Virus record (IMG/VR): IMGVR_UViG_3300017650_000015
Span: 1-42,789 of that record
Length of the DNA: 42,789 nt
Origin: a virus
Taxonomy: Duplodnaviria; Caudoviricetes
Direction: 5' to 3' (one strand)
Shown here: piece after piece, positions 1 through 42,789 of the stretch
How positions within the stretch are numbered: position 1 is the first letter of the stretch
Layout: the number at the start of each line of letters is the position of its first letter
Position numbers and translations under genes: made by a program
The notes under the pieces: generated by a model
What the model was told of the DNA's origin: nothing
The model's input: the letters and a program-made list of their open reading frames with translations, nothing else
Database searches by the model: none

Positions 1-64
1 CTTTCCGTGTCGTCGATTGTTGAATTGGCGTATCGCCGCCGTTTTTGTCTTCTTCGCGGCGCTT

Positions 65-123
65 TGGTGCGGGCGGAGGGACTTGAACCCCCACGGCGCA
101 AGCCACTGGAACCTAAATCCAGC
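65..123 (-). pseudogene. 3' part of the disrupted host tRNA-Leu(TAG): anticodon arm, variable arm, T arm, acceptor 3' strand and CCA
   Basis: Minus strand reads GCTGGATTTAGGTTCCAGTGGCTTGCGCCGTGGGGGTTCAAGTCCCTCCGCCCGCACCA; upstream phage sequence supplies no D arm or acceptor 5' strand. Confidence 0.93.
108..123. repeat. Left att core (16 bp)
   Basis: GGAACCTAAATCCAGC is identical to 42667-42682; flanking bases differ on both sides. Confidence 0.95.
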
Positions 124-181
124 ACCTATGGAATACTTCGACGAGGTTCCTCAGTGAAATCATAGGCTTACCGAGTGGCCC

Positions 182-1309
182 CTAGTGGCTGGCGCCCTGT
201 CCTTCCGGCTGATGGCCGGCTTGTGGCACGTAAGCGGCCACAGGGGGCTGCGAATAGATGCGACCGTTTACATCTACCGTGCTGTGGATAGCAAGTTGAT
301 TTATGGCCGAGATCAGCGCGGTCGGGCTCAGGTGGATATACCGCATCGTCGTCGCGATCTGCGAGTGGCCGGCCAGCGCTTGGATGATCTGCACCGACAC
401 GCCCAGGTCGGCGAGGCGCGAGCAGAACTCATGGCGCAGGGCGTGCGGGATGAACTCAGGGTCCGCCGCGTGGCCCAGCCCGGTGCGCATCGAGCGCCAC
501 TTGGCGACGATCTGGACCGTGGTCAGGTCGGGGAACAGCAGGCCCTTAGGGTTCGCCTCGCGGCGCCGCTTGATGACGGCTGCGACCGCCGGGGTGACGG
601 GCACCGAGCGGTTGACCTTGCTCTTCGCCTTGACGCCGAAGACCTTGACATAGGTCGGGTCGCTGGTGGTCCCGTCGTCGAGGGCCAGCACCTCGCTCTG
701 GCGCAGCCCGGTACCGATGGAGATGCGGACGTAGTCGGCCATGTCCGCGTTCCCGGTCAGCTCGAAGTAGCCGATGATCTGGCGTTCCTCGTCGGGCGTG
801 ATGCGCCGGATGCGGCCCTCGCTCTCCTTGAACAGCCGGTGGCGCGGCGCCTTGTCGATGATCTCCAGCTCGACGGCTTCCTTCATCATCGTGTTGAAGG
901 CCGAGAGCTTGCGATTGATGGTCGCCGTTGCGGCCCCCTCTTCCCGCAGCGCCATCACCAGCCGGCCGACCTCCATCTTGCCCACGGCGCGGATGGGCGT
1001 CTCGCGGCCGAGGATGCGGACCACCGAGGTGGCGTTGATGGTCGCCGTCTTGGCCGACTTCTGCTGGTTCCAGCGGGTGCGCAGGGTCCAGTCGAGCAGC
1101 TCGCCCATGGTATAGGGCTTGCCCGAGGCGACCGAGGCTGCACGGGCGGATTGCTCCCCCATGTCGGGTAGATTGCCGCGTAGCAAAGCCGCCAGACTGT
1201 CGGCTTCCCACTGCTTCGCGGCCAGCTCGGTCGTGAACGAGCGGCGATACCGCGCGCCCTTGTGGCGGATGGAGGCTTGCCAAGAGGCGCCTCGTGGTGT
1301 CACAGACAT
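182..1309 (-). CDS. int: Tyrosine recombinase / phage integrase
   Basis: TGLRQSE, HALRH, LAGH and catalytic Tyr (TMRY) motifs; SD AAGGAG; adjacent to att. Confidence 0.96.
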   Translation of the reverse strand: MSVTPRGASWQASIRHKGARYRRSFTTELAAKQWEADSLAALLRGNLPDMGEQSARAASVASGKPYTMGELLDWTLRTRWNQQKSAKTATINATSVVRILGRETPIRAVGKMEVGRLVMALREEGAATATINRKLSAFNTMMKEAVELEIIDKAPRHRLFKESEGRIRRITPDEERQIIGYFELTGNADMADYVRISIGTGLRQSEVLALDDGTTSDPTYVKVFGVKAKSKVNRSVPVTPAVAAVIKRRREANPKGLLFPDLTTVQIVAKWRSMRTGLGHAADPEFIPHALRHEFCSRLADLGVSVQIIQALAGHSQIATTMRYIHLSPTALISAINQLAIHSTVDVNGRIYSQPPVAAYVPQAGHQPEGQGASH

Positions 1310-1336
1310 GCCGTTCTCCTTGAGTGAAGTCCCGCC

Positions 1337-1421
1337 GCCCGGCTGGCGAAACTGGTAGACGCACTTGGTTTAGGTCCAAGCGCCGCGAGGCGTGGGGGTT
1401 CAAGTCCCTCGCCGGGCACCA
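1337..1421 (+). tRNA. Phage-encoded tRNA-Leu(TAG), 85 nt with encoded CCA
   Basis: Acceptor GCCCGGC/GCCGGGC-A-CCA, D loop with TGGTA, anticodon arm CTTGG-TTTAGGT-CCAAG, long variable arm, T loop GTTCAAG. Confidence 0.95.
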
Positions 1422-1432
1422 CTATCCTCCGA

Positions 1433-1855
1433 TCAGCCTGCCGCCTTGTGGGCGCGGAAGGTCATCGAAGCGTGTTCCTTGGGGGTCGGGCTCTCGAAGC
1501 TCGTGATGATCTCGGTGGGCCGAACCGTCCGCAGGATGTCCCGCATCAGCGTCCGGCCCCGAGGGGTCAGAAACATGATCTTTCGGCGCCCTTCCTTCGG
1601 GTCCGGCACGGCCTCAACCAGTCCATAGCCCGGCTTCCCGAACCGATGCCACTCGCCGAGCGCCGCGACATTGCGCGAGCATGCTGACTGCGACAGGCCC
1701 GTCTGATCCGACAGCTCCTGCATCGTCAGCCCCGGATGGAGGGCCACACAGAGAAACGACTGCGCGACCTGAGTGGGCATCACGTCATCGATAGCGCGAA
1801 GGACACCGATCACCTTGATCAGCATGTCAATGTCCCTGCCGAAGTTCTCAGCCAT
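1433..1855 (-). CDS. MarR-type winged-helix transcriptional regulator, probable prophage repressor
   Basis: PGLTMQELSDQTGLSQSACSRNV HTH and D-x-x-x-G-RRK..LT..G wing; SD GGAG before ATG 1855; upstream of int. Confidence 0.85.
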   Translation of the reverse strand: MAENFGRDIDMLIKVIGVLRAIDDVMPTQVAQSFLCVALHPGLTMQELSDQTGLSQSACSRNVAALGEWHRFGKPGYGLVEAVPDPKEGRRKIMFLTPRGRTLMRDILRTVRPTEIITSFESPTPKEHASMTFRAHKAAG

Positions 1856-1941
1856 GATCGTCTCCAACGAAACTGGTCCCCAACGTCAGAGGCGTACCAT
1901 CGGGTTCACCTGAAATGCAACCCTTAGGTGGGCAGGACCGC

Positions 1942-2193
1942 TCAAAACAACGAGCTGATCCACCCGACAACGTCATCCGCGTTGGTCATGAAAGCCGTGG
2001 TCAGGCTCGCTAGAGCCCCGCACCACCGCGCGGTTCGCCTAAAGTCCAGCCGGGCGACGACGTGAAGCCGTCCGGCGAAGATCATCAATTCCCCTCGGCT
2101 CAACTCTGCGTCGAGCCATCGGTTCCCGCAAAGGGCGCTGGGAAACTCGGCGTAAACCTCGCCGACCGGAAGTCGAAGATACGTGGTGTGCAT
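1942..2193 (-). CDS. Hypothetical protein (83 aa) upstream of the repressor
   Basis: ORF fills the gap in the phage orientation; weak SD. Confidence 0.45.
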   Translation of the reverse strand: MHTTYLRLPVGEVYAEFPSALCGNRWLDAELSRGELMIFAGRLHVVARLDFRRTARWCGALASLTTAFMTNADDVVGWISSLF

Positions 2194-2236
2194 CTAGTGT
2201 CAGGGCCTCGTGCGCGGCCGGGGCCGGCGCTTTTTC

Positions 2237-2264
2237 GTGTTAGCAGGACAACCGCCTGCAGCAA
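2237..2264 (-). promoter_or_regulatory. Possible sigma70-type promoter for the repressor/integrase operon
   Basis: TTGCTG-N16-TAACAC (GCTAACA -10 style) in an AT-richer intergenic gap. Confidence 0.3.
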
Positions 2265-2323
2265 TCCCAAGTTCAAGATAACACACAACAAAATCTCGGT
2301 TCGAGGGATGCTCGGAGCGTCTA

Positions 2324-2734
2324 TCAGGAACCAAAACGCTCCGCGAGCAGGGAAGTGGGGTAAGCGTTGACCCAGCGGATGCCATTTTGACGCAGCCACG
2401 GGCACGCCTCAACTTTCACAACCTCAAGCTCACGCTCGCGCGCCCGGTGCTTGAGCCAGAAGCCGTCGCGTTTGGTCGCCTCAGGATCACGGTCGAGGAG
2501 GTCGAGGACGACCGGATCATGCTTCGCGAGGTAGCCGAGCACGGTGTCGAAGCCGGGCGGACAGGGCGACAGGAAGCGAATGTCCACGCGCGGCGGGCGG
2601 GTCGTCTCAGGCTGCTCTTCGATGGCCACCTCGCCGCCCATGGCTTCCATGAAAGCGAAGAGGCTCGCGGCCCCGAGGATCGTGTTGATGCGCTCCCCGT
2701 CAGGGAACTTCGCGGTGACGATGATCTTGCTCAT
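2324..2734 (-). CDS. Hypothetical protein (136 aa, MSKIIVTAKF...)
   Basis: ATGA overlap with the upstream ORF; SD GGAG. Confidence 0.7.
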   Translation of the reverse strand: MSKIIVTAKFPDGERINTILGAASLFAFMEAMGGEVAIEEQPETTRPPRVDIRFLSPCPPGFDTVLGYLAKHDPVVLDLLDRDPEATKRDGFWLKHRARERELEVVKVEACPWLRQNGIRWVNAYPTSLLAERFGS

Positions 2735-2847
2735 TTGGCGGGGGTCTCCGTGACGGTGAGGATCAGGCCGGTGAGCCGGTCCTGCCAGTAGGTGACGACG
2801 AAGCGCCGCCGGTATCGGGTGCGAACCTTGCGAAACTTGTTCGGCAT
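2731..2847 (-). CDS. Small basic protein (38 aa, MPNKFRKVRTRYRRRFVVTYWQDRLTGLILTVTETPAK)
   Basis: SD AGGGAG; coupled to the next gene; below the ORF-track cutoff. Confidence 0.6.
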   Translation of the reverse strand: MPNKFRKVRTRYRRRFVVTYWQDRLTGLILTVTETPAK

Positions 2848-2885
2848 GGCGTAATCTCCCTAGGACATAAATCCTATCTCGACGT

Positions 2886-2900
2886 GAACGGAAAGAGAAC
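2886..2900 (+). promoter_or_regulatory. Alphaproteobacterial LexA (SOS) box, GAAC-N7-GAAC
   Basis: GAAC-GGAAAGA-GAAC immediately before ATG 2901. Confidence 0.8.
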
Positions 2901-3131
2901 ATGCCCCCATTATCCACAGGCCATTCGGCCGCACCCGACCCCTTCCGAGCGCTCCGTCTGGAGCAATGTCAGGGGCGGGCGAGGTGCGTGAACTGCGGCC
3001 ATGTGGGGGCGCTGGACCTCTCGGCGCGTGATCCGAAGATGCCCGCCGTGGACCTCGAAAGGGCCTTGCGGTGCAGCTCGTGCGGCGAGAGGGGAACAAG
3101 CCTCCTGCTACGCAAGGAGGGCGGGCTTTGA
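2901..3131 (+). CDS. Zinc-ribbon protein (CxxC..CxxC, 76 aa), candidate SOS-induced antirepressor
   Basis: CVNC and CSSC pairs; the only convincing plus-strand CDS; preceded by a LexA box. Confidence 0.75.
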   Translation: MPPLSTGHSAAPDPFRALRLEQCQGRARCVNCGHVGALDLSARDPKMPAVDLERALRCSSCGERGTSLLLRKEGGL

Positions 3132-3192
3132 CCGCGACCATCGGGCAGTGGGGACTGCCCTAGGTTTCGCCCTAGGAGGGCTCGTCAGGCGG
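3132..3192 (-). ncRNA. Hammerhead ribozyme, type I; predicted cleavage after GUC between 3136 and 3135
   Basis: RNA: CCGC CUGACGA GCCCU-CCU-AGGGC GAAA CC-UA-GGGCAGU-CCCC-ACUGCCC-GAU-GG UC GCGG; full core and three stems. Confidence 0.9.
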
Positions 3193-3193
3193 A

Positions 3194-3370
3194 CTATCGA
3201 AGGCGGGCGAAGCAAGCCGCAGCCTCGCGCTCCATCTCGCGGACCTCGGCGAGGATCTTCTCGACCTCGTCATGGTCGATGTTCGGGTCATCCACGAAGG
3301 GGTCATAGCCGACCAGTTCGAGGAACTGGCGGGCCAGCTCGACGCGGCGTTCGGTGGGTTCAAAGGTCAT
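3194..3370 (-). CDS. Early hypothetical protein (58 aa, MTFEPTERR...)
   Basis: SD GAGGA; fits the early operon. Confidence 0.7.
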   Translation of the reverse strand: MTFEPTERRVELARQFLELVGYDPFVDDPNIDHDEVEKILAEVREMEREAAACFARLR

Positions 3371-3386
3371 TGGATGGTCCTCAGTT

Positions 3387-3698
3387 CTAGCGGATAGGCA
3401 GTGCCCACAGAGCGCCGAGGTGCGCGGCGATCTCATAGGCCCGCTCGCGGTCGCCGGCCGGGCCATCGGTGACGCATTCGAGCCCGAGCTGGGCGCTGTT
3501 GGCGTGGTAGTGGCCATAGACCGACCAGAACTGCGCCTCGGCGTCTGGCACCTGCTCGACGAACTCCCCGCCCTCCCCGTCAGGGAACAGCGCGCAGCCG
3601 TGGACCTCCAGCCAGTCCCAATCGGCCGCGAGGAGGATCGAGGGCTCAAGGCCCTCCTCGCAGCAGTTGAACAGCTCGGCTTCCGTGAACGTGGTCAT
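3387..3698 (-). CDS. Early acidic protein (103 aa, MTTFTEAELF...)
   Basis: SD AAGGA; about 19 D/E versus 3 R/K. Confidence 0.75.
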   Translation of the reverse strand: MTTFTEAELFNCCEEGLEPSILLAADWDWLEVHGCALFPDGEGGEFVEQVPDAEAQFWSVYGHYHANSAQLGLECVTDGPAGDRERAYEIAAHLGALWALPIR

Positions 3699-3862
3699 GG
3701 CGTGTCCTTCACTTCGATGGGCGTCAGGGTCCGCAGCGCGCGGAACGGATGGTCGCGGTAGAAGCGGCAAGCCGCCTCGAATGGGTGTGCGGCTTCGACG
3801 AGGCAGAAGCCCGAGCCCTGCCAGCGGGTGAGCCGGTAGTTGGCGAGGTAGACGACCGTCAT
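3695..3862 (-). CDS. Early hypothetical protein (55 aa, MTVVYLANY...)
   Basis: ATGA-type overlaps at both ends. Confidence 0.6.
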   Translation of the reverse strand: MTVVYLANYRLTRWQGSGFCLVEAAHPFEAACRFYRDHPFRALRTLTPIEVKDTP

Positions 3863-4296
3863 CGGGTCGCCCTCGCGCTCTCCTCGGCGGTCATGTCGCA
3901 AGGGTCGAACACGAGGATGCCGGGCAGGTACTTGGGGCCGCTGGTGTGCCCAAGGAACGCCATCTCGGCCTTCTCGACGGGCATCCGATGGGTGCCCATG
4001 ACGTGGACGAAAGTGCTGTCGAAGTCGGGATTGAACGAGACGGCCTTGCCGAGGCGCTGGCCGGCCCTGAGGTAGGCGGCATCGGCCTGCCCCCAGAGGT
4101 GATATTGCAGCCCCGTCCCGGTCTCGGTATCGACCGCTTCAAGGTCGCCGAGGAGGTACGGGCCGGCCTTCGTGATCACCAGCTTGACGTTGCGCAGCAG
4201 CACGCGCTCGGCGGTGCCGGTGAGCACGCGCTTGGTCCGGTCATCCTTGAGCGTCCAGCGCCGGACGCGGCTGTTCCAGTTGCAGCGAACGCGCAT
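3859..4296 (-). CDS. Early hypothetical protein (145 aa)
   Basis: SD GAGGGAG; coupled to neighbours. Confidence 0.75.
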   Translation of the reverse strand: MRVRCNWNSRVRRWTLKDDRTKRVLTGTAERVLLRNVKLVITKAGPYLLGDLEAVDTETGTGLQYHLWGQADAAYLRAGQRLGKAVSFNPDFDSTFVHVMGTHRMPVEKAEMAFLGHTSGPKYLPGILVFDPCDMTAEESARATR

Positions 4297-4511
4297 CAGA
4301 AGAACTCCCTCAGGTCAAAGCGGGGATTGCGATAGCCGGCGACAAAGTCCGGCTCGGCGCCCTCGAACTGCCATCCGATCTCCCTCGGCATGGCGTAGAG
4401 CTGGTGCGCCACGTCGCCGAGGTGGCGGGCAAACTGGCGCTGGTTGGCGACCTCGAACGGGCCGAAGGTGCGCTGCGAGAGAGGGTCGAAGAAGGTGACG
4501 CGAGGGGCCAT
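4296..4511 (-). CDS. Early hypothetical protein (71 aa, MAPRVTFFDP...)
   Basis: TGATG coupling; SD GGAGG. Confidence 0.7.
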   Translation of the reverse strand: MAPRVTFFDPLSQRTFGPFEVANQRQFARHLGDVAHQLYAMPREIGWQFEGAEPDFVAGYRNPRFDLREFF

Positions 4512-4921
4512 CAGCGGGCGCCCTCCTCGATCAGCAGGACCGAGCGGATGAGCTTGCGGCGTCCCCAAAACGCATGGATCGGCTTCGGCCCGAGCTGGTC
4601 CAGCACGACACCGTCACGGACCATCTGCACATGGCCGGTGGTCCAGACGTAGTAGAGGCGACCGGGCTCGGCGCGGCGCCGCACGAACGACACCAGCGTC
4701 TCGCGGAACAGGAAGTTGATGGGCCGGAAGCGGACGCCGAACCAGCGGAGAGCCGCCAGCCGCTCATTGTGCGTGGTGCGGCCCTTCCAGTTGCCGCGCT
4801 TGCCGGCCGACATGACGCGCCATGCGTCCTCGAACGGGCAACCAGCGGCGACCGCGACCGCAGTCACGCCGCAGTTAGGGCCGGGCCGAGCGCCGGCAGG
4901 CAGGGCGAAACCCTCGCTCAT
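4511..4921 (-). CDS. Early protein with a possible papain-like Cys/His motif (NCGVTAVA...GHV)
   Basis: Cys at the start of a hydrophobic helix with a downstream His; SD GGGAGG; function is a guess. Confidence 0.65.
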   Translation of the reverse strand: MSEGFALPAGARPGPNCGVTAVAVAAGCPFEDAWRVMSAGKRGNWKGRTTHNERLAALRWFGVRFRPINFLFRETLVSFVRRRAEPGRLYYVWTTGHVQMVRDGVVLDQLGPKPIHAFWGRRKLIRSVLLIEEGAR

Positions 4922-5115
4922 CGCGCGCCCTCCCCTGCCACGATCACCACCTTGCAGCGCCAGCCGGCCAGCATACGGGCGATCTTGACCGCCTCTTTGC
5001 GGCCTGCAGCGTCCCGAGTGATCACGATGGGCTTCCCGAGCCAGCCGGGCGCATCGTCGAACGTCGCGATTTGCCAGCGCTTCGGGGCCAGCTTGGAGAC
5101 CTGATAGACGCGCAT
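4918..5115 (-). CDS. Early hypothetical protein (65 aa)
   Basis: SD AAGGGAG; coupled overlaps. Confidence 0.7.
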   Translation of the reverse strand: MRVYQVSKLAPKRWQIATFDDAPGWLGKPIVITRDAAGRKEAVKIARMLAGWRCKVVIVAGEGAR

Positions 5116-5183
5116 CAGCGGGCTCCCTTGCGGGCCGCAGGCGGCAGGTCCAGAGGGTGCGTGTCGTCGAAACCGTCGATCAT
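5115..5183 (-). CDS. Possible 22-aa mini-ORF (MIDGFDDTHPLDLPPAARKGAR) just downstream of the type II hammerhead
   Basis: SD GGGAGAG; TGATG coupling to the next gene. Confidence 0.4.
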   Translation of the reverse strand: MIDGFDDTHPLDLPPAARKGAR

Positions 5184-5210
5184 CGGGGCTCTCCCGTTCG
5201 TGTCGCTGAC

Positions 5211-5275
5211 AGGCTCGTCAGGCGGCGCCTCACGCCGCGACCATCGGGCAGACGGTGCTGCCCTAGGTTTCGCCT
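5211..5275 (-). ncRNA. Hammerhead ribozyme, type II; predicted cleavage after GUC between 5239 and 5238
   Basis: RNA: AGGC GAAA CC-UA-GGGCAG-CACCGU-CUGCCC-GAU-GG UC GCGGCG-UGAGG-CGCCGC CUGACGA GCCU. Confidence 0.92.
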
Positions 5276-5296
5276 TGCATTCTTGGGGTGCATAGA

Positions 5297-6109
5297 TCAG
5301 TCGACGACAAACCCTGAGGTGTCGCGCTTGGCGTTGCCCTTGGCGTAGAGGCCGACCACCACGCCCTTGGGATCGAGGAACCGAAGGTCCGTTTCGTCGC
5401 CGTTGACCACCTCAGCGACGACATAGTCGCCAGCCGCTGCCAGAGCGAAGCCGTTCGCCTCATAGAAGGCGACCGTTGCCTTATCGCGGAACACAACCGC
5501 CACGTTGAGGCCGTTGCGGAAGGCCTTCACAGCCTGTTCACGGTTGCCATCGGCCAGACTGAAAACCACGGTATAGTTGGCCGGCAGACCCTTGCGGTTC
5601 GGCAGCTTGGTATAGTCATAGAACCGGACGTCGCCGAAGTGCTCGAAGAGGTTGGCCGATCCTTCCGGCTTGCTGGACCAAGTGCCAGCCATGGCCGGAA
5701 CCTTGACGGCTTCCCAGCGGATATCTGAGGTGCCGTTGAGGCGGAATACAGGCTCCAAACCGGCCTTGCGAGCCAGCCGAACGGCCGTTTCCATCTCACG
5801 GACCAGAGCGAAAAGGAACGTCTCGCGGCTCTCAAAGAACCATTTCGTCTTGCGGATGCGGGCCGCTTGGATCGTGTTGACCTTGCCAGCCTTGACGTCC
5901 TCAACGGTCAGACGGGCAACGCCCTTCATCATGCCGCCGCGCCCTGCCGTGTTCAGGCAAGCCGCCTCACAGCCGGCAGTCGCCATCGGGCAGACGTTGA
6001 AGCCCGAGAGCTTGGCAGGCGCCAGATGCAGGATGAAGGTCCAGTAGCCAGCGCCCCGCCCCTTCTCAGTCTTGGGATTGCCGGGCGTCAGGATCTTGAA
6101 ACGTGCCAT
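5297..6109 (-). CDS. GP88-like phage protein (Cys-rich, possibly Fe-S / radical-SAM-related)
   Basis: CPMATAGCEAAC cluster and RLNGTSDI and FYDYTK motifs recalled from the GP88 family; SD AGGAG. Confidence 0.75.
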   Translation of the reverse strand: MARFKILTPGNPKTEKGRGAGYWTFILHLAPAKLSGFNVCPMATAGCEAACLNTAGRGGMMKGVARLTVEDVKAGKVNTIQAARIRKTKWFFESRETFLFALVREMETAVRLARKAGLEPVFRLNGTSDIRWEAVKVPAMAGTWSSKPEGSANLFEHFGDVRFYDYTKLPNRKGLPANYTVVFSLADGNREQAVKAFRNGLNVAVVFRDKATVAFYEANGFALAAAGDYVVAEVVNGDETDLRFLDPKGVVVGLYAKGNAKRDTSGFVVD

Positions 6110-6199
6110 AGTGAGTTGCTCCTACAGGGTGCATAGATGAAGGCAAAGTGAGCCTGTGAAGAGCCGCCAGACGGTGCCCGCCAGCGGCCAATCAGAGGA

Positions 6200-6397
6200 T
6201 CAATACCCGAGTTCGCGGTTGAGCTTGGCGGCGCTATAGGCTCGCCGCTGAGGGTTCCAGCAGGCGGCTTTCGCTTCCGCCATGCCATCGTCATGAGGGC
6301 CGAAGCCGTGGAACTCACAGACCCGATGGAACTGGTCCTCAGTGAGCCAAGGCGGCGTTCCGACCATGCCGCAGACGCTGTCCAGATCGTCGCTCAT
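6200..6397 (-). CDS. Early hypothetical protein (65 aa, MSDDLDSV...)
   Basis: ATG 2 nt after the upstream stop. Confidence 0.6.
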   Translation of the reverse strand: MSDDLDSVCGMVGTPPWLTEDQFHRVCEFHGFGPHDDGMAEAKAACWNPQRRAYSAAKLNRELGY

Positions 6398-6399
6398 GG

Positions 6400-6570
6400 T
6401 CAGAAGTTCCACGGCTTGGCGCCGCGCACCTTGCAGACCGCCGAGGCTTCCCGCTTACCGGAAACCGTGATCTTCTCGCCAGCCTCGAAGGTCGGGCCGT
6501 TGCAGGGCGCCGCGACCAGCGTCAACGTCCAGACCTTGCCGGACGCCTTGTGCAGATATGCAACCATCAT
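6400..6570 (-). CDS. First early gene (56 aa, MMVAYLHKASGKVW...KPWNF)
   Basis: SD AAGGGAG overlapping hammerhead stem III; absent from the ORF track. Confidence 0.7.
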   Translation of the reverse strand: MMVAYLHKASGKVWTLTLVAAPCNGPTFEAGEKITVSGKREASAVCKVRGAKPWNF

Positions 6571-6575
6571 TCACT

Positions 6576-6631
6576 CCCTTGTTTCGCCCTTACTGGGGCT
6601 CATCAGGCCGGCAACTAGCCGACGACAAGGG
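6576..6631 (-). ncRNA. Hammerhead ribozyme, type III; predicted cleavage after GUC between 6624 and 6623
   Basis: RNA: CCCUUG UC GUCGGC-UAGUU-GCCGGC CUGAUGA GCCC-CAGUAA-GGGC GAAA CAAGGG; canonical core with all stems paired. Confidence 0.95.
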
Positions 6632-6638
6632 TTCACGA

Positions 6639-6650
6639 TTTCAAAGAGCG
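6639..6650 (-). promoter_or_regulatory. boxA-like antitermination element
   Basis: CGCTCTTTGAAA in the early leader after GC-rich hairpins; resembles rrn/nut boxA. Confidence 0.65.
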
Positions 6651-6726
6651 CGCCGGGCCGCTTCCCGCCGAAGGCCACCGTTGAGGGGCGGTGCCGGTTG
6701 GCCGTCCGTCCGTCTGGTGTGATTGA

Positions 6727-6756
6727 GTTATAACCCTAGGGTGAATTGTAACGCAA
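6727..6756 (-). promoter_or_regulatory. Major early host sigma70 promoter with a palindromic operator-like site in the spacer
   Basis: TTGCGT-N18-TATAAC, upstream A/T tracts, ACCCTAGGGT palindrome between the hexamers. Confidence 0.8.
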
Positions 6757-6924
6757 GCGGAAAAATGCATCCCTGCATTCTTTTTTTCAAAGCCTAGGGT
6801 TTCTGCGGGTTTGCGACTGCCCGCTAGGGCGGCTCGGCTCACGAAAAGCCATAGGGACGCCGCAAGCGCCTCGCCCTGGCAGCACGCTTCCGCGCCTAGC
6901 CTGCCCGTCTCGCGCGCCCTGGCG

Positions 6925-7120
6925 GCGTCCCTAGCGTGGTCCTATCGTGGCACCTTGCCTCGCCCCTCGCGTGACCCGCTCGCCTCGCCCCTTGCGTGGT
7001 CCGCTTGTGGCGTCCCTCGTGGCGCCTCGCCTCGCCCCTCGCGTGGTCCGCTCGCCTCGCCCCTCGCGTGGTCCGCCTGTGGCGCCTTGCGTGGTCCGCC
7101 TGTGGCACCTTGCGTGGTGC
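6925..7120. repeat. Degenerate short-repeat array near the probable virion genome end
   Basis: GCGTGGTCCG-like cores at 6934, 6969, 6994, 7041, 7066, 7089 and 7112, with CCTCGCCCCT or GTGGCRCCTT linkers. Confidence 0.85.
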
Positions 7121-7625
7121 AAAAGGGACAGTGACAGGGGCGGACGCATGGACGTTACAACATAACACCAGCCGCCCTTCACCTCGCCTCATATCCCGCG
7201 CATTGGCCACCATTGGCGCCGCTAGTGGATGCGGCATCCATTCGGAAACGGCAGGATTGAGCCATTCCGAGGCCCTTGTGGCCACGTTCAGTGGCTCGCC
7301 ACTATAAGGAACGGGTACTCTAGTATGGCGCGGGGTGGCCGGCCGGTCGGCGGTGGGGGGTACCGGGGGGATCGCGCTTCGTCTCTTATCGAGGCCACCA
7401 CACGGATTTTTCCGGCAAAACAAAACGGCCCCTAGGCACCACCTCAGGAACCCGCTCAGGGGCTGCAGAGGAGGCCGTGGGGCCGATATAGGTGCTCGCA
7501 TAGGCTAACCCACCGGGAGCGATGGGCTGGCCTCTAAGGGCACTGGAGCTGGTTGGAGGGGCCTTGCCTTTTAGCGAGGGCTGGCGACAGCCAGGCCGAG
7601 ATAAAAGGCGGGCGCGGCGGGCGCG

Positions 7626-7739
7626 TCAGTCCGGCATATACGGGGCACCGGGGAACCCGCCAGACCACACCCCGACCACGATGACGATCAGAGCGACGAG
7701 GGCGAGGAGGGCATAGCCGATGAAGGAGTCCTTGGTCAT
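7626..7739 (-). CDS. Small membrane protein (37 aa, MTKDSFIGYALLALVALIVIVVGVWSGG...), at the T7 gene 19.5 position
   Basis: SD AGGA; one hydrophobic segment; downstream of a phage promoter. Confidence 0.6.
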   Translation of the reverse strand: MTKDSFIGYALLALVALIVIVVGVWSGGFPGAPYMPD

Positions 7740-7774
7740 GGTGTCCTACTTAAGTGGTTCGTATAGTTCTCACC

Positions 7775-7817
7775 GAGGGGGAATGGGGATGACAATCACC
7801 CCCATCCCCATCCCCTC
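7775..7817. repeat. Inverted repeat downstream of the post-terminase phage promoter
   Basis: ATGGGGATG/CATCCCCAT 9-bp stem plus an outer GAGGGG/CCCCTC. Confidence 0.6.
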
Positions 7818-7838
7818 CTCCACCTATACTCCACTCTC

Positions 7839-7855
7839 CTGGGGTGGGGGGTAAT
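7839..7855 (-). promoter_or_regulatory. Phage RNAP promoter (phiOR-like position); variant copy at 7864-7880
   Basis: ATTACCCCCCACCCCAG followed by GAGAG; recurrent intergenic 17-mer. Confidence 0.8.
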
Positions 7856-7890
7856 TGATGGTCTATCAGTGGGGGGTAATCCCCAACTGA

Positions 7891-9573
7891 TCACACCTCC
7901 ATCCAGAGGTCTCCCGCACCTTGCGGTCCCGTGAACTGCTCGCAGAAGCGACGGAGGTCTGCATCTCGCATGGCCTCATAGTGCTCCGCAGCGGCGCTCT
8001 GGGTGTCCTTCGCCATGTGCTCGGTCCAGTAGCCCACGGCCATGGCCAAGGCGTCCAGACGGTCGTCGTGGCGCAGCGCTCCGCGTTCCCGCGTGAGGCG
8101 GCTGAACTGGTAGAAGAGCTGGTAGTCGCGCTCGCTCTCGGCGTCCACCTTGATGACCGAAGCGTCCACCACGAGGCGGTGAGCTTGGATGACGGGCTCG
8201 AGAACGTCGGCGATGCGGCGCTCCTTCTGGCCCATGCTCTTCTCCTCCTCGACCGTGCAAGGGTAGACCTTGGCGAGGACCGGCTTGAGGAGCTGGGTGA
8301 ACATGCCGTCACCGAAGTTGGCCTCGACGCGGATATGGTTGGCGCCGTGGATCTTCGCGAGCATGGCGAGGCTCTTGAGGGTGCCCTCCGAGTAGCCCTC
8401 TCGGAAGCCGCCAGCGGCCACGAGGAAGAGGTTGCCGTGGAGGATCTTCACGATGGCATAGGCGGTCTCGTCCTTGCCGCGACCCGAGGGATCGATGGCC
8501 ATGACGCAGCCGGTGAAGGGCGCGAGGGCCTTCTCGCCGGTCGCCTGCCACAGCGGGCGGTAATAGCGGTCGCCCGCGAGGCCCACGTTCGGCAGCTCCT
8601 GGATGATCTTGTCGGGGTCGTTGCACCACGCGAGCTGGGTCGGGCCGAGGCGCCGGTCGAGCGACGTCACCATCAGGTCGGCGAGGCGCAGCGGGAAGCG
8701 GTCAGCGTCGGTGAGCGACGTGTCCAGCATGAACTGGAGCATGAAGCCGGCGCTGGCGTACTCGCTCTCCTTGTCCGCGAGGACCAGCTCGTTGAACCGA
8801 GGGGAGACCGGAGTGCCCGGCTTGGCGCCCCTCTCGATCATGTCGAGGATGAACGGGGCGAGCTGCCCTCGGTACTTCTCGACGTTCTCGGGGATGCGGG
8901 CCGGCCAGATGCGGACGGTATAGCCGCGCCCCGGCAGCTCGTTGTAGATCGACATCTCGGACTGTGGCGTGCCGAGGTAGGTGATATAGCCGCTCTCGGG
9001 CTTCACGACGGCCGAGAACTCCTTGATCAGTTCGAGGAGCTTCTCGCGGCTCTGGTGCGTGGCCGAGTTGTTGGTGGTCTCGATGTCGTCGGCGATGATC
9101 TCGTCGGCGCGGGAGCCGGTGATCTGGCCGGTGATGCCGACCGACTTCACGCTCGGGTCTTTCGAGGTCCGCGCGGGGCCGAAGTCGAACATGATCACGC
9201 TGTCCTTCTGGCCCTCTCGGGGGCGTAGATGCTGGAGCAGCGGCATCTCGTCGATGAGCTTCTTGACGAACATCGCGAGGCTGTCGGCAGCGGCCTTCGA
9301 GGCCGACACGACCATCATCTTCCAGTCGGGATTGGTGAGGCCCCGCCAGCAGACGAAGGCGCCATAGATCCACGACTTGCCGACCCCTCGGAAGGCCATG
9401 ATCATCTTCTTGACCGGGCCGTGCTGGAGGAAGTGGGCGATGTCGTACTGCTCGGGCGTCGGGTCCGGCAGGCCGAGGTGCTTCCACACGAGGTAGAGGA
9501 AGTTGCGGAAGTCGCTGAGGATGGGGTCTTTCGCCTCGCTGGTGAGCGCGGTCGAGGACAGGAGTTCGGTCAT
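7891..9573 (-). CDS. terL: Terminase large subunit (T7 gp19-like)
   Basis: AFRGVGKS Walker A, GQITGSRADEIIADD, IDPSGRGKDET, HDDRLDAL. Confidence 0.98.
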   Translation of the reverse strand: MTELLSSTALTSEAKDPILSDFRNFLYLVWKHLGLPDPTPEQYDIAHFLQHGPVKKMIMAFRGVGKSWIYGAFVCWRGLTNPDWKMMVVSASKAAADSLAMFVKKLIDEMPLLQHLRPREGQKDSVIMFDFGPARTSKDPSVKSVGITGQITGSRADEIIADDIETTNNSATHQSREKLLELIKEFSAVVKPESGYITYLGTPQSEMSIYNELPGRGYTVRIWPARIPENVEKYRGQLAPFILDMIERGAKPGTPVSPRFNELVLADKESEYASAGFMLQFMLDTSLTDADRFPLRLADLMVTSLDRRLGPTQLAWCNDPDKIIQELPNVGLAGDRYYRPLWQATGEKALAPFTGCVMAIDPSGRGKDETAYAIVKILHGNLFLVAAGGFREGYSEGTLKSLAMLAKIHGANHIRVEANFGDGMFTQLLKPVLAKVYPCTVEEEKSMGQKERRIADVLEPVIQAHRLVVDASVIKVDAESERDYQLFYQFSRLTRERGALRHDDRLDALAMAVGYWTEHMAKDTQSAAAEHYEAMRDADLRRFCEQFTGPQGAGDLWMEV

Positions 9574-9689
9574 GGGATTAGAACCCGCCTGTGGGTACGT
9601 CAGGGCACGCGCCAGCGGCCTCCGTGGCTCGACCCGCTAGGTGTGGTGCGGGGAACGACGGAGGCCGCTCTACGGGGCTCTCTGAGGGT

Positions 9690-9968
9690 TTACTGGGGGA
9701 GGCCGTATTCGTCCGTATTGGACGGGAATGGTAGGTTGGCCCGGTTGGCCAAGCCTTGCAGCTCGGGGCTGTTGCTGATGTCGGCGTCGATGCTGTTGTC
9801 CTTGAGGAACTGCCGGATGGCGTTCAGCGTGGACGCGCCGGGGGTGACCTTCACCGCCTCGCCAGTCTCCTTGTCGATGGCCGTCTCGCCGTTCTCCAAG
9901 ATGTCCTTGAAGGTGGTGGCGAGGGCCGCGTGAAGGGCTTCGAGGACGGCCTTGGGGGCCTTGCTCAT
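9690..9968 (-). CDS. terS: Terminase small subunit (T7 gp18-like)
   Basis: LNAIRQFLKDNSI motif; upstream of terL. Confidence 0.88.
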   Translation of the reverse strand: MSKAPKAVLEALHAALATTFKDILENGETAIDKETGEAVKVTPGASTLNAIRQFLKDNSIDADISNSPELQGLANRANLPFPSNTDEYGLPQ

Positions 9969-10207
9969 CGGAAGAGTATCTCCTTGATCTGTGCGGCGAA
10001 GACGCCTGCGAGTGCGGCGCCTGCGATCCAGATGAACTTGATCGTGCTGAAGGCAGCAGAGCCGCGCGTGCGGAGGAGTTCGAGGTTGTCGATGCGGCTT
10101 TCGAGGGCGCTGACACGCTCCTCGCTGCTCTGCTGCTTGGCGAGAAGGGCGTCTACCTTGCCCTCCACTCGGCCGAGCAGGAGGTAAATCTGCGGGGTGT
10201 CGTCCAT
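9965..10207 (-). CDS. Coiled-coil protein with a C-terminal TM helix, holin-like (gp17.5 position)
   Basis: SD AAGGA before MDDTPQ; heptad segment then FIWIAGAALAGVFAA. Confidence 0.65.
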   Translation of the reverse strand: MDDTPQIYLLLGRVEGKVDALLAKQQSSEERVSALESRIDNLELLRTRGSAAFSTIKFIWIAGAALAGVFAAQIKEILFR

Positions 10208-10270
10208 GATGGTCCTTGCGTCGAGCGCCCCGCCCACCAGTGAAGGCAGGCGGGGGCTCCAGACGGGCTG

Positions 10271-11209
10271 TTACGGGAAGGTTGCGGGGTTGATGATGGT
10301 GTCGCCGGCATACTTGCCGCTGGCGGCGAACGCCTTGTTGAACTCTTCGAGCCGCTGGTTGCGGTGGGCGAGGAACTCTTCGGCGAACGTGCCGCCTTCG
10401 CCGTCGTTGGCGAGGCGGTTGTAGTAGAGGTCATCGAGCTGGATGTTGTAGACGACGTAGCCGTGGTTCTTGTTGCGGTTGGCGCTGCTCACCCAGCCGT
10501 CGAAGTTGCCCACACCGAAAAGGGCCGCGAGCAGCCCGGTCGCCGCACCCGGCTTGGTGCCGGTCCAAGTGTTGAAGCCGATCATCGTCAGTGCCGGGAC
10601 ACCGAAGGCTCCCGCTCCAGGCGAGATATAGGAGCCAACAGAAGCTCCGACCATCGAGCCTTGACCGGCCGACTGGGCAAAGTAGCTGCGGTCAGTGACG
10701 CCGAGGGCGCTGCTCTCGATGTGCGAGTTGGACTGCGGGGCACCCGAGCCCTCCGAGCCGCTCCTGATCTTCGCCCACATGATCGAGATGGCGAAGCCGT
10801 GGCTCGACGGGGAGCCGTCACCCGGAAGCAGGTCGAAGATGGCCTGTCGCAGGGCGGTCGGATATCGGATGACAAAGTAGTTGCTATTCGACGTCTGGTT
10901 GACCTGCGAGGGCAGCAACTCCAGCCCACCCTTCGGTGTTCGCGCCACGCTGAACGCATTCTCGCCGTCGCGGGCGGCGCTAATCGCCGGCTTGAGGGAG
11001 TTGTCGTCGGCGATGCCGAGAAGGGCAGCGGCTTGGACGCTGGCCGCGTTCGGAAGATAGGCGCCGTTGTCCGGGACGCCAGTGAAATCGCCCGAGACCA
11101 GCGACGGGTCGACCCGCAGCAGGGTGCCGGGGTTGATGCCAGGGAAGCGCCCGACGATGGGCCGCTTCTTGTTGGTGATGACCGAGTTGAGAACCTGATA
11201 GGAAGCCAT
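10271..11209 (-). CDS. Tail-associated / second receptor-binding protein (312 aa), function unknown
   Basis: Directly follows the tail fibre; Gly/Ser/Asn-rich. Confidence 0.7.
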   Translation of the reverse strand: MASYQVLNSVITNKKRPIVGRFPGINPGTLLRVDPSLVSGDFTGVPDNGAYLPNAASVQAAALLGIADDNSLKPAISAARDGENAFSVARTPKGGLELLPSQVNQTSNSNYFVIRYPTALRQAIFDLLPGDGSPSSHGFAISIMWAKIRSGSEGSGAPQSNSHIESSALGVTDRSYFAQSAGQGSMVGASVGSYISPGAGAFGVPALTMIGFNTWTGTKPGAATGLLAALFGVGNFDGWVSSANRNKNHGYVVYNIQLDDLYYNRLANDGEGGTFAEEFLAHRNQRLEEFNKAFAASGKYAGDTIINPATFP

Positions 11210-11212
11210 GGC

Positions 11213-13165
11213 TTACCAGCCCCTTGCCTTGAAGTAGAAATAGACGGCCACGGCAACGGCCATGTTTCCCGCCTCGTTGAAGTGGAGGAAGTCGCTGTGG
11301 ACGAGCGAGCGCGGCAGCGTGTCGGCTGCGATGTCGCTGATGTCCTGCGAGGTCTTCGTGATGGTCGAGAGCCCGAACAGCGTGAAGCCGATGTTCGCCA
11401 GATCGATGCCCCGGTCGATCAGGATGCGGCGGATGTCGATGAAGCGGTCACCGCAAACCCACGCGAGTTCCCTGTTGAGGGCCGTGACAGCCGTGTGGCC
11501 CGCCGACCCTGAGGTCTCGCTAACCGCCGTGCAGACGCCGAGGACCGGCACCCGCTTCTCCTTCGAGGAGAACGCCGAGATCATCGCGAGGATGTCGTCG
11601 CGGACCCTGTCGAGCGCGTAGAGGTTGTTGCGTCCGGCCTGGAGGAGGCCGGTGAAGCCCTTGAAGGTGTCTAGATCGTTCGGGATGAACGGGGTGCCTG
11701 CGGGGCACGGAACAGCCGCTCCAGCGGTCGCCCGCTCGAAGCGATAGGCGCCGCTGCCGTGGGTTCCGCTGCCGCCCTGAAGGCCCCGCAGCGTGCCGCT
11801 GACGCCCGCCAGAGTGCCCGTGAACGAGAGCACCGCCGACGTGCCACCATAGTAGCCGATGTCGATGCTGCAGGTGGTGACCGCCACGTTGCCCGAAGCG
11901 GGGATGGTGTCGCCCGTCACGGTGATCTTCGTCGGTGTCCCGCCCTGCCGCGCAGCGATCTCGCTGGAGGTCTGCGAGCCGCGCCCCCGGTTGAACGTGG
12001 TGGTGCCGAGAAGGGTCGCCAAGCGCGTCAGCCAGGGCGTATAGCCGGACACGCCCTCGGCCATACTGTCGCCCCAGAGAACGATGGAGCTGCTCGGGAA
12101 CAGGTCGGCCGGCGTGAGCCGGTCCATGATAGCCTGCGGCAGCGTGCTGTCGGCCGAGAGGTCGAGCGACGTGGTGCCATCGGGCAGGAAGCGGAGCCAT
12201 GGCCGCAGGTTGGCGTCCACGAAGCCGCCAGTGGCGTCATCGTCCGGCCCTGTATCGAGGCTCTCGGTGCCCTCTGGGAGCAGCCGGGCCTGCACGTTGT
12301 CGTCGAGTGCGGCGAGCGGAACCTCAGCTTCATCGTCGAGGAATAGGACGCTGGTGCCGGTGCCTCTGCGAACGCCGAAGGCAAGGCGCCCCTCGGGATC
12401 AATGATGCCCGCATCGAACTCGCTGTCAGGCCCGAGGTCGGTCATCTTGAGGTCTCCGAAGCGGCTACCCATGGGACTGTCCACGATGAACTGCTGAGTA
12501 GACGACGAGAGCCGCTTGTAGAGCTTGAAGGCGATGAGCACGCCGTCACCGACGACCTTGAAGTAGGCGTTGTCGGCGACCGCAGCACGCCCTGCGGCGA
12601 TGTCGGGATAGACGGTGGTGCCAACCAGCGCAGCGTCACGCGCGGCCTCGGCGGTGGTCTTGGCGGCGACCGCAGCGCTGGCGCCCGAGGTTGCCTCGGT
12701 GGCCTTGTTCGTTGCCGTCAGGGACGCTGCAACCGCCACTACGGAAGCCTCAACGGCCACGGTGCCGTCGATCTGGTCGATCCTGGTGTCCAGCCGCCCA
12801 GCTTCGGCGTTCAGTCGGTCGCTGGTTGCGTTCGCGTCGAACTGGGCGTCGAAGGCGTCGTCCTTGCCCTCTTCGGCGAGGTAGACGGACTGCAGAGCGG
12901 CGAGGTCGAGGTTCGTCTTGGTGAGCGTCGAGCCGTCCTGGAACGTCGCCAGCAGCGTGCCCGAGGGCGTCTTGCGGTAGACGTGAACGTTGGCGTTGAG
13001 GGCCGGCGCAGGGGCGACTTCGATCATGCCGGCGTTGAGCCAGGTGAAGGTCTTCGCCACTCCATCGACCGTCACGAAGACGTGGCTCCGCGACAGGTAG
13101 GGGAACGGGACCGCAAAGGCGGTGACAGAGCCAGTCCCCGTGTGGTCCTTGTAAGATAAGGCCAT
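11213..13165 (-). CDS. Tail fibre/spike: T7 gp17-like N-terminal anchor plus C-terminal SGNH/GDSL esterase
   Basis: FAVPFPYLSRSHVFVTVDG and VYRKTP anchor; WGDS, GRNN and DFLHFN catalytic blocks. Confidence 0.92.
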   Translation of the reverse strand: MALSYKDHTGTGSVTAFAVPFPYLSRSHVFVTVDGVAKTFTWLNAGMIEVAPAPALNANVHVYRKTPSGTLLATFQDGSTLTKTNLDLAALQSVYLAEEGKDDAFDAQFDANATSDRLNAEAGRLDTRIDQIDGTVAVEASVVAVAASLTATNKATEATSGASAAVAAKTTAEAARDAALVGTTVYPDIAAGRAAVADNAYFKVVGDGVLIAFKLYKRLSSSTQQFIVDSPMGSRFGDLKMTDLGPDSEFDAGIIDPEGRLAFGVRRGTGTSVLFLDDEAEVPLAALDDNVQARLLPEGTESLDTGPDDDATGGFVDANLRPWLRFLPDGTTSLDLSADSTLPQAIMDRLTPADLFPSSSIVLWGDSMAEGVSGYTPWLTRLATLLGTTTFNRGRGSQTSSEIAARQGGTPTKITVTGDTIPASGNVAVTTCSIDIGYYGGTSAVLSFTGTLAGVSGTLRGLQGGSGTHGSGAYRFERATAGAAVPCPAGTPFIPNDLDTFKGFTGLLQAGRNNLYALDRVRDDILAMISAFSSKEKRVPVLGVCTAVSETSGSAGHTAVTALNRELAWVCGDRFIDIRRILIDRGIDLANIGFTLFGLSTITKTSQDISDIAADTLPRSLVHSDFLHFNEAGNMAVAVAVYFYFKARGW

Positions 13166-13180
13166 GCCTTACTCCAATAG

Positions 13181-13212
13181 AAAAAGGCCCCGGAGAGGTT
13201 TTCTCCGAGGCC
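13181..13212 (-). terminator. Hairpin plus U tract between the gp16-like gene and the tail fibre
   Basis: GGCCTCGGAGA-AAACC-TCTCCGGGGCC-TTTTT. Confidence 0.75.
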
Positions 13213-13235
13213 CTAAAGGTTTCGATGGGATGGGT

Positions 13236-16200
13236 TTACTGAGCGGGTGAGCGCTCGGGATTGCCGCTGATCAGTGCGTTCATCAGTGGAACCACCGGCA
13301 GCATGTTCGAGAACGGCAAGATCCTCACGAGCGACCTTGCCTCACCCTGCGACCAGCCACCCTCACGGGCAGCGCGGCCGAGGCCGTTGGTGGCCTTGAG
13401 CGTGGTGCGGAAGAGGTCGAACGAGGGGTTGTCGAGGAAGCTCGACGCGGTGCCAGAGGAGCGCGTGTTGAAGATCGGGTCGAAGCCCGTGACCTCCAGC
13501 CCGGTGTCGAACACGGTGGGCATCAGCGCCGACCAACTGCCGCGTTGGATGGCGGCGGCGGTGAGCTTGCCGAAGGACAGCCTCTCGGCCAGATAGTCCT
13601 CGCGGTCGCTGCGCCCGACCGAGTTCAGTTGGGTCTGGGCGGCGTAGACCATGGTGCCCGTCAGGCTCGTCATCATCCACGTCGCGAACCCCGAGAAGTC
13701 CCTGATGTGCAGGTTTCGGAGGAGCTGGGTGGTGTGAGCGCCGAGCATGAAGGACCGGAACTGGAAGATCGTCCGGCCCGTCCAGTGCCCGAGGAAGCGG
13801 TTCGACTGGCCTTGGAAGTTCTCCTGAATGGCGAGCCGGGACCACCGCCACACCGCCGTGCGGAAGTGAGCGAAGGCCTCCTTGTCGTCCCACTTGTCGA
13901 AGTTGCCCACGGCGTAGGCGCGCTTCTCGGAGCCCTCGACGGCCTCCTTGGTGGAGTGCTTCCTGATCTGCTTGAACACCCGCTCGGCCATGGCGTCGTC
14001 GAGCCCGAGGGCGCGCATCCGGTCCATGTTCAGGGGGTTCTTGAGCCCCTTGCCGGTGTCGAGCGCGGCGTTGACGATCTTCATCACGGCTGCACCAGAG
14101 GCCCAGCGGCGCGAGAAGGTGTCCACCACGCTCATGCCCGAGGCGATGTTCGTCACCCGCTTGGCGGTGTGCGCGATGTCCTCGACCTTGTTGAAGGCCC
14201 TGCCCTGCGTCGAGCGGTTGATGGGCACGCCGGCCCCGTCCTCGAAGTGGCGGAAGCCATCCTTGAAGAAGTCGGTGCCGAAGCCCGAGAGCTGCTCGAC
14301 CTCGCGAGCGAAGGCCTCGTCCAGCTCGCCTGTCCGCGCGTTGCGGATCATGGCGCGGAACGCCGGGATGCCCTGCATCGCCGCCTTGAGGCCGAACTGC
14401 GTGGTCACGCCCATCATCTCGCCGACCTGGGCGAGGCCGACTTGGTTCATGACGCGGACGAAGTTGTAGTCCCTGACGGCGCGCAGGAAGCGGCCCGTCT
14501 TGGTGCTGTCGAACTTGTCCGGGATGCCGATGATGCGGTCATACATGAACTGCATCCGCGCCTCGTCGCGCGCCGCCGAAGCCTTGCGCTTGTCGTGCGG
14601 GAGGTCAGTCCGTGCATCCCATGCGGCCTTCATGTCCCGCACGAGCTTGTCGAAGTCGCCCTTTCCGGTGACCCCGTCGATCAGCCATTCGGGCACCGTG
14701 GGATTGTCCACGGCATGCCAGAGCGGGTTCTTCACTCGCACCATCGACATCGCGATGTTGCCCGACATGGTCCGCGAGTAGGACTTGAAGTTCTCCAGAT
14801 AGTTGTCGCGGAAGAGGTCGGCCATGCGGAACTCCTCGATCTCGCCGGACTGCGTCCTGAGCTTGACCTTGAAGTTGTTGTCGTATGGCGCCCGGCGCTT
14901 GGCGTGCGCGGTGGTGGCGCCCTCAGTGGGTTTGGGCCGCACGAGGCCGGCGACGTGGTCGATCTCAGCCTTGCTGAGGTTGAGGTCTTGGAGGGCCTCC
15001 ACCAGCTTGTCGAGGTCGTCGCCGTGCAGCGCCCGGTCGAGGTTCGACATGCCCGCCGAGGTCTCCCTCAGGGTCCGCCAGTAGCCCTTCGCCATCTTCT
15101 CGGCCAGCTCGTCGGTGATCTCCGGGAGCTTCGCCTTGAAGGCCGTGGCGATGGCCGAGCGCATGGTGTCGTCGCCATACTTCATCGAGTGGGCGTCGAT
15201 CTTCTCGTGGTCGGGAATGTTCGGCCGGTAGTTCTCCTTGTCCACGTTCTCGAAGCCCTTCACGGCACGCCGCGTGGACCCGTCGAGGAGGCCGGGGTTC
15301 TGGGCATAGTCCAGATAGTCGGCATAGAGCTTGCGCTGGAGGGCGCCCGCCTTGGCCACCGCCGGGTCGAACTCGAGTTCGGGTCTGGCGTTGTCGAGCC
15401 ATGCCGTCACCTGCCGCGAGAAGTCCGCGTCGAGGGCCTCGCCTTTCAGCTCGGTGTTGCGCGTCGCGTAGTCTGCGAGCGCCTCGCGGTGCATCTTGTA
15501 CGCGGCCATGGAGAAGTCGCTATCGAGCTGCTTCATCCACTCCTCGGCCGTGATGCCGACCACCTTGGAGCGGTCTGCGTTGCCCACGACGTCCACCACA
15601 GTGCCGGCCGTGAAGGCCCGCGTGGCGGCGTTGTCGGAGGCCTTGCCGCGCCCCGCGTCATCCCATCGGATCTTGGCGAAGGCCGAGCGGTCTATGGCGT
15701 CGTCAACGGCGCTGTGCATCCAGTCTTCGGCGCCGGCCGTCAGGGTCTCGCGAGGGGACGCCTGCGCTGCACCAACCGACTTGCCGCCGTTCAGGATCGT
15801 CGAGCCCTTCAGCTCATCCTCGGCGGTCTTCGTCAGAGACTTGCCGATCTGCGTGATCTGGCGAGCCTCATCGGCTACAGCGGGGTTCCTCGCGATGGCC
15901 CCGAAGGCGCCACCGAGGGCCAGTCCGGTGCCCGCCGCCCACAACAGGTCGGACCCTTGGGCGGTCGGCTTGTTCTGGACGCGGGGGACTTCGAGCGCGG
16001 TGTTGATGGCCGCGCCCTCCGCAGCCGCGATGCCGACACGAGCGAACATGCCCGCCTTCGCCGGTAAGCCCAGCTCGGGGGCGAGGATCGTCAGCGCGAG
16101 GCCGGGGGCGTCCAGCACCGCGCCGCCGAGGCGGAAGGCAGTGCCGGTCCAGCCCATGTCGGCGAACCGCTTCTCGCGCTCCATGTCGTCGAGGAGGCGC

Positions 16201-17039
16201 TGCCGCTTCTGGTCGAGCTGGGCCTGGCTCTCGGCCCCGTCGAGGGCACCCCAGTATTGCTCCGGGATGCCATCCTGCGCGGCCTTGAAGGTGTCGGCGG
16301 TCGGTTGCCAGTTCGGGTCGGGCAAGAGGTCCGTGCGCCCGGCCATGATCCAGTTGATCGTCTGGCCGTCCTTGAGCGCCTCATAGGCTCCCTCGCCAAT
16401 CCCGAAAGGGTTGTAGGCGTCCTCCTGAGCGCGCTGCTGCTGGTGCTTCTCGACGTCCGTGACGGGCTGCGTCGGGGAGATCGGGTTGTCGAAGCTGATC
16501 TTGTCCGGCGAGGGCGCGCGGTCCAAAGAGGCCACGTCACCCGGCGCAGCGGCCGGTGAGCGGGGATAGGGAGTGCCGCTCCACAGCGCCGCAAGCTCGT
16601 CCTTGGCCCACGCCGGGGCCGTCTTGATGTCGGCGCCCGAGTAGGCAGCGCCGGGCACGGTTCCCCAGAAGGTCGGGGTGTCGCGGACATCGACATGCAG
16701 GCTGTTCCCCGAGGGGTAGATGCCGATGCCGCGCCCTCCGTTCTTGATGGCCGCTCCGAGCAACGCCCGCTTCTGATCGTCGGAGAAGCCCGAGATGTCG
16801 AAGTCGATGGCGTTGCCGTGCGTGTGCTGCGACTTCTTCGCGCCCCCGGCCGCAGCGTTGCGAGCGGGGTCACGGAAACCGGAATTGACGCGGACCTCAG
16901 GGAGCCCCGAGGTGCCGAGGATGCCGTCGAGCATCTTGCGAGCACCCGGCGAGATGCCGTCGAGGTCCGCGCCGTTCTTGACGAGGATAGGGGCCGCGTA
17001 GGGTTCGTTCTTGGCGTTGCGAAAGGGGGTATCAGTCAC
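13236..17039 (-). CDS. Large internal virion (ejection) protein, gp16-like, with an N-terminal peptidase M15-type domain
   Basis: SGFR...SQH..GNAID and LHVD motifs; size and position. Confidence 0.88.
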   Translation of the reverse strand: MTDTPFRNAKNEPYAAPILVKNGADLDGISPGARKMLDGILGTSGLPEVRVNSGFRDPARNAAAGGAKKSQHTHGNAIDFDISGFSDDQKRALLGAAIKNGGRGIGIYPSGNSLHVDVRDTPTFWGTVPGAAYSGADIKTAPAWAKDELAALWSGTPYPRSPAAAPGDVASLDRAPSPDKISFDNPISPTQPVTDVEKHQQQRAQEDAYNPFGIGEGAYEALKDGQTINWIMAGRTDLLPDPNWQPTADTFKAAQDGIPEQYWGALDGAESQAQLDQKRQRLLDDMEREKRFADMGWTGTAFRLGGAVLDAPGLALTILAPELGLPAKAGMFARVGIAAAEGAAINTALEVPRVQNKPTAQGSDLLWAAGTGLALGGAFGAIARNPAVADEARQITQIGKSLTKTAEDELKGSTILNGGKSVGAAQASPRETLTAGAEDWMHSAVDDAIDRSAFAKIRWDDAGRGKASDNAATRAFTAGTVVDVVGNADRSKVVGITAEEWMKQLDSDFSMAAYKMHREALADYATRNTELKGEALDADFSRQVTAWLDNARPELEFDPAVAKAGALQRKLYADYLDYAQNPGLLDGSTRRAVKGFENVDKENYRPNIPDHEKIDAHSMKYGDDTMRSAIATAFKAKLPEITDELAEKMAKGYWRTLRETSAGMSNLDRALHGDDLDKLVEALQDLNLSKAEIDHVAGLVRPKPTEGATTAHAKRRAPYDNNFKVKLRTQSGEIEEFRMADLFRDNYLENFKSYSRTMSGNIAMSMVRVKNPLWHAVDNPTVPEWLIDGVTGKGDFDKLVRDMKAAWDARTDLPHDKRKASAARDEARMQFMYDRIIGIPDKFDSTKTGRFLRAVRDYNFVRVMNQVGLAQVGEMMGVTTQFGLKAAMQGIPAFRAMIRNARTGELDEAFAREVEQLSGFGTDFFKDGFRHFEDGAGVPINRSTQGRAFNKVEDIAHTAKRVTNIASGMSVVDTFSRRWASGAAVMKIVNAALDTGKGLKNPLNMDRMRALGLDDAMAERVFKQIRKHSTKEAVEGSEKRAYAVGNFDKWDDKEAFAHFRTAVWRWSRLAIQENFQGQSNRFLGHWTGRTIFQFRSFMLGAHTTQLLRNLHIRDFSGFATWMMTSLTGTMVYAAQTQLNSVGRSDREDYLAERLSFGKLTAAAIQRGSWSALMPTVFDTGLEVTGFDPIFNTRSSGTASSFLDNPSFDLFRTTLKATNGLGRAAREGGWSQGEARSLVRILPFSNMLPVVPLMNALISGNPERSPAQ

Positions 17040-17066
17040 GGCTTTCCTTCATCGTTTGGGGTTGGT

Positions 17067-19742
17067 TCAGTCGGGCCAGACGTCCTTGCCGATGCCGGCA
17101 CGGCGCAGCCCCTTCGTCACGACATCACGGCTGATGCCGCGTTCGAGGGACTTGATGGCCTCGCTGATCAGGGACTTCTTGCCATCGGTCAGCGCGCCTT
17201 GGAGCTGGTTGGCGGTCTCGTCGCCCTTCGGTGCGGACTTGGCCTTGCGCTCTTGGATCGCGTCTCGCATGGGGGCGATGGCGCCCTCCACGGCCACGGC
17301 AGCATTCGCGCCGGCCCCGACGAGTGTGTCGGTGAGCTTCTGCGTCCGCTCCTTGGCGCCGAGCTGGTCCTTCTGGTACTTCTGGCGGCGCCCCTCACGG
17401 AGCTGTTCCTGCACTGCAGGGTCACGCCAGTTCTTCGGGAGGAACGGCCCGAGGTGGAGGTCCACGGGGCCATCAGGGTTCCCGAGCTGGAACCACGGCT
17501 GGTATGCGGTGTCGGCCGCGTTCTTCGCGTCCTCGGCCTTCATCCGGTTGATCTCGTTGATGCGGTTCTGTTCTGCCGTCATGAGGTCGTCCGAGGTGAA
17601 GGTACCATCCGCGATCTGGTCCACAGAGGCGCCCGTCGTCTTGCTGACGATGCGCCATGCGTTGCCGCCATCACCGACCGTGCGGATGGTCAGGTCTTCG
17701 ACATCGACGCCTTCGGACTTGCCGTGCTTCTCGACGTATTCCCGGATGATCTCGGTCGAGAGGTCAGGGAAGTTCGGCGGGAGCCGCTTGTCGCTGGCGT
17801 CCACCCACCAGCCGTTGATGTTGACGTGGGTGAGCTTCACCTGCTCAGCGGCCTGCGTGATCGCCGTGTCGGCGTCGAGGCCACGCTTGGCGAGCTGTTC
17901 GGCCCGAACGGCAACCGCGTCCGTCAGCATCGAGGCATTGAGGTTGTCGATGCCCTGCCCGAAGACGCTCTTGAAGGTGTTGAGGAACCCGCCGTCCGTG
18001 GCCTTCTTGCGGACCTTGTCCACGCTGACCATCGCGGCACGGACGCCACGCCCTGTCGGGTCGGCGTTCTGGTCCACGGCGTCCATCAGCGCCTTCTGCG
18101 GGTCGAGGCCCATCAGCTCCTCACCGACCCGCCACGTCTCGAACAGCTCGGCCTTGTCCTGAGGGACGATGTCGCGGAGCATCTGGGACTTGTTGGTGCG
18201 GAGCAGCTTGTAGAGGGCATAAGCCCGCTGCGCCGGCTCGGGGATCTCGGAGCCGGTCATCATCGCCGCCGAGAGGGAGTTGGCGCCACCACGCATGGTG
18301 TCGATCCAGTCCTTCGGGGGCGAGCCGATCTTCGCGTAGACGGGCAAGTCGCGCAGGACCGTCTGGTCCCACGTCTCGTTGTTCGCCTTGGCGGCAGCGG
18401 CTGACTGGATGGCATAGTCGTCGAGGGCGCGCTTGCGCATGTCCTCGGCCGAGAGGGTCTTCTCGTTGCCCTCCTTGTCGATTACGACGGCCGGCTGCAG
18501 GCTGAACAGCTTGCCCGACTTCACGGCTTCGATGCCCGTGTTCCTGATCGTCGCTTCCTGATTGTGGAACTGCACGTCGAGCTGCTGCTGCTGAGCGGCC
18601 TTGGCGGCGGCGTTCTGCAGTCGCGCCCGCTCGTTGCGGCTCTGCTGGATGCGGCTCTCGACCCAGCTCTCAGGGTAGGCGCCGGGCTCGGTCTTGACCT
18701 TCTCGCGAAGGGCCACCTCATCCTCGGGCGTCAGCTCGCCCTTGTCGGCGCGGTCATAGATCGTCTGGCGCGCACTGACGGTGGCTTCCTGGCTCTTGTC
18801 GTCCCGGATCGCCTTGGCGCGGAGGACGGCCTTGGCCATGTCGCCGCCGACCTGAGTGTCGTCGAGGAGCTTGCCGAGCTTGGCGCCGTCAGGCCCCGTC
18901 CGGTCCATCGTCGCGAGCGCCGAGACGAGGTCATAGTTGCCCTCTTCGGCCAGCGTCGCGGCGAGCTGAACAGCCGCCTTTCCTTGGTCCTGAAAGGACA
19001 TGCCGAGGAGGCGCTTGTTGCCATAGAACTCCCCGAAGATGGCCTTGGCCTGCTCCTCGGGCGAGGCCCCCGCAGCGGCGCCGTTACGGGCCACCGAGAG
19101 GAAGGCGTCCTGCAGCGTCTGCTGGTTGGCGGAATACTGCTCCTGCGCCTTGTAGCCGGTATAGCCGGCCCTGAGCTGGCGCAGAGAGGGGTCGATGGAG
19201 GCCATGAACGACTTGACGTAGGACGGGTCGTTGGCCCGGTCGCCGAGGTAGGGCTTGACCTTCTCGGCCACGAAGGCGTCGAAGTCGCCGCTCGCCTTGT
19301 CGAAGTCGTTGACGTAGGCATTTTGGATGTCGGAGAGCGCGAGGGTCGCGTTCTGCATGCCCGAGACGCGCTGAGCGGCGGCGCGGCCGAGTTCGGTCTT
19401 GGTGCGCGGGTCCGTCTCGACGAACTTCGCATAGTCCTCGGGGCTCAGCTCGATCTGCTTGGCCCGCAGGAGGGCCTCGACGGTATCCTCTTCCTTGGCC
19501 CGCTGAACGGAGCCGAAGCGCTGGAGCGCGGGGTTCAGGGCCGCGAGGCCATCAGCCAGCCCGTCGAGCACGGGGTCGCGCTGAGGCTGGGCCGGGCGGC
19601 TATAGGTCTCGACGGGGGACGCTGCCGGACGGAGGCCCGGCGCTTGGATGCGGACCTCCTGCTGAGGGACGCCCTGCTTGATGCGATTGCCCGGCTGCGG
19701 GCGGTCTTCGGAGATCGGCGTGAGGCCGGGAATGCGTGCCAT
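17067..19742 (-). CDS. Internal virion protein, gp15-like
   Basis: 891-aa helical Ala/Gln-rich protein in syntenic position. Confidence 0.8.
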   Translation of the reverse strand: MARIPGLTPISEDRPQPGNRIKQGVPQQEVRIQAPGLRPAASPVETYSRPAQPQRDPVLDGLADGLAALNPALQRFGSVQRAKEEDTVEALLRAKQIELSPEDYAKFVETDPRTKTELGRAAAQRVSGMQNATLALSDIQNAYVNDFDKASGDFDAFVAEKVKPYLGDRANDPSYVKSFMASIDPSLRQLRAGYTGYKAQEQYSANQQTLQDAFLSVARNGAAAGASPEEQAKAIFGEFYGNKRLLGMSFQDQGKAAVQLAATLAEEGNYDLVSALATMDRTGPDGAKLGKLLDDTQVGGDMAKAVLRAKAIRDDKSQEATVSARQTIYDRADKGELTPEDEVALREKVKTEPGAYPESWVESRIQQSRNERARLQNAAAKAAQQQQLDVQFHNQEATIRNTGIEAVKSGKLFSLQPAVVIDKEGNEKTLSAEDMRKRALDDYAIQSAAAAKANNETWDQTVLRDLPVYAKIGSPPKDWIDTMRGGANSLSAAMMTGSEIPEPAQRAYALYKLLRTNKSQMLRDIVPQDKAELFETWRVGEELMGLDPQKALMDAVDQNADPTGRGVRAAMVSVDKVRKKATDGGFLNTFKSVFGQGIDNLNASMLTDAVAVRAEQLAKRGLDADTAITQAAEQVKLTHVNINGWWVDASDKRLPPNFPDLSTEIIREYVEKHGKSEGVDVEDLTIRTVGDGGNAWRIVSKTTGASVDQIADGTFTSDDLMTAEQNRINEINRMKAEDAKNAADTAYQPWFQLGNPDGPVDLHLGPFLPKNWRDPAVQEQLREGRRQKYQKDQLGAKERTQKLTDTLVGAGANAAVAVEGAIAPMRDAIQERKAKSAPKGDETANQLQGALTDGKKSLISEAIKSLERGISRDVVTKGLRRAGIGKDVWPD

Positions 19743-19754
19743 TGAGGGGTCACC

Positions 19755-20288
19755 TTAGGTTCGGGGCAGCTTGCTTTTCTGGTAGCTGCCGTAGCTGTCG
19801 ATGCCGGCTGCTGCGATCTTGAGGCCGAGGTTCAGGAACGAGGGCTTCTGGCCCGGCTGCACTGCGTTCTGGCGGTCCACCATCTGGGCGCCCGCGCCGC
19901 GCTTCTGCTGCTGCAACTGGCTGATGGACCAGTCCGTGTTCTCGTTGACGCGGTCGGTGAAGCGGCCCTCTTGGGCGTAGATGTCCCGCATGAGGCCATC
20001 CACGGTGTTCCCGGAAATGCCGCTCTCGCCGGCCGCAACGGCATTCGTCGCGCGGGCTGAGGTGGCCTGCAGGGCGGTGTCGAAATTGTCAGCAGCGGCG
20101 GCCTCTTGGGCCTGGCTCTGCTGCTCGTTGATGGCCCGCGTGGTGTCCTCATAGGCCACCCGCGCGTTCACCTTGTTCTGGTTGGCGTAGGCCGTCTGGG
20201 CCGCTGCCTGCTGCATATCGCCGGCAAACCCGGCCGCGCTGGAGGCGACCGAGATAGCAAGCGTCGTCAGTGTGATGGGGTCACACAT
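19755..20288 (-). CDS. Internal virion protein, gp14-like
   Basis: MCDP start, hydrophobic N-terminus, AGESGISGNTVD motif. Confidence 0.85.
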   Translation of the reverse strand: MCDPITLTTLAISVASSAAGFAGDMQQAAAQTAYANQNKVNARVAYEDTTRAINEQQSQAQEAAAADNFDTALQATSARATNAVAAGESGISGNTVDGLMRDIYAQEGRFTDRVNENTDWSISQLQQQKRGAGAQMVDRQNAVQPGQKPSFLNLGLKIAAAGIDSYGSYQKSKLPRT

Positions 20289-20745
20289 GGAAGTTCACCC
20301 TGACAAACTCGATGAATGGGATGCCGGCCTGCCCGTAATTCGGGTGGCGGGCGATGAAGGTATAGCCAAGCCGGCGCATCCATTCGATGTGATCCACGTT
20401 CCGCTCGTCGCAGACGTTGAACAGAACCGGCCACTTCTTGTTGAAGTCGTCGAGGACGCGCTTGCTCCTCTTGAGGAACGTGAACTTGTGCTTGTAGATG
20501 TCGTCCGAGCTGAGCATCCAGACGCACCCGAGGGTGTCGTCGATGGGCGCCACGCCGAACATCAGGATCGGCACGTCGTCGTCATCCACGCCCACGAGGG
20601 CGGGAGCGGAAAGCCTGAGGCCCTCCATGAGGGCGTCGAGCGGGCTCGTGCCGCTGCCGGCGAGAAGCTCGGCCTTGTCGGCCTGCCGAAGGCGGGGAGC
20701 AAGGAACTCCGCGTCTTCGGCCGTGGCTGGTCTGATTGAGGGCAT
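20281..20745 (-). CDS. gp13-like protein (acetyltransferase-like fold)
   Basis: LRQADKAEL and NV..RN..HIEWMRRLGY motifs; synteny. Confidence 0.85.
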   Translation of the reverse strand: MPSIRPATAEDAEFLAPRLRQADKAELLAGSGTSPLDALMEGLRLSAPALVGVDDDDVPILMFGVAPIDDTLGCVWMLSSDDIYKHKFTFLKRSKRVLDDFNKKWPVLFNVCDERNVDHIEWMRRLGYTFIARHPNYGQAGIPFIEFVRVNFHV

Positions 20746-20761
20746 GGGGGCACCTTGGGGG

Positions 20762-23170
20762 TCAGAGACGCTTCGAGCGGATTTGGAAGAACCCCTCCCA
20801 CTCGGCGCTCAGGAAGGTGCTCGGCAGGGGACTGTCGTTGACGATGTCGATCTGGACCTGATCGTTCTTGGACGCGACCGGGAAGCGGAAGGTGCCCTGC
20901 TCGATAGCCACCTGACCGATGACGTTCTGGCCCGAGCCGACGACGCGGCCCGAGAAGACATAGCGGTAGAGGTTGCGGTACTTGGGGGTCACCTCCACCC
21001 TGAAATATCCGGTGCCGCTGTAGGAGAGCGTCATCCGCCGAAGCTGGAGGCGCCCCTCGCCGATGGGCTGCTGGCCGTTCCCACCCGCCGCGTCCTCGCG
21101 GACGATCAGGGTCGAGAAGCGGTAGAGCATCTGGTACTGGCGCCCCCAGAAGAACTTCGACGGGTAGCCGTCCACGCGCACCTGAGTGGGGCTCACGGCG
21201 GTCCAAGGGACGATCTCACCGGGCGCCCGGTCGGCCCACCCGCCCCAGCAGATGAGCTGGTAGACCTCGCCGCCGAGCATCGCGTAGGGCAGCGTGATGA
21301 CCGTTGTGTTCGACGCCGCGTCATATGCGAGCGACGCGCGCTGCTCGGTGATGCGACGGTCGAGGTGAACCGAAAAGGTCGCCGGGGCGTCCACGTAGCC
21401 GGGTTCCAGAGAGACACTCTCCAGATAGGTTCCGTCAGGCCGCGAGACGACGAGCCACAGCTCGCTCTCGATGAAGTCCACCGCCATGATCTGGTCGGTG
21501 CCGGGGAAGTCCCACTTGGACCACGAGGACTGTAGCTTCTCGCCCCCCGACCAGTAGTATCGGTAGATCGAGAGCTGTGAGCGGTTGCCCCAGGAGAGCG
21601 CCACCATCACGTCCTCGTTGGACGACGCGGCGAGTTTGGAGACGTTCTTCGGGATATACCGGGGGCAGTGCGCGGTGACATCGGCGGCGTCGTTGAGGCG
21701 TGTGTCACCGTCAACGAAGTACTCCCGAATGCCGGTGAACTCCCCCCGCTGGACTGCGAAGTAGACGTTCTGCCCGGCGCCGACCGGCTTGGCCAGCAGC
21801 GAGCACTCGAACTCAGTCGTCTGGCTGATCGAAGCCGTCTTCGGTGTCAGCAAGTCGCCGGCCGACAGGACGAACTGCGACTGGTCAGAGAAGAGCAAGA
21901 GGCTCTCGTTGAACGGGATCGCATGGCGCAGGATCGAGACCTTGACGTGCGACGCCGCGATGTCGATTGGGTCGGTGTCGAGCGTCTGCAGGGCCGAGGC
22001 GCGGAAGAAGTTGAAGAAGTCCCCTGCCCGGCTCATCACGACGTTCTCGTCCGCGAGCACGCCGAGGCGGTTGCGGTGGAAGAAGATGTCGTTCAGCGCC
22101 CGGCCGACGAAGGACGGCATAGGGACGCTTTCGAGGTCGCCGACCTTGCGAGACGCCCAGTCGATCTGGCGGAAGGTGAACGAGCCGTCAGGGTTCCTGA
22201 CCAGGGCGTGCGGCATGGTATAGGGGTTGAGCCTGCGGATTTCGCCGCCCTTCGCGCTCTCCTTCCACGTCCCGCCACCACCACTTTCCGCCTCGAACTC
22301 GACATAGTAGTCGTCGAAGGCGTTGTCATTGGTGCCCGCCACACGCACGCGGAAGCCCGGCCAGCCCCTCGCAGGGAGGTCAGAGAACCGCTGGACGGTC
22401 CCCTTGATGGGCTTGATTGCGCTATCGGCGAGGCCGTCCGTGGCGAAGAGGGAGAAGTCGCTGGCCGACTGGAGGTAGAGCGTCGAGCCGAGGTTGGCGA
22501 TGGTGAAGCCGCTGAGCGCCGGCCCCGAGATCGCGTATTGCGATGCGTCAGCACCGGGCGGCACTGCTCCAAGCTGGAGCCCTAACTGAAGCGCGTAGGC
22601 GATGTTTGTTGTCTGAACATCGCCTTGGTTGACCGCGAACTCGGACGACTTGGTCGTATAGCTGACCGAGGTGCCGTTTACGGAGACCGAGTAGCGCGTC
22701 GAGTAGGCGCCCTGCTTGACCCAGACGAGAGCCTCATATGGGCGCGGGGGGACGATGTCGCCGCCCACCGCCTGCGTCTGCACCGACCTGTTCAGGACGA
22801 ACGTATAGTCGGCCACAGTGAGGCACTCGAAGGCCGTCTCGGGGTATGTCGCGTTGAGGTATCCGGTCCCGGTGGGGAACGACACGTAGCGCTCGACGCC
22901 CGCCAGTGTGAAGACACGGAGGCCGCCGTTGGTGATGACGACTGAGTAGCGCTCACTGGCGTCTCGGTTGATGAGGTGCATCTTCGCCTGCGTCGTCGGC
23001 GCGTTGCTGATCTTCGCAGCGAGCTTGGTCGGTGGGCGCTTGCGGAGGCCCTCAACGACGGACGAGTAGGCGTTGATCTGGGCCTCGGCCTGCGAGGCGA
23101 GGCGCAACGCATAGGGCTGCTGGCTCACCCCGTTGATGAGGTTCGGGATGGTCGTCGAGATGATGCTCAT
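20762..23170 (-). CDS. Tail tubular protein B (gp12-like nozzle)
   Basis: IPNLINGVSQQP start, GLRKRP, TMPHAL, PSFVG, NRLG. Confidence 0.96.
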   Translation of the reverse strand: MSIISTTIPNLINGVSQQPYALRLASQAEAQINAYSSVVEGLRKRPPTKLAAKISNAPTTQAKMHLINRDASERYSVVITNGGLRVFTLAGVERYVSFPTGTGYLNATYPETAFECLTVADYTFVLNRSVQTQAVGGDIVPPRPYEALVWVKQGAYSTRYSVSVNGTSVSYTTKSSEFAVNQGDVQTTNIAYALQLGLQLGAVPPGADASQYAISGPALSGFTIANLGSTLYLQSASDFSLFATDGLADSAIKPIKGTVQRFSDLPARGWPGFRVRVAGTNDNAFDDYYVEFEAESGGGGTWKESAKGGEIRRLNPYTMPHALVRNPDGSFTFRQIDWASRKVGDLESVPMPSFVGRALNDIFFHRNRLGVLADENVVMSRAGDFFNFFRASALQTLDTDPIDIAASHVKVSILRHAIPFNESLLLFSDQSQFVLSAGDLLTPKTASISQTTEFECSLLAKPVGAGQNVYFAVQRGEFTGIREYFVDGDTRLNDAADVTAHCPRYIPKNVSKLAASSNEDVMVALSWGNRSQLSIYRYYWSGGEKLQSSWSKWDFPGTDQIMAVDFIESELWLVVSRPDGTYLESVSLEPGYVDAPATFSVHLDRRITEQRASLAYDAASNTTVITLPYAMLGGEVYQLICWGGWADRAPGEIVPWTAVSPTQVRVDGYPSKFFWGRQYQMLYRFSTLIVREDAAGGNGQQPIGEGRLQLRRMTLSYSGTGYFRVEVTPKYRNLYRYVFSGRVVGSGQNVIGQVAIEQGTFRFPVASKNDQVQIDIVNDSPLPSTFLSAEWEGFFQIRSKRL

Positions 23171-23751
23171 CGGAACAGCATCTCCACCATCGACGGGTTG
23201 TCGGTGATCACGTTGTAATCGGCGATTTCACCCTCGGAGTTGAGGAGGTCGGACCAAGCCATGACCTCGTCGCGCATCGAGAAGCTGTTGAGGATTTCCG
23301 AGCCCACGCGGGTCTGCTGGAACTTCCGCGCCGCCGAGAGGGAGACGTATTGGCGGGCGGTTTCGGGCATCTCGTCGAAGGCGAGGAACACGATGAGGTC
23401 GGCCGTCAGGCTCTTGTCGAAGGAGAATGTGTGCTTCACCGGGTCATAGAGCCGGGTGCCGCGAACGGTCACGATGCGGCCCTTGTCCTCGCCCGAGGGC
23501 ACCAGCTTGAGGGTGTTCTGCGGGACCGCGATCTGGCCGGTGGCCGCGTCTCGGGTGAGCGTGAAGCAGCGCTCGGTGTTCCAGTGCCAGCCCTTCGCCT
23601 GCGTCCTGCGGGACGTGGCGGTGAGCTGCTGGACGGCGAGAACCGCATCGACGAGGCCGCTGTCTTCGAGGCTGTTGACCGGGCTCTCGTCAATCGTGGC
23701 GAGCATCATGTTGACCGCCTCAAGCGCGGTCGTCGGCGTCAGGCTGTCCAT
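23167..23751 (-). CDS. Tail tubular protein A (gp11-like)
   Basis: LEAVNMMLATIDESPVNSL and QAKGWHWN motifs. Confidence 0.95.
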   Translation of the reverse strand: MDSLTPTTALEAVNMMLATIDESPVNSLEDSGLVDAVLAVQQLTATSRRTQAKGWHWNTERCFTLTRDAATGQIAVPQNTLKLVPSGEDKGRIVTVRGTRLYDPVKHTFSFDKSLTADLIVFLAFDEMPETARQYVSLSAARKFQQTRVGSEILNSFSMRDEVMAWSDLLNSEGEIADYNVITDNPSMVEMLFR

Positions 23752-23763
23752 CTGGACCTCACG

Positions 23764-23800
23764 AAAAAAACCGGGGAGAGCACGAGGCTCTCACCCGGTT
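23764..23800 (-). terminator. T-phi-equivalent terminator after the capsid gene
   Basis: AACCGGGTGAGAGC-CTCGT-GCTCTCCCCGG-TTTTTTT. Confidence 0.85.
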
Positions 23801-23821
23801 CAGGTGGCAGGGGTGGTTGGC

Positions 23822-24805
23822 TTACGGGGAAGCGGACGCGCTGATCTCGATGGCGCCTTCGGGGCGCAGGACGCCATGGCCCACGGCGTACTTGGCGACG
23901 AGCAGGGAGCCCTGATTGCCGACCCGGTACTCGTGCTCCATGCCGAGATCCCAGAGCTTCACCGTGGCGACAGCTTCCTTGTGCAGGACGAGCGCAGCGG
24001 TGTTCGAGAAGTTGCCGATATAGCGGTCAGCGGTACCGGCAGCGACCGTGCCCGAGACGATGTTCGAGAACGGCAGGTTGTTCGTCTTCACCAGCGTGAT
24101 GCCGGCGACCTTGACGATGGTGCCGTCAGCGAACGAGCCCGAGCCGCCCCAGTCCTTGTTCAGGTTCTTCACGGCCTGAGCGAGGGCGTTATACTGCGCC
24201 GGCCGGACGTAGGCGAAGCGCTCGTCCTCCGGGACGTCCTTCTCGTCGAGGGTCTGCGCAGCCGCGAAGAGCGCAGCCGCGAGGTGGTCGCCGTTGGTCA
24301 GGAACGCGGCCGAGGCCGGGATGCCCGCGGAGTTCTGGTAGATGACCGAGCCGCCCGGCAAGCCGGTGACGACGTTCGCGGAGCGAGCCGCGATGATGCC
24401 GACCTGCAGGATGTGCTTGTCCATCTGCTTGGCCAGCGCGCGACCCATCTCCTTCGTGACGATGGAGCGGTAGTCGAAGTGGTTCTTCGCCTCGTCGATG
24501 TTGGCGATGAAGGCGTGCGAGACGAGCGCATCATCGATGTTGATGATCGTCTCGTTCTGGTTGGTCTTCTTGCCCTTCAGCTCGGTGCCGACGATGTGGT
24601 ATTCGGCGCCGATATCACCGACACGCGGGAACGAGGCAGACTTGCCCTGCGTGATGGTGCGGACCAGCGTGCGCTCCAGGGCGACGTTGGTTCCCTCGAA
24701 GTTGGTGATGACCTCACCGGCGAACTTCTTGAGGAAGAGGGCGTCAACCGAGCCGGCCTGGTTGATCTGGCCAATGCGGGTGACGGTAGCGTTGAGATCC
24801 GACAT
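23822..24805 (-). CDS. Major capsid protein (gp10-like), true start MSDLNA
   Basis: ALFLKKFAGEV, GKSASFP and GHGVLRPE motifs; SD AAGGA. Confidence 0.97.
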   Translation of the reverse strand: MSDLNATVTRIGQINQAGSVDALFLKKFAGEVITNFEGTNVALERTLVRTITQGKSASFPRVGDIGAEYHIVGTELKGKKTNQNETIINIDDALVSHAFIANIDEAKNHFDYRSIVTKEMGRALAKQMDKHILQVGIIAARSANVVTGLPGGSVIYQNSAGIPASAAFLTNGDHLAAALFAAAQTLDEKDVPEDERFAYVRPAQYNALAQAVKNLNKDWGGSGSFADGTIVKVAGITLVKTNNLPFSNIVSGTVAAGTADRYIGNFSNTAALVLHKEAVATVKLWDLGMEHEYRVGNQGSLLVAKYAVGHGVLRPEGAIEISASASP

Positions 24806-24811
24806 AGAATG

Positions 24812-25030
24812 TCCTTGGGAACCGTGTGGAAGTTGATTGCTTCCGCGCGAAACAACAGCTCGTGTTGTTCTGGGAGGAGCGAGCCACCGCCGATGACGGC
24901 AAGTGCGGCTAATCTTCCGGTTCCTAAGTGTCGGTGCGGGTCTCTCCCCGCCTGTCACGCCGACTGTCCGACGTTGTGCTTCAAACCATAAGTTGGAACC
25001 TATGGTTTCCTCTGGTCGTGACCAGAAGGG
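24812..25030 (-). ncRNA. Densely structured ~220-nt leader upstream of the capsid gene
   Basis: Several adjacent hairpins and a long-range GGAACCG/CGGTTCC helix closing just before the SD. Confidence 0.5.
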
Positions 25031-25031
25031 A

Positions 25032-25271
25032 TTACTTCTTGCTTGGTCCCACGAGGCTGCGGATTGCTCCGACCTTCGTGTGACAGTCATCATGGGCGTC
25101 GTAGAGGTCCACGATGAAGTTGGCGGTCTCCTTGGCCTTGGCGCCCTTGGCGGGCACGGCCGGCGCGTCAGCGCACTGCAGGAGAGACGGGGGTATTTCG
25201 ACGCTTCTGGTGCTCACGCAGCCCGTCAAGAGCGCGCTCGATAGGAGCAGGCAGGGGAGCATCTTCCTCAA
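25032..25271 (-). CDS. o-spanin (Rz1-like lipoprotein)
   Basis: Lipobox LLTG-C; Pro-rich region with extra Cys; overlaps the i-spanin. Confidence 0.85.
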   Translation of the reverse strand: MRKMLPCLLLSSALLTGCVSTRSVEIPPSLLQCADAPAVPAKGAKAKETANFIVDLYDAHDDCHTKVGAIRSLVGPSKK

Positions 25272-25497
25272 CGGCTATGTCCCTTTTGATGTCCCCCATC
25301 GCCTTGGTCGCCTCGATGCGCTTGGCAGCGGTGTCTTCGACAGCCTTCTGCCCGTCCCGAAGCCCCTTCTCGGTGGCCTCAAGATCCGTGATGCGCGTCG
25401 CTTGGCTGGCGACCTTGGAGCGGAGGTGGTTGGCGTAGAGCCCGCCGCCGATGAGGATCAGCAGCAGGCCGATGATGGCGTAGAGTTTGGCGTTCAT
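25168..25497 (-). CDS. i-spanin (Rz-like), start MNAKLY
   Basis: N-terminal TM helix then coiled coil; ATGA overlap with the holin. Confidence 0.82.
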   Translation of the reverse strand: MNAKLYAIIGLLLILIGGGLYANHLRSKVASQATRITDLEATEKGLRDGQKAVEDTAAKRIEATKAMGDIKRDIAVEEDAPLPAPIERALDGLREHQKRRNTPVSPAVR

Positions 25498-25766
25498 TGT
25501 GCCTCGGGTGGTTCTTCGGGAGGCGGGGCGAACGAGCGCCCACGCCGCGCGACGATGAGGTTCCGAGCATCCCAAGTGCCGAAGCCGAGGTAGCCAAGGA
25601 TTACCGAACCGGCGAGGCCGGCCACGGCCATCATCGACGTCTCTCGCACGCCATCGTCCTGGCCCCACACGATGATCCATGTGGCCGCAGCGGCACACCA
25701 GACGAGGACGAGACGAATGAGGAGCCATGGCCGGGTCCAGTCGGTATCCTTGGCCACTGGCGTCAC
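25494..25766 (-). CDS. Putative two-TM holin
   Basis: Two hydrophobic helices and a charged C-tail; directly upstream of the spanins. Confidence 0.7.
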   Translation of the reverse strand: MTPVAKDTDWTRPWLLIRLVLVWCAAAATWIIVWGQDDGVRETSMMAVAGLAGSVILGYLGFGTWDARNLIVARRGRSFAPPPEEPPEAQ

Positions 25767-26596
25767 ATGATGTTCGAGCGGGCGAGCTTCGCCTCCACGT
25801 CAGCGCGGAAGGCGGGGTCGCGGTTGTAGAGCGGGTTCTTCATGTCGGCCGTCAGCTCCTGCGTGGAGCGATAGACGTCCGTCGAGGTGCCCTTGCCGGT
25901 GCCTCCGGTTAGGAGTTCCGGCGCTCGGCCGACAGCCGCCTCGTATTTCGAGAACAGCGCCACGGCGGCGAGCTTCACCTTGGCGGGGTCGCCGCTCTCG
26001 GTGATCTCGTTGTAGGCGATCAGCTCTTCGCGGGGCACGTTGGCCGCAGCCCACGTCACCAGCTCGGCATACTTGGCCTCGCCGCCGATGGCCTCGAAGA
26101 CCGAGTTGCGGGCCGCTTCGGTGGCAGTCTCGGCCGAGGTGATCAGGCCGCTGATGTGCGCATCGACCACGGCGCGCGGGATGTTCTTCGCGGCCATCTC
26201 CGCATAGGAGGCGTCCGAGATTTTCCCGGTGTCGCGGTACTCGGCCTCGTACTTGTCATAGGCGAGACCGACCTCGGCGAGCGCGGCAGCGGCTTCGGCC
26301 TGCTGCGGCGGGACGTTGGCGTCCGCCTTATCGTCCGCCTTCGGGGCGCCCTTCTTGGCCAGCTCGTCATAGGAGGCGAGCAGCTCGTCATGCTTTATGA
26401 CGCCCTTCTCGGCATCCCAGAACTGCTCCGGGAGGTTCGCCGGGCGTTCGGCCTTCGTGGTGGTCGCCGGCTGCTCGACGCCCGTCTCGGGCGTCTGGGC
26501 CTTCTCGAACACCTCAGCCATCGCGGCGTCGTACTCGGGCGTGCCCGGCAGCGGGGCGACGATCAGGTCAGGAATGTTGTCCGGTGGGGTGCTCAA
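25763..26596 (-). CDS. Capsid scaffolding protein (gp9-like), TTG start
   Basis: IGGEAKYAELVTWA and DMKNPLY..DPAFRADVEAKL motifs. Confidence 0.93.
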   Translation of the reverse strand: MSTPPDNIPDLIVAPLPGTPEYDAAMAEVFEKAQTPETGVEQPATTTKAERPANLPEQFWDAEKGVIKHDELLASYDELAKKGAPKADDKADANVPPQQAEAAAALAEVGLAYDKYEAEYRDTGKISDASYAEMAAKNIPRAVVDAHISGLITSAETATEAARNSVFEAIGGEAKYAELVTWAAANVPREELIAYNEITESGDPAKVKLAAVALFSKYEAAVGRAPELLTGGTGKGTSTDVYRSTQELTADMKNPLYNRDPAFRADVEAKLARSNIM

Positions 26597-26604
26597 TGGG
26601 TGCC

Positions 26605-26718
26605 TCAGTGGGTGACGACGACGATCCCGAGCGGGTGCTCGGAGGCCGGCTTGGGGGTGGGTTCGGGGGTCTTCTCGGGCTCAGGCTCGGGGGCCTTACT
26701 GCGGGGCGCTTTGGCCAT
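26605..26718 (-). CDS. Small Pro/Glu-rich protein (37 aa, MAKAPRSKAPEPEPEKTPEP...VVVTH)
   Basis: Fills the portal-scaffold gap; AGGA upstream; absent from the ORF track. Confidence 0.55.
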   Translation of the reverse strand: MAKAPRSKAPEPEPEKTPEPTPKPASEHPLGIVVVTH

Positions 26719-28258
26719 CCTGCTGGTTCCTTGGGTCCATCTGGTCGCGGATGATGTTCATGCCGGACGGGCCGAGCTTCTCCATCATCGCCTGCATCTG
26801 CGCCTGCTGCTGGGCCTGAGCCTGCTCTTCCGGCGAGCGGACGAGGCCGCTCATGTCGATGCCGAGGGCGGTGCCGCGACGGGTGATATACTCGCCAACG
26901 TTCACAGCCTGGGCGAGCGCCTCAGGGCCGAAGAGCTGGCCGATGCCCTGCACGAGGGCGTCGAGCTTGTTGAGATCGTGGCCTCTGCCGAGGGCCTCCA
27001 AGCCGGTCGTGATGGCCGGACGGATGATGCCCTTGGGCAGGCGCGGAAGGCGCTTGCTCTGCTCCATGGTGGCCATGAGGTTGGTCACGAGGGGGAGCTG
27101 GAACTCCTGCGAGAGGAGCGAGTAGACGCCGCCGAAGCCATCATCGATCTCGCTGGCGACGAAGCGGATTTCCTCGGCCGTCACGCGCTCGCCGTTCCGT
27201 TGGACGGACGAGTTCAGCATGAAGGCCATCGAGAGGCGCTGCTCGATCCGCTGCACGGTCTCCATGGCGACACGGAAGTCGGCATACTTGTCGAGCTGGA
27301 GGACGCTGACGTCCTGCGCATTGCCCGACCGCACAGCGCCGGAGGGGGCCTCGGTCAGGGTCTTGAGGGACGTGGTGCCGTTGGGGTTCACGAGGAACAG
27401 CACCTTGGCGGCAGCGGCCGAACCCTCGACGATGGCCTTGGTCAGGGCCTCAAGCGACCTCAGGTCGCCGATGTGCTCCTCGACGAAGCCGCGTCCATAG
27501 CTCTCGCCGTCCACCGAGGTCCACCGGAGCGGTATCCACGGGCACTTGTCGAGCGGGTACCAGCCCACGGAGCCGGGCATGACAAGGCCCTTGATCTCCT
27601 GCCGGATGGTCCACTTGGTCGGCGTGCGTTCGATGATCGTGAACAGCTCAAGCGTCTTCTCGGGAGACTTGCCGTTCGACATCGTCTCCTTCTCCTTGGG
27701 GAGAGCGCGCTGGACCTCAGGCGGCAGCACGGACGCAGAGACGTTTTCCTTGGTGATGATCTGCAGGACGTTGCCCATCGGATCGCGGAGGATCACGTAG
27801 CGGTCGAGCGTGAAGACGCGCATGCCGCCCTTGGGCATCAGGAAGAGGAGGACGTTGCCGGCGACGATGAGCTGCTTGAGGGCCTCGAAGGCCTGCACGC
27901 GGATCGCCGTGGTTTCGATCTCGGTCTGAACCGAGCGTTCGATCTTGTTGAGGGTCTTTTCGACCTCTCCGCGCATCCCCTCGCGCTGCGTCATGCGCTC
28001 CAGCGTGAAGTCGTCGATGACGAGGCGGAAGAACGGGGAGTTGGGAGGGAAAAGGGCGAGGAGGAGCTTGGCCGCGAGGTTGTTGAGGCCACGGGCGCCG
28101 ATGCCCTGGAAGGGCTGGTAGAGATTGGTTGCTCCGGTGGTGCCCTCGGGGGGCATCAGGGCCGGGATTGTCAATCGCGACGCGGCGCGTGCGCGGGTCA
28201 GGAACGGGTGGCGTTCGCCCTCCAACTGGCTGTATCGGCCAGAGGCGGACAGGACCAT
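26696..28258 (-). CDS. Portal / head-tail connector (gp8-like)
   Basis: QGIGARGLNNLAAKL, GESYGRG and ERVTAEEI motifs. Confidence 0.98.
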   Translation of the reverse strand: MVLSASGRYSQLEGERHPFLTRARAASRLTIPALMPPEGTTGATNLYQPFQGIGARGLNNLAAKLLLALFPPNSPFFRLVIDDFTLERMTQREGMRGEVEKTLNKIERSVQTEIETTAIRVQAFEALKQLIVAGNVLLFLMPKGGMRVFTLDRYVILRDPMGNVLQIITKENVSASVLPPEVQRALPKEKETMSNGKSPEKTLELFTIIERTPTKWTIRQEIKGLVMPGSVGWYPLDKCPWIPLRWTSVDGESYGRGFVEEHIGDLRSLEALTKAIVEGSAAAAKVLFLVNPNGTTSLKTLTEAPSGAVRSGNAQDVSVLQLDKYADFRVAMETVQRIEQRLSMAFMLNSSVQRNGERVTAEEIRFVASEIDDGFGGVYSLLSQEFQLPLVTNLMATMEQSKRLPRLPKGIIRPAITTGLEALGRGHDLNKLDALVQGIGQLFGPEALAQAVNVGEYITRRGTALGIDMSGLVRSPEEQAQAQQQAQMQAMMEKLGPSGMNIIRDQMDPRNQQDGQSAPQ

Positions 28259-28262
28259 GGGG

Positions 28263-28484
28263 CTATCCGACCGGAATGTTCAGGCCGGTGCCGCCAGCGC
28301 CGCCGCCCGTCGAGAGCGGAATGCGGAGGGCATTGCGGCCCTTCTTCTTGGCGCGCTCGTTGGCCGTGTTCGAGTTGACCTCGGCCTGCGGGTCAGCCTG
28401 CGCAACCTGTGCGCTGGGCGCGGCGGGGGGCGGCGCTGCCGCTGGCGTCTCCACCTTGGGGACTTTAACTTTGCACATCGGCAC
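28263..28484 (-). CDS. Small virion assembly protein (gp7.3-like)
   Basis: KKGRNALRI..GG..GLNI C-terminus; precedes the portal. Confidence 0.8.
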   Translation of the reverse strand: MPMCKVKVPKVETPAAAPPPAAPSAQVAQADPQAEVNSNTANERAKKKGRNALRIPLSTGGGAGGTGLNIPVG

Positions 28485-28674
28485 CTTCGTCAGGACTGGT
28501 GATGGGGTTCTGCTGCTCGAAGACGAACCTCAGGTACCGGACGACCTTCCGCTCGCCGCCTCTCTCGCGGATGCGGTCGAGGGTCTCGGTGATGTCGGGG
28601 GTCTTCTCGGGGAAGGCGTTATCGAGGGCGATGAGAAGCTGCTCGGTGACGAGCGGGAAACGCGAAATGTCCAT
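28465..28674 (-). CDS. Conserved small late protein (gp6.5-like position)
   Basis: LDNAFP...G.RKVVRYL pattern; first gene after a phage promoter. Confidence 0.7.
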   Translation of the reverse strand: MDISRFPLVTEQLLIALDNAFPEKTPDITETLDRIRERGGERKVVRYLRFVFEQQNPITSPDEGADVQS

Positions 28675-28694
28675 GAAAATGGCGCCTAGGTTTC

Positions 28695-28711
28695 CTGGGG
28701 TGGGGGGTAAT
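28695..28711 (-). promoter_or_regulatory. Phage RNAP late promoter
   Basis: ATTACCCCCCACCCCAG between a terminator and the virion operon. Confidence 0.85.
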
Positions 28712-28723
28712 TGGCGGGGGCAG

Positions 28724-28744
28724 AAAAGGGGGCCGAAGCCCCCT
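28724..28744 (-). terminator. Terminator closing the replication module
   Basis: AGGGGGC-TTCG-GCCCCCT-TTT. Confidence 0.8.
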
Positions 28745-28752
28745 CTCCGTCG

Positions 28753-29322
28753 TCAGGGGAAGCGGTCGAGAACGCGCTTCGCGAGGTCTTCGAGCGTGCC
28801 GTCATTGACGATGGTCATGTCGAACTCGAAGTCGTCGAGCAGGCCCTCATAGCGGGAGTAACCGGCCCGCGAGGGGTTCGGTCGGTCCACGCGAACGGTC
28901 ACGCCACCAGCCGCGCGGATGGCCTCGAACTCGTTCGGGAAGCGCATGTCGTCGATCACGACGCGAGCGCCTGCGTCGATCATCTGCTGGGCTGTGGCCA
29001 TGGCCACCTTCTCCCAGAGCTTAGTGTCCACCGCCTCGCGGCCCCAATCAGTCCCGAGGGTCTGCATGAGGTGGCGCGGGGTGATGGTCTCGAAGCCGGG
29101 GATCACGGTCTCTTTGAGGTCGCCCTCAACCATCCGCTCGATGAGCCGATACGAGATGCTCATGGAAGCGAGGAGGCCCCGCGTCATGGCCTTGAGGGGG
29201 CCGGCGAACTTGACCGGCTCGAACCCGCGATGCCAGAGCATCTTCGCGACCTCGGACTTCCCGCTTCCCGCCTGCGAACTGTAGAGCCCGACTAGGGACG
29301 GCCACTTTTTCACGGGGTCCAT
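28753..29322 (-). CDS. Deoxynucleoside monophosphate kinase
   Basis: AGSGKS P-loop, FAGPLK, TPRHLMQTLGTDWGR, DMRFPNE. Confidence 0.93.
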   Translation of the reverse strand: MDPVKKWPSLVGLYSSQAGSGKSEVAKMLWHRGFEPVKFAGPLKAMTRGLLASMSISYRLIERMVEGDLKETVIPGFETITPRHLMQTLGTDWGREAVDTKLWEKVAMATAQQMIDAGARVVIDDMRFPNEFEAIRAAGGVTVRVDRPNPSRAGYSRYEGLLDDFEFDMTIVNDGTLEDLAKRVLDRFP

Positions 29323-30104
29323 AGGATCGGCTCCTTCTTCTGGAAGTCATAGTCGGAGGCGCGGAGGATGCGGGCGACGCGGGCCTGCGTGAGGGCCTCT
29401 TCCTCGCCGAGGCCGGCCTTCTCATAGGCTGCGACCACCTGCGTCCAGAGCCACTCGACGCGGGTCATCTCGGGATCGACAGGGCCGTCAGGCATGGCTG
29501 CGAGGATCTTCTCAGCCGCCTTCGGGCCGACGCCGGGACAGCCCTTGTAGCCGTCCGTCTGGTCGCCGATGAGCGTCTGGTAGAGGTGCCAGTAATCCGC
29601 CTCGTCCTCGGTGACGTTGACGATGCCGGTCTCAAGATCGCGGCAGTAGAGGCCGGGGATCGTCTTCATGTCCTTGTCGATGGACACGATGATCTTCTCG
29701 CCCTTGAGCTTCGGCCATGTGGCGAGGATGCCCATGACGTCGTCGCCTTCGAGGTTCGGTCGGAGGTAGGCTTGGCGTTCGCTGATCAGCCACTCGCGGA
29801 TCGCCTTGAGGACGAGCGGCTTCTTCACCTTGGCCCGGTTGCCCTTGTAGGTGGGCAGGACGGCCTTGCGGAAGTTGGTGTCGCTGTCGGTCAGGCAGAG
29901 CTTGACGTCGGTGGCTGAGAGCTTGTCCTTGAGGTAGGCGATCTCGGTGTCGATGGCGTCCCTCACCGCGAACTCGTCGCAGCTCCAGGTCCAGTAGCCA
30001 TCGCCCCAATCTGTCGCCACCTCGGCGGCGGACGCGCAGCTATATGCCAGCACGTCCGCGTCGATGAGGAGGATGCGGCCCCCCTCATTCGATGGGCGGG
30101 TCAT
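29310..30104 (-). CDS. 5'-3' exonuclease (gp6-like)
   Basis: LLIDAD, YKGNR, LEGDDVMGI, SIDKD, GDQTDGYKGCPGVG; SD GAGGA before MTRPSN. Confidence 0.95.
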   Translation of the reverse strand: MTRPSNEGGRILLIDADVLAYSCASAAEVATDWGDGYWTWSCDEFAVRDAIDTEIAYLKDKLSATDVKLCLTDSDTNFRKAVLPTYKGNRAKVKKPLVLKAIREWLISERQAYLRPNLEGDDVMGILATWPKLKGEKIIVSIDKDMKTIPGLYCRDLETGIVNVTEDEADYWHLYQTLIGDQTDGYKGCPGVGPKAAEKILAAMPDGPVDPEMTRVEWLWTQVVAAYEKAGLGEEEALTQARVARILRASDYDFQKKEPILWTP

Positions 30105-30354
30105 CCAGTGGTTCCTCATGGAGGTAGAGGTAGAGGGGCGTGACTTCGTCCCTGTACCGTGGGTGGAGGTTTTCGAGGGCAGCATCGGCGCTCTCGAAGT
30201 GGCGGGCGCCCTCCAGAGGTGCCCAGCCGCGATGACGGCCGGGCCACGCTCGGAAGAGCCCCGTGCGGGTGTTGTGAAGGACGACGATCAGCTCTCGTCC
30301 TCCATGCCCTTGAGCGCCCACAGGTGGCGCAGACCGAGCGGGGTGATCTTCCAC
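30085..30354 (-). CDS. Hypothetical protein, start uncertain
   Basis: Only frame filling the 30105-30290 gap; no clean ATG near its likely start. Confidence 0.45.
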   Translation of the reverse strand: MEDHPARSAPPVGAQGHGGRELIVVLHNTRTGLFRAWPGRHRGWAPLEGARHFESADAALENLHPRYRDEVTPLYLYLHEEPLDDPPIE

Positions 30355-30563
30355 TCGGAATTGTAGAAGCCGGCCGCGACCTTGGTGGTCAGGTAGCCGT
30401 CGCTCGCCGCCATGGCGATGAGGTTCGCGGCCTCGCGGGCGAAGTCGCTCTTGGTCGTGAAGGTGCCCTTCCAGGCACGGTAGAGGACGTCAGTGAGTGT
30501 CGGCCCAGTTGCGACCGACTTTACTTTCGCCGCCGATAGGGACGCGGAATTTGAAGTGTTCAC
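30288..30563 (-). CDS. T7 gp5.7-like protein
   Basis: SDFAREAANLIAMAASDGYL...W.IT..G.R.L matches the gp5.7 pattern; nearest start is GTG 30563 with GGAG, inside the polymerase gene. Confidence 0.75.
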   Translation of the reverse strand: MNTSNSASLSAAKVKSVATGPTLTDVLYRAWKGTFTTKSDFAREAANLIAMAASDGYLTTKVAAGFYNSEWKITPLGLRHLWALKGMEDES

Positions 30564-32589
30564 CTGCTTGCTCCATGGATTGGACGATGATCTTGCCGAC
30601 TGCATCAGCGATGTCCTCTTTGGTTTCGATCTGAAGTTCATCGTGGATGTGAGCGACAAGCGCCCAATCACGGCCGAATACGTGCCCTTGCTTCAGGAGA
30701 TTGTCGTATCCGAACACCGTTGCTTGCTTGGCGATGAGCGCCCCTGCGTTCTGCAGAAGGGTGTTCAGGGCCGAGTGAGCGGAGCGGACGTGGAGGATGC
30801 GACCGTCGAGCGCGCGGAGCTGTTTGGTCTCCTTGACGCGGGCCTTGACGTCTTCGAGCAGGCGGGCGAGCGCCGGGGTCTGCTTGAGGAAGCGGGCCTT
30901 GAGCAAGCCGCCCTTGACGACCGTGGCGATGGCGAGCTTTTCGAGGGGACGCTTGTCCTTCCTGAACCGCTCGACCGCACGGTCCCAGCGCGAGCGCTGC
31001 TTGGCGAGGTATTCGTCGGCCTCCTCAAGGGAGACGCCGACAATCGACCCGAGCTTCTCGTCGCCGGCCCCATAGAGGAAGGCGTAGATGAAGGTCTTCG
31101 CGATGTCGCGGCCCTTGGCGGTCTTGCCGAAGACGACGTAGGTGGCCTTGGGATCTAGCCCGAGTGCCCGTGCGTTCAGCGAGTGGACGTCGGTGCCGAG
31201 CGCAGAGCTTCCCTCGACCACGGCCTTGCCATAGGCGCCGCCATCGTAGCGGGCCATATAGTGGGCGAGGCAGCGCAGCTCGACGCCGGCCAAGTCCGAG
31301 CCGACCAGCACGAGGCCGGTGGAGGCGAGGAACAGCGAGCGGCATTCGAGCCCATAGGGGGAGCCCACCTTGGGCACCTGAGCGACGTTCGGGTTGCTGT
31401 GCGTGCAGCGCCCGGTCACCGCTCCGTTGGTGTTGACGGACCCGTGGATGCGCCCGTTGCGCTCCAGCCGGAGCCACGCTTGGTCACCCTCTGCGATCTG
31501 CCCGATCCGTTTCTCGACGAGGAAGTGCTCGGCGAGGACGGCGGCTTCTGGGAAGTCCAGCTTCGAAAGGATGGTTTCGTCGATCTTCGGCTGGCCGGAC
31601 GGAGTATACTCCATCGGCATCCAGCCCTTCTCGATCAGCCGCTCGGCGATCATCTGGCGGGACGAAGGGTTGAACTCGACGACGTGCTCCTTGATGAAGG
31701 GAACACCCTTCACGTAGCCGCGCGTCTTGTTGTTGACCTTCGGGATGAACTCTTCGCGGACGATCTTCGGCTTGAAGGTCTCCTGCAGCTTGCGGGCGAT
31801 CTCGAGCCGCTTCTTGACCAGCTCGGCATAGAGCCGCTGGGCGCCGGCAACGTCGAAGGCGAACCCTCGGCGCTCCTGCATCGCGATGATCTCGGCGAAG
31901 CGGTGTTCGAGATCGATGGCCTGCTGCGAGTAGTCCTGCTCGACGACCTTGCGCCAGAGCGCGTAGCCGACCTCGCCGTCCTGCATCACATAGTCCTGCA
32001 TCTCGGGGGACCACTGGTCCCAGATGCCGGGGAGCTGCTTGCCGTTGGCGTCCTTGCCGTACTCGCCCTTCATGAGCCCCATGCGGTAGCCCCAGGCTTC
32101 GAGGCTATGGGAGCCGATGAGCCGGCCGGGCATCTTGCCGGCGAAGGCCAGCCGCTGGTCGCCGTCGATCAGGTCGGAAAAGATCAGCCGGGTGCAGACG
32201 AGGGTGTCGGTGACCTTCCCCTTCGGCTTGAACCGGGGGTAGACCTTCTGCAGGGCCGGGCCGTCGAACTTGATCCAGTTGTGGCCGATGGTCTCGTCGG
32301 CCGCTTCGAGGCGTTCGAGGGCCATGGTGATCGGCCGGTGGCCTTCCTGATCCGCATAGCCGATGGCCTCTCCGGTGCGGGCGTCCTTGATGACGATGCA
32401 GTGGACCCGGTCGAGGGTTTCGAGGAAGCCGTTCGTCTCGATGTCGGAGACGAGGACGGTGCCGGTGATGGCCGGCGCTCGCTTGAGGGACTTAGGGGGG
32501 ATGGGGCGGGTCTGGGCGTGGCCCTTGGGGAACCACTCGCGAGCCAGCGCACCGGCCAACTTGCCGGTGGCGGTCGTTTCGTCAGTCAT
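30490..32589 (-). CDS. DNA polymerase family A with 3'-5' exonuclease (gp5-like)
   Basis: DIETNG, GHNWIKFD, HSLEAWGYR, DLAGVELR, AKTFIYAFLYG, HDE. Confidence 0.98.
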   Translation of the reverse strand: MTDETTATGKLAGALAREWFPKGHAQTRPIPPKSLKRAPAITGTVLVSDIETNGFLETLDRVHCIVIKDARTGEAIGYADQEGHRPITMALERLEAADETIGHNWIKFDGPALQKVYPRFKPKGKVTDTLVCTRLIFSDLIDGDQRLAFAGKMPGRLIGSHSLEAWGYRMGLMKGEYGKDANGKQLPGIWDQWSPEMQDYVMQDGEVGYALWRKVVEQDYSQQAIDLEHRFAEIIAMQERRGFAFDVAGAQRLYAELVKKRLEIARKLQETFKPKIVREEFIPKVNNKTRGYVKGVPFIKEHVVEFNPSSRQMIAERLIEKGWMPMEYTPSGQPKIDETILSKLDFPEAAVLAEHFLVEKRIGQIAEGDQAWLRLERNGRIHGSVNTNGAVTGRCTHSNPNVAQVPKVGSPYGLECRSLFLASTGLVLVGSDLAGVELRCLAHYMARYDGGAYGKAVVEGSSALGTDVHSLNARALGLDPKATYVVFGKTAKGRDIAKTFIYAFLYGAGDEKLGSIVGVSLEEADEYLAKQRSRWDRAVERFRKDKRPLEKLAIATVVKGGLLKARFLKQTPALARLLEDVKARVKETKQLRALDGRILHVRSAHSALNTLLQNAGALIAKQATVFGYDNLLKQGHVFGRDWALVAHIHDELQIETKEDIADAVGKIIVQSMEQAGEHFKFRVPIGGESKVGRNWADTH

Positions 32590-32620
32590 GGGGATTGCCC
32601 TCTCGCTGGAGTGGCGCAAC

Positions 32621-32647
32621 AAAAAACCCGCCGAAGCGGGTTGTTTT
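32621..32647 (-). terminator. C(UUCG)G hairpin terminator upstream of the DNA polymerase gene
   Basis: AACCCGC-TTCG-GCGGGTT-TTTT. Confidence 0.8.
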
Positions 32648-32667
32648 GATCGTCAGGTTGATGGGGG

Positions 32668-33033
32668 TCAGGAGTGCCGGTATCGGGTCCGGTAGGCGCG
32701 CTCCTCGGCCTCGCGCTGGCTCTCGCCCGGTAGGCGGAACTCGCGGAGCCACAGCAGGACGCCGAGCGGGGCATCGGTGTGCAGCTCGCCAGTCCTCGTC
32801 CAGCCGTCCGGCGAGTGCCGGAAGTGGACGTAGAAGCGGATGACGTGAGTGTCGAAGCGCCCGAGCTTGGAGCAGTCGGGGTAGGCATCAGGCGCCAGAG
32901 GGAATGGCGGCATGACGCCGACGTTGAAGGACGCCATGGTCTGGCCGTCCTTGTGCCGCAGCGGGCCGGGGATGTGCTTGGGGATGTGCCCGAGAAGCCG
33001 CTCGGGGTTCTTCGCGTCGCGGACTTCGATCAT
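32668..33033 (-). CDS. Hypothetical protein (about 121 aa)
   Basis: ORF between helicase and polymerase; start MIEVRD uncertain. Confidence 0.6.
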   Translation of the reverse strand: MIEVRDAKNPERLLGHIPKHIPGPLRHKDGQTMASFNVGVMPPFPLAPDAYPDCSKLGRFDTHVIRFYVHFRHSPDGWTRTGELHTDAPLGVLLWLREFRLPGESQREAEERAYRTRYRHS

Positions 33034-33041
33034 GGTTTCAT

Positions 33042-33314
33042 TCACGAGCAGTATTCCCGAGTTTGCTTCCAAAGAACTTCGCTTACGCGACCTTGGTTTA
33101 TCTCCAGCTTTGCAGCGATCTGGTGGTTGGCGAGGCGCTCACGGAAGTGGAGATGGAAGATTTTCTCCCGCACTTCCGGCGTCACCTTTCGGCTTACCGT
33201 TGGACTTCTCAGGTGGGACTGGCGCCGCTTCCGGTCCCTCAACTCCGTGATGACGGCAACAGCACCAGTCATTCCCTCGGCGGTGAGAGCCGCCACAGCG
33301 TCGTCAAACTTCAT
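33042..33314 (-). CDS. Small HTH-containing protein (90 aa), locally lower GC
   Basis: ANHQIAAKLEINQGRVSEVL helix-turn-helix pattern. Confidence 0.65.
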   Translation of the reverse strand: MKFDDAVAALTAEGMTGAVAVITELRDRKRRQSHLRSPTVSRKVTPEVREKIFHLHFRERLANHQIAAKLEINQGRVSEVLWKQTREYCS

Positions 33315-33338
33315 CTATTCACTCGTGCATAGGTTGGT

Positions 33339-35012
33339 TCAGAAGGGGATGTCGTCGTCATAGGCCGTGGTGCTGGTGGTCGAGGTGCCGTAAGCGGCCT
33401 CGTTCACGAACCCGGTGTCCTCGTCAGGGGAGACGGTCTCGAACAGCCGGCCCGTCTCGGTCTCGTATCCGAGGTAGACGGTCTTGCCGGTGCCGCGCCC
33501 GGTATAGCGATCCTTGAGAACCCGGAAGGTCGTGATGGATCGCCAGCGCTCGTCTTCGGCCTGCTGGTCGCGCTCAAGGCCGAACATATAGTGGCACCAG
33601 AAGCCGATGGCTCTGGAGCCCTTGAAGTGCCGGATCATCACGCGCCCGCCTTCCTCATGCGGCTTCCCTTCGGGGGTCGCGAGGTGGGAGACGAGGTGGA
33701 TGACGATGCCCAGCTCTTTCACGAGCGCGCCCATGTCGGCCATGATGGCTTCGAGGGCCTTGCGCTCGTCCTCGGCTGCGGCGGCGAGCGCCGTGAGGTG
33801 ATCGACATAGAACAGCCGGACGCCCTCAGAGTGCGCGAGGTACCGGATGGTCGAGGCGATGACCTCCCAATCGGTGGCGCCGAAGCTGTCATAGAAGAAC
33901 AGGTGGTCGTCGGCTTCGAGGCGTTCGATGACCTTGACCAGCTCGTCCTGCGTCCACGACCCGTCAGGGATATGGAACGCCTTGCCAGCGAACTTGCCGG
34001 CCACGCGCTTGGCGGTCTCGACCGGCTGCTGCTCCAGCATGAACAGCCCGACCTTCTCGTGCAGCACGTCCACGTCATACTGGATCTGCTGCGTCAGGAA
34101 GTCGGTCTTGCCGATGCCGGTGCCCGCGCCGAAGGCGTAGATTTCGCCCATGCGCCGGCCATAGGTGAAGCTGGTCAGGCTCTCCGAGAACCACGGAAGG
34201 CCCTGCGCCACGGGGGCGAGGACGCGCTCCTTGATGTCGCTGAGCTTGACGACGCCGTCCGGCCGATAGGGCTTGGCCTGCCAGATGGCGTTGATGATCT
34301 GCTCGCCCTTGCCGGCCTGCATCAGCTCGCTCGGATCTTTCATGGGGAGCGAGGCGAGCTTGCACTTGCCGGGCGGGAACAGCACGGCGCATTCCTTGGA
34401 AGCCGCCTGCCCCGGCTCGTCCATGTCGAACATCAGCACGACTTCGTCGAAGGTGCAGAGCCATTCGAGGTTGCGGGCGATGTCCTTCTTCGCCGCCTTC
34501 GAGCCCTTCGGGATCGACACGACGGGCCACTTGTTGCCCTGCATCTGGCTGACGGTCAGGCAGTCGATCTCACCCTCGGTGACAACGACCTTCTTCCCGC
34601 CTGAGCCCCAGAGGTGCTGGCCGAACAGCTCGACGTCCGACATATCGCCGGTCGCGAACATGCCGTCCTTGTCCTTGGGGCGGACCTTGGTGGCGACGAT
34701 CTCGCCGTCCCGGTGGTAGGGTGCGATCTGCACCATGCGGCCATCGCTGAGCTGGCCCACGCGGTAGCCGAACTTCCGGCATGTCTCCTCGGTAATGCCC
34801 CGCGAGCGGAGCGCCTGATAGTCGCCGTCATAGAAGAGGTTCGCGGCCATCTTGGGTCTCCTGGGGGATTGATGATCTGAGGCGCCGTCGCCCGGCTCGA
34901 AGTGCTCACAGCCGAAACAGAAGGCGTGGCCGTCCGAGTAGCGGGCGAGGTTGTTCCTCGACCCGCACGCGGGACACGGCTCCTTGCGAATGAAGGAGCT
35001 GTCGTCTTTCAT
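33339..35012 (-). CDS. Primase/helicase (gp4-like), with an in-frame internal start at 34850
   Basis: CPACGS..CFGC zinc finger, TEGEID TOPRIM, GTGIGKT Walker A, acidic tail DDDIPF. Confidence 0.97.
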   Translation of the reverse strand: MKDDSSFIRKEPCPACGSRNNLARYSDGHAFCFGCEHFEPGDGASDHQSPRRPKMAANLFYDGDYQALRSRGITEETCRKFGYRVGQLSDGRMVQIAPYHRDGEIVATKVRPKDKDGMFATGDMSDVELFGQHLWGSGGKKVVVTEGEIDCLTVSQMQGNKWPVVSIPKGSKAAKKDIARNLEWLCTFDEVVLMFDMDEPGQAASKECAVLFPPGKCKLASLPMKDPSELMQAGKGEQIINAIWQAKPYRPDGVVKLSDIKERVLAPVAQGLPWFSESLTSFTYGRRMGEIYAFGAGTGIGKTDFLTQQIQYDVDVLHEKVGLFMLEQQPVETAKRVAGKFAGKAFHIPDGSWTQDELVKVIERLEADDHLFFYDSFGATDWEVIASTIRYLAHSEGVRLFYVDHLTALAAAAEDERKALEAIMADMGALVKELGIVIHLVSHLATPEGKPHEEGGRVMIRHFKGSRAIGFWCHYMFGLERDQQAEDERWRSITTFRVLKDRYTGRGTGKTVYLGYETETGRLFETVSPDEDTGFVNEAAYGTSTTSTTAYDDDIPF

Positions 35013-35025
35013 GGGTGTGGCGACG

Positions 35026-35178
35026 TCAGGTGTGCGCGCCGCTAAAGCGGATGGCGATGGCAGCGAGGAGGGCGACGATGCCGAAGCCGGCCGCCATCGT
35101 GATGAGGAGACCGGCGAGCGCAAGGGCGCATGAGTGCTTAGACCTTGGCACCTCGGGCGGCAGGTAGAGCGGTCCCAT
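35026..35178 (-). CDS. Small membrane protein (50 aa)
   Basis: SD AAGGA; long hydrophobic stretch. Confidence 0.5.
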   Translation of the reverse strand: MGPLYLPPEVPRSKHSCALALAGLLITMAAGFGIVALLAAIAIRFSGAHT

Positions 35179-35308
35179 TGGCGTGATCCTTCGCGGTGGG
35201 CATGGGGATGGGCCGCACTTCCCGGACGTCCACCCCCGGCCCGAAGTGGGCACGGAGGGCTTGGTACTGGGCGGGCGGCAGGAAGACGGTGAGCCTGGGC
35301 TCAGCCAT
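35138..35308 (-). CDS. Hypothetical protein (56 aa, MAEPRLTVFL...)
   Basis: TGATG coupling with the upstream ORF. Confidence 0.5.
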   Translation of the reverse strand: MAEPRLTVFLPPAQYQALRAHFGPGVDVREVRPIPMPTAKDHANGTALPAARGAKV

Positions 35309-35517
35309 CAGTTGACCCAGAGCCGGCGCTTGGCGATGCGGCGGTGGCCCTTCGTGGCGTGGAGGAACAGCAGGTGCGTGCTGTCCGAGCCGATGAGCCG
35401 CATCTTCGGGCTCACCAGAGCGTTCCAGCGCGCGGCCTTCATGGCCTCATAGGTCGTCAGCGGGCGCGGGGCGGCGGCGACTTCATCGGTGATGACGGTG
35501 GTCTCGTTCATGATCAC
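35308..35517 (-). CDS. Hypothetical protein (69 aa)
   Basis: Coupled overlaps at both ends. Confidence 0.6.
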   Translation of the reverse strand: MIMNETTVITDEVAAAPRPLTTYEAMKAARWNALVSPKMRLIGSDSTHLLFLHATKGHRRIAKRRLWVN

Positions 35518-35750
35518 GCGGCCTTCCGGTTGCCGTTGCGGGAGTTGCGGAGGACGAGCGAATAGTCGGCGTAGGGGTAGCCGTGGATGTCCTCCTTCAT
35601 CGTGGTCACGATGTTGTGGCCGCGCTTCTTGAGGTCGTGGATCGTCGCCGCGAGGCGCGTGCCATAGCCGAGCACGAGGGCCTCGCCCTGCGACAGGCTC
35701 TTGCCCGACAGGAGGTGGTTCAGGACTTGGTCGTAGCGGGTCTTGGACAT
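35514..35750 (-). CDS. Winged helix-turn-helix protein (78 aa)
   Basis: VLNHLLSGKSLSQGEA..YG.RLAATIHDLKKRGHNI pattern. Confidence 0.8.
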   Translation of the reverse strand: MSKTRYDQVLNHLLSGKSLSQGEALVLGYGTRLAATIHDLKKRGHNIVTTMKEDIHGYPYADYSLVLRNSRNGNRKAA

Positions 35751-35754
35751 GAGA

Positions 35755-35822
35755 TTTTCCCGGTGGTTGGGTGCGTAAAAACGCGAGCGGCCCCCGCTCC
35801 GGTGGGAGACAGGGGCCGCGTT
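35755..35822 (-). promoter_or_regulatory. Duplicated leader (hairpin plus translation-initiation region), copy A
   Basis: 35766-35793 matches 36697-36724 at 27/28 nt; same stem base, different apex. Confidence 0.7.
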
Positions 35823-35844
35823 CAGTGGGCGGTAGAGGGGTGGG

Positions 35845-36063
35845 CTAGGTCACGAGCCGGTTGATCTTGGAGGCGATGACGTCCGCCTTCAGGGCCTCGT
35901 CGGATGCGGCCTGAGCTGCCAGCCGGATGCGGCCAGCTTCTGCGACCAGTTCCAGAGCGCGGTCGTGCTCGGCGATGGCGTGGGCCTTCAGGTCATCGAC
36001 CATCTTGGTGAGGCTCCCCGTCAGGGAGGCCACGGTCTTGCGGCGGCGGAAGAGCTTGAGCAT
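35845..36063 (-). CDS. T7 gp4.3-like small helical protein (72 aa, MLKLF...)
   Basis: Ala-rich coiled coil of similar size and start to gp4.3; SD AAGGGA. Confidence 0.7.
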   Translation of the reverse strand: MLKLFRRRKTVASLTGSLTKMVDDLKAHAIAEHDRALELVAEAGRIRLAAQAASDEALKADVIASKINRLVT

Positions 36064-36076
36064 GTGCGTGGTTCCC

Positions 36077-36679
36077 TTAGAGGCGGACGGTGAGCGCCGA
36101 CTTGCGCGGCAGGACGGACGAGGCGACAGCCTCGAAGACGACGAAGGTCTCGCCGATGTGCTTCTCGGCCATGATGCGGGAGACGGTCTCGGCCTGATCG
36201 AGCGAGCTGTAGGTCTTCGGCGATGCGCTCGGTGCCGGCTTGCCGTCCTTGAGGACCGCGACGATGAACGTCTTGGTGACCGCAGCGCCGGGGTTGGTTG
36301 CGACCGGAGCGGGCGCCTCGGGGACCAGTTCGAGGTGCTGGGCATCGAACCAGCCGATGGATCCGCTGAGCCAGACCATGTGGCGGTCGACCCTTACGAC
36401 AGTCCGGACGCCCCGCCCGGTGGAGCCATCCTTGTGGCGGACCTTGTCGCCCGGCTTGAACGCCGGCGCGTTTTCGACTTTCTCGAAGCAGTCCCCGCTC
36501 CAGTTGCGGGACACCTTTCCGCTAGCGCCACGGACGCTGATGCGGGCGAAGACGCTGGCCGCTGGGGCCATGACGGTATAGGGGCCGATGCCAGCCTCTT
36601 CTTCGAGGATGCGCTGGTGGCTGGGGACGGTGTCGGGACCGAGCTTGACGGTATCGCCGATCTTGAACTTCGCGATCAT
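36077..36679 (-). CDS. Hypothetical protein (200 aa) with two FKxGDxV (SH3/KOW-like) repeats
   Basis: FKIGDTV and FKPGDKV; first gene after a phage promoter. Confidence 0.75.
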   Translation of the reverse strand: MIAKFKIGDTVKLGPDTVPSHQRILEEEAGIGPYTVMAPAASVFARISVRGASGKVSRNWSGDCFEKVENAPAFKPGDKVRHKDGSTGRGVRTVVRVDRHMVWLSGSIGWFDAQHLELVPEAPAPVATNPGAAVTKTFIVAVLKDGKPAPSASPKTYSSLDQAETVSRIMAEKHIGETFVVFEAVASSVLPRKSALTVRL

Positions 36680-36685
36680 GTTAGG

Positions 36686-36749
36686 TTTTCCCGTGAGTTG
36701 GGTGCGTAGAAACGCGAGCGGCCCACCTCGGGATGAGGCAGGCCGCGTT
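36686..36749 (-). promoter_or_regulatory. Duplicated leader, copy B
   Basis: Matches copy A at 35755-35822. Confidence 0.7.
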
Positions 36750-36757
36750 TGGGTTTG

Positions 36758-36774
36758 CTGGGGTGGGGGGTAAT
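36758..36774 (-). promoter_or_regulatory. Phage RNAP middle promoter
   Basis: ATTACCCCCCACCCCAG followed by CAAACCC. Confidence 0.85.
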
Positions 36775-36788
36775 CCCCTCCCCGGCCG

Positions 36789-37256
36789 TCAGACGTTGGC
36801 GTATTCAGGAATGGCGTCGAAGCACGGGCACTCTTTGATGCGCTCGTTCGGATCGACGCGACCGTTGCCGTTCTTGTCGGGGGAGAAGTCCCGGTGTCCG
36901 AGCACCTTGGCGCCCGGATAGGACGCCTTGAGCTGCTTGATCAGGCACAGCATCGCGGCCTTCTGGGCCGGCGTGCGGGTGTCCTTGGCCTTGCCCTTGG
37001 CGTCCACACCTCCGACGTAGGAGAGCGAGACGGTGGTGGCGTTGTGGTTCTGGACGTGGGCGCCGACCGTATCGACCGGGCGACCGGCCTCGACCGTGCC
37101 GTCCAGGCGGATGATGAAGTGGTAGCCGATGGCGGTGAAGCCCCGCTGCCGGTGCATCTTGTCGATGTCCTTGGCGGTGAACTCCGCGCCCTCGGGGGTG
37201 GCGGTGCAGTGGACGACGATGGCGTCCGTGGTCTTGCGCTTAGCGAACAGGCTCAT
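36789..37256 (-). CDS. N-acetylmuramoyl-L-alanine amidase endolysin (T7 lysozyme gp3.5-like)
   Basis: VHCTAT, IGYHF, GAHV, GHRD, KECPCFD. Confidence 0.96.
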   Translation of the reverse strand: MSLFAKRKTTDAIVVHCTATPEGAEFTAKDIDKMHRQRGFTAIGYHFIIRLDGTVEAGRPVDTVGAHVQNHNATTVSLSYVGGVDAKGKAKDTRTPAQKAAMLCLIKQLKASYPGAKVLGHRDFSPDKNGNGRVDPNERIKECPCFDAIPEYANV

Positions 37257-37665
37257 CGAACCATTCCTTCGGGATGCGCTTGTCCGCGAACTTGAAGCCG
37301 TTCTTGATGCACCAGTCTGCGTAGCTGGTCGGGCTCCCCTTTCGGATGCGCGTTTTGCTGTTGGAGAAGACGAACCGGATGTCGAGTTCGGGGTGCTGAG
37401 CCTTCACGAGGATGTGCTTTTGGCGATCCTCCGTGTCGAACTTGCCCTTGGTCTCGATGATGATCAGGTTCGGGAGGCGGAAGTCTGGGGTATACTTCGA
37501 CTTGCGCTCCGGTCGGACGTACTCGATCTTGAACGTCTCGTATTCAGCTTCAATGCCGGCTTCGGCAATCTGCTTCGCGATGACGTCTTCGAGGCCCGAC
37601 CGGAACCCTTTGGCGATAGCTGCGTCCCTGACCGCCGACTTGCGGGGCGGTGGGAAGCCGGCCAT
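37240..37665 (-). CDS. Endonuclease I / Holliday junction resolvase (gp3-like)
   Basis: FRSGLE, YTPDF, IETKG, DIRFVFS. Confidence 0.97.
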   Translation of the reverse strand: MAGFPPPRKSAVRDAAIAKGFRSGLEDVIAKQIAEAGIEAEYETFKIEYVRPERKSKYTPDFRLPNLIIIETKGKFDTEDRQKHILVKAQHPELDIRFVFSNSKTRIRKGSPTSYADWCIKNGFKFADKRIPKEWFDEPVR

Positions 37666-38411
37666 CAGAAGTCCGCGCTGCCGTCGTCGGTGGCCACGCG
37701 GTCGTCGGCCTCGGTGGCCTCGCCGTCTTCCGATGCCTCGGCACCATCCTCGGGCTCCTCATAGGAGTAGCCTTCCTCCTCGCCGAAGCCGTGGCTCGAC
37801 GCGGTACGCTGACCGCCCTGGACGAGGTCGAGGATCTGGACGCCCTTGAGCGCCAGCTTGAGGCCGGCCGCGCCGGTACCGGGGATGAAGTACGGGCTGG
37901 CCTCGAACGAGACCTTGCCGATGGTGCCGCCCCAAATCTCGGGGGCCTTGCGCATCGCGTTGCCGCGAGCATCGTAGATGTCCGGCTTGCGGTTCCAGCG
38001 CTTCGGCTTGCGGCCTTCCTTCGCGGCCATCTCCTCTTCCTTGCGGGAGATGCCGGACGCCTTCATGGCGAACTTGAACTCGATGAAGCCGGTCGGCTCC
38101 TCGGTCTCCTGATCGTAGAGCGTCGTGAAGAGGTCGTTCGGCTTGACCGCGCCGAGCTTCTTGCGGGTCTCGACCTTGAGCTTCTTGAACTCCTCCTCGG
38201 CACTGGCGATGGCCGCGTCATAGAGCGGCTGCAGCGTGAGCAGGAACTTGTCGGTGACCGGCTCGCCGGCCTTCATCACGCCCTTCAGCGAGAACTCGCC
38301 GTCCGGCTTGGGATAGTCCTTGGAACCGTAATCGACCTTGTCGAGCTTCGGGAACTTGAAGACCAGCCGGGGGCTGGTGAACTTCGGGAGGGATTTGCGG
38401 GCTTCTGCCAT
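37665..38411 (-). CDS. Single-stranded DNA-binding protein (gp2.5-like)
   Basis: IWGGT..K and L.LKGVQILDL motifs; acidic tail ending DF. Confidence 0.94.
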   Translation of the reverse strand: MAEARKSLPKFTSPRLVFKFPKLDKVDYGSKDYPKPDGEFSLKGVMKAGEPVTDKFLLTLQPLYDAAIASAEEEFKKLKVETRKKLGAVKPNDLFTTLYDQETEEPTGFIEFKFAMKASGISRKEEEMAAKEGRKPKRWNRKPDIYDARGNAMRKAPEIWGGTIGKVSFEASPYFIPGTGAAGLKLALKGVQILDLVQGGQRTASSHGFGEEEGYSYEEPEDGAEASEDGEATEADDRVATDDGSADF

Positions 38412-38436
38412 GGGATCTCGCTATGTGCGGAAATGC

Positions 38437-38467
38437 AAAAGGCCCCGGAGGGGTTAGCTCCGGGGCC
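38437..38467 (-). terminator. Hairpin plus short U tract upstream of SSB (terminator or processing site)
   Basis: GGCCCCGGAG-CTAACCC-CTCCGGGGCC-TTTT. Confidence 0.6.
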
Positions 38468-38482
38468 GTGCGTGGGGGGTGT

Positions 38483-38584
38483 TCAGGTGTTGGGGTAGAG
38501 GCGGCGCAGCTCGGCCGCGTATCGCCGCCAGCGCCACTTGATGCGGTGCCAGCGGCGCCAGTTCGGGGAGTTCCAGCGGAGCAT
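38483..38584 (-). CDS. Arg/Trp-rich peptide (33 aa, MLRWNSPNWRRWHRIKWRWRRYAAELRRLYPNT)
   Basis: ATG 4 nt after the upstream stop; fills the gap; absent from the ORF track. Confidence 0.5.
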   Translation of the reverse strand: MLRWNSPNWRRWHRIKWRWRRYAAELRRLYPNT

Positions 38585-38588
38585 TCGA

Positions 38589-38813
38589 TCAGCCCTTCGG
38601 AACCACGGTGGCGAACTTGTAGGAGTGGCCGTACTGCGCCACCTGTCGCGTCCACAGCTCTGCCGCGCGGTCGGCGGCGGCTTGGGTGGAGAACTCGACG
38701 GAGGTCACGACCGCCCCGCTATCCGAAGATGAGGGGATGACGGTCAGGATGAGGACGTGCGGGCGGTCCTCACGGGCCTTGGGGCGCGGTTCGTAGCCTG
38801 CCATGTCAGACAT
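38589..38813 (-). CDS. Hypothetical protein (74 aa)
   Basis: TGATG coupling; SD GGAG. Confidence 0.6.
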   Translation of the reverse strand: MSDMAGYEPRPKAREDRPHVLILTVIPSSSDSGAVVTSVEFSTQAAADRAAELWTRQVAQYGHSYKFATVVPKG

Positions 38814-39022
38814 CAGCAGGGGCACTCCGCGCCGGGCTTGGCGATGATGGTGCCGACCGAGTTGGACAGGAGGTTCCAATAGGCCGGCGACGGGTTCGGA
38901 TTGGGGACAACGATAGGTGTCACGACGGGCACCGAAGAGGAGGTCGAGGAGCATCCCGCCACGATGGCGAGGATGAAGCCGATAACGAGACAAACCATGC
39001 AGAGGTTGATGCGGTCACGCAT
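38813..39022 (-). CDS. Small predicted lipoprotein (69 aa)
   Basis: MRDR, hydrophobic core, lipobox VAG-C; SD GGAG. Confidence 0.65.
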   Translation of the reverse strand: MRDRINLCMVCLVIGFILAIVAGCSSTSSSVPVVTPIVVPNPNPSPAYWNLLSNSVGTIIAKPGAECPC

Positions 39023-39254
39023 TGGACAGCTCCACGGAGCCTTCGAAGTATGCCCAAACAGAGGGGTCGGTTGCCGGCAGAAGACCCTCGTGGTGAACGC
39101 CGACATGGGAGCAGAGGCGTCCGTTTCCACGAACGATCACCGTCCCTGCCGTTTCCGCCGTGAATAGGATAACGGCGTCATTAAGCCTCGCCCTCATGAG
39201 GACCGGGTACGCCAGCGGACGGGGTGTGGATGAAGACTTGACGGACACTTTCAC
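39015..39254 (-). CDS. Hypothetical protein (79 aa)
   Basis: GTGA overlap; SD GGAGG. Confidence 0.65.
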   Translation of the reverse strand: MKVSVKSSSTPRPLAYPVLMRARLNDAVILFTAETAGTVIVRGNGRLCSHVGVHHEGLLPATDPSVWAYFEGSVELSNA

Positions 39255-39403
39255 TGGCGATGCCTCCGCTCCAGCGAGGGCACGTCATAGCCGTCCTGCA
39301 TCAGCTTGGCGGCGAGCGTCAGGGAGATGTTCCGGCCCGACCGCCAGATGGCGATGGCCTCGCCGAGGTGGCTGTCGTAGCGGGGGGTTTCGTTGGTGGT
39401 CAT
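39251..39403 (-). CDS. Hypothetical protein (50 aa, MTTNETPRY...)
   Basis: First ORF after the 39447 promoter; GAGAG upstream. Confidence 0.65.
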   Translation of the reverse strand: MTTNETPRYDSHLGEAIAIWRSGRNISLTLAAKLMQDGYDVPSLERRHRQ

Positions 39404-39446
39404 GGGGTTCTCTCGGTTGTCGAGGGGCGATAGCGCCGTGGGTTTG

Positions 39447-39463
39447 CTGGGGTGGGGGGTAAT
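39447..39463 (-). promoter_or_regulatory. Phage RNAP promoter just downstream of the RNAP gene
   Basis: ATTACCCCCCACCCCAG followed by CAAACCC. Confidence 0.85.
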
Positions 39464-39487
39464 CACCTCCCACCTCGGTGTTTTATC

Positions 39488-39503
39488 CCTAGGGTGCATA
39501 GAT
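39488..39503 (-). promoter_or_regulatory. Operator-like motif TCTATGCACCCTAGGG
   Basis: Recurs near 42566, 6126, 5285 and partially at 6735, always intergenic. Confidence 0.6.
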
Positions 39504-42043
39504 CACATGAAAAAGAACGTGCTCTGGAGCACCAGATTGAGGTCCAGCGCGCCCTTAGGCGGGAGTTCGGGGAGCTGCGTGCCTTCCGGCAACTGCCCCT
39601 GCAGCTCGTCCCGGAAGCGGGCCAGAACGTCGTCCTCATACATGCTTACGAACTCCTCCCTGAGTGCCCTGGCGAGGACCGGGGCGTTGACGGCGTGGGT
39701 GCCATAGCTGTCGTGGATGAAGCTGAACGACCGGATGCCGAGGTCGCGGCAGCGGGCGATGGTGCGGCTCATGTGCGAGCTGTCGAGCGAGTGGACCCAG
39801 TTCGGGCTGATGCCCGAGGCCTGCTTCCGCGTGTCGATCTTGGCCCCGCCATCACCGTCAGCCGCACCCACGGTCAGGCGCAGGCGCACCTTCTCGAAGG
39901 TCAGCTCAAGGCGCTTGACGCTCGGGAGCGTATAGGCCTGATGGACGAGGAACCCGGTCGGCGTGGTCCAGAGGACCGGCAGACCCTGCGAGGCGGCAAT
40001 GCTCGCGGCCGACTGGAGCCAGTTCATGGCCGCAGCCGCAGCCACGACGACCTCCTGCACGGCGTCCCAGATGAGCTTGCCCATATAGTCCGCAGCTTGC
40101 CAGCCGCTGCCCTCGAAGGGGAACTCGGCGGGCTGCTCGCGCTTCCACGGGGCGACCGTGTCCTCGAACACCTGCTCGATGAAGCCGAAGCGACGAGCGC
40201 CATAGGCGAGCGTCATCACCGGCCGCTTGGTCACCTTGCGGTTGACGTGGCCATACCAGCCACGGGCGATGCTGGAGATGGTCGGGCCGTCCACCTCAAT
40301 GGCCTTGCCCTCGGCGTCCTTCCTCTTGAGCTTGATGACGGTGTGGTTGTCGAGGTCGGCCTCGACGCGCTTGGCCACCTTCTCGGCCACGCGGCTGTAG
40401 ACGTCCTGCGGGCGGTCGGCCGGGACGAGGTTGACGGCAGCGCCGCCGATCTCATCGCGAAGGATCGCCGAGAAGTTCTGCAGCCCGTTGCAGGTGCCGT
40501 CCATCTGGACCGGCAGGGAACTCTCGAAGGCATAGCCCTCGGTCTTCCAGCCGAGCCAGTCGAAGCAGAACGCGAGCGCCTGCCACGGCTTCTCGGCATC
40601 GGCCCAGAAGCGGTTCTCGAAGGGGTCACGAGCGGACGCGAGGATGGCTTCCTCGTTGTCCATGATCCACTGGACGCGCTCCTCCACCGAGACCTTGTCC
40701 ACGCCCCACAGGCCGGCGCCATGAATGGCGAGCCACTGGACGCCTTCATCGTCCGTCAGGGGGCAGGCGTTGGCGAACTCGAGAAGCCCGCGCTGGGCGT
40801 CGTTGCCCTGCGGGTGCAGGAACAGGGTGACCGGATAGATGCGGCCACGCCAGTCGAGCTGATGCGGGAAGAAGAACTCCTCCTCGTCCTTGAAGCGGTT
40901 GGCGACCATCAGCATGCGGGTCCACGAGATGCGCTTGCTCTTGGAGGTCGTCACCGTTTCATGGGCGCGGGCGCGCTCCTTCTTCCAGCCCCGGAACTCG
41001 TCGATCTGGGCCGGGTTCATGTCCTCCTCGGTCATGCCTTCGGCCAGCCAGCGGAGACGCTCGGGCATCAGCTCTTCCAGCTTCGCCTGCGTCGGGATCT
41101 TCGCGATGTCGGAGCGCGTCTGCCAGAGGCTCTGCATGACCTCCAGAACGCGCTTGTTGATCGCCCAGGGCGTGTCCTGCAGGGCGTTGATGGCGTCATA
41201 GACCACCGGCATGTCGCGACCGGCCAGCTCGTTCAGGTAGGCCCGGCTGCGGGTCTTGACGAGCGTCAGGCGGCGCACCCTGCCCGACCAGTAGCCGCCC
41301 TCGAAGGGCGTGGTCCACGGCTTCGGCGGGATGACGGTCGGCAGGTAGACCGGGGTCATCCACTCGGCGTTCTTGTTCTCCCTCTCGATCCACTCCAGCG
41401 TCTCGGGCGTGGCCTCGACGTAGTAGGGCGTGTTCGATGCGCCCTCGGAGACGCGCACGATGCGGGCCAGCCCGGTCGCGGCGATGAACAGCTCGATCAT
41501 CTTGGTGCCGACCAGCACCTTGTCGCGGGGCGACCACTCCTCCAGCTCGACGCCCATCTTGCGGGCCGGCCCGAGCATCACGTTGCGGCGGCGGCGCTCG
41601 CTGGACGTCTTCTCGGCGACCCGGTGCATCTTCTTGAAGCCAGCGGGGGCCGCTGCCTCGAACGCACGGAAGTGGATCTCGTCCTCGATCAAGGTGGACA
41701 GGGAGGTGGCAGCAGACGGCAGCTTCTCGCGCCGGCTGATGCTGTCCAGCACCGAGCGCATGGTCAGGTGGGCGACCACGTCAACATCGTCGATCAGCTT
41801 GAGGAACTTGATCGCGCTGTGGCGGACGCCAGCCTTGCCCGAGCTGGCCTCGGCCATGAAGGCCTCGATAGCTGCGACCACGGCGCCGTGGGTGTGTCCC
41901 ATCAGACGGCGGACGGTTTCGGTGCGGCTCTCGTTGCCCTTCTTCTTGGCCTTGTCGAGGGCCTCCTTGAAGCGGGTGATGCCCATAGACCGCATCGCCT
42001 CTTCGAGGTTGAGCTGGTCTTGGAAGCGCGGATGGTCGTTCAT
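39503..42043 (-). CDS. Single-subunit DNA-directed RNA polymerase (gp1-like), 846 aa
   Basis: DWRGRIY, DGTCNGLQ, RKVTKRPVMTLAYG, PNWVHSLD, IHDSYG; SD GAGGA before MNDHP. Confidence 0.99.
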   Translation of the reverse strand: MNDHPRFQDQLNLEEAMRSMGITRFKEALDKAKKKGNESRTETVRRLMGHTHGAVVAAIEAFMAEASSGKAGVRHSAIKFLKLIDDVDVVAHLTMRSVLDSISRREKLPSAATSLSTLIEDEIHFRAFEAAAPAGFKKMHRVAEKTSSERRRRNVMLGPARKMGVELEEWSPRDKVLVGTKMIELFIAATGLARIVRVSEGASNTPYYVEATPETLEWIERENKNAEWMTPVYLPTVIPPKPWTTPFEGGYWSGRVRRLTLVKTRSRAYLNELAGRDMPVVYDAINALQDTPWAINKRVLEVMQSLWQTRSDIAKIPTQAKLEELMPERLRWLAEGMTEEDMNPAQIDEFRGWKKERARAHETVTTSKSKRISWTRMLMVANRFKDEEEFFFPHQLDWRGRIYPVTLFLHPQGNDAQRGLLEFANACPLTDDEGVQWLAIHGAGLWGVDKVSVEERVQWIMDNEEAILASARDPFENRFWADAEKPWQALAFCFDWLGWKTEGYAFESSLPVQMDGTCNGLQNFSAILRDEIGGAAVNLVPADRPQDVYSRVAEKVAKRVEADLDNHTVIKLKRKDAEGKAIEVDGPTISSIARGWYGHVNRKVTKRPVMTLAYGARRFGFIEQVFEDTVAPWKREQPAEFPFEGSGWQAADYMGKLIWDAVQEVVVAAAAAMNWLQSAASIAASQGLPVLWTTPTGFLVHQAYTLPSVKRLELTFEKVRLRLTVGAADGDGGAKIDTRKQASGISPNWVHSLDSSHMSRTIARCRDLGIRSFSFIHDSYGTHAVNAPVLARALREEFVSMYEDDVLARFRDELQGQLPEGTQLPELPPKGALDLNLVLQSTFFFM

Positions 42044-42215
42044 GATTGTCCTCGTCGATGCGTTGGACTGGAGGGTTGCTACCCGAGGTCGGATAGGTGC
42101 AGGCACACCTCTCCCCTCAGGGGCCACTTAGGTGGTCCCTCTAGGGGTTGGTGGGTGGTGGTGGGGATCTCAGGTCAGCCTCAGCTCGACCTCAGTTCCA
42201 CTTAATGGGCCTCTC

Positions 42216-42269
42216 CTGGGGTGGGGGGTATCCCCGGCCAGCGCCTTGTCTGCTGGGGTGGGGGGTAAT
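42216..42269 (-). promoter_or_regulatory. Two tandem phage RNAP promoters upstream of the RNAP gene (42253-42269 and 42216-42232)
   Basis: ATTACCCCCCACCCCAG and GATACCCCCCACCCCAG. Confidence 0.82.
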
Positions 42270-42278
42270 CGCCCTCCC

Positions 42279-42497
42279 CTAGTACGCGGCTCGCTTGAGG
42301 GCCTTGCTCGCGGACCGCAGCGAGCCGCCATAGGCCACCACGTAGGCGATGAGCTTGAGCCGCTTGTACCGGGTCGATCCGCGCTCGGCGGCGTGCAGCA
42401 TCGTGACCACATGGGTCAGTCTGGTGTGGCCGCGACTGGCCACAAGCTCCTCCAGCGGGTGCAGGACGAGGCGGGGACGGGTCAGTGTGGGGGGCAT
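42279..42497 (-). CDS. Small basic protein (72 aa), first gene inside the right att site
   Basis: SD GAGAGGA; follows a sigma70-like promoter. Confidence 0.7.
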   Translation of the reverse strand: MPPTLTRPRLVLHPLEELVASRGHTRLTHVVTMLHAAERGSTRYKRLKLIAYVVAYGGSLRSASKALKRAAY

Positions 42498-42556
42498 TCT
42501 GGTCCTCTCTGGCCACCGGGTGTGGCCGTGGCCGGCTTTCGTGGCCAGCAGATGGG

Positions 42557-42590
42557 GGTATATATCCTAGGGTGCATACTATCAAGTCAA
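42557..42590 (-). promoter_or_regulatory. Host sigma70-like promoter overlapped by the operator motif
   Basis: TTGACTTGATAGTATGCACCCTAGGATATATA; exact hexamer register ambiguous. Confidence 0.6.
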
Positions 42591-42617
42591 AATAAACCCG
42601 GGGTTTCCCTCGGGTTC
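42588..42617 (-). terminator. Terminator just inside the right att site
   Basis: AACCCGAGG-GAAA-CCCCGGGTT-TATTTT. Confidence 0.65.
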
Positions 42618-42666
42618 TTTACTGCTCGCCACCGTTCAAACCTTGGGGTGGGTACTATGCACCATC

Positions 42667-42682
42667 GGAACCTAAATCCAGC
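42667..42682. repeat. Right att core (16 bp)
   Basis: Identical to 108-123. Confidence 0.95.
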
Positions 42683-42708
42683 GTGTCTACCAATTCCACC
42701 ACGCCCGC
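42667..42708 (-). pseudogene. 5' part of the disrupted host tRNA-Leu(TAG)
   Basis: GCGGGCGTGGTGGAATTGGTAGACACGCTGGATTTAGGTTCC, then phage sequence without T arm or acceptor complement; joined to 65-107 it gives a complete 85-nt tRNA. Confidence 0.93.
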
Positions 42709-42744
42709 AGCTGCCGTTTTTATTGGTCCGGCCAAGGCGCCGCC

Positions 42745-42772
42745 TCTATAGCATCCGCAAGGGTCGGGTCAA
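42745..42772 (-). promoter_or_regulatory. Host tRNA promoter
   Basis: TTGACC-N16-TATAGA (GCTATA) upstream of the tRNA 5' end. Confidence 0.7.
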
Positions 42773-42789
42773 TCAAAAAGCCGCTGGAA

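Follow-up and report, generated by a model that had tools for sequence, protein, structure and literature searches.

What three hammerhead ribozymes, one of each topology, do between the predicted early genes of a single prophage is the question raised by this locus. The window (the whole stretch of viral DNA analysed, 42,789 nt) contains genes for a single-subunit RNA polymerase, T7-type replication and virion proteins, a MarR regulator and a tyrosine integrase, as well as att repeats; it is a temperate T7-like (Autographiviridae-like) prophage. According to the accessible part of a 2019 review (PMC6765202), the roles of bacterial and phage hammerheads are largely elusive, and the processing of polycistrons is a suggestion. 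The features are listed in Table 1.

Table 1. Ribozymes, predicted genes and associated elements of the early and lysogeny regions of the window.
Feature	Position	Strand	Remarks
Candidate host RNA polymerase promoter	6727..6756	-	TTGCGT, 18 nt, TATAAC; matched by eye, not listed by the consensus scan
boxA-like element (our assignment)	6639..6650	-	15 nt ahead of the first cut
HHR1, type III hammerhead	6576..6631	-	cut 6624/6623; stems I/II/III of 6/4/7 bp; descriptor and folding
ORF, 56 aa, phrog_20574 (unknown function)	6400..6570	-	first gene of the 1385-nt piece
ORF, 65 aa, no family match	6200..6397	-	within the 1385-nt piece
GP88-family ORF, 270 aa (PF17338, phrog_1617)	5297..6109	-	last gene of the 1385-nt piece
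HHR2, type II hammerhead	5211..5275	-	cut 5239/5238; stems I/II/III of 6-7/4/3 bp plus a 6-bp extension; descriptor
Alternative hairpin of HHR2	5206..5221	-	tail GUCAG (5210-5206) can pair with core CUGAC (5221-5217)
Eight small ORFs, overlapping or abutting	3194..5183	-	content of the 2103-nt piece
First four of the eight ORFs	5183-5115, 5115-4918, 4921-4511, 4511-4296	-	
Last four of the eight ORFs	4296-3859, 3862-3695, 3698-3387, 3370-3194	-	
HHR3, type I hammerhead	3132..3192	-	cut 3136/3135; stems I/II/III of 4/4-5/3 bp plus a 6-7-bp extension; descriptor and folding
Second partner for the 4 nt past the HHR3 cut	3121..3135	-	downstream product could refold into a 5' hairpin
Gap without Shine-Dalgarno-led ORF past the last ribozyme	2848..3120	-	perfect match at 2910-2918 (+) to what we take to be a DnaA box
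Lysogeny module	182..1855	- (tRNA +)	downstream of the ribozymes
MarR-type regulator	1433-1855	-	
Phage tRNA-Leu(TAG)	1337-1421	+	
Integrase	182-1309	-	

Hammerheads were sought on both strands with a descriptor that comprised CUGANGA, GAAA and UH, stems I, II and III closed beside the core, and the three topologies. Exactly three matches were found in the window with each of three parameter sets, all on the minus strand, and none of 100 dinucleotide shuffles, run with the two parameter sets used for this control, contained any match. The three minus-strand elements of types III, II and I named in the preliminary description, with full cores and stems, are the descriptor matches. The core C3 U4 G5 A6 N7 G8 A9, G12 A13 A14 A15, U16 H17 is present in all three and the stems next to it are free of mispairs (criteria of Perreault, 2011), while relatives show covariation. 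Excised at the boundaries in Table 1, HHR1 and HHR3 have the hammerhead as their minimum-energy structure (z -2.55 and -2.07); that of HHR2 is not a hammerhead. A fourth ribozyme was not found in the early region with relaxed core patterns. Nor was an array of coreless targets found: below position 7000 the cut-site tags recur only inside ORFs, and counts of cut-site 9-mers, checked as substrate-only tags, are no higher on the minus than on the plus strand. The preliminary description placed the ribozymes outside coding sequences, and indeed none lies within an ORF that has a family match or a homologue, but short, mechanically called ORFs overlap all three. When four of these overlapping ORFs were compared with related loci, two had no match and two had one marginal match each (E 0.004 and 0.008). 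The match at E 0.008 falls on a ribozyme motif. In contigs from three soil DNA runs, one of which may be the source of the window and the third of which covers only a small share, the ribozymes occur without variants, and among the matches listed no RNA sequencing run held the window sequence. The elements are thus confirmed as complete hammerhead ribozyme motifs, one per topology, located between predicted early genes.

The preferred reading, to which we give a probability of roughly 65%, is that these hammerheads cut the early transcript of the prophage themselves, yielding a short leader, a three-gene piece of 1385 nt and an eight-gene piece of 2103 nt; both sizes had been calculated correctly beforehand. 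Autocatalytic processing is favoured because cleavage at the same place in the same phage group has been published and because of comparative patterns among relatives. Opening the operon, the type III ribozyme would be kept on the downstream RNA, providing it with a 5'-OH and stems I and II. A type II ribozyme in mid-operon would supply a hairpin to both of its neighbours, whereas the closing type I ribozyme would be kept on the upstream RNA as stems II and III with the cyclic phosphate, so that HHR3 would serve the early message as its 3' terminus, short of the MarR/integrase module. In this respect the last ribozyme resembles a maker of 3' ends rather than of 5' ends, which the preliminary description had overlooked. 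The order III→II→I would leave each piece folded at both ends, and both coding pieces are predicted to finish in hairpins. The 5'-OH and cyclic-phosphate ends may stabilise the pieces, the 5'-OH by protecting them from RNase E. The 22-aa ORF that opens the 2103-nt piece has homologues in the related loci L432 and L455, and in L455 it sits after a type II hammerhead.

The 3' strand of stem III of HHR1 includes the first 3 nt of the Shine-Dalgarno sequence of the first ORF (6578-6574). Cutting would additionally loosen stem III over this first ribosome site: the computed unpaired probability over the 9-nt Shine-Dalgarno region goes up upon cleavage and remains partial. From the candidate promoter, transcription would start near 6721, so the ~100-nt leader of the preliminary description is a provisional length. 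A phage promoter lies at 7837-7857. The segment between the candidate promoter and the first cut contains what we take to be a boxA-like element, and a similar one occurs no more than 45 nt upstream in 7 of the 11 T7-like loci that begin with type III, the window counted. In T7 a boxA-like 11-mer is found at 814-824 in the early leader, between promoter A3 and gene 0.3. Loop I of HHR1 fits the U-Nm-Y-N part of the motif U-Nm-Y-N / R-Nm-A, which, like a pseudoknot, would indicate a tertiary contact between stems I and II under the criteria of Perreault (2011).

HHR2 and HHR3 have closely similar stems III, and their flanks are shared too. Stem III of HHR2 has a UA/GAU internal loop as well as the extension, and the two stems belong to one family, of internal-loop form. 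This kinship, and the competing folds of both ribozymes, had escaped the preliminary description. The tail hairpin of HHR2 is computed at -30.8 kcal/mol against -29.4 for the active fold, a difference of 1.4, and the minimum-energy fold lies 2.8 below the active one; the corresponding values for HHR3 are 0.9 and 4.4 kcal/mol. Of 22 sequences that could be counted, 21 show N7 changing together with the tail. As to tertiary contacts, HHR2 has a possible 3-bp loop-tail pairing, and a general pseudoknot between loop I and the tail of type II ribozymes is marginal (50/152, against a mean of 34 and a maximum of 51 in shuffles); HHR3, with a stem I of only 4 bp, lacks a clear pseudoknot and has just 2 bp. 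Truncated just past stem II, HHR2 adopts the active form in the computation, which fits cutting during transcription. The tail hairpin of HHR2 and the hairpin downstream of HHR3 would then let the products adopt new folds, so that cutting would run in one direction only; such refolding of the product is found for 21 of the 34 type I ribozymes of T7-like loci, compared with 3.6 in shuffles.

The competing folds of HHR2 and HHR3 count against processing, as do the lack of hammerheads in most temperate relatives and the fact that the internal-loop form of stem III is not among the ribozymes matched to the 2011 assays. It could be that not all three are efficient cutters, with competing folds or ribosomes slowing HHR2 and HHR3 or turning them off, or that the clusters are near-neutral passengers spread by duplication. 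In keeping with this are the greater computed stability of the alternative folds, the start of HHR3 1 nt past the stop codon at 3196-3194, where ribosomes could interfere, the inactivity of 4 of 18 consensus hammerheads in the accessible part of Perreault (2011; PMC3088659), the stem III and flanks common to HHR2 and HHR3 and the wide variation in type and in number per locus (1-7), most relatives having none. This reading is improbable, a little more so than the reduced expression considered below: all three cores are perfect, the stems covary, strand, interval and order are constrained, and HHR2 ended just past stem II folds into its active form.

Self-processing of the early message is supported by comparison with relatives. 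In 37 non-redundant T7-like loci, a set that searches with an obligatory type I or type II motif had enriched, 87 of 87 hammerheads are in the sense orientation and 0 lie outside the interval from terminase to MarR/integrase. The order is biased towards III→II→I, with 41 concordant and 8 discordant pairs, although these loci are kin and not independent; in the same related phages, where a quick tree places type III in about seven lineages, type III comes first in 11 of 12 mixed loci and type I last in 12 of 15. The closest relative, L131, opens with type I. A Shine-Dalgarno-led start lies within 45 nt downstream of 35 of 49 inner ribozymes but of only 4 of 23 last ones, against a background of 19%. 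Of 138 sequences, 127 form 4 or more pairs in distal stem III, compared with 14% in swapped controls; this part of the stem was unscored by the search patterns and, in the internal-loop family, by the descriptor as well. Across a 16-row alignment of type I ribozymes, pairing holds in 99.3% of cells, and both sides have changed in 9 of 17 pairs. All three topologies occur together in 3 of the 37 loci (the window, L128 and L131), and any hammerhead at all in 7 of 53 loci selected by integrase and in 3 of 15 of another protein-selected set. Among named phages (50,697 records) the DNA of the early region has no close relative, only 4 short matches. GTDB genomes yielded a single locus when searched with the terminase; in one order, terminase matches at E up to 1e-50 occurred in 4 of 401 genomes, and no hammerhead was present in the four stretches around them. 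All-sense placement, the confined interval, the order bias and the contrast in Shine-Dalgarno starts between inner and last ribozymes are new. That a positional code in which III opens, II divides and I closes is a selected design, which in one lineage of temperate T7-like phages took over early-operon processing from host RNase III, is put forward tentatively, at somewhat less than even odds.

The cuts could be read differently. They might, though this is unlikely, mainly lower expression by freeing the message from the polymerase and opening it to decay or Rho termination. Less early-gene product would then result, or less read-through into MarR and integrase, whether transcription began at the early promoter or at the phage promoter upstream of it. 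Such a role would suit the 284 nt that separate HHR3 from the next Shine-Dalgarno-led start, a long gap found past the last ribozyme in 19 of 23 loci, the absence of any listed minus-strand terminator-like site from 3135 to 2675, and the precedent of glmS, whose cleavage leads to decay (PMC6765202, accessible part). The inner ribozymes, however, lie just ahead of ribosome sites, and the favoured order furnishes the coding pieces with hairpins; these two features speak more for preserving the RNA than for destroying it. A turn-down role may apply to HHR3 alone.

It is still less probable that the segments lying between ribozymes have their ends joined again to give circular polycistronic mRNAs, either by reversal of hammerhead cleavage or by a host ligase that accepts 5'-OH and cyclic-phosphate termini. 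Brought together, the two ends of the 2103-nt piece do restore a complete hammerhead, of type I or II, and the ends of the 1385-nt piece restore a weaker one. This works only where the order does not descend (0% for II>III, I>II and I>III in cross-locus controls), and of 50 natural neighbours 46 are non-descending. Mixed-type neighbours, however, restore a hammerhead 13 times out of 18, with about 10 expected from cross-locus rates, no clear excess, and a hammerhead formed across the junction falls about 13 kcal/mol short of the stability of the two separately folded ends (-29.4 versus -42.2). Circular or spliced products were undetectable to Perreault (data not shown; PMC3088659, accessible part). 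Although the positional code would let every piece restore a hammerhead from its own ends, the eight-gene piece is very unlikely to be a circular phage mRNA.

Processing of polycistrons by clustered prophage hammerheads, a triple cluster included, was proposed in 2011, as the accessible part of that report states (PMC3088659); with the three-type operons of L128 and L131, this shows the novelty suggested in the preliminary description to be overstated, whereas its processing idea itself stands as the best reading. In the same part of the report, tandem hammerheads of prophages, a triple in A. tumefaciens and a pair in A. caulinodans, cleave in vitro, those of A. tumefaciens also in E. coli. 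The published oligonucleotides match L123 and L366 exactly, and cut spacings of 889 and 940 nt in these records equal the published fragments. Both loci encode a T7-type RNA polymerase (54-56% identical to that of the window in L366, 42% in L123; terminase 56% in L123) and share its layout: upstream of MarR, tRNA and integrase, single genes or blocks of them are bordered by several complete hammerheads in cis, and the same role was proposed. They differ in composition, with three type II in L366 and III, III, I in L123. The accessible text speaks of "presumably a prophage" and leaves kinship to T7, order of types, refolding of products and a boxA link unmentioned. A search of its Dataset S1, the text of which is perhaps unsearchable, for the internal-loop family of HHR2 and HHR3 gave no match. 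The Rfam hammerhead families RF00008, RF02276, RF00163 and RF02275 (clan CL00010) share the core and three-way junction of the window's elements. Their cut-offs are reached by one type III element in L123 and two type II in L366; the Rfam check envisaged in the preliminary description had a negative outcome in the window, where no hammerhead attains the gathering score and all three elements lie far below it. Partial sub-threshold matches exist only at HHR1 (21.8 bits, cut-off 52) and HHR2 (18 bits, cut-off 48.5), and HHR3 has no match even at the E-value threshold.

The early mRNA of T7, a transcript of the host polymerase, likewise carries cut signals between its genes. In T7 they are cut by a host enzyme, RNase III, which leaves 5'-phosphate and 3'-OH ends and has further sites besides R1.1. 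The hammerheads would play a parallel role with no need for a host enzyme. Site R1.1 is documented in the accessible part of PMC6121014; hammerheads, unlike RNase III, are protein-free and leave 5'-OH and cyclic-phosphate ends (PMC6765202, accessible part). The temperate T7-like phages LUZ100, RHEph01, TRX32-1 and Lo5R7ANS have the gene order and MarR/integrase lysogeny module of the window, and its RNA polymerase is 49-52% identical to those of the first three. RHEph01 carries a type III and a type I hammerhead at places matching the window, with cuts expected after positions 665 and 2633 of its record, and TRX32-1 a type I, with a cut expected after position 40387; none was found in the LUZ100 and Lo5R7ANS records. 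LUZ100, with its mapped RNA ends, was accordingly discarded as an in vivo test; "ribozyme" and "RNase III" each have 0 occurrences in its paper (PMC10134795). No literature on hammerheads in Autographiviridae or T7-like phages, or on type order, was found in a search confined largely to open-access journals.

With two or more complete hammerheads, oriented alike and set around genes or gene blocks close to an integrase, the window belongs to the known prophage arrangement, to which it adds a testable positional rule. The internal-loop family missed here by Rfam is common in viral contigs, and phage hammerheads are therefore probably under-annotated. The isolated Rhizobium phages RHEph01 and TRX32-1 carry such hammerheads and are suited to settling their role. 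The present analysis links hammerheads to a single, well-defined location in temperate T7-like phages, their early operon, and the rule of III first, II inside and I last would account for the use of all three topologies.

The window holds an entire prophage, encoding a T7-type RNA polymerase (RNAP), primase/helicase, DNA polymerase, virion genes and terminase, together with a MarR protein, tRNA-Leu and an integrase. It is bounded by a 16-bp repeat (108-123 and 42667-42682), the core at which integration divides a host tRNA-Leu(TAG). This tRNA is rebuilt by the empty site, and by neither the phage site nor either prophage end; the phage carries its own tRNA-Leu(TAG) at 1337-1421. Such an arrangement fits the tRNA-dependent lysogeny described for mycobacteriophages in the available text of PMC10865867. 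In the available text on Pseudomonas phage LUZ100 (PMC10134795), the tRNA-Leu of that phage is explained as left over from an excision that was imprecise. LUZ100 and the Rhizobium phages TRX32-1, RHEph01 and RHEph21 are the closest named relatives (RNAP identity 49-52%), and the host is probably an alphaproteobacterium.

Judged by how the linear genomes of RHEph01, Lo5R7ANS and LUZ100 are arranged, the stretch from terminase to MarR is the left, early end. The ribozymes mark off a leader and then two coding pieces, one of 1385 nt holding three ORFs, of which the final one belongs to the GP88 family, and one of 2103 nt holding eight small ORFs. A 284-nt gap without a Shine-Dalgarno-led start comes next. 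The early promoter is a candidate picked by eye. Imperfect tandem repeats of 23-25 nt each (6930-7120), resembling those beside the T7 terminal repeats, lie between terminase and this promoter. A 21-nt repeat, present in six copies in minus reading (7837-7857, 28693-28713, 36756-36776, 39445-39465, 42214-42234, 42251-42271), is probably the promoter of the phage RNA polymerase; the copy behind terminase is directed into the early region. The window has four copies of the sequence TATGCACCC (5286-5294, 6127-6135, 39492-39500, 42570-42578) where 0.12 would be expected, two of them flanking the GP88 gene, and a related near-palindrome (6729-6745) lies within the candidate early promoter. These sites are candidate operators, perhaps for the MarR protein. 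A DnaA-box-like sequence lies at 2910-2918 (+), about 215 nt downstream of the last ribozyme; similar sequences directly follow the type I ribozyme in the Rhizobium-type loci L001, L002, L108, L115, L136 and L458.

A descriptor search of both strands for each of the three topologies bore out the coordinates of three minus-strand hammerheads in the preliminary description: the window gave exactly three matches, whereas 100 dinucleotide shuffles of it gave none. The elements, termed HHR1-HHR3 in transcription order, are real and well formed as motifs, each with a perfect core and paired core-adjoining bases; the minimum-energy fold of the isolated element is a hammerhead for HHR1 and HHR3, not for HHR2.

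Hammerhead elements of the window in transcription order
Element	Type	Position	Strand	Predicted cut
HHR1	III	6576-6631	minus	6624/6623
HHR2	II	5211-5275	minus	5239/5238
HHR3	I	3132-3192	minus	3136/3135

By sequence criteria all three belong to the hammerhead class, with predicted cleavage activity. By score they are not members of Rfam's hammerhead families: the Rfam models, proposed earlier as a check, detected none at their cut-offs and gave weak partial matches below them. By layout they belong to the clustered prophage hammerheads, a kind known since 2011, and the novelty first attributed to them was overstated.

According to the available text of Perreault et al. (2011; PMC3088659), where several hammerheads occur in a prophage, they are often placed beside a gene or a block of genes, and their task may be the processing of long transcripts; three arrangements were cleaved in vitro, the Agrobacterium tumefaciens triple also in Escherichia coli, and no circular or spliced products were found. 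Oligonucleotides from that text match two T7-like prophage records, L123 and L366, without a difference, and their cut spacings of 889 and 940 nt equal the published fragment sizes. L366 encodes RNAP (54% identity to that of the window), MarR (50%) and integrase (41%); the terminase of L123 is 56% identical, and its record contains RNAP. Both published alphaproteobacterial clusters therefore belong to phages of this group and have a matching position there. In contrast to the III, II, I series of the window, L366 carries three type II elements and L123 the series III, III, I, its third ribozyme lying outside the tested piece as judged by the published fragment sizes. The role of such hammerheads is described as still open in the available text of a 2019 review (PMC6765202). 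The literature searched yielded no report of hammerheads in Autographiviridae/T7-like phages or of type order; a link between hammerheads and the early operon in temperate T7-like phages, and a rule for the order of types, were absent from it.

Two pattern scans of viral contigs, built on the stem III common to HHR2 and HHR3, yielded 67 and at least 128 stretches, and flanks were obtained for 80. In samples picked by protein alone hammerheads are a minority trait, occurring, among the matches listed, in 3 of 15 terminase-selected loci reaching MarR/integrase and in 7 of 53 loci with terminase and integrase (integrase scans plus one genome stretch, a few duplicates included). Among the matches listed for the terminase sample, eight hammerheads, all sense, lie in 253 kb downstream of the terminase end and none in 492 kb upstream. 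RHEph01 carries types III and I, TRX32-1 type I, and LUZ100 and Lo5R7ANS none; a quick tree built from 64 terminase rows groups the carriers largely into a few clades. At 648-783 of LUZ100 (L284), a boxA-like element precedes a long hairpin. Close to this hairpin is T1, a mapped RNA end that bears no predicted-intrinsic-terminator label in the record; judged by eye, the hairpin could be cut by RNase III, in the position that a hammerhead occupies in other phages.

Type II elements stand immediately before or after a GP88-family gene, as in the window, in the distant T7-like loci L423, L430, L431, L437 and L444. Arrays of 7-10 type II (L195, L205, L169) or seven type I elements (L089, L093, L113, L127) occur on viral contigs without a match to the T7-like marker proteins used. 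Seven type II elements lie at 6001-9829 of L186, and behind six of them an A/C-rich spacer leads to a start codon within 27 nt; they resemble engineered ribozyme insulators.

The positional rule was derived from 37 non-redundant T7-like loci including the window (50 passing a filter set to 11 or more pairs and to spans no longer than 40 nt, less 13 duplicates), a set enriched by the pattern scans. They contain 87 ribozymes (37 type II, 34 type I, 16 type III), excluding the third element of L366, which escapes the descriptor. None of the 87 is antisense, and none lies outside the interval from terminase to MarR/integrase, two permuted records being exempt from one bound. Among 17 mixed loci, 41 pairs follow the order III, II, I against 8 contrary (within-locus permutation p ~5e-5, a value that makes the case look stronger than it is, since the phages are related). 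Type III, which falls in about seven lineages, opens 11 of 12 mixed loci, and type I closes 12 of 15. All three types co-occur in 3 of the 37 loci, namely the window, L128 and L131; the last, the window's closest relative (terminase 73%), runs against the rule by beginning with type I. An upstream element that we label boxA-like lies within 45 nt in 7 of 11 loci starting with type III; the T7 early leader carries a similar one. Shine-Dalgarno-led starts follow within 45 nt in 35 of 49 inner and 4 of 23 last ribozymes of a series (background 19%). That the cuts serve to turn down expression or read-through is unlikely in our estimate.

Distal stem III, whose pairing the searches did not require, has at least four pairs in 127 of 138 distinct sequences (14% in swapped controls). 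In an alignment of 16 type I elements, with inner stems selected for pairing, bases are paired in 99.3% of cells, and both partners change in 9 of the 17 pairs. Stem III of HHR1 contains the start of the first gene's Shine-Dalgarno sequence, with a computed partial opening after the cut; by eye, this overlap recurs in L110, L123 and L128. Two features would allow the cleavage products to refold. A tail NUCA occurs in 23 of 152 distinct type II elements, its base matching N7, the variable base of the core CUGANGA, in 21 of 22 countable cases. In type I elements, the four bases that follow the cut site find a second partner downstream in 38 of 97 cases (8.7 in shuffles), and in 21 of 34 within T7-like loci (3.6 in shuffles). 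In the window, computation gives the alternative folds of types II and I a slight edge in stability over the active ones; the alternatives could make cleavage one-way if the cut occurs during transcription, or slow it. That the elements are partly inactive or neutral seems slightly less probable still than a dampening role.

The sequences show the motifs, their position and their conservation, and cleavage has been published for related phages. We favor, with a probability of about 0.65, self-cutting of the early transcript by the hammerheads during its synthesis. After the cut, the bulk of the ribozyme would stay on the downstream RNA for type III, on both for type II and upstream for type I. 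With the order III, II, I, all coding pieces would thus begin at a folded 5'-OH terminus and finish in a folded terminus with a cyclic phosphate, and the early message would stop at the final cut. Because this order also lets piece ends rebuild a hammerhead, the pieces might form circular mRNAs. The ends of the 2103-nt piece do rebuild one, but among mixed-type neighbours such rebuilding is not clearly more frequent than in controls, and the computed cost of the junction hammerhead is ~13 kcal/mol; we consider circles improbable. The early-operon link and the order rule make the role of the ribozymes testable in isolated phages.

Follow-up and report, generated by a model that had tools for sequence, protein, structure and literature searches.

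On the evidence of their sequences, the three hammerhead motifs in the early region of this prophage are real ribozymes in an already known arrangement, and they probably cut the early transcript into linear mRNAs with folded ends rather than serving to circularize it. The initial annotation had proposed that two of these motifs, a type I and a type II hammerhead, are circular permutations of one element and could circularize the 2.1-kb RNA between them. The window, by which we mean the whole stretch of 42,789 nucleotides that was analyzed (IMG/VR record IMGVR_UViG_3300017650_000015), is an integrated temperate T7-like phage with a single-subunit RNA polymerase, a primase/helicase, a DNA polymerase, capsid, terminase, a tyrosine integrase, and a MarR-like regulator. 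Identical att cores of 16 nt are found at positions 108 and 42667 and, together with the integrase, the MarR-like gene, and a tRNA-Leu, mark the context of the hammerhead cluster, near the integrase, as that of a prophage. The nearest named terminases are those of the Rhizobium phages RHEph01, TRX32-1, and RHEph21 (about 61%), and the closest relative of the window phage is locus L075 (terminase 62%, GP88 58%).

The early region is located on the minus strand, from approximately position 6750 to 3130. A candidate early promoter for the host polymerase (TTGCGT, 18 nt, TATAAC) was read from the sequence at 6727..6756 on the minus strand; a scan with a promoter consensus returned no site at 6727..6756. 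Two small ORFs (6570-6400 and 6412-6200, minus strand) are followed by a GP88-family gene (PF17338, phrog_1617; 5297..6109, minus strand) that ends 22 nt ahead of the type II motif. Eight small ORFs on the same strand then span 3194..5183 (5183-5115, 5115-4918, 4921-4511, 4511-4296, 4296-3859, 3862-3695, 3698-3387, and 3370-3194), with family matches that are either weak or of unknown function. A convergent ORF of 76 amino acids with two CxxC motifs (2901..3131, plus strand) abuts the type I motif with its stop codon; its zinc-ribbon matches are weak and below the cut-off.

The hammerheads were located with a strict descriptor that demands the full core, three stems, and a fold near the minimum free energy (MFE). 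Exactly three were found in the window, all on the minus strand and in the order III, II, I; there were none on the plus strand of the whole window and none on either strand of 100 dinucleotide shuffles. When the descriptor was applied to 136 loci, 29 sense matches (3 of them from the window's own record) and 0 antisense matches were obtained. The type III motif occupies 6576..6631, with a predicted cut between 6624 and 6623 (z -3.6), and the type I motif occupies 3132..3192, with a predicted cut between 3136 and 3135 (z -2.5); in both cases the hammerhead is the MFE fold. The type I motif begins 2 nt past the last stop codon and has an open stem I of 4 bp. The type II motif (5211..5275, minus strand, predicted cut between 5239 and 5238) consists of a stem I hairpin (5238-5222), core nucleotides 5221-5215, and an open stem II formed by 5275-5272 with 5214-5211, and its active fold is 1.3 kcal/mol above the MFE. 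All three motifs contain the core C3 U4 G5 A6 N7 G8 A9, G12 A13 A14 A15, and U16 H17, and standard pairs adjoin the core in all three stems of each motif; the core consensus used is that of Perreault et al. (PMC3088659).

None of the three motifs reached the Rfam gathering score, the best values being 21.8, 18.0, and 13.2 bits against cut-offs of 48.5-52; the 21.8 bits were obtained with HH9 on the type III motif. A search for contacts between stem I and stem II made a 3-bp match of loop I with the tail visible in the type II motif, and such loop-tail pairing was near shuffle levels over 101 type II motifs. The 3' strand of stem III in the type III motif overlaps the ribosome-binding site of the ORF at 6570, and masking of this site is not treated as conserved because it was seen in just 3 of the 22 other type III motifs. 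The CTATGCACC motif was not clearly above chance at one mismatch (6/100 shuffles).

Gene-flanking clusters of hammerheads in prophages have been known since 2011, and the window is a further member of this group. Perreault et al. described prophage hammerheads that flank genes and showed that three clusters cleave, one of them, the Agrobacterium triple, both in vitro and in E. coli (PMC3088659). Processing was proposed and circles were raised as an option; according to the available part of that report, spliced or circular products were undetected, with the data not shown (PMC3088659). As in those clusters, several co-oriented motifs in intergenic gaps flank short blocks of genes in the window, and the tail, ArdA, MarR, tRNA, and integrase setting of the Agrobacterium triple resembles that of the window, the likeness being one of gene context (PMC3088659). 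The window differs from the clusters of 2011, as far as these are described in the available text, in having a 40-nt block common to its type II and type I motifs and, on the type II motif, a tail that can mask the core (PMC3088659). The type II hammerheads of Desulfovibrio vulgaris cleave in vivo and adjoin phage-like genes, as the type II motif does here, whereas a mixed-type cluster is absent from the available account of that system (PMC8782182).

Among the named relatives, the order III-II-I ahead of the MarR and integrase genes is found in RHEph01 (JX483873) as in the window, and vB_RleA_TRX32-1 (MW023914) similarly has II-I ahead of MarR and integrase; the III-II-I layout also occurs in locus L291. 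In both named phages, as in the window, the last type I motif has the same bulged stem III and GCGG comes after the type II cut. In contrast to the window, GCGG can form just 1 bp with their type I stem I, and their type II motifs have an extra U after A9 and are without the masking tail. Some viroid hammerheads carry an extra base at this point.

The blocks common to the type II and type I motifs are in swapped order and have the coordinates initially annotated. On the minus strand, 5274-5258 is identical to 3171-3155 (17 nt) and 5251-5235 to 3148-3132 (17 nt), and a third identical block, 5225-5212 and 3192-3179 (14 nt), is in the swapped position. Over the 40-nt block that comprises the stem III domain and GCGG (5235..5274 versus 3171-3132, minus strand), 36 of the 40 positions are identical. 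One direct repeat of 17 nt arises by chance in 21 of 100 shuffles, the hammerheads of unrelated phages agree at as many as 28 of the 34 nt, and two other phages (L075 and L322) contain an exact copy of the 14-mer. By these comparisons, a large part of what the two motifs share is family consensus. Among the mixed pairs compared, only the window had full identity between a type I and a type II motif of one genome. A bulged stem III is present in 80 of the 384 distinct hammerheads collected (51 type II and 29 type I), a set that is enriched for this feature because one search targeted that stem.

The type II motif of L075 is located at the same place after GP88 and has the same loop I and tail, with another stem III and GCAG for GCGG, and the L110 type II motif resembles that of L075. 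The stem I loop and tail of the window motif are common to the type II motifs of L075, L110, and L325, whose stems III differ, and the window type II motif thus belongs to an existing type II lineage. The notion that it is a permuted type I motif holds for the shared blocks in swapped order but not for loop I and the tail, which belong to the lineage of its relatives. Recent common ancestry of the two motifs, or a copied tract, is supported, and the stem III domain of the window type II motif was probably either replaced by a copy from the type I motif or itself copied into it. The best reading of the shared sequence is family consensus together with a short tract that passed between paralogs at the DNA level, rather than a design for ligation.

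The early transcript would start near 6725, and cleavage at the three motifs is expected from their consensus and from the tested activity of comparable clusters. The cuts would give linear mRNAs of 1385 and 2103 nt, the ends of which are predicted to fold into leftover ribozyme hairpins. The second piece (5238-3136) starts with GCGG, ends with GGUC, and carries eight ORFs, in agreement with the initial annotation. Its 5' end is predicted to form the 7-bp stem I hairpin and a second hairpin covering the core (-18.1 kcal/mol), and its 3' end is predicted to keep its own stem II and stem III hairpins. Free separation of the products is predicted for the type II and type I cuts, with ddG values of -0.9 and 0.0 kcal/mol at 1 M, respectively. 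After the type II products part, the tail would fold over the core, and the cut would then be hard to reverse and the 5'-OH end buried; the type I cut would set the 3' end ahead of the convergent gene. End-capping of this kind is not universal, because arrays composed entirely of type I motifs leave no 5' hairpin. The early transcript of phage T7 is a polycistronic RNA that is cut between genes by RNase III. The processing proposed here is likewise a cutting of the early RNA of a T7-type phage between genes; hammerheads differ from RNase III in that the chemistry proceeds without protein and the end groups are different.

The core-masking tail (5206..5211, minus strand) pairs with the motif's own core at 5221-5216, flush with the stem I hairpin, in the MFE fold of the cut 5' end. 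It takes one base of stem II and is incompatible with the active fold. Tails of at least 6 bp were found in 16 of 101 type II motifs in a first set and in 11 of 101 in a second, against shuffle expectations of 1.4 and 1.2, which makes 27 of 202 other type II motifs with the same tail. When the partner base in the tail was picked without regard to N7, the N7/partner combinations were 14 C-G, 10 U-A, 1 U-G, 0 C-A, and 1 G-G (Fisher p 3e-6); C-G and U-A pairs both occur among the paralogs in L283 and in L308. We read the tail as a lock that would act after cleavage. The alternative is a regulated switch, in which the tail would compete with the active type II fold before cleavage and the cut at 5239 would depend on conditions such as ribosomes on a neighboring ORF. 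This alternative is unlikely, although the tail covaries with the core, the masked fold beats the active secondary structure by 1.3 to 1.9 kcal/mol after the tail is transcribed and ORF stop or start signals lie within approximately 25 nt on both sides, since 188 of 217 type II motifs are without a 6-bp tail and a role after cleavage accounts for the covariation equally well. Mg2+ and tertiary contacts, which are outside the folding models, favor the active hammerhead fold and also count against a switch.

A programmed circular mRNA, for which a junction hammerhead or host RtcB would close the 2103-nt piece and the tail would then protect it from re-cutting, is quite improbable. Every hammerhead part is present on this piece, and its GCGG 5' end can, on paper, pair with CCGC of the type I motif over 4 bp as was initially claimed (route A, a swap of stem I). 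A second route, a swap of stem II that would rebuild the type II motif (route B), also has 4 bp in the window. The end chemistry given in the initial annotation follows from hammerhead cleavage (PMC6765202), and the cuts would leave a ligatable 5'-OH and 2',3'-cyclic phosphate as in retrozymes, viroids, and satellite RNAs (PMC6765202, PMC7229834). Hammerhead ligation itself has been observed only in some cases, according to the part of that paper available (PMC6765202). The window differs from retrozymes and viroids in that its ribozymes are of differing types, its repeat is of 40 nt plus 14 nt, and the RNA between them is a 2.1-kb block of phage genes. Retrozymes, viroids, and satellite RNAs have ribozymes of one kind in tandem direct repeats, which free unit monomers of the replicon.

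In the folding models, forcing the junction in the whole linear piece costs +6.1 kcal/mol by route A and +7.4 kcal/mol by route B, and with folding confined to the ends the costs are +4.6 and +8.1 kcal/mol, respectively; two-strand junction costs of +13.4 and +10.0 kcal/mol, obtained without refolding, are upper bounds. Either route has to open local hairpins, which for the GCGG route includes the 7-bp stem I hairpin. Of the internal 60-nt pairs, 83% form a stronger duplex than the two ends do, and a closing stem is absent. The reformed type I junction has all of its parts but costs +4.6 to +6.4 kcal/mol, at ends without special complementarity. Inside a circle the junction fold costs locally +6.4 (A) and +9.9 kcal/mol (B), so an enzyme-made circle would resist re-cutting, which speaks for the circle. 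Under the same energy model, forming the native fold of the type II or the type I motif within the precursor costs +3 to +5 kcal/mol; because this is close to the junction cost and the models are without tertiary contacts, energy does not settle the junction question.

For comparison with other clusters, single-protein scans gave 1, 0, and 0 loci and a MarR alignment gave 58 + 70 loci. A total of 535 loci yielded 407 distinct motifs and 159 pairs of neighboring motifs no more than 3.5 kb apart; the window's own record (L067) was left out of the comparative counts, and the extended scanner also took motifs with an extra base after A9. Of the MarR loci that extend 3 kb or more upstream, 71 in all, only 11 contain a hammerhead, and none was found in seven genome regions of the candidate host order and in L396, with an integrase match in just 2 of the seven. 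Among the adjacent II-to-I pairs elsewhere, route A has 4 bp in 0/11 and 3 bp in 1/11, which counts against the GCGG route; four non-adjacent pairs, one in L075 and three in L275, do have 4-bp matches. Route B has at least 3 bp in 9 of the 11 pairs versus 42% between loci, counts that ignore kinship, and the 11 pairs amount to about six lineages, two of which fail. A minor circle is still conceivable because this stem II swap, which the initial annotation did not mention, is kept in 9/11 pairs, and a circle, if formed, would more plausibly arise by the stem II route or by an enzyme than by the GCGG route.

In 18 T7-like clusters with 40 adjacent pairs, some junction route is available in 23 pairs and none in 17, 3 of which have parts missing with type I ahead of type II. 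The order III-II-I is found in 13 of 16 mixed clusters versus 4.7 expected, ignoring kinship. It favors a circle but is not decisive, since it gives each piece all hammerhead parts but also a hairpin at both ends; in L122, L325, and L346 the swap is broken despite the intact order. Stem II is shared within genomes in 49 of 81 II-II pairs, where it is open, versus 17 of 50 I-I pairs (p 0.004), and stem I in 26 of 50 I-I pairs, where it is open, versus 28 of 81 II-II pairs (p 0.07), again with kinship ignored. This preferential sharing of open stems favors a junction logic. The sharing is alike for neighbors and non-neighbors (16/35 versus 18/47; 39/63 versus 75/137). A reverse-direction control for the junction pairs was dropped, as it is symmetric when stems are self-complementary and hence carries no information. 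A DNA crossover inside two motifs yields the same chimeric junction as an RNA circle, so that this pattern is also expected from cassette exchange, and end-capping together with DNA-level swapping explains the stem II swap and the III-II-I order equally well as a junction logic.

Closure by an enzyme would need a ligase. The phage ORFs scanned cover the early and replication regions, and neither an RNA ligase nor a reverse transcriptase or RNA-dependent RNA polymerase was found among them. RHEph21 has an RNA ligase gene between primase and polymerase; ORF 32668-33072 is at the same place in the window but is unrelated to that ligase. RtcB is present in 24 of 151 genomes of the candidate host order, to which G001 belongs; the terminase in the prophage of G001 is related to that of the window. 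The case for the circular mRNA proposed for the 2103-nt piece is weak, and comparable clusters that were tested gave no detectable circles according to the available text ("data not shown"; PMC3088659). A literature search found no report of circular mRNAs from phage hammerheads in the titles and abstract beginnings returned. The broader proposal, that the III-II-I order and shared open stems are a circularization code by which each gene block would become, through a stem II-swapped hammerhead or a host ligase, a circular mRNA locked by the tail, is likewise quite improbable.

It is very unlikely that the motifs act primarily as DNA-level joints, that is, as short repeats for the swapping of early-gene cassettes between phages with cleavage as a tolerated side effect. 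The genes between the motifs vary in close relatives while a homolog of ORF 4296-3859 remains enclosed by motifs of differing types, the window contains the 40-nt direct repeat, and homology breakpoints of related phages fall at hammerheads in 31 of 134 cases versus 13 expected, a count that includes redundant pairs and is biased by conserved motifs lengthening the alignments. Against this reading, the catalytic cores are preserved in all cases, as are compensatory changes in the stems, which points to selection at the RNA level, and recombination of the window's type II/type I pair would, from its sequence, delete the cassette and leave no core.

If a circle were formed, a DNA phage would be programming a natural circular mRNA that codes for proteins, and a circularization code, if true, would give a DNA phage viroid-like, exonuclease-proof early messages. 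The core-masking tail and the preferential sharing of open stems hold more interest than the claim of a circle; the former was not found in the published literature in a narrow search, nor was the latter found by search. The locus combines all three permutations with a core-masking tail and an unusually high compatibility at the junction, so that processing, circularization, and locking are testable in one construct, and RHEph01 and TRX32-1 are cultured relatives. This locus is a clean test case for the purpose of clustered phage hammerheads, a question that dates from 2011.

Within genomes, the open stem of each hammerhead type (stem II in type II, stem I in type I) was found to be shared more than the closed stems, as determined from 159 adjacent hammerhead pairs. 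The sharing of open stems was equal for neighbouring and non-neighbouring hammerheads. Arrays of 7-10 hammerheads in one phage region are found at comparison loci L283/L316, L329, L339, L178, and L279. A hammerhead variant common in the T7-like phages compared carries an extra single base after A9 and is present at L002 (position 2107), L003 (3628), L006, L009, L075 (4497), L275, and L291. Across all loci there are 31 matches to this variant, 28 of which adjoin canonical motifs.

A covarying tail that masks the catalytic core was identified in 29 of 217 type II motifs. Tail-bearing motifs occur in the window (5206-5221) and at L075, L110, L122, L283, L286, L308, and L325, among others. Stem III of the type III hammerhead contains the first early ORF's ribosome-binding site (6576-6582). 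Among 22 other motifs of type III, just 3 show this arrangement. Product release, predicted to be slow (ddG of -10.8), would free this ribosome-binding site.

An RNA ligase gene (phrog_548; L007, 13906-14523) is present in the related Rhizobium phage RHEph21, which likewise has a hammerhead in its early region. No RNA ligase is found at the matching position of the window. The host tRNA-Leu(TAG) appears to be split at the anticodon arm by integration and not restored (65-123 and 42667-42725). A complete tRNA-Leu(TAG) of the phage's own lies between the MarR and integrase genes (1337-1421), and a tRNA-Leu occupies the same position in TRX32-1 and LUZ100.

A similar purine-rich motif is located at four overlapping stop-start joints (5115, 4921, 4511, and 3862), and because this motif is common to the joints, three small proteins end in GAR. 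These joints may provide microhomology for gene swapping. The motif TATGCACC lies on both sides of the GP88 gene (5287 and 6128), and again after the RNA polymerase gene and close to the att site (39493, 42571, and 42655). It is possibly an operator or arm site, with an occurrence that is not clearly above chance. A G-rich element of 17-26 nt is repeated at 7834, 28690, 36750, 39439, 42208, and 42245, and is likely the promoter for the phage polymerase on the minus strand.

Follow-up and report, generated by a model that had tools for sequence, protein, structure and literature searches.

The window, the whole 42,789-nucleotide stretch of viral DNA analysed here, is a T7-like prophage read on the minus strand, as judged from PHROG matches (Table 1). 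By RNA polymerase, the closest cultured phages are Rhizobium phages TRX32-1, RHEph01 and RHEph21 and Pseudomonas phage LUZ100, at 49-53% identity. A 16-base core is common to both ends of the window (108 and 42667) and lies inside two halves of a tRNA-Leu-like sequence, the pattern expected of attL and attR. The host tRNA-Leu(TAG) is apparently split by the prophage at the anticodon arm, without restoration (65-123, 42667-42706). The prophage has a complete tRNA-Leu of its own beside the integrase, and many relatives have a tRNA at the same place. This tRNA could replace the broken host tRNA, as in other phages. The alternative is the one taken for the LUZ100 tRNA by its authors, who regard it as an excision remnant (PMC10134795). 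At gathering level, tRNA was the one Rfam match in the whole window; weak matches to mir-483, snoRNAs, SECIS and MIAT were rejected as chance.

Table 1. Features of the prophage and of the leader of its first early gene
Feature	Position	Strand	Remarks
RNA polymerase	42127-39503	minus	PHROG match
Large terminase	9573-7891	minus	PHROG match
Putative host promoter	-35 6756-6751, -10 6732-6727; start near 6720	minus	promoter-like pair
boxA-like site	6632..6649	minus	ends directly at hammerhead 1
Predicted 5-bp helix extension	6639-6635 with 6570-6566	minus	covers ATG 6570 and two bases of ATG 6567
Hammerhead 1, type III	6631-6576	minus	complete motif; stems I/II/III 6/4/7 bp
Stem III 5' strand (anti-SD)	6631-6625	minus	on 5' cleavage product
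Cleavage base C17	6624	minus	predicted cut 3' of C6624
Stem I	6623-6618/6612-6607	minus	6 bp, loop 6617-6613
Core	6606-6600	minus	hammerhead 1
Stem II	6599-6596/6589-6586	minus	4 bp, loop 6595-6590
GAAA	6585-6582	minus	hammerhead 1 core
Stem III 3' strand	6582-6576	minus	7 bp
Core SD of first gene	6579-6574	minus	best core pairing; 6579-6576 is the end of the stem III 3' strand
First early gene	6400..6567	minus	probably 55 aa from ATG 6567 (56 aa from 6570)
Hammerhead 2, type II	5275-5211	minus	predicted cut 3' of 5239; just after 270-aa phrog_1617 gene
Hammerhead 3, type I	3192-3132	minus	predicted cut 3' of 3136
MarR-like regulator	1855-1433	minus	PHROG match
Complete tRNA-Leu	1337-1421	plus	between MarR-like regulator and integrase
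Integrase	1309-182	minus	PHROG match

An array of short imperfect repeats (12-72 bases) at 6919-7120, between the terminase and the early promoter, resembles the repeats near the T7 genome ends and likely marks the end of this genome. Small genes run from 6570 down to the integrase, and the early region is closed by the MarR-like regulator, tRNA-Leu and integrase (182..1855). With the likely genome end at 6919-7120, the open reading frame at 6570 is fairly called the first early gene, as the initial annotation had it; the genome is T7-like, and at its left end no other gene comes between this one and a promoter-like site. Its product is a small phage protein of phrog_20574 (E 1.4e-7), a family with no assigned function, and its homologues are 41-67% identical; all protein atlas matches to it were under 0.9. 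The reading frame, described at first as encoding 56 amino acids from 6570, is a member of a real gene family. Its start codon is probably the second ATG at 6567, since the database gene call has 55 amino acids and almost all of the short homologues begin to align at residue 2 or beyond. Four of the six bases of the core Shine-Dalgarno (SD) sequence lie inside stem III of the hammerhead. For the SD as first delimited (6580-6574) the overlap with the 3' strand of stem III holds for five of seven bases, and for the longer pairing with alphaproteobacterial 16S tails (6580-6571) for five of ten. Masking of the SD by stem III is partial.

Host RNA polymerase would start near 6720. A strict sigma-70 scan of 6000-8000 passed no promoter, and the 24-base segment that starts at the -10 box (6732-6709) is found again in Agrobacterium phage Atu_ph02, before its small left-end genes. 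The equivalent region of LUZ100 is transcribed from host promoters (PMC10134795). Between the promoter and hammerhead 1 lies a boxA-like site, with 14/18 and 11/18 identity to motifs in the 16S-23S spacer and the 16S leader of two alphaproteobacterial rRNA operons (G006 and G007), where the label boxA is a reading from the position of the motifs. The G005 stretches, from the third of three alphaproteobacterial genomes examined, gave no clear match, and an 18-base boxA pattern with one mismatch allowed found no rrn site. The boxA-like site heads the early region in relatives. It is not a general companion of type III hammerheads: it accompanies 3 of 154, and a control window gives 1 of 154. BoxA is described as binding NusB-S10 and giving read-through in antitermination (PMC10250234). 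By its sequence, the site is a candidate rrn-type antitermination signal shortly after the promoter. Recurrent 6-base half-sites are also present in the early region (6746-6727, 6574-6569, 6134, 5293, 2917 and 2193). One overlaps the promoter spacer within a near-palindrome, and the promoter spacers of relatives have similar sites; the half-sites are possible operators of the MarR-like protein.

The type III hammerhead that had been proposed ahead of the first gene is confirmed. The motif agrees with the published consensus (C3 U4 G5 A6 N7 G8 A9, G12 A13 A14, an A15.1-U16.1 pair and H17; PMC3088659), stems I and II are closed, stem III is open and all are paired beside the core. It is also the lowest-energy structure predicted for 6631-6574 (-26.2 kcal/mol, z -3.36, 0 of 200 shuffles), and no full hammerhead with stems of 4/4/4 bp arose in 300 dinucleotide shuffles of the window. 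Rfam model RF00008 gave 24.7 bits (E 0.0016 in a 141-base search), below the gathering score of 48.5. At gathering level Rfam also misses the type I and III hammerheads of relatives, so the low score reflects the reach of the model. Loop 1 has a 5' U and a penultimate pyrimidine, which matches U-Nm-Y-N at a short m (2). Loop 2 has a 3' A and a C:A opposition, and its first base is C rather than a purine, as in the Schistosoma loop. A U-Nm-Y-N loop 1 together with a loop 2 ending in A has been linked to fast natural hammerheads (PMC2632901). Three DNA runs were compared, of which X3 does not cover the ribozyme and X1 may derive from the source of this DNA; no variants occur in the ribozyme. Hammerhead 1 likely self-cleaves.

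The early region contains two further hammerheads that had been overlooked. The three represent three topologies (III, II and I) and lie on one strand between early genes. Hammerheads 2 and 3 have in common a 40-base bulged stem III segment that is 90% identical (5235-5274 and 3132-3171). Their active folds were predicted at 0.92 and 0.98 in narrow folding windows and at 0.04 and 0.00-0.09 with more flank; for hammerhead 2, a competing hairpin is predicted to form once 5210-5200 is transcribed. No SD with a long open reading frame was called directly behind either ribozyme. Behind hammerhead 2 lies a 22-codon open reading frame with a GGAG-type site (5183-5115), whose stop codon overlaps the beginning of the gene that follows. 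Cutting at all three predicted sites would release RNAs of about 97, 1385 and 2103 bases and leave the rest of the transcript. The bulged stem III of hammerheads 2 and 3 recurs in RHEph01, TRX32-1, L259, L269, L275, L277, L332 and L336, in type I and type II topologies, and the shared sequence suggests that a single ancestral module was permuted. The second early gene is immediately followed by a long, GC-rich hairpin that has internal loops (6200-6140), a place where a fourth processing signal could lie.

The arrangement at hammerhead 1 raises the question of whether cleavage affects translation of the first gene. As the initial annotation stated, the partner of the SD is on the 5' cleavage product, and cutting is therefore predicted to free the ribosome-binding site. 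The predicted cost of opening the SD is 6.8-7.9 kcal/mol in the precursor and 1.8-3.6 kcal/mol in the free 3' product. For the segment from the SD to the start codon, the predicted cost falls from 9.3 kcal/mol before the cut to 3.2 after it, a drop of 6.2 kcal/mol; across other folding windows it falls from 4.5-9.7 to 2.6-3.3 kcal/mol. A predicted drop of 4-6 kcal/mol holds over most construct lengths and is smaller in two of eight precursor windows. All the predicted masking strands, namely stem III, 6639-6635 and the boxA-like site, are on the 5' product. The 6639-6635 extension is within chance, as 12 of 100 shuffled leaders mask as strongly. Eleven other starts in the early region, which have no directly overlapping ribozyme, are predicted to cost 3.4-12.5 kcal/mol to open, so translation need not be blocked by a mask in the predicted range of 7-10 kcal/mol. 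The predicted 3' product also keeps two hairpins upstream of the SD.

The order of folding and release bears on the same question. Stem III has a predicted probability of 0.90-1.00 for transcripts ending at 6574-6555, and the active fold is predicted to dominate over the first 20 bases after the ribozyme is complete. A competing helix, formed by the boxA-like site and the SD, has a probability of 0.03-0.85, varying with the 3' end of the folded RNA; in longer folds, stem III is at 0.37 for 6720-6540 and at 0.86 with the 3' end at 6500. The 7-bp stem III helix is worth -9.3 to -11.1 kcal/mol. Strands of a helix associate at 1e7-1e8 per M per min, and in the uncut ribozyme tertiary contacts would further stabilise stem III. 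From the helix energy and this association rate, a rough half-life for leader release is 1.5 s to about 5 min, with 0.15 per min at the slow end. A delay would be compatible with this rough estimate.

Whether the overlap is conserved was addressed with positional orthologues, a survey of phage hammerheads and homologues of the first gene. Hammerheads upstream of the integrase on the same strand occur in 11 of 87 related loci, many of the others being short or having more distant integrases, and in two of seven cultured phage regions. A type III ribozyme comes first in RHEph01, prophages L252, L259 and L335, and L639, a complete phage with a related RNA polymerase. The SD lies outside stem III in all five, with gaps of 139 (RHEph01), 6 (L252), 14 (L259), 8 (L335) and 43 bases (L639). 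The five represent about three independent ribozyme sequences, all distant. In the four orthologues computed, the predicted drop on cleavage is -2.7, 0.0, 0.4 and 3.2 kcal/mol, the last being L335, where it comes from upstream pairing. The closest integrases are P0002 (72%) and P0003-P0005 (57-58%). The best integrase match with DNA compared is about 42% identical, a depth that places compensatory change within the lineage outside the reach of the comparison. Among 79 metagenome integrase loci there was one type II hammerhead and no close relative, and a single-protein search with the integrase in viral contigs gave no match. L712 is apparently the record of the window itself.

The survey combined four pattern scans that left the SD unspecified with the orthologue loci. 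About 120 matches were listed per scan of an estimated 380-8400, and three of the four scans fixed the first stem III pair, so that GUA triplets and one pair type are undersampled. A first pattern scan had forced GGAG after the core, and its 121 loci are excluded from all counts. The non-redundant motifs collected number at least 155 of type III, 110 of type I and 23 of type II. An SD with an open reading frame could be called for 94 of the 155 type III motifs, among the matches listed, the sample to which all the following counts and tests apply. No SD base is in stem III in 86 of the 94, at least three are in six, and the median gap is 9 bases; with a stricter SD call, 82 of 87 leave the SD free of stem III. 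In type I and type II hammerheads the SD is unpaired in the open stem in 62 of 64 and 13 of 13, respectively. The predicted drop has a median of 0.64 kcal/mol over 93 type III cases and reaches 5 kcal/mol or more in three. The drop of the window exceeds that of all 93 comparators, the largest of which is 5.6 kcal/mol. These 93 leaders mask less than shuffled ones (p 0.007, with related sequences counted as independent). An SD that begins no more than 6 bases from the core does not go with a longer stem III (5.7 against 5.9 bp). A test for masking beyond stem III was negative for the survey set, and such masking is within chance for the window. In the type III phage hammerheads L528, L488, L542, L576 and L608, stem III contains 3-6 of the SD bases, and all six are paired in L528.

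Homologues of the first gene gave a similar picture. Among 32 viral loci that contain a homologue, not one shows a hammerhead just ahead of the gene, and six have a type II hammerhead 600-1100 bases downstream. Three annotated phage regions also have no hammerhead directly upstream. By these three tests (orthologues, survey and gene homologues), selection for the overlap is not general. Masking of the SD is the exception, in about 6 in 100 type III phage hammerheads among the matches listed, and cutting just upstream of an open site is the rule. That related phages lack the overlap makes an RNA-processing signal more likely than a dedicated switch.

The reading to which we give somewhat better than an even chance is that hammerhead 1 is a constitutive self-cutting signal that removes the leader of the early mRNA, and that the overlap is specific to this lineage and imposes a predicted order of cutting, then translation. 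After initiation, host RNA polymerase would pass the boxA-like site, and the ribozyme is predicted to fold once transcription reaches 6576, when the start codon has yet to be made. The cut after 6624 would give a leader of about 97 bases that carries the boxA-like site and an mRNA with a 5'-hydroxyl that begins with two hairpins. The leader would then drop off the 7-bp helix, and the SD and start codon would open. The purpose common to the relatives would be the cut itself, in the place and job of T7 RNase III site R0.3 and its successors. The SD overlap would be a local compaction that gives a one-way order and not a regulated switch. There is no linker between ribozyme and SD, and gene 1 is therefore predicted to be translated only once the cut has been made; such an order follows from the layout and is not in itself evidence of regulation. 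The intact core and stems, the three topologies on one strand and the open SDs of all five orthologues count in favor of processing. Counting against it are the drop of the window, which tops all comparators among the matches listed, as selection for masking would give, the rival helix between the boxA-like site and the SD, and the loss of the predicted active fold of hammerheads 2 and 3 in wider context.

The initial annotation had gone further and proposed a natural cleavage-activated translation switch or timer. The part of that proposal that stands is that the site is predicted to be closed before the cut and mostly open after it. Conservation speaks against the rest (0 of 5 orthologues, 6 of 94 type III cases among the matches listed and 0 of 32 gene homologues), a switch would have no evident ligand or protein input, and the other two ribozymes of the operon overlap no SD. 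It is unlikely that stem III and the start-codon helix evolved to hold gene 1 off until cutting and release, as a delay or as a coupling to a condition such as the loading of an antitermination complex on boxA. Such selection would account for the largest predicted unmasking of 94 cases among the matches listed, for the location of each masking strand on the 5' product and for the recurrence of the layout in unrelated phages such as L528; release could need minutes at the slow end of the estimate, and engineered SD-masking ribozymes activate 5- to 100-fold in the constructs described (PMC5052635). It fits poorly with the orthologues, in which the overlap is absent and the drop is 3.2 kcal/mol in L335 and 0.4, 0.0 and -2.7 in the three others. 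It also fits poorly with the low median drop of the type III set and its weaker masking than shuffled leaders (kinship ignored), with the lack of longer stems at near-core SDs, both among the matches listed, with an extra start-codon helix that is within chance, and with the presence of the gene elsewhere without a ribozyme. No aptamer or other RNA family is nearby: a search of the whole window at gathering level found no riboswitch, nor did one of 5000-8000 with E values up to 5. The boxA:SD helix is no more than a candidate for an input. A more elaborate form of the device is improbable. Here stem III would hold gene 1 off until cleavage and release of the boxA-bearing leader, as a built-in delay, and NusB-S10 on the boxA-like site would remove the boxA:SD helix, so that only antitermination-loaded transcripts would cut and translate gene 1.

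The overlap may also have no effect on translation. In that case the ribosome would use the unpaired half of the extended SD and open the 7-bp helix, cut and uncut RNA would be translated alike, and the ribozyme would matter only for RNA ends or stability. Half of the extended SD is indeed outside stem III, opening is predicted to cost 3.4-12.5 kcal/mol at the 11 other early-region starts, and a twister P1 design that leaves structure upstream of the SD, as would be the case here, gave only 5-fold activation (PMC5052635). The predicted drop is, however, steady over most construct lengths, and the tertiary contacts of an uncut ribozyme would firm up stem III, which leaves the absence of any effect rather unlikely. 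Very improbable is a motif that is inactive or mostly misfolded in the real transcript, with the leader as a fixed translational damper. The boxA:SD helix does displace stem III in some long folds, as in 6720-6540, and the Rfam score is below gathering, but Rfam at that level missed the type III and I hammerheads of relatives too. The core bases are all intact, the loop sequences fit the tertiary motif, the active fold is predicted to dominate just after completion, and comparable prophage hammerheads are active (PMC3088659).

Similar systems are known. The prophage of A. tumefaciens C58 has a triple hammerhead cluster before MarR, tRNA and integrase that is active in vitro and in E. coli, and processing of a long transcript was proposed (Perreault 2011, PMC3088659). 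The window is like it in having three hammerheads between small genes before the same three features, and differs in that no ArdA was recognised among the 17 proteins scanned. The cluster of the window belongs to this published kind, in which more than one hammerhead lies on the coding strand among small genes close to an integrase, and it has an uncommon SD overlap; neither 'Shine' nor 'ribosome binding' occurs in the main text of that paper. RHEph01 (L245, 662-712), prophages L252, L259 and L335 and phage L639/G002 are like the window in topology, in the position of the ribozyme as the first of the early region and in its location downstream of a boxA-like site. They differ in a stem III of 3-5 bp and an SD 6-139 bases further on. 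In the early RNA of T7, RNase III cuts five sites, and the optimal translation of some mRNAs is stated to need cutting (PMC4858673, PMC3276506). As with the T7 sites from R0.3 onward, the predicted cuts separate genes of an early polycistron transcribed by the host polymerase, and the first of them falls after the promoter and ahead of gene 1. Hammerhead self-cleavage, in contrast, needs no host enzyme and leaves a 5'-hydroxyl and a cyclic phosphate, and the analogy is one of function only.

Two other systems can be compared. Engineered switches free a stem-held SD by self-cleavage, as the initial annotation stated, and precedents are described in PMC5052635, where engineered twister constructs gave 5-fold activation with structure left upstream of the SD and about 100-fold without. 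Like the Wieland and Hartig hammerhead cited there and the twister P1 and P3 designs, the window has an SD in a ribozyme stem and a partner strand that leaves with the 5' product. Those designs mask the whole SD and carry an aptamer, whereas the window pairs four of six core bases, has no evident sensor and leaves two hairpins upstream of the SD. HHphage of haloviruses HF1/HF2 is a hammerhead 13 bases before the first open reading frame of an early polycistron, with a mapped 5' end near the cut (PMC3088659). It shares with the window the position a few bases before the first early open reading frame and differs in its variant core, archaeal host and proposed salt dependence, the core of the window being canonical. 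No natural phage hammerhead masking an SD was found in the literature searched, which was mostly outside subscription journals.

The role of phage and prokaryotic hammerheads has been called open (PMC6155905, PMC6765202). The locus offers a clean test of that role, having the strongest predicted SD masking of 94 type III cases among the matches listed, and the orthologous leaders without the overlap, including that of RHEph01, a cultured phage, are natural controls. If gating is true, the leader would be a natural counterpart of the engineered switch. L528, with all its SD bases paired, would serve well as a second case for such a test.

In other relatives the boxA-like site is retained and different hairpins lie behind it. 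In L246 (5563-5680), L275 (7050-7160) and L277 (7243-7350), a conserved pair of long hairpins with internal loops follows the site in place of the type III hammerhead; it has no Rfam match at gathering level, and the hairpins are candidates for RNase III sites or for a processing element of some other sort. In L332 (753-870) and L336 (5989-6110) the site is followed by a conserved hairpin of a second type, with a common closing stem and also not in Rfam at gathering level. In an unrelated 72-kb phage, L480 (G001, 19680-19733), a boxA-like site lies directly before a type III hammerhead whose stem III holds three bases of a weak SD, which makes this phage the nearest analogue of the leader of the window.
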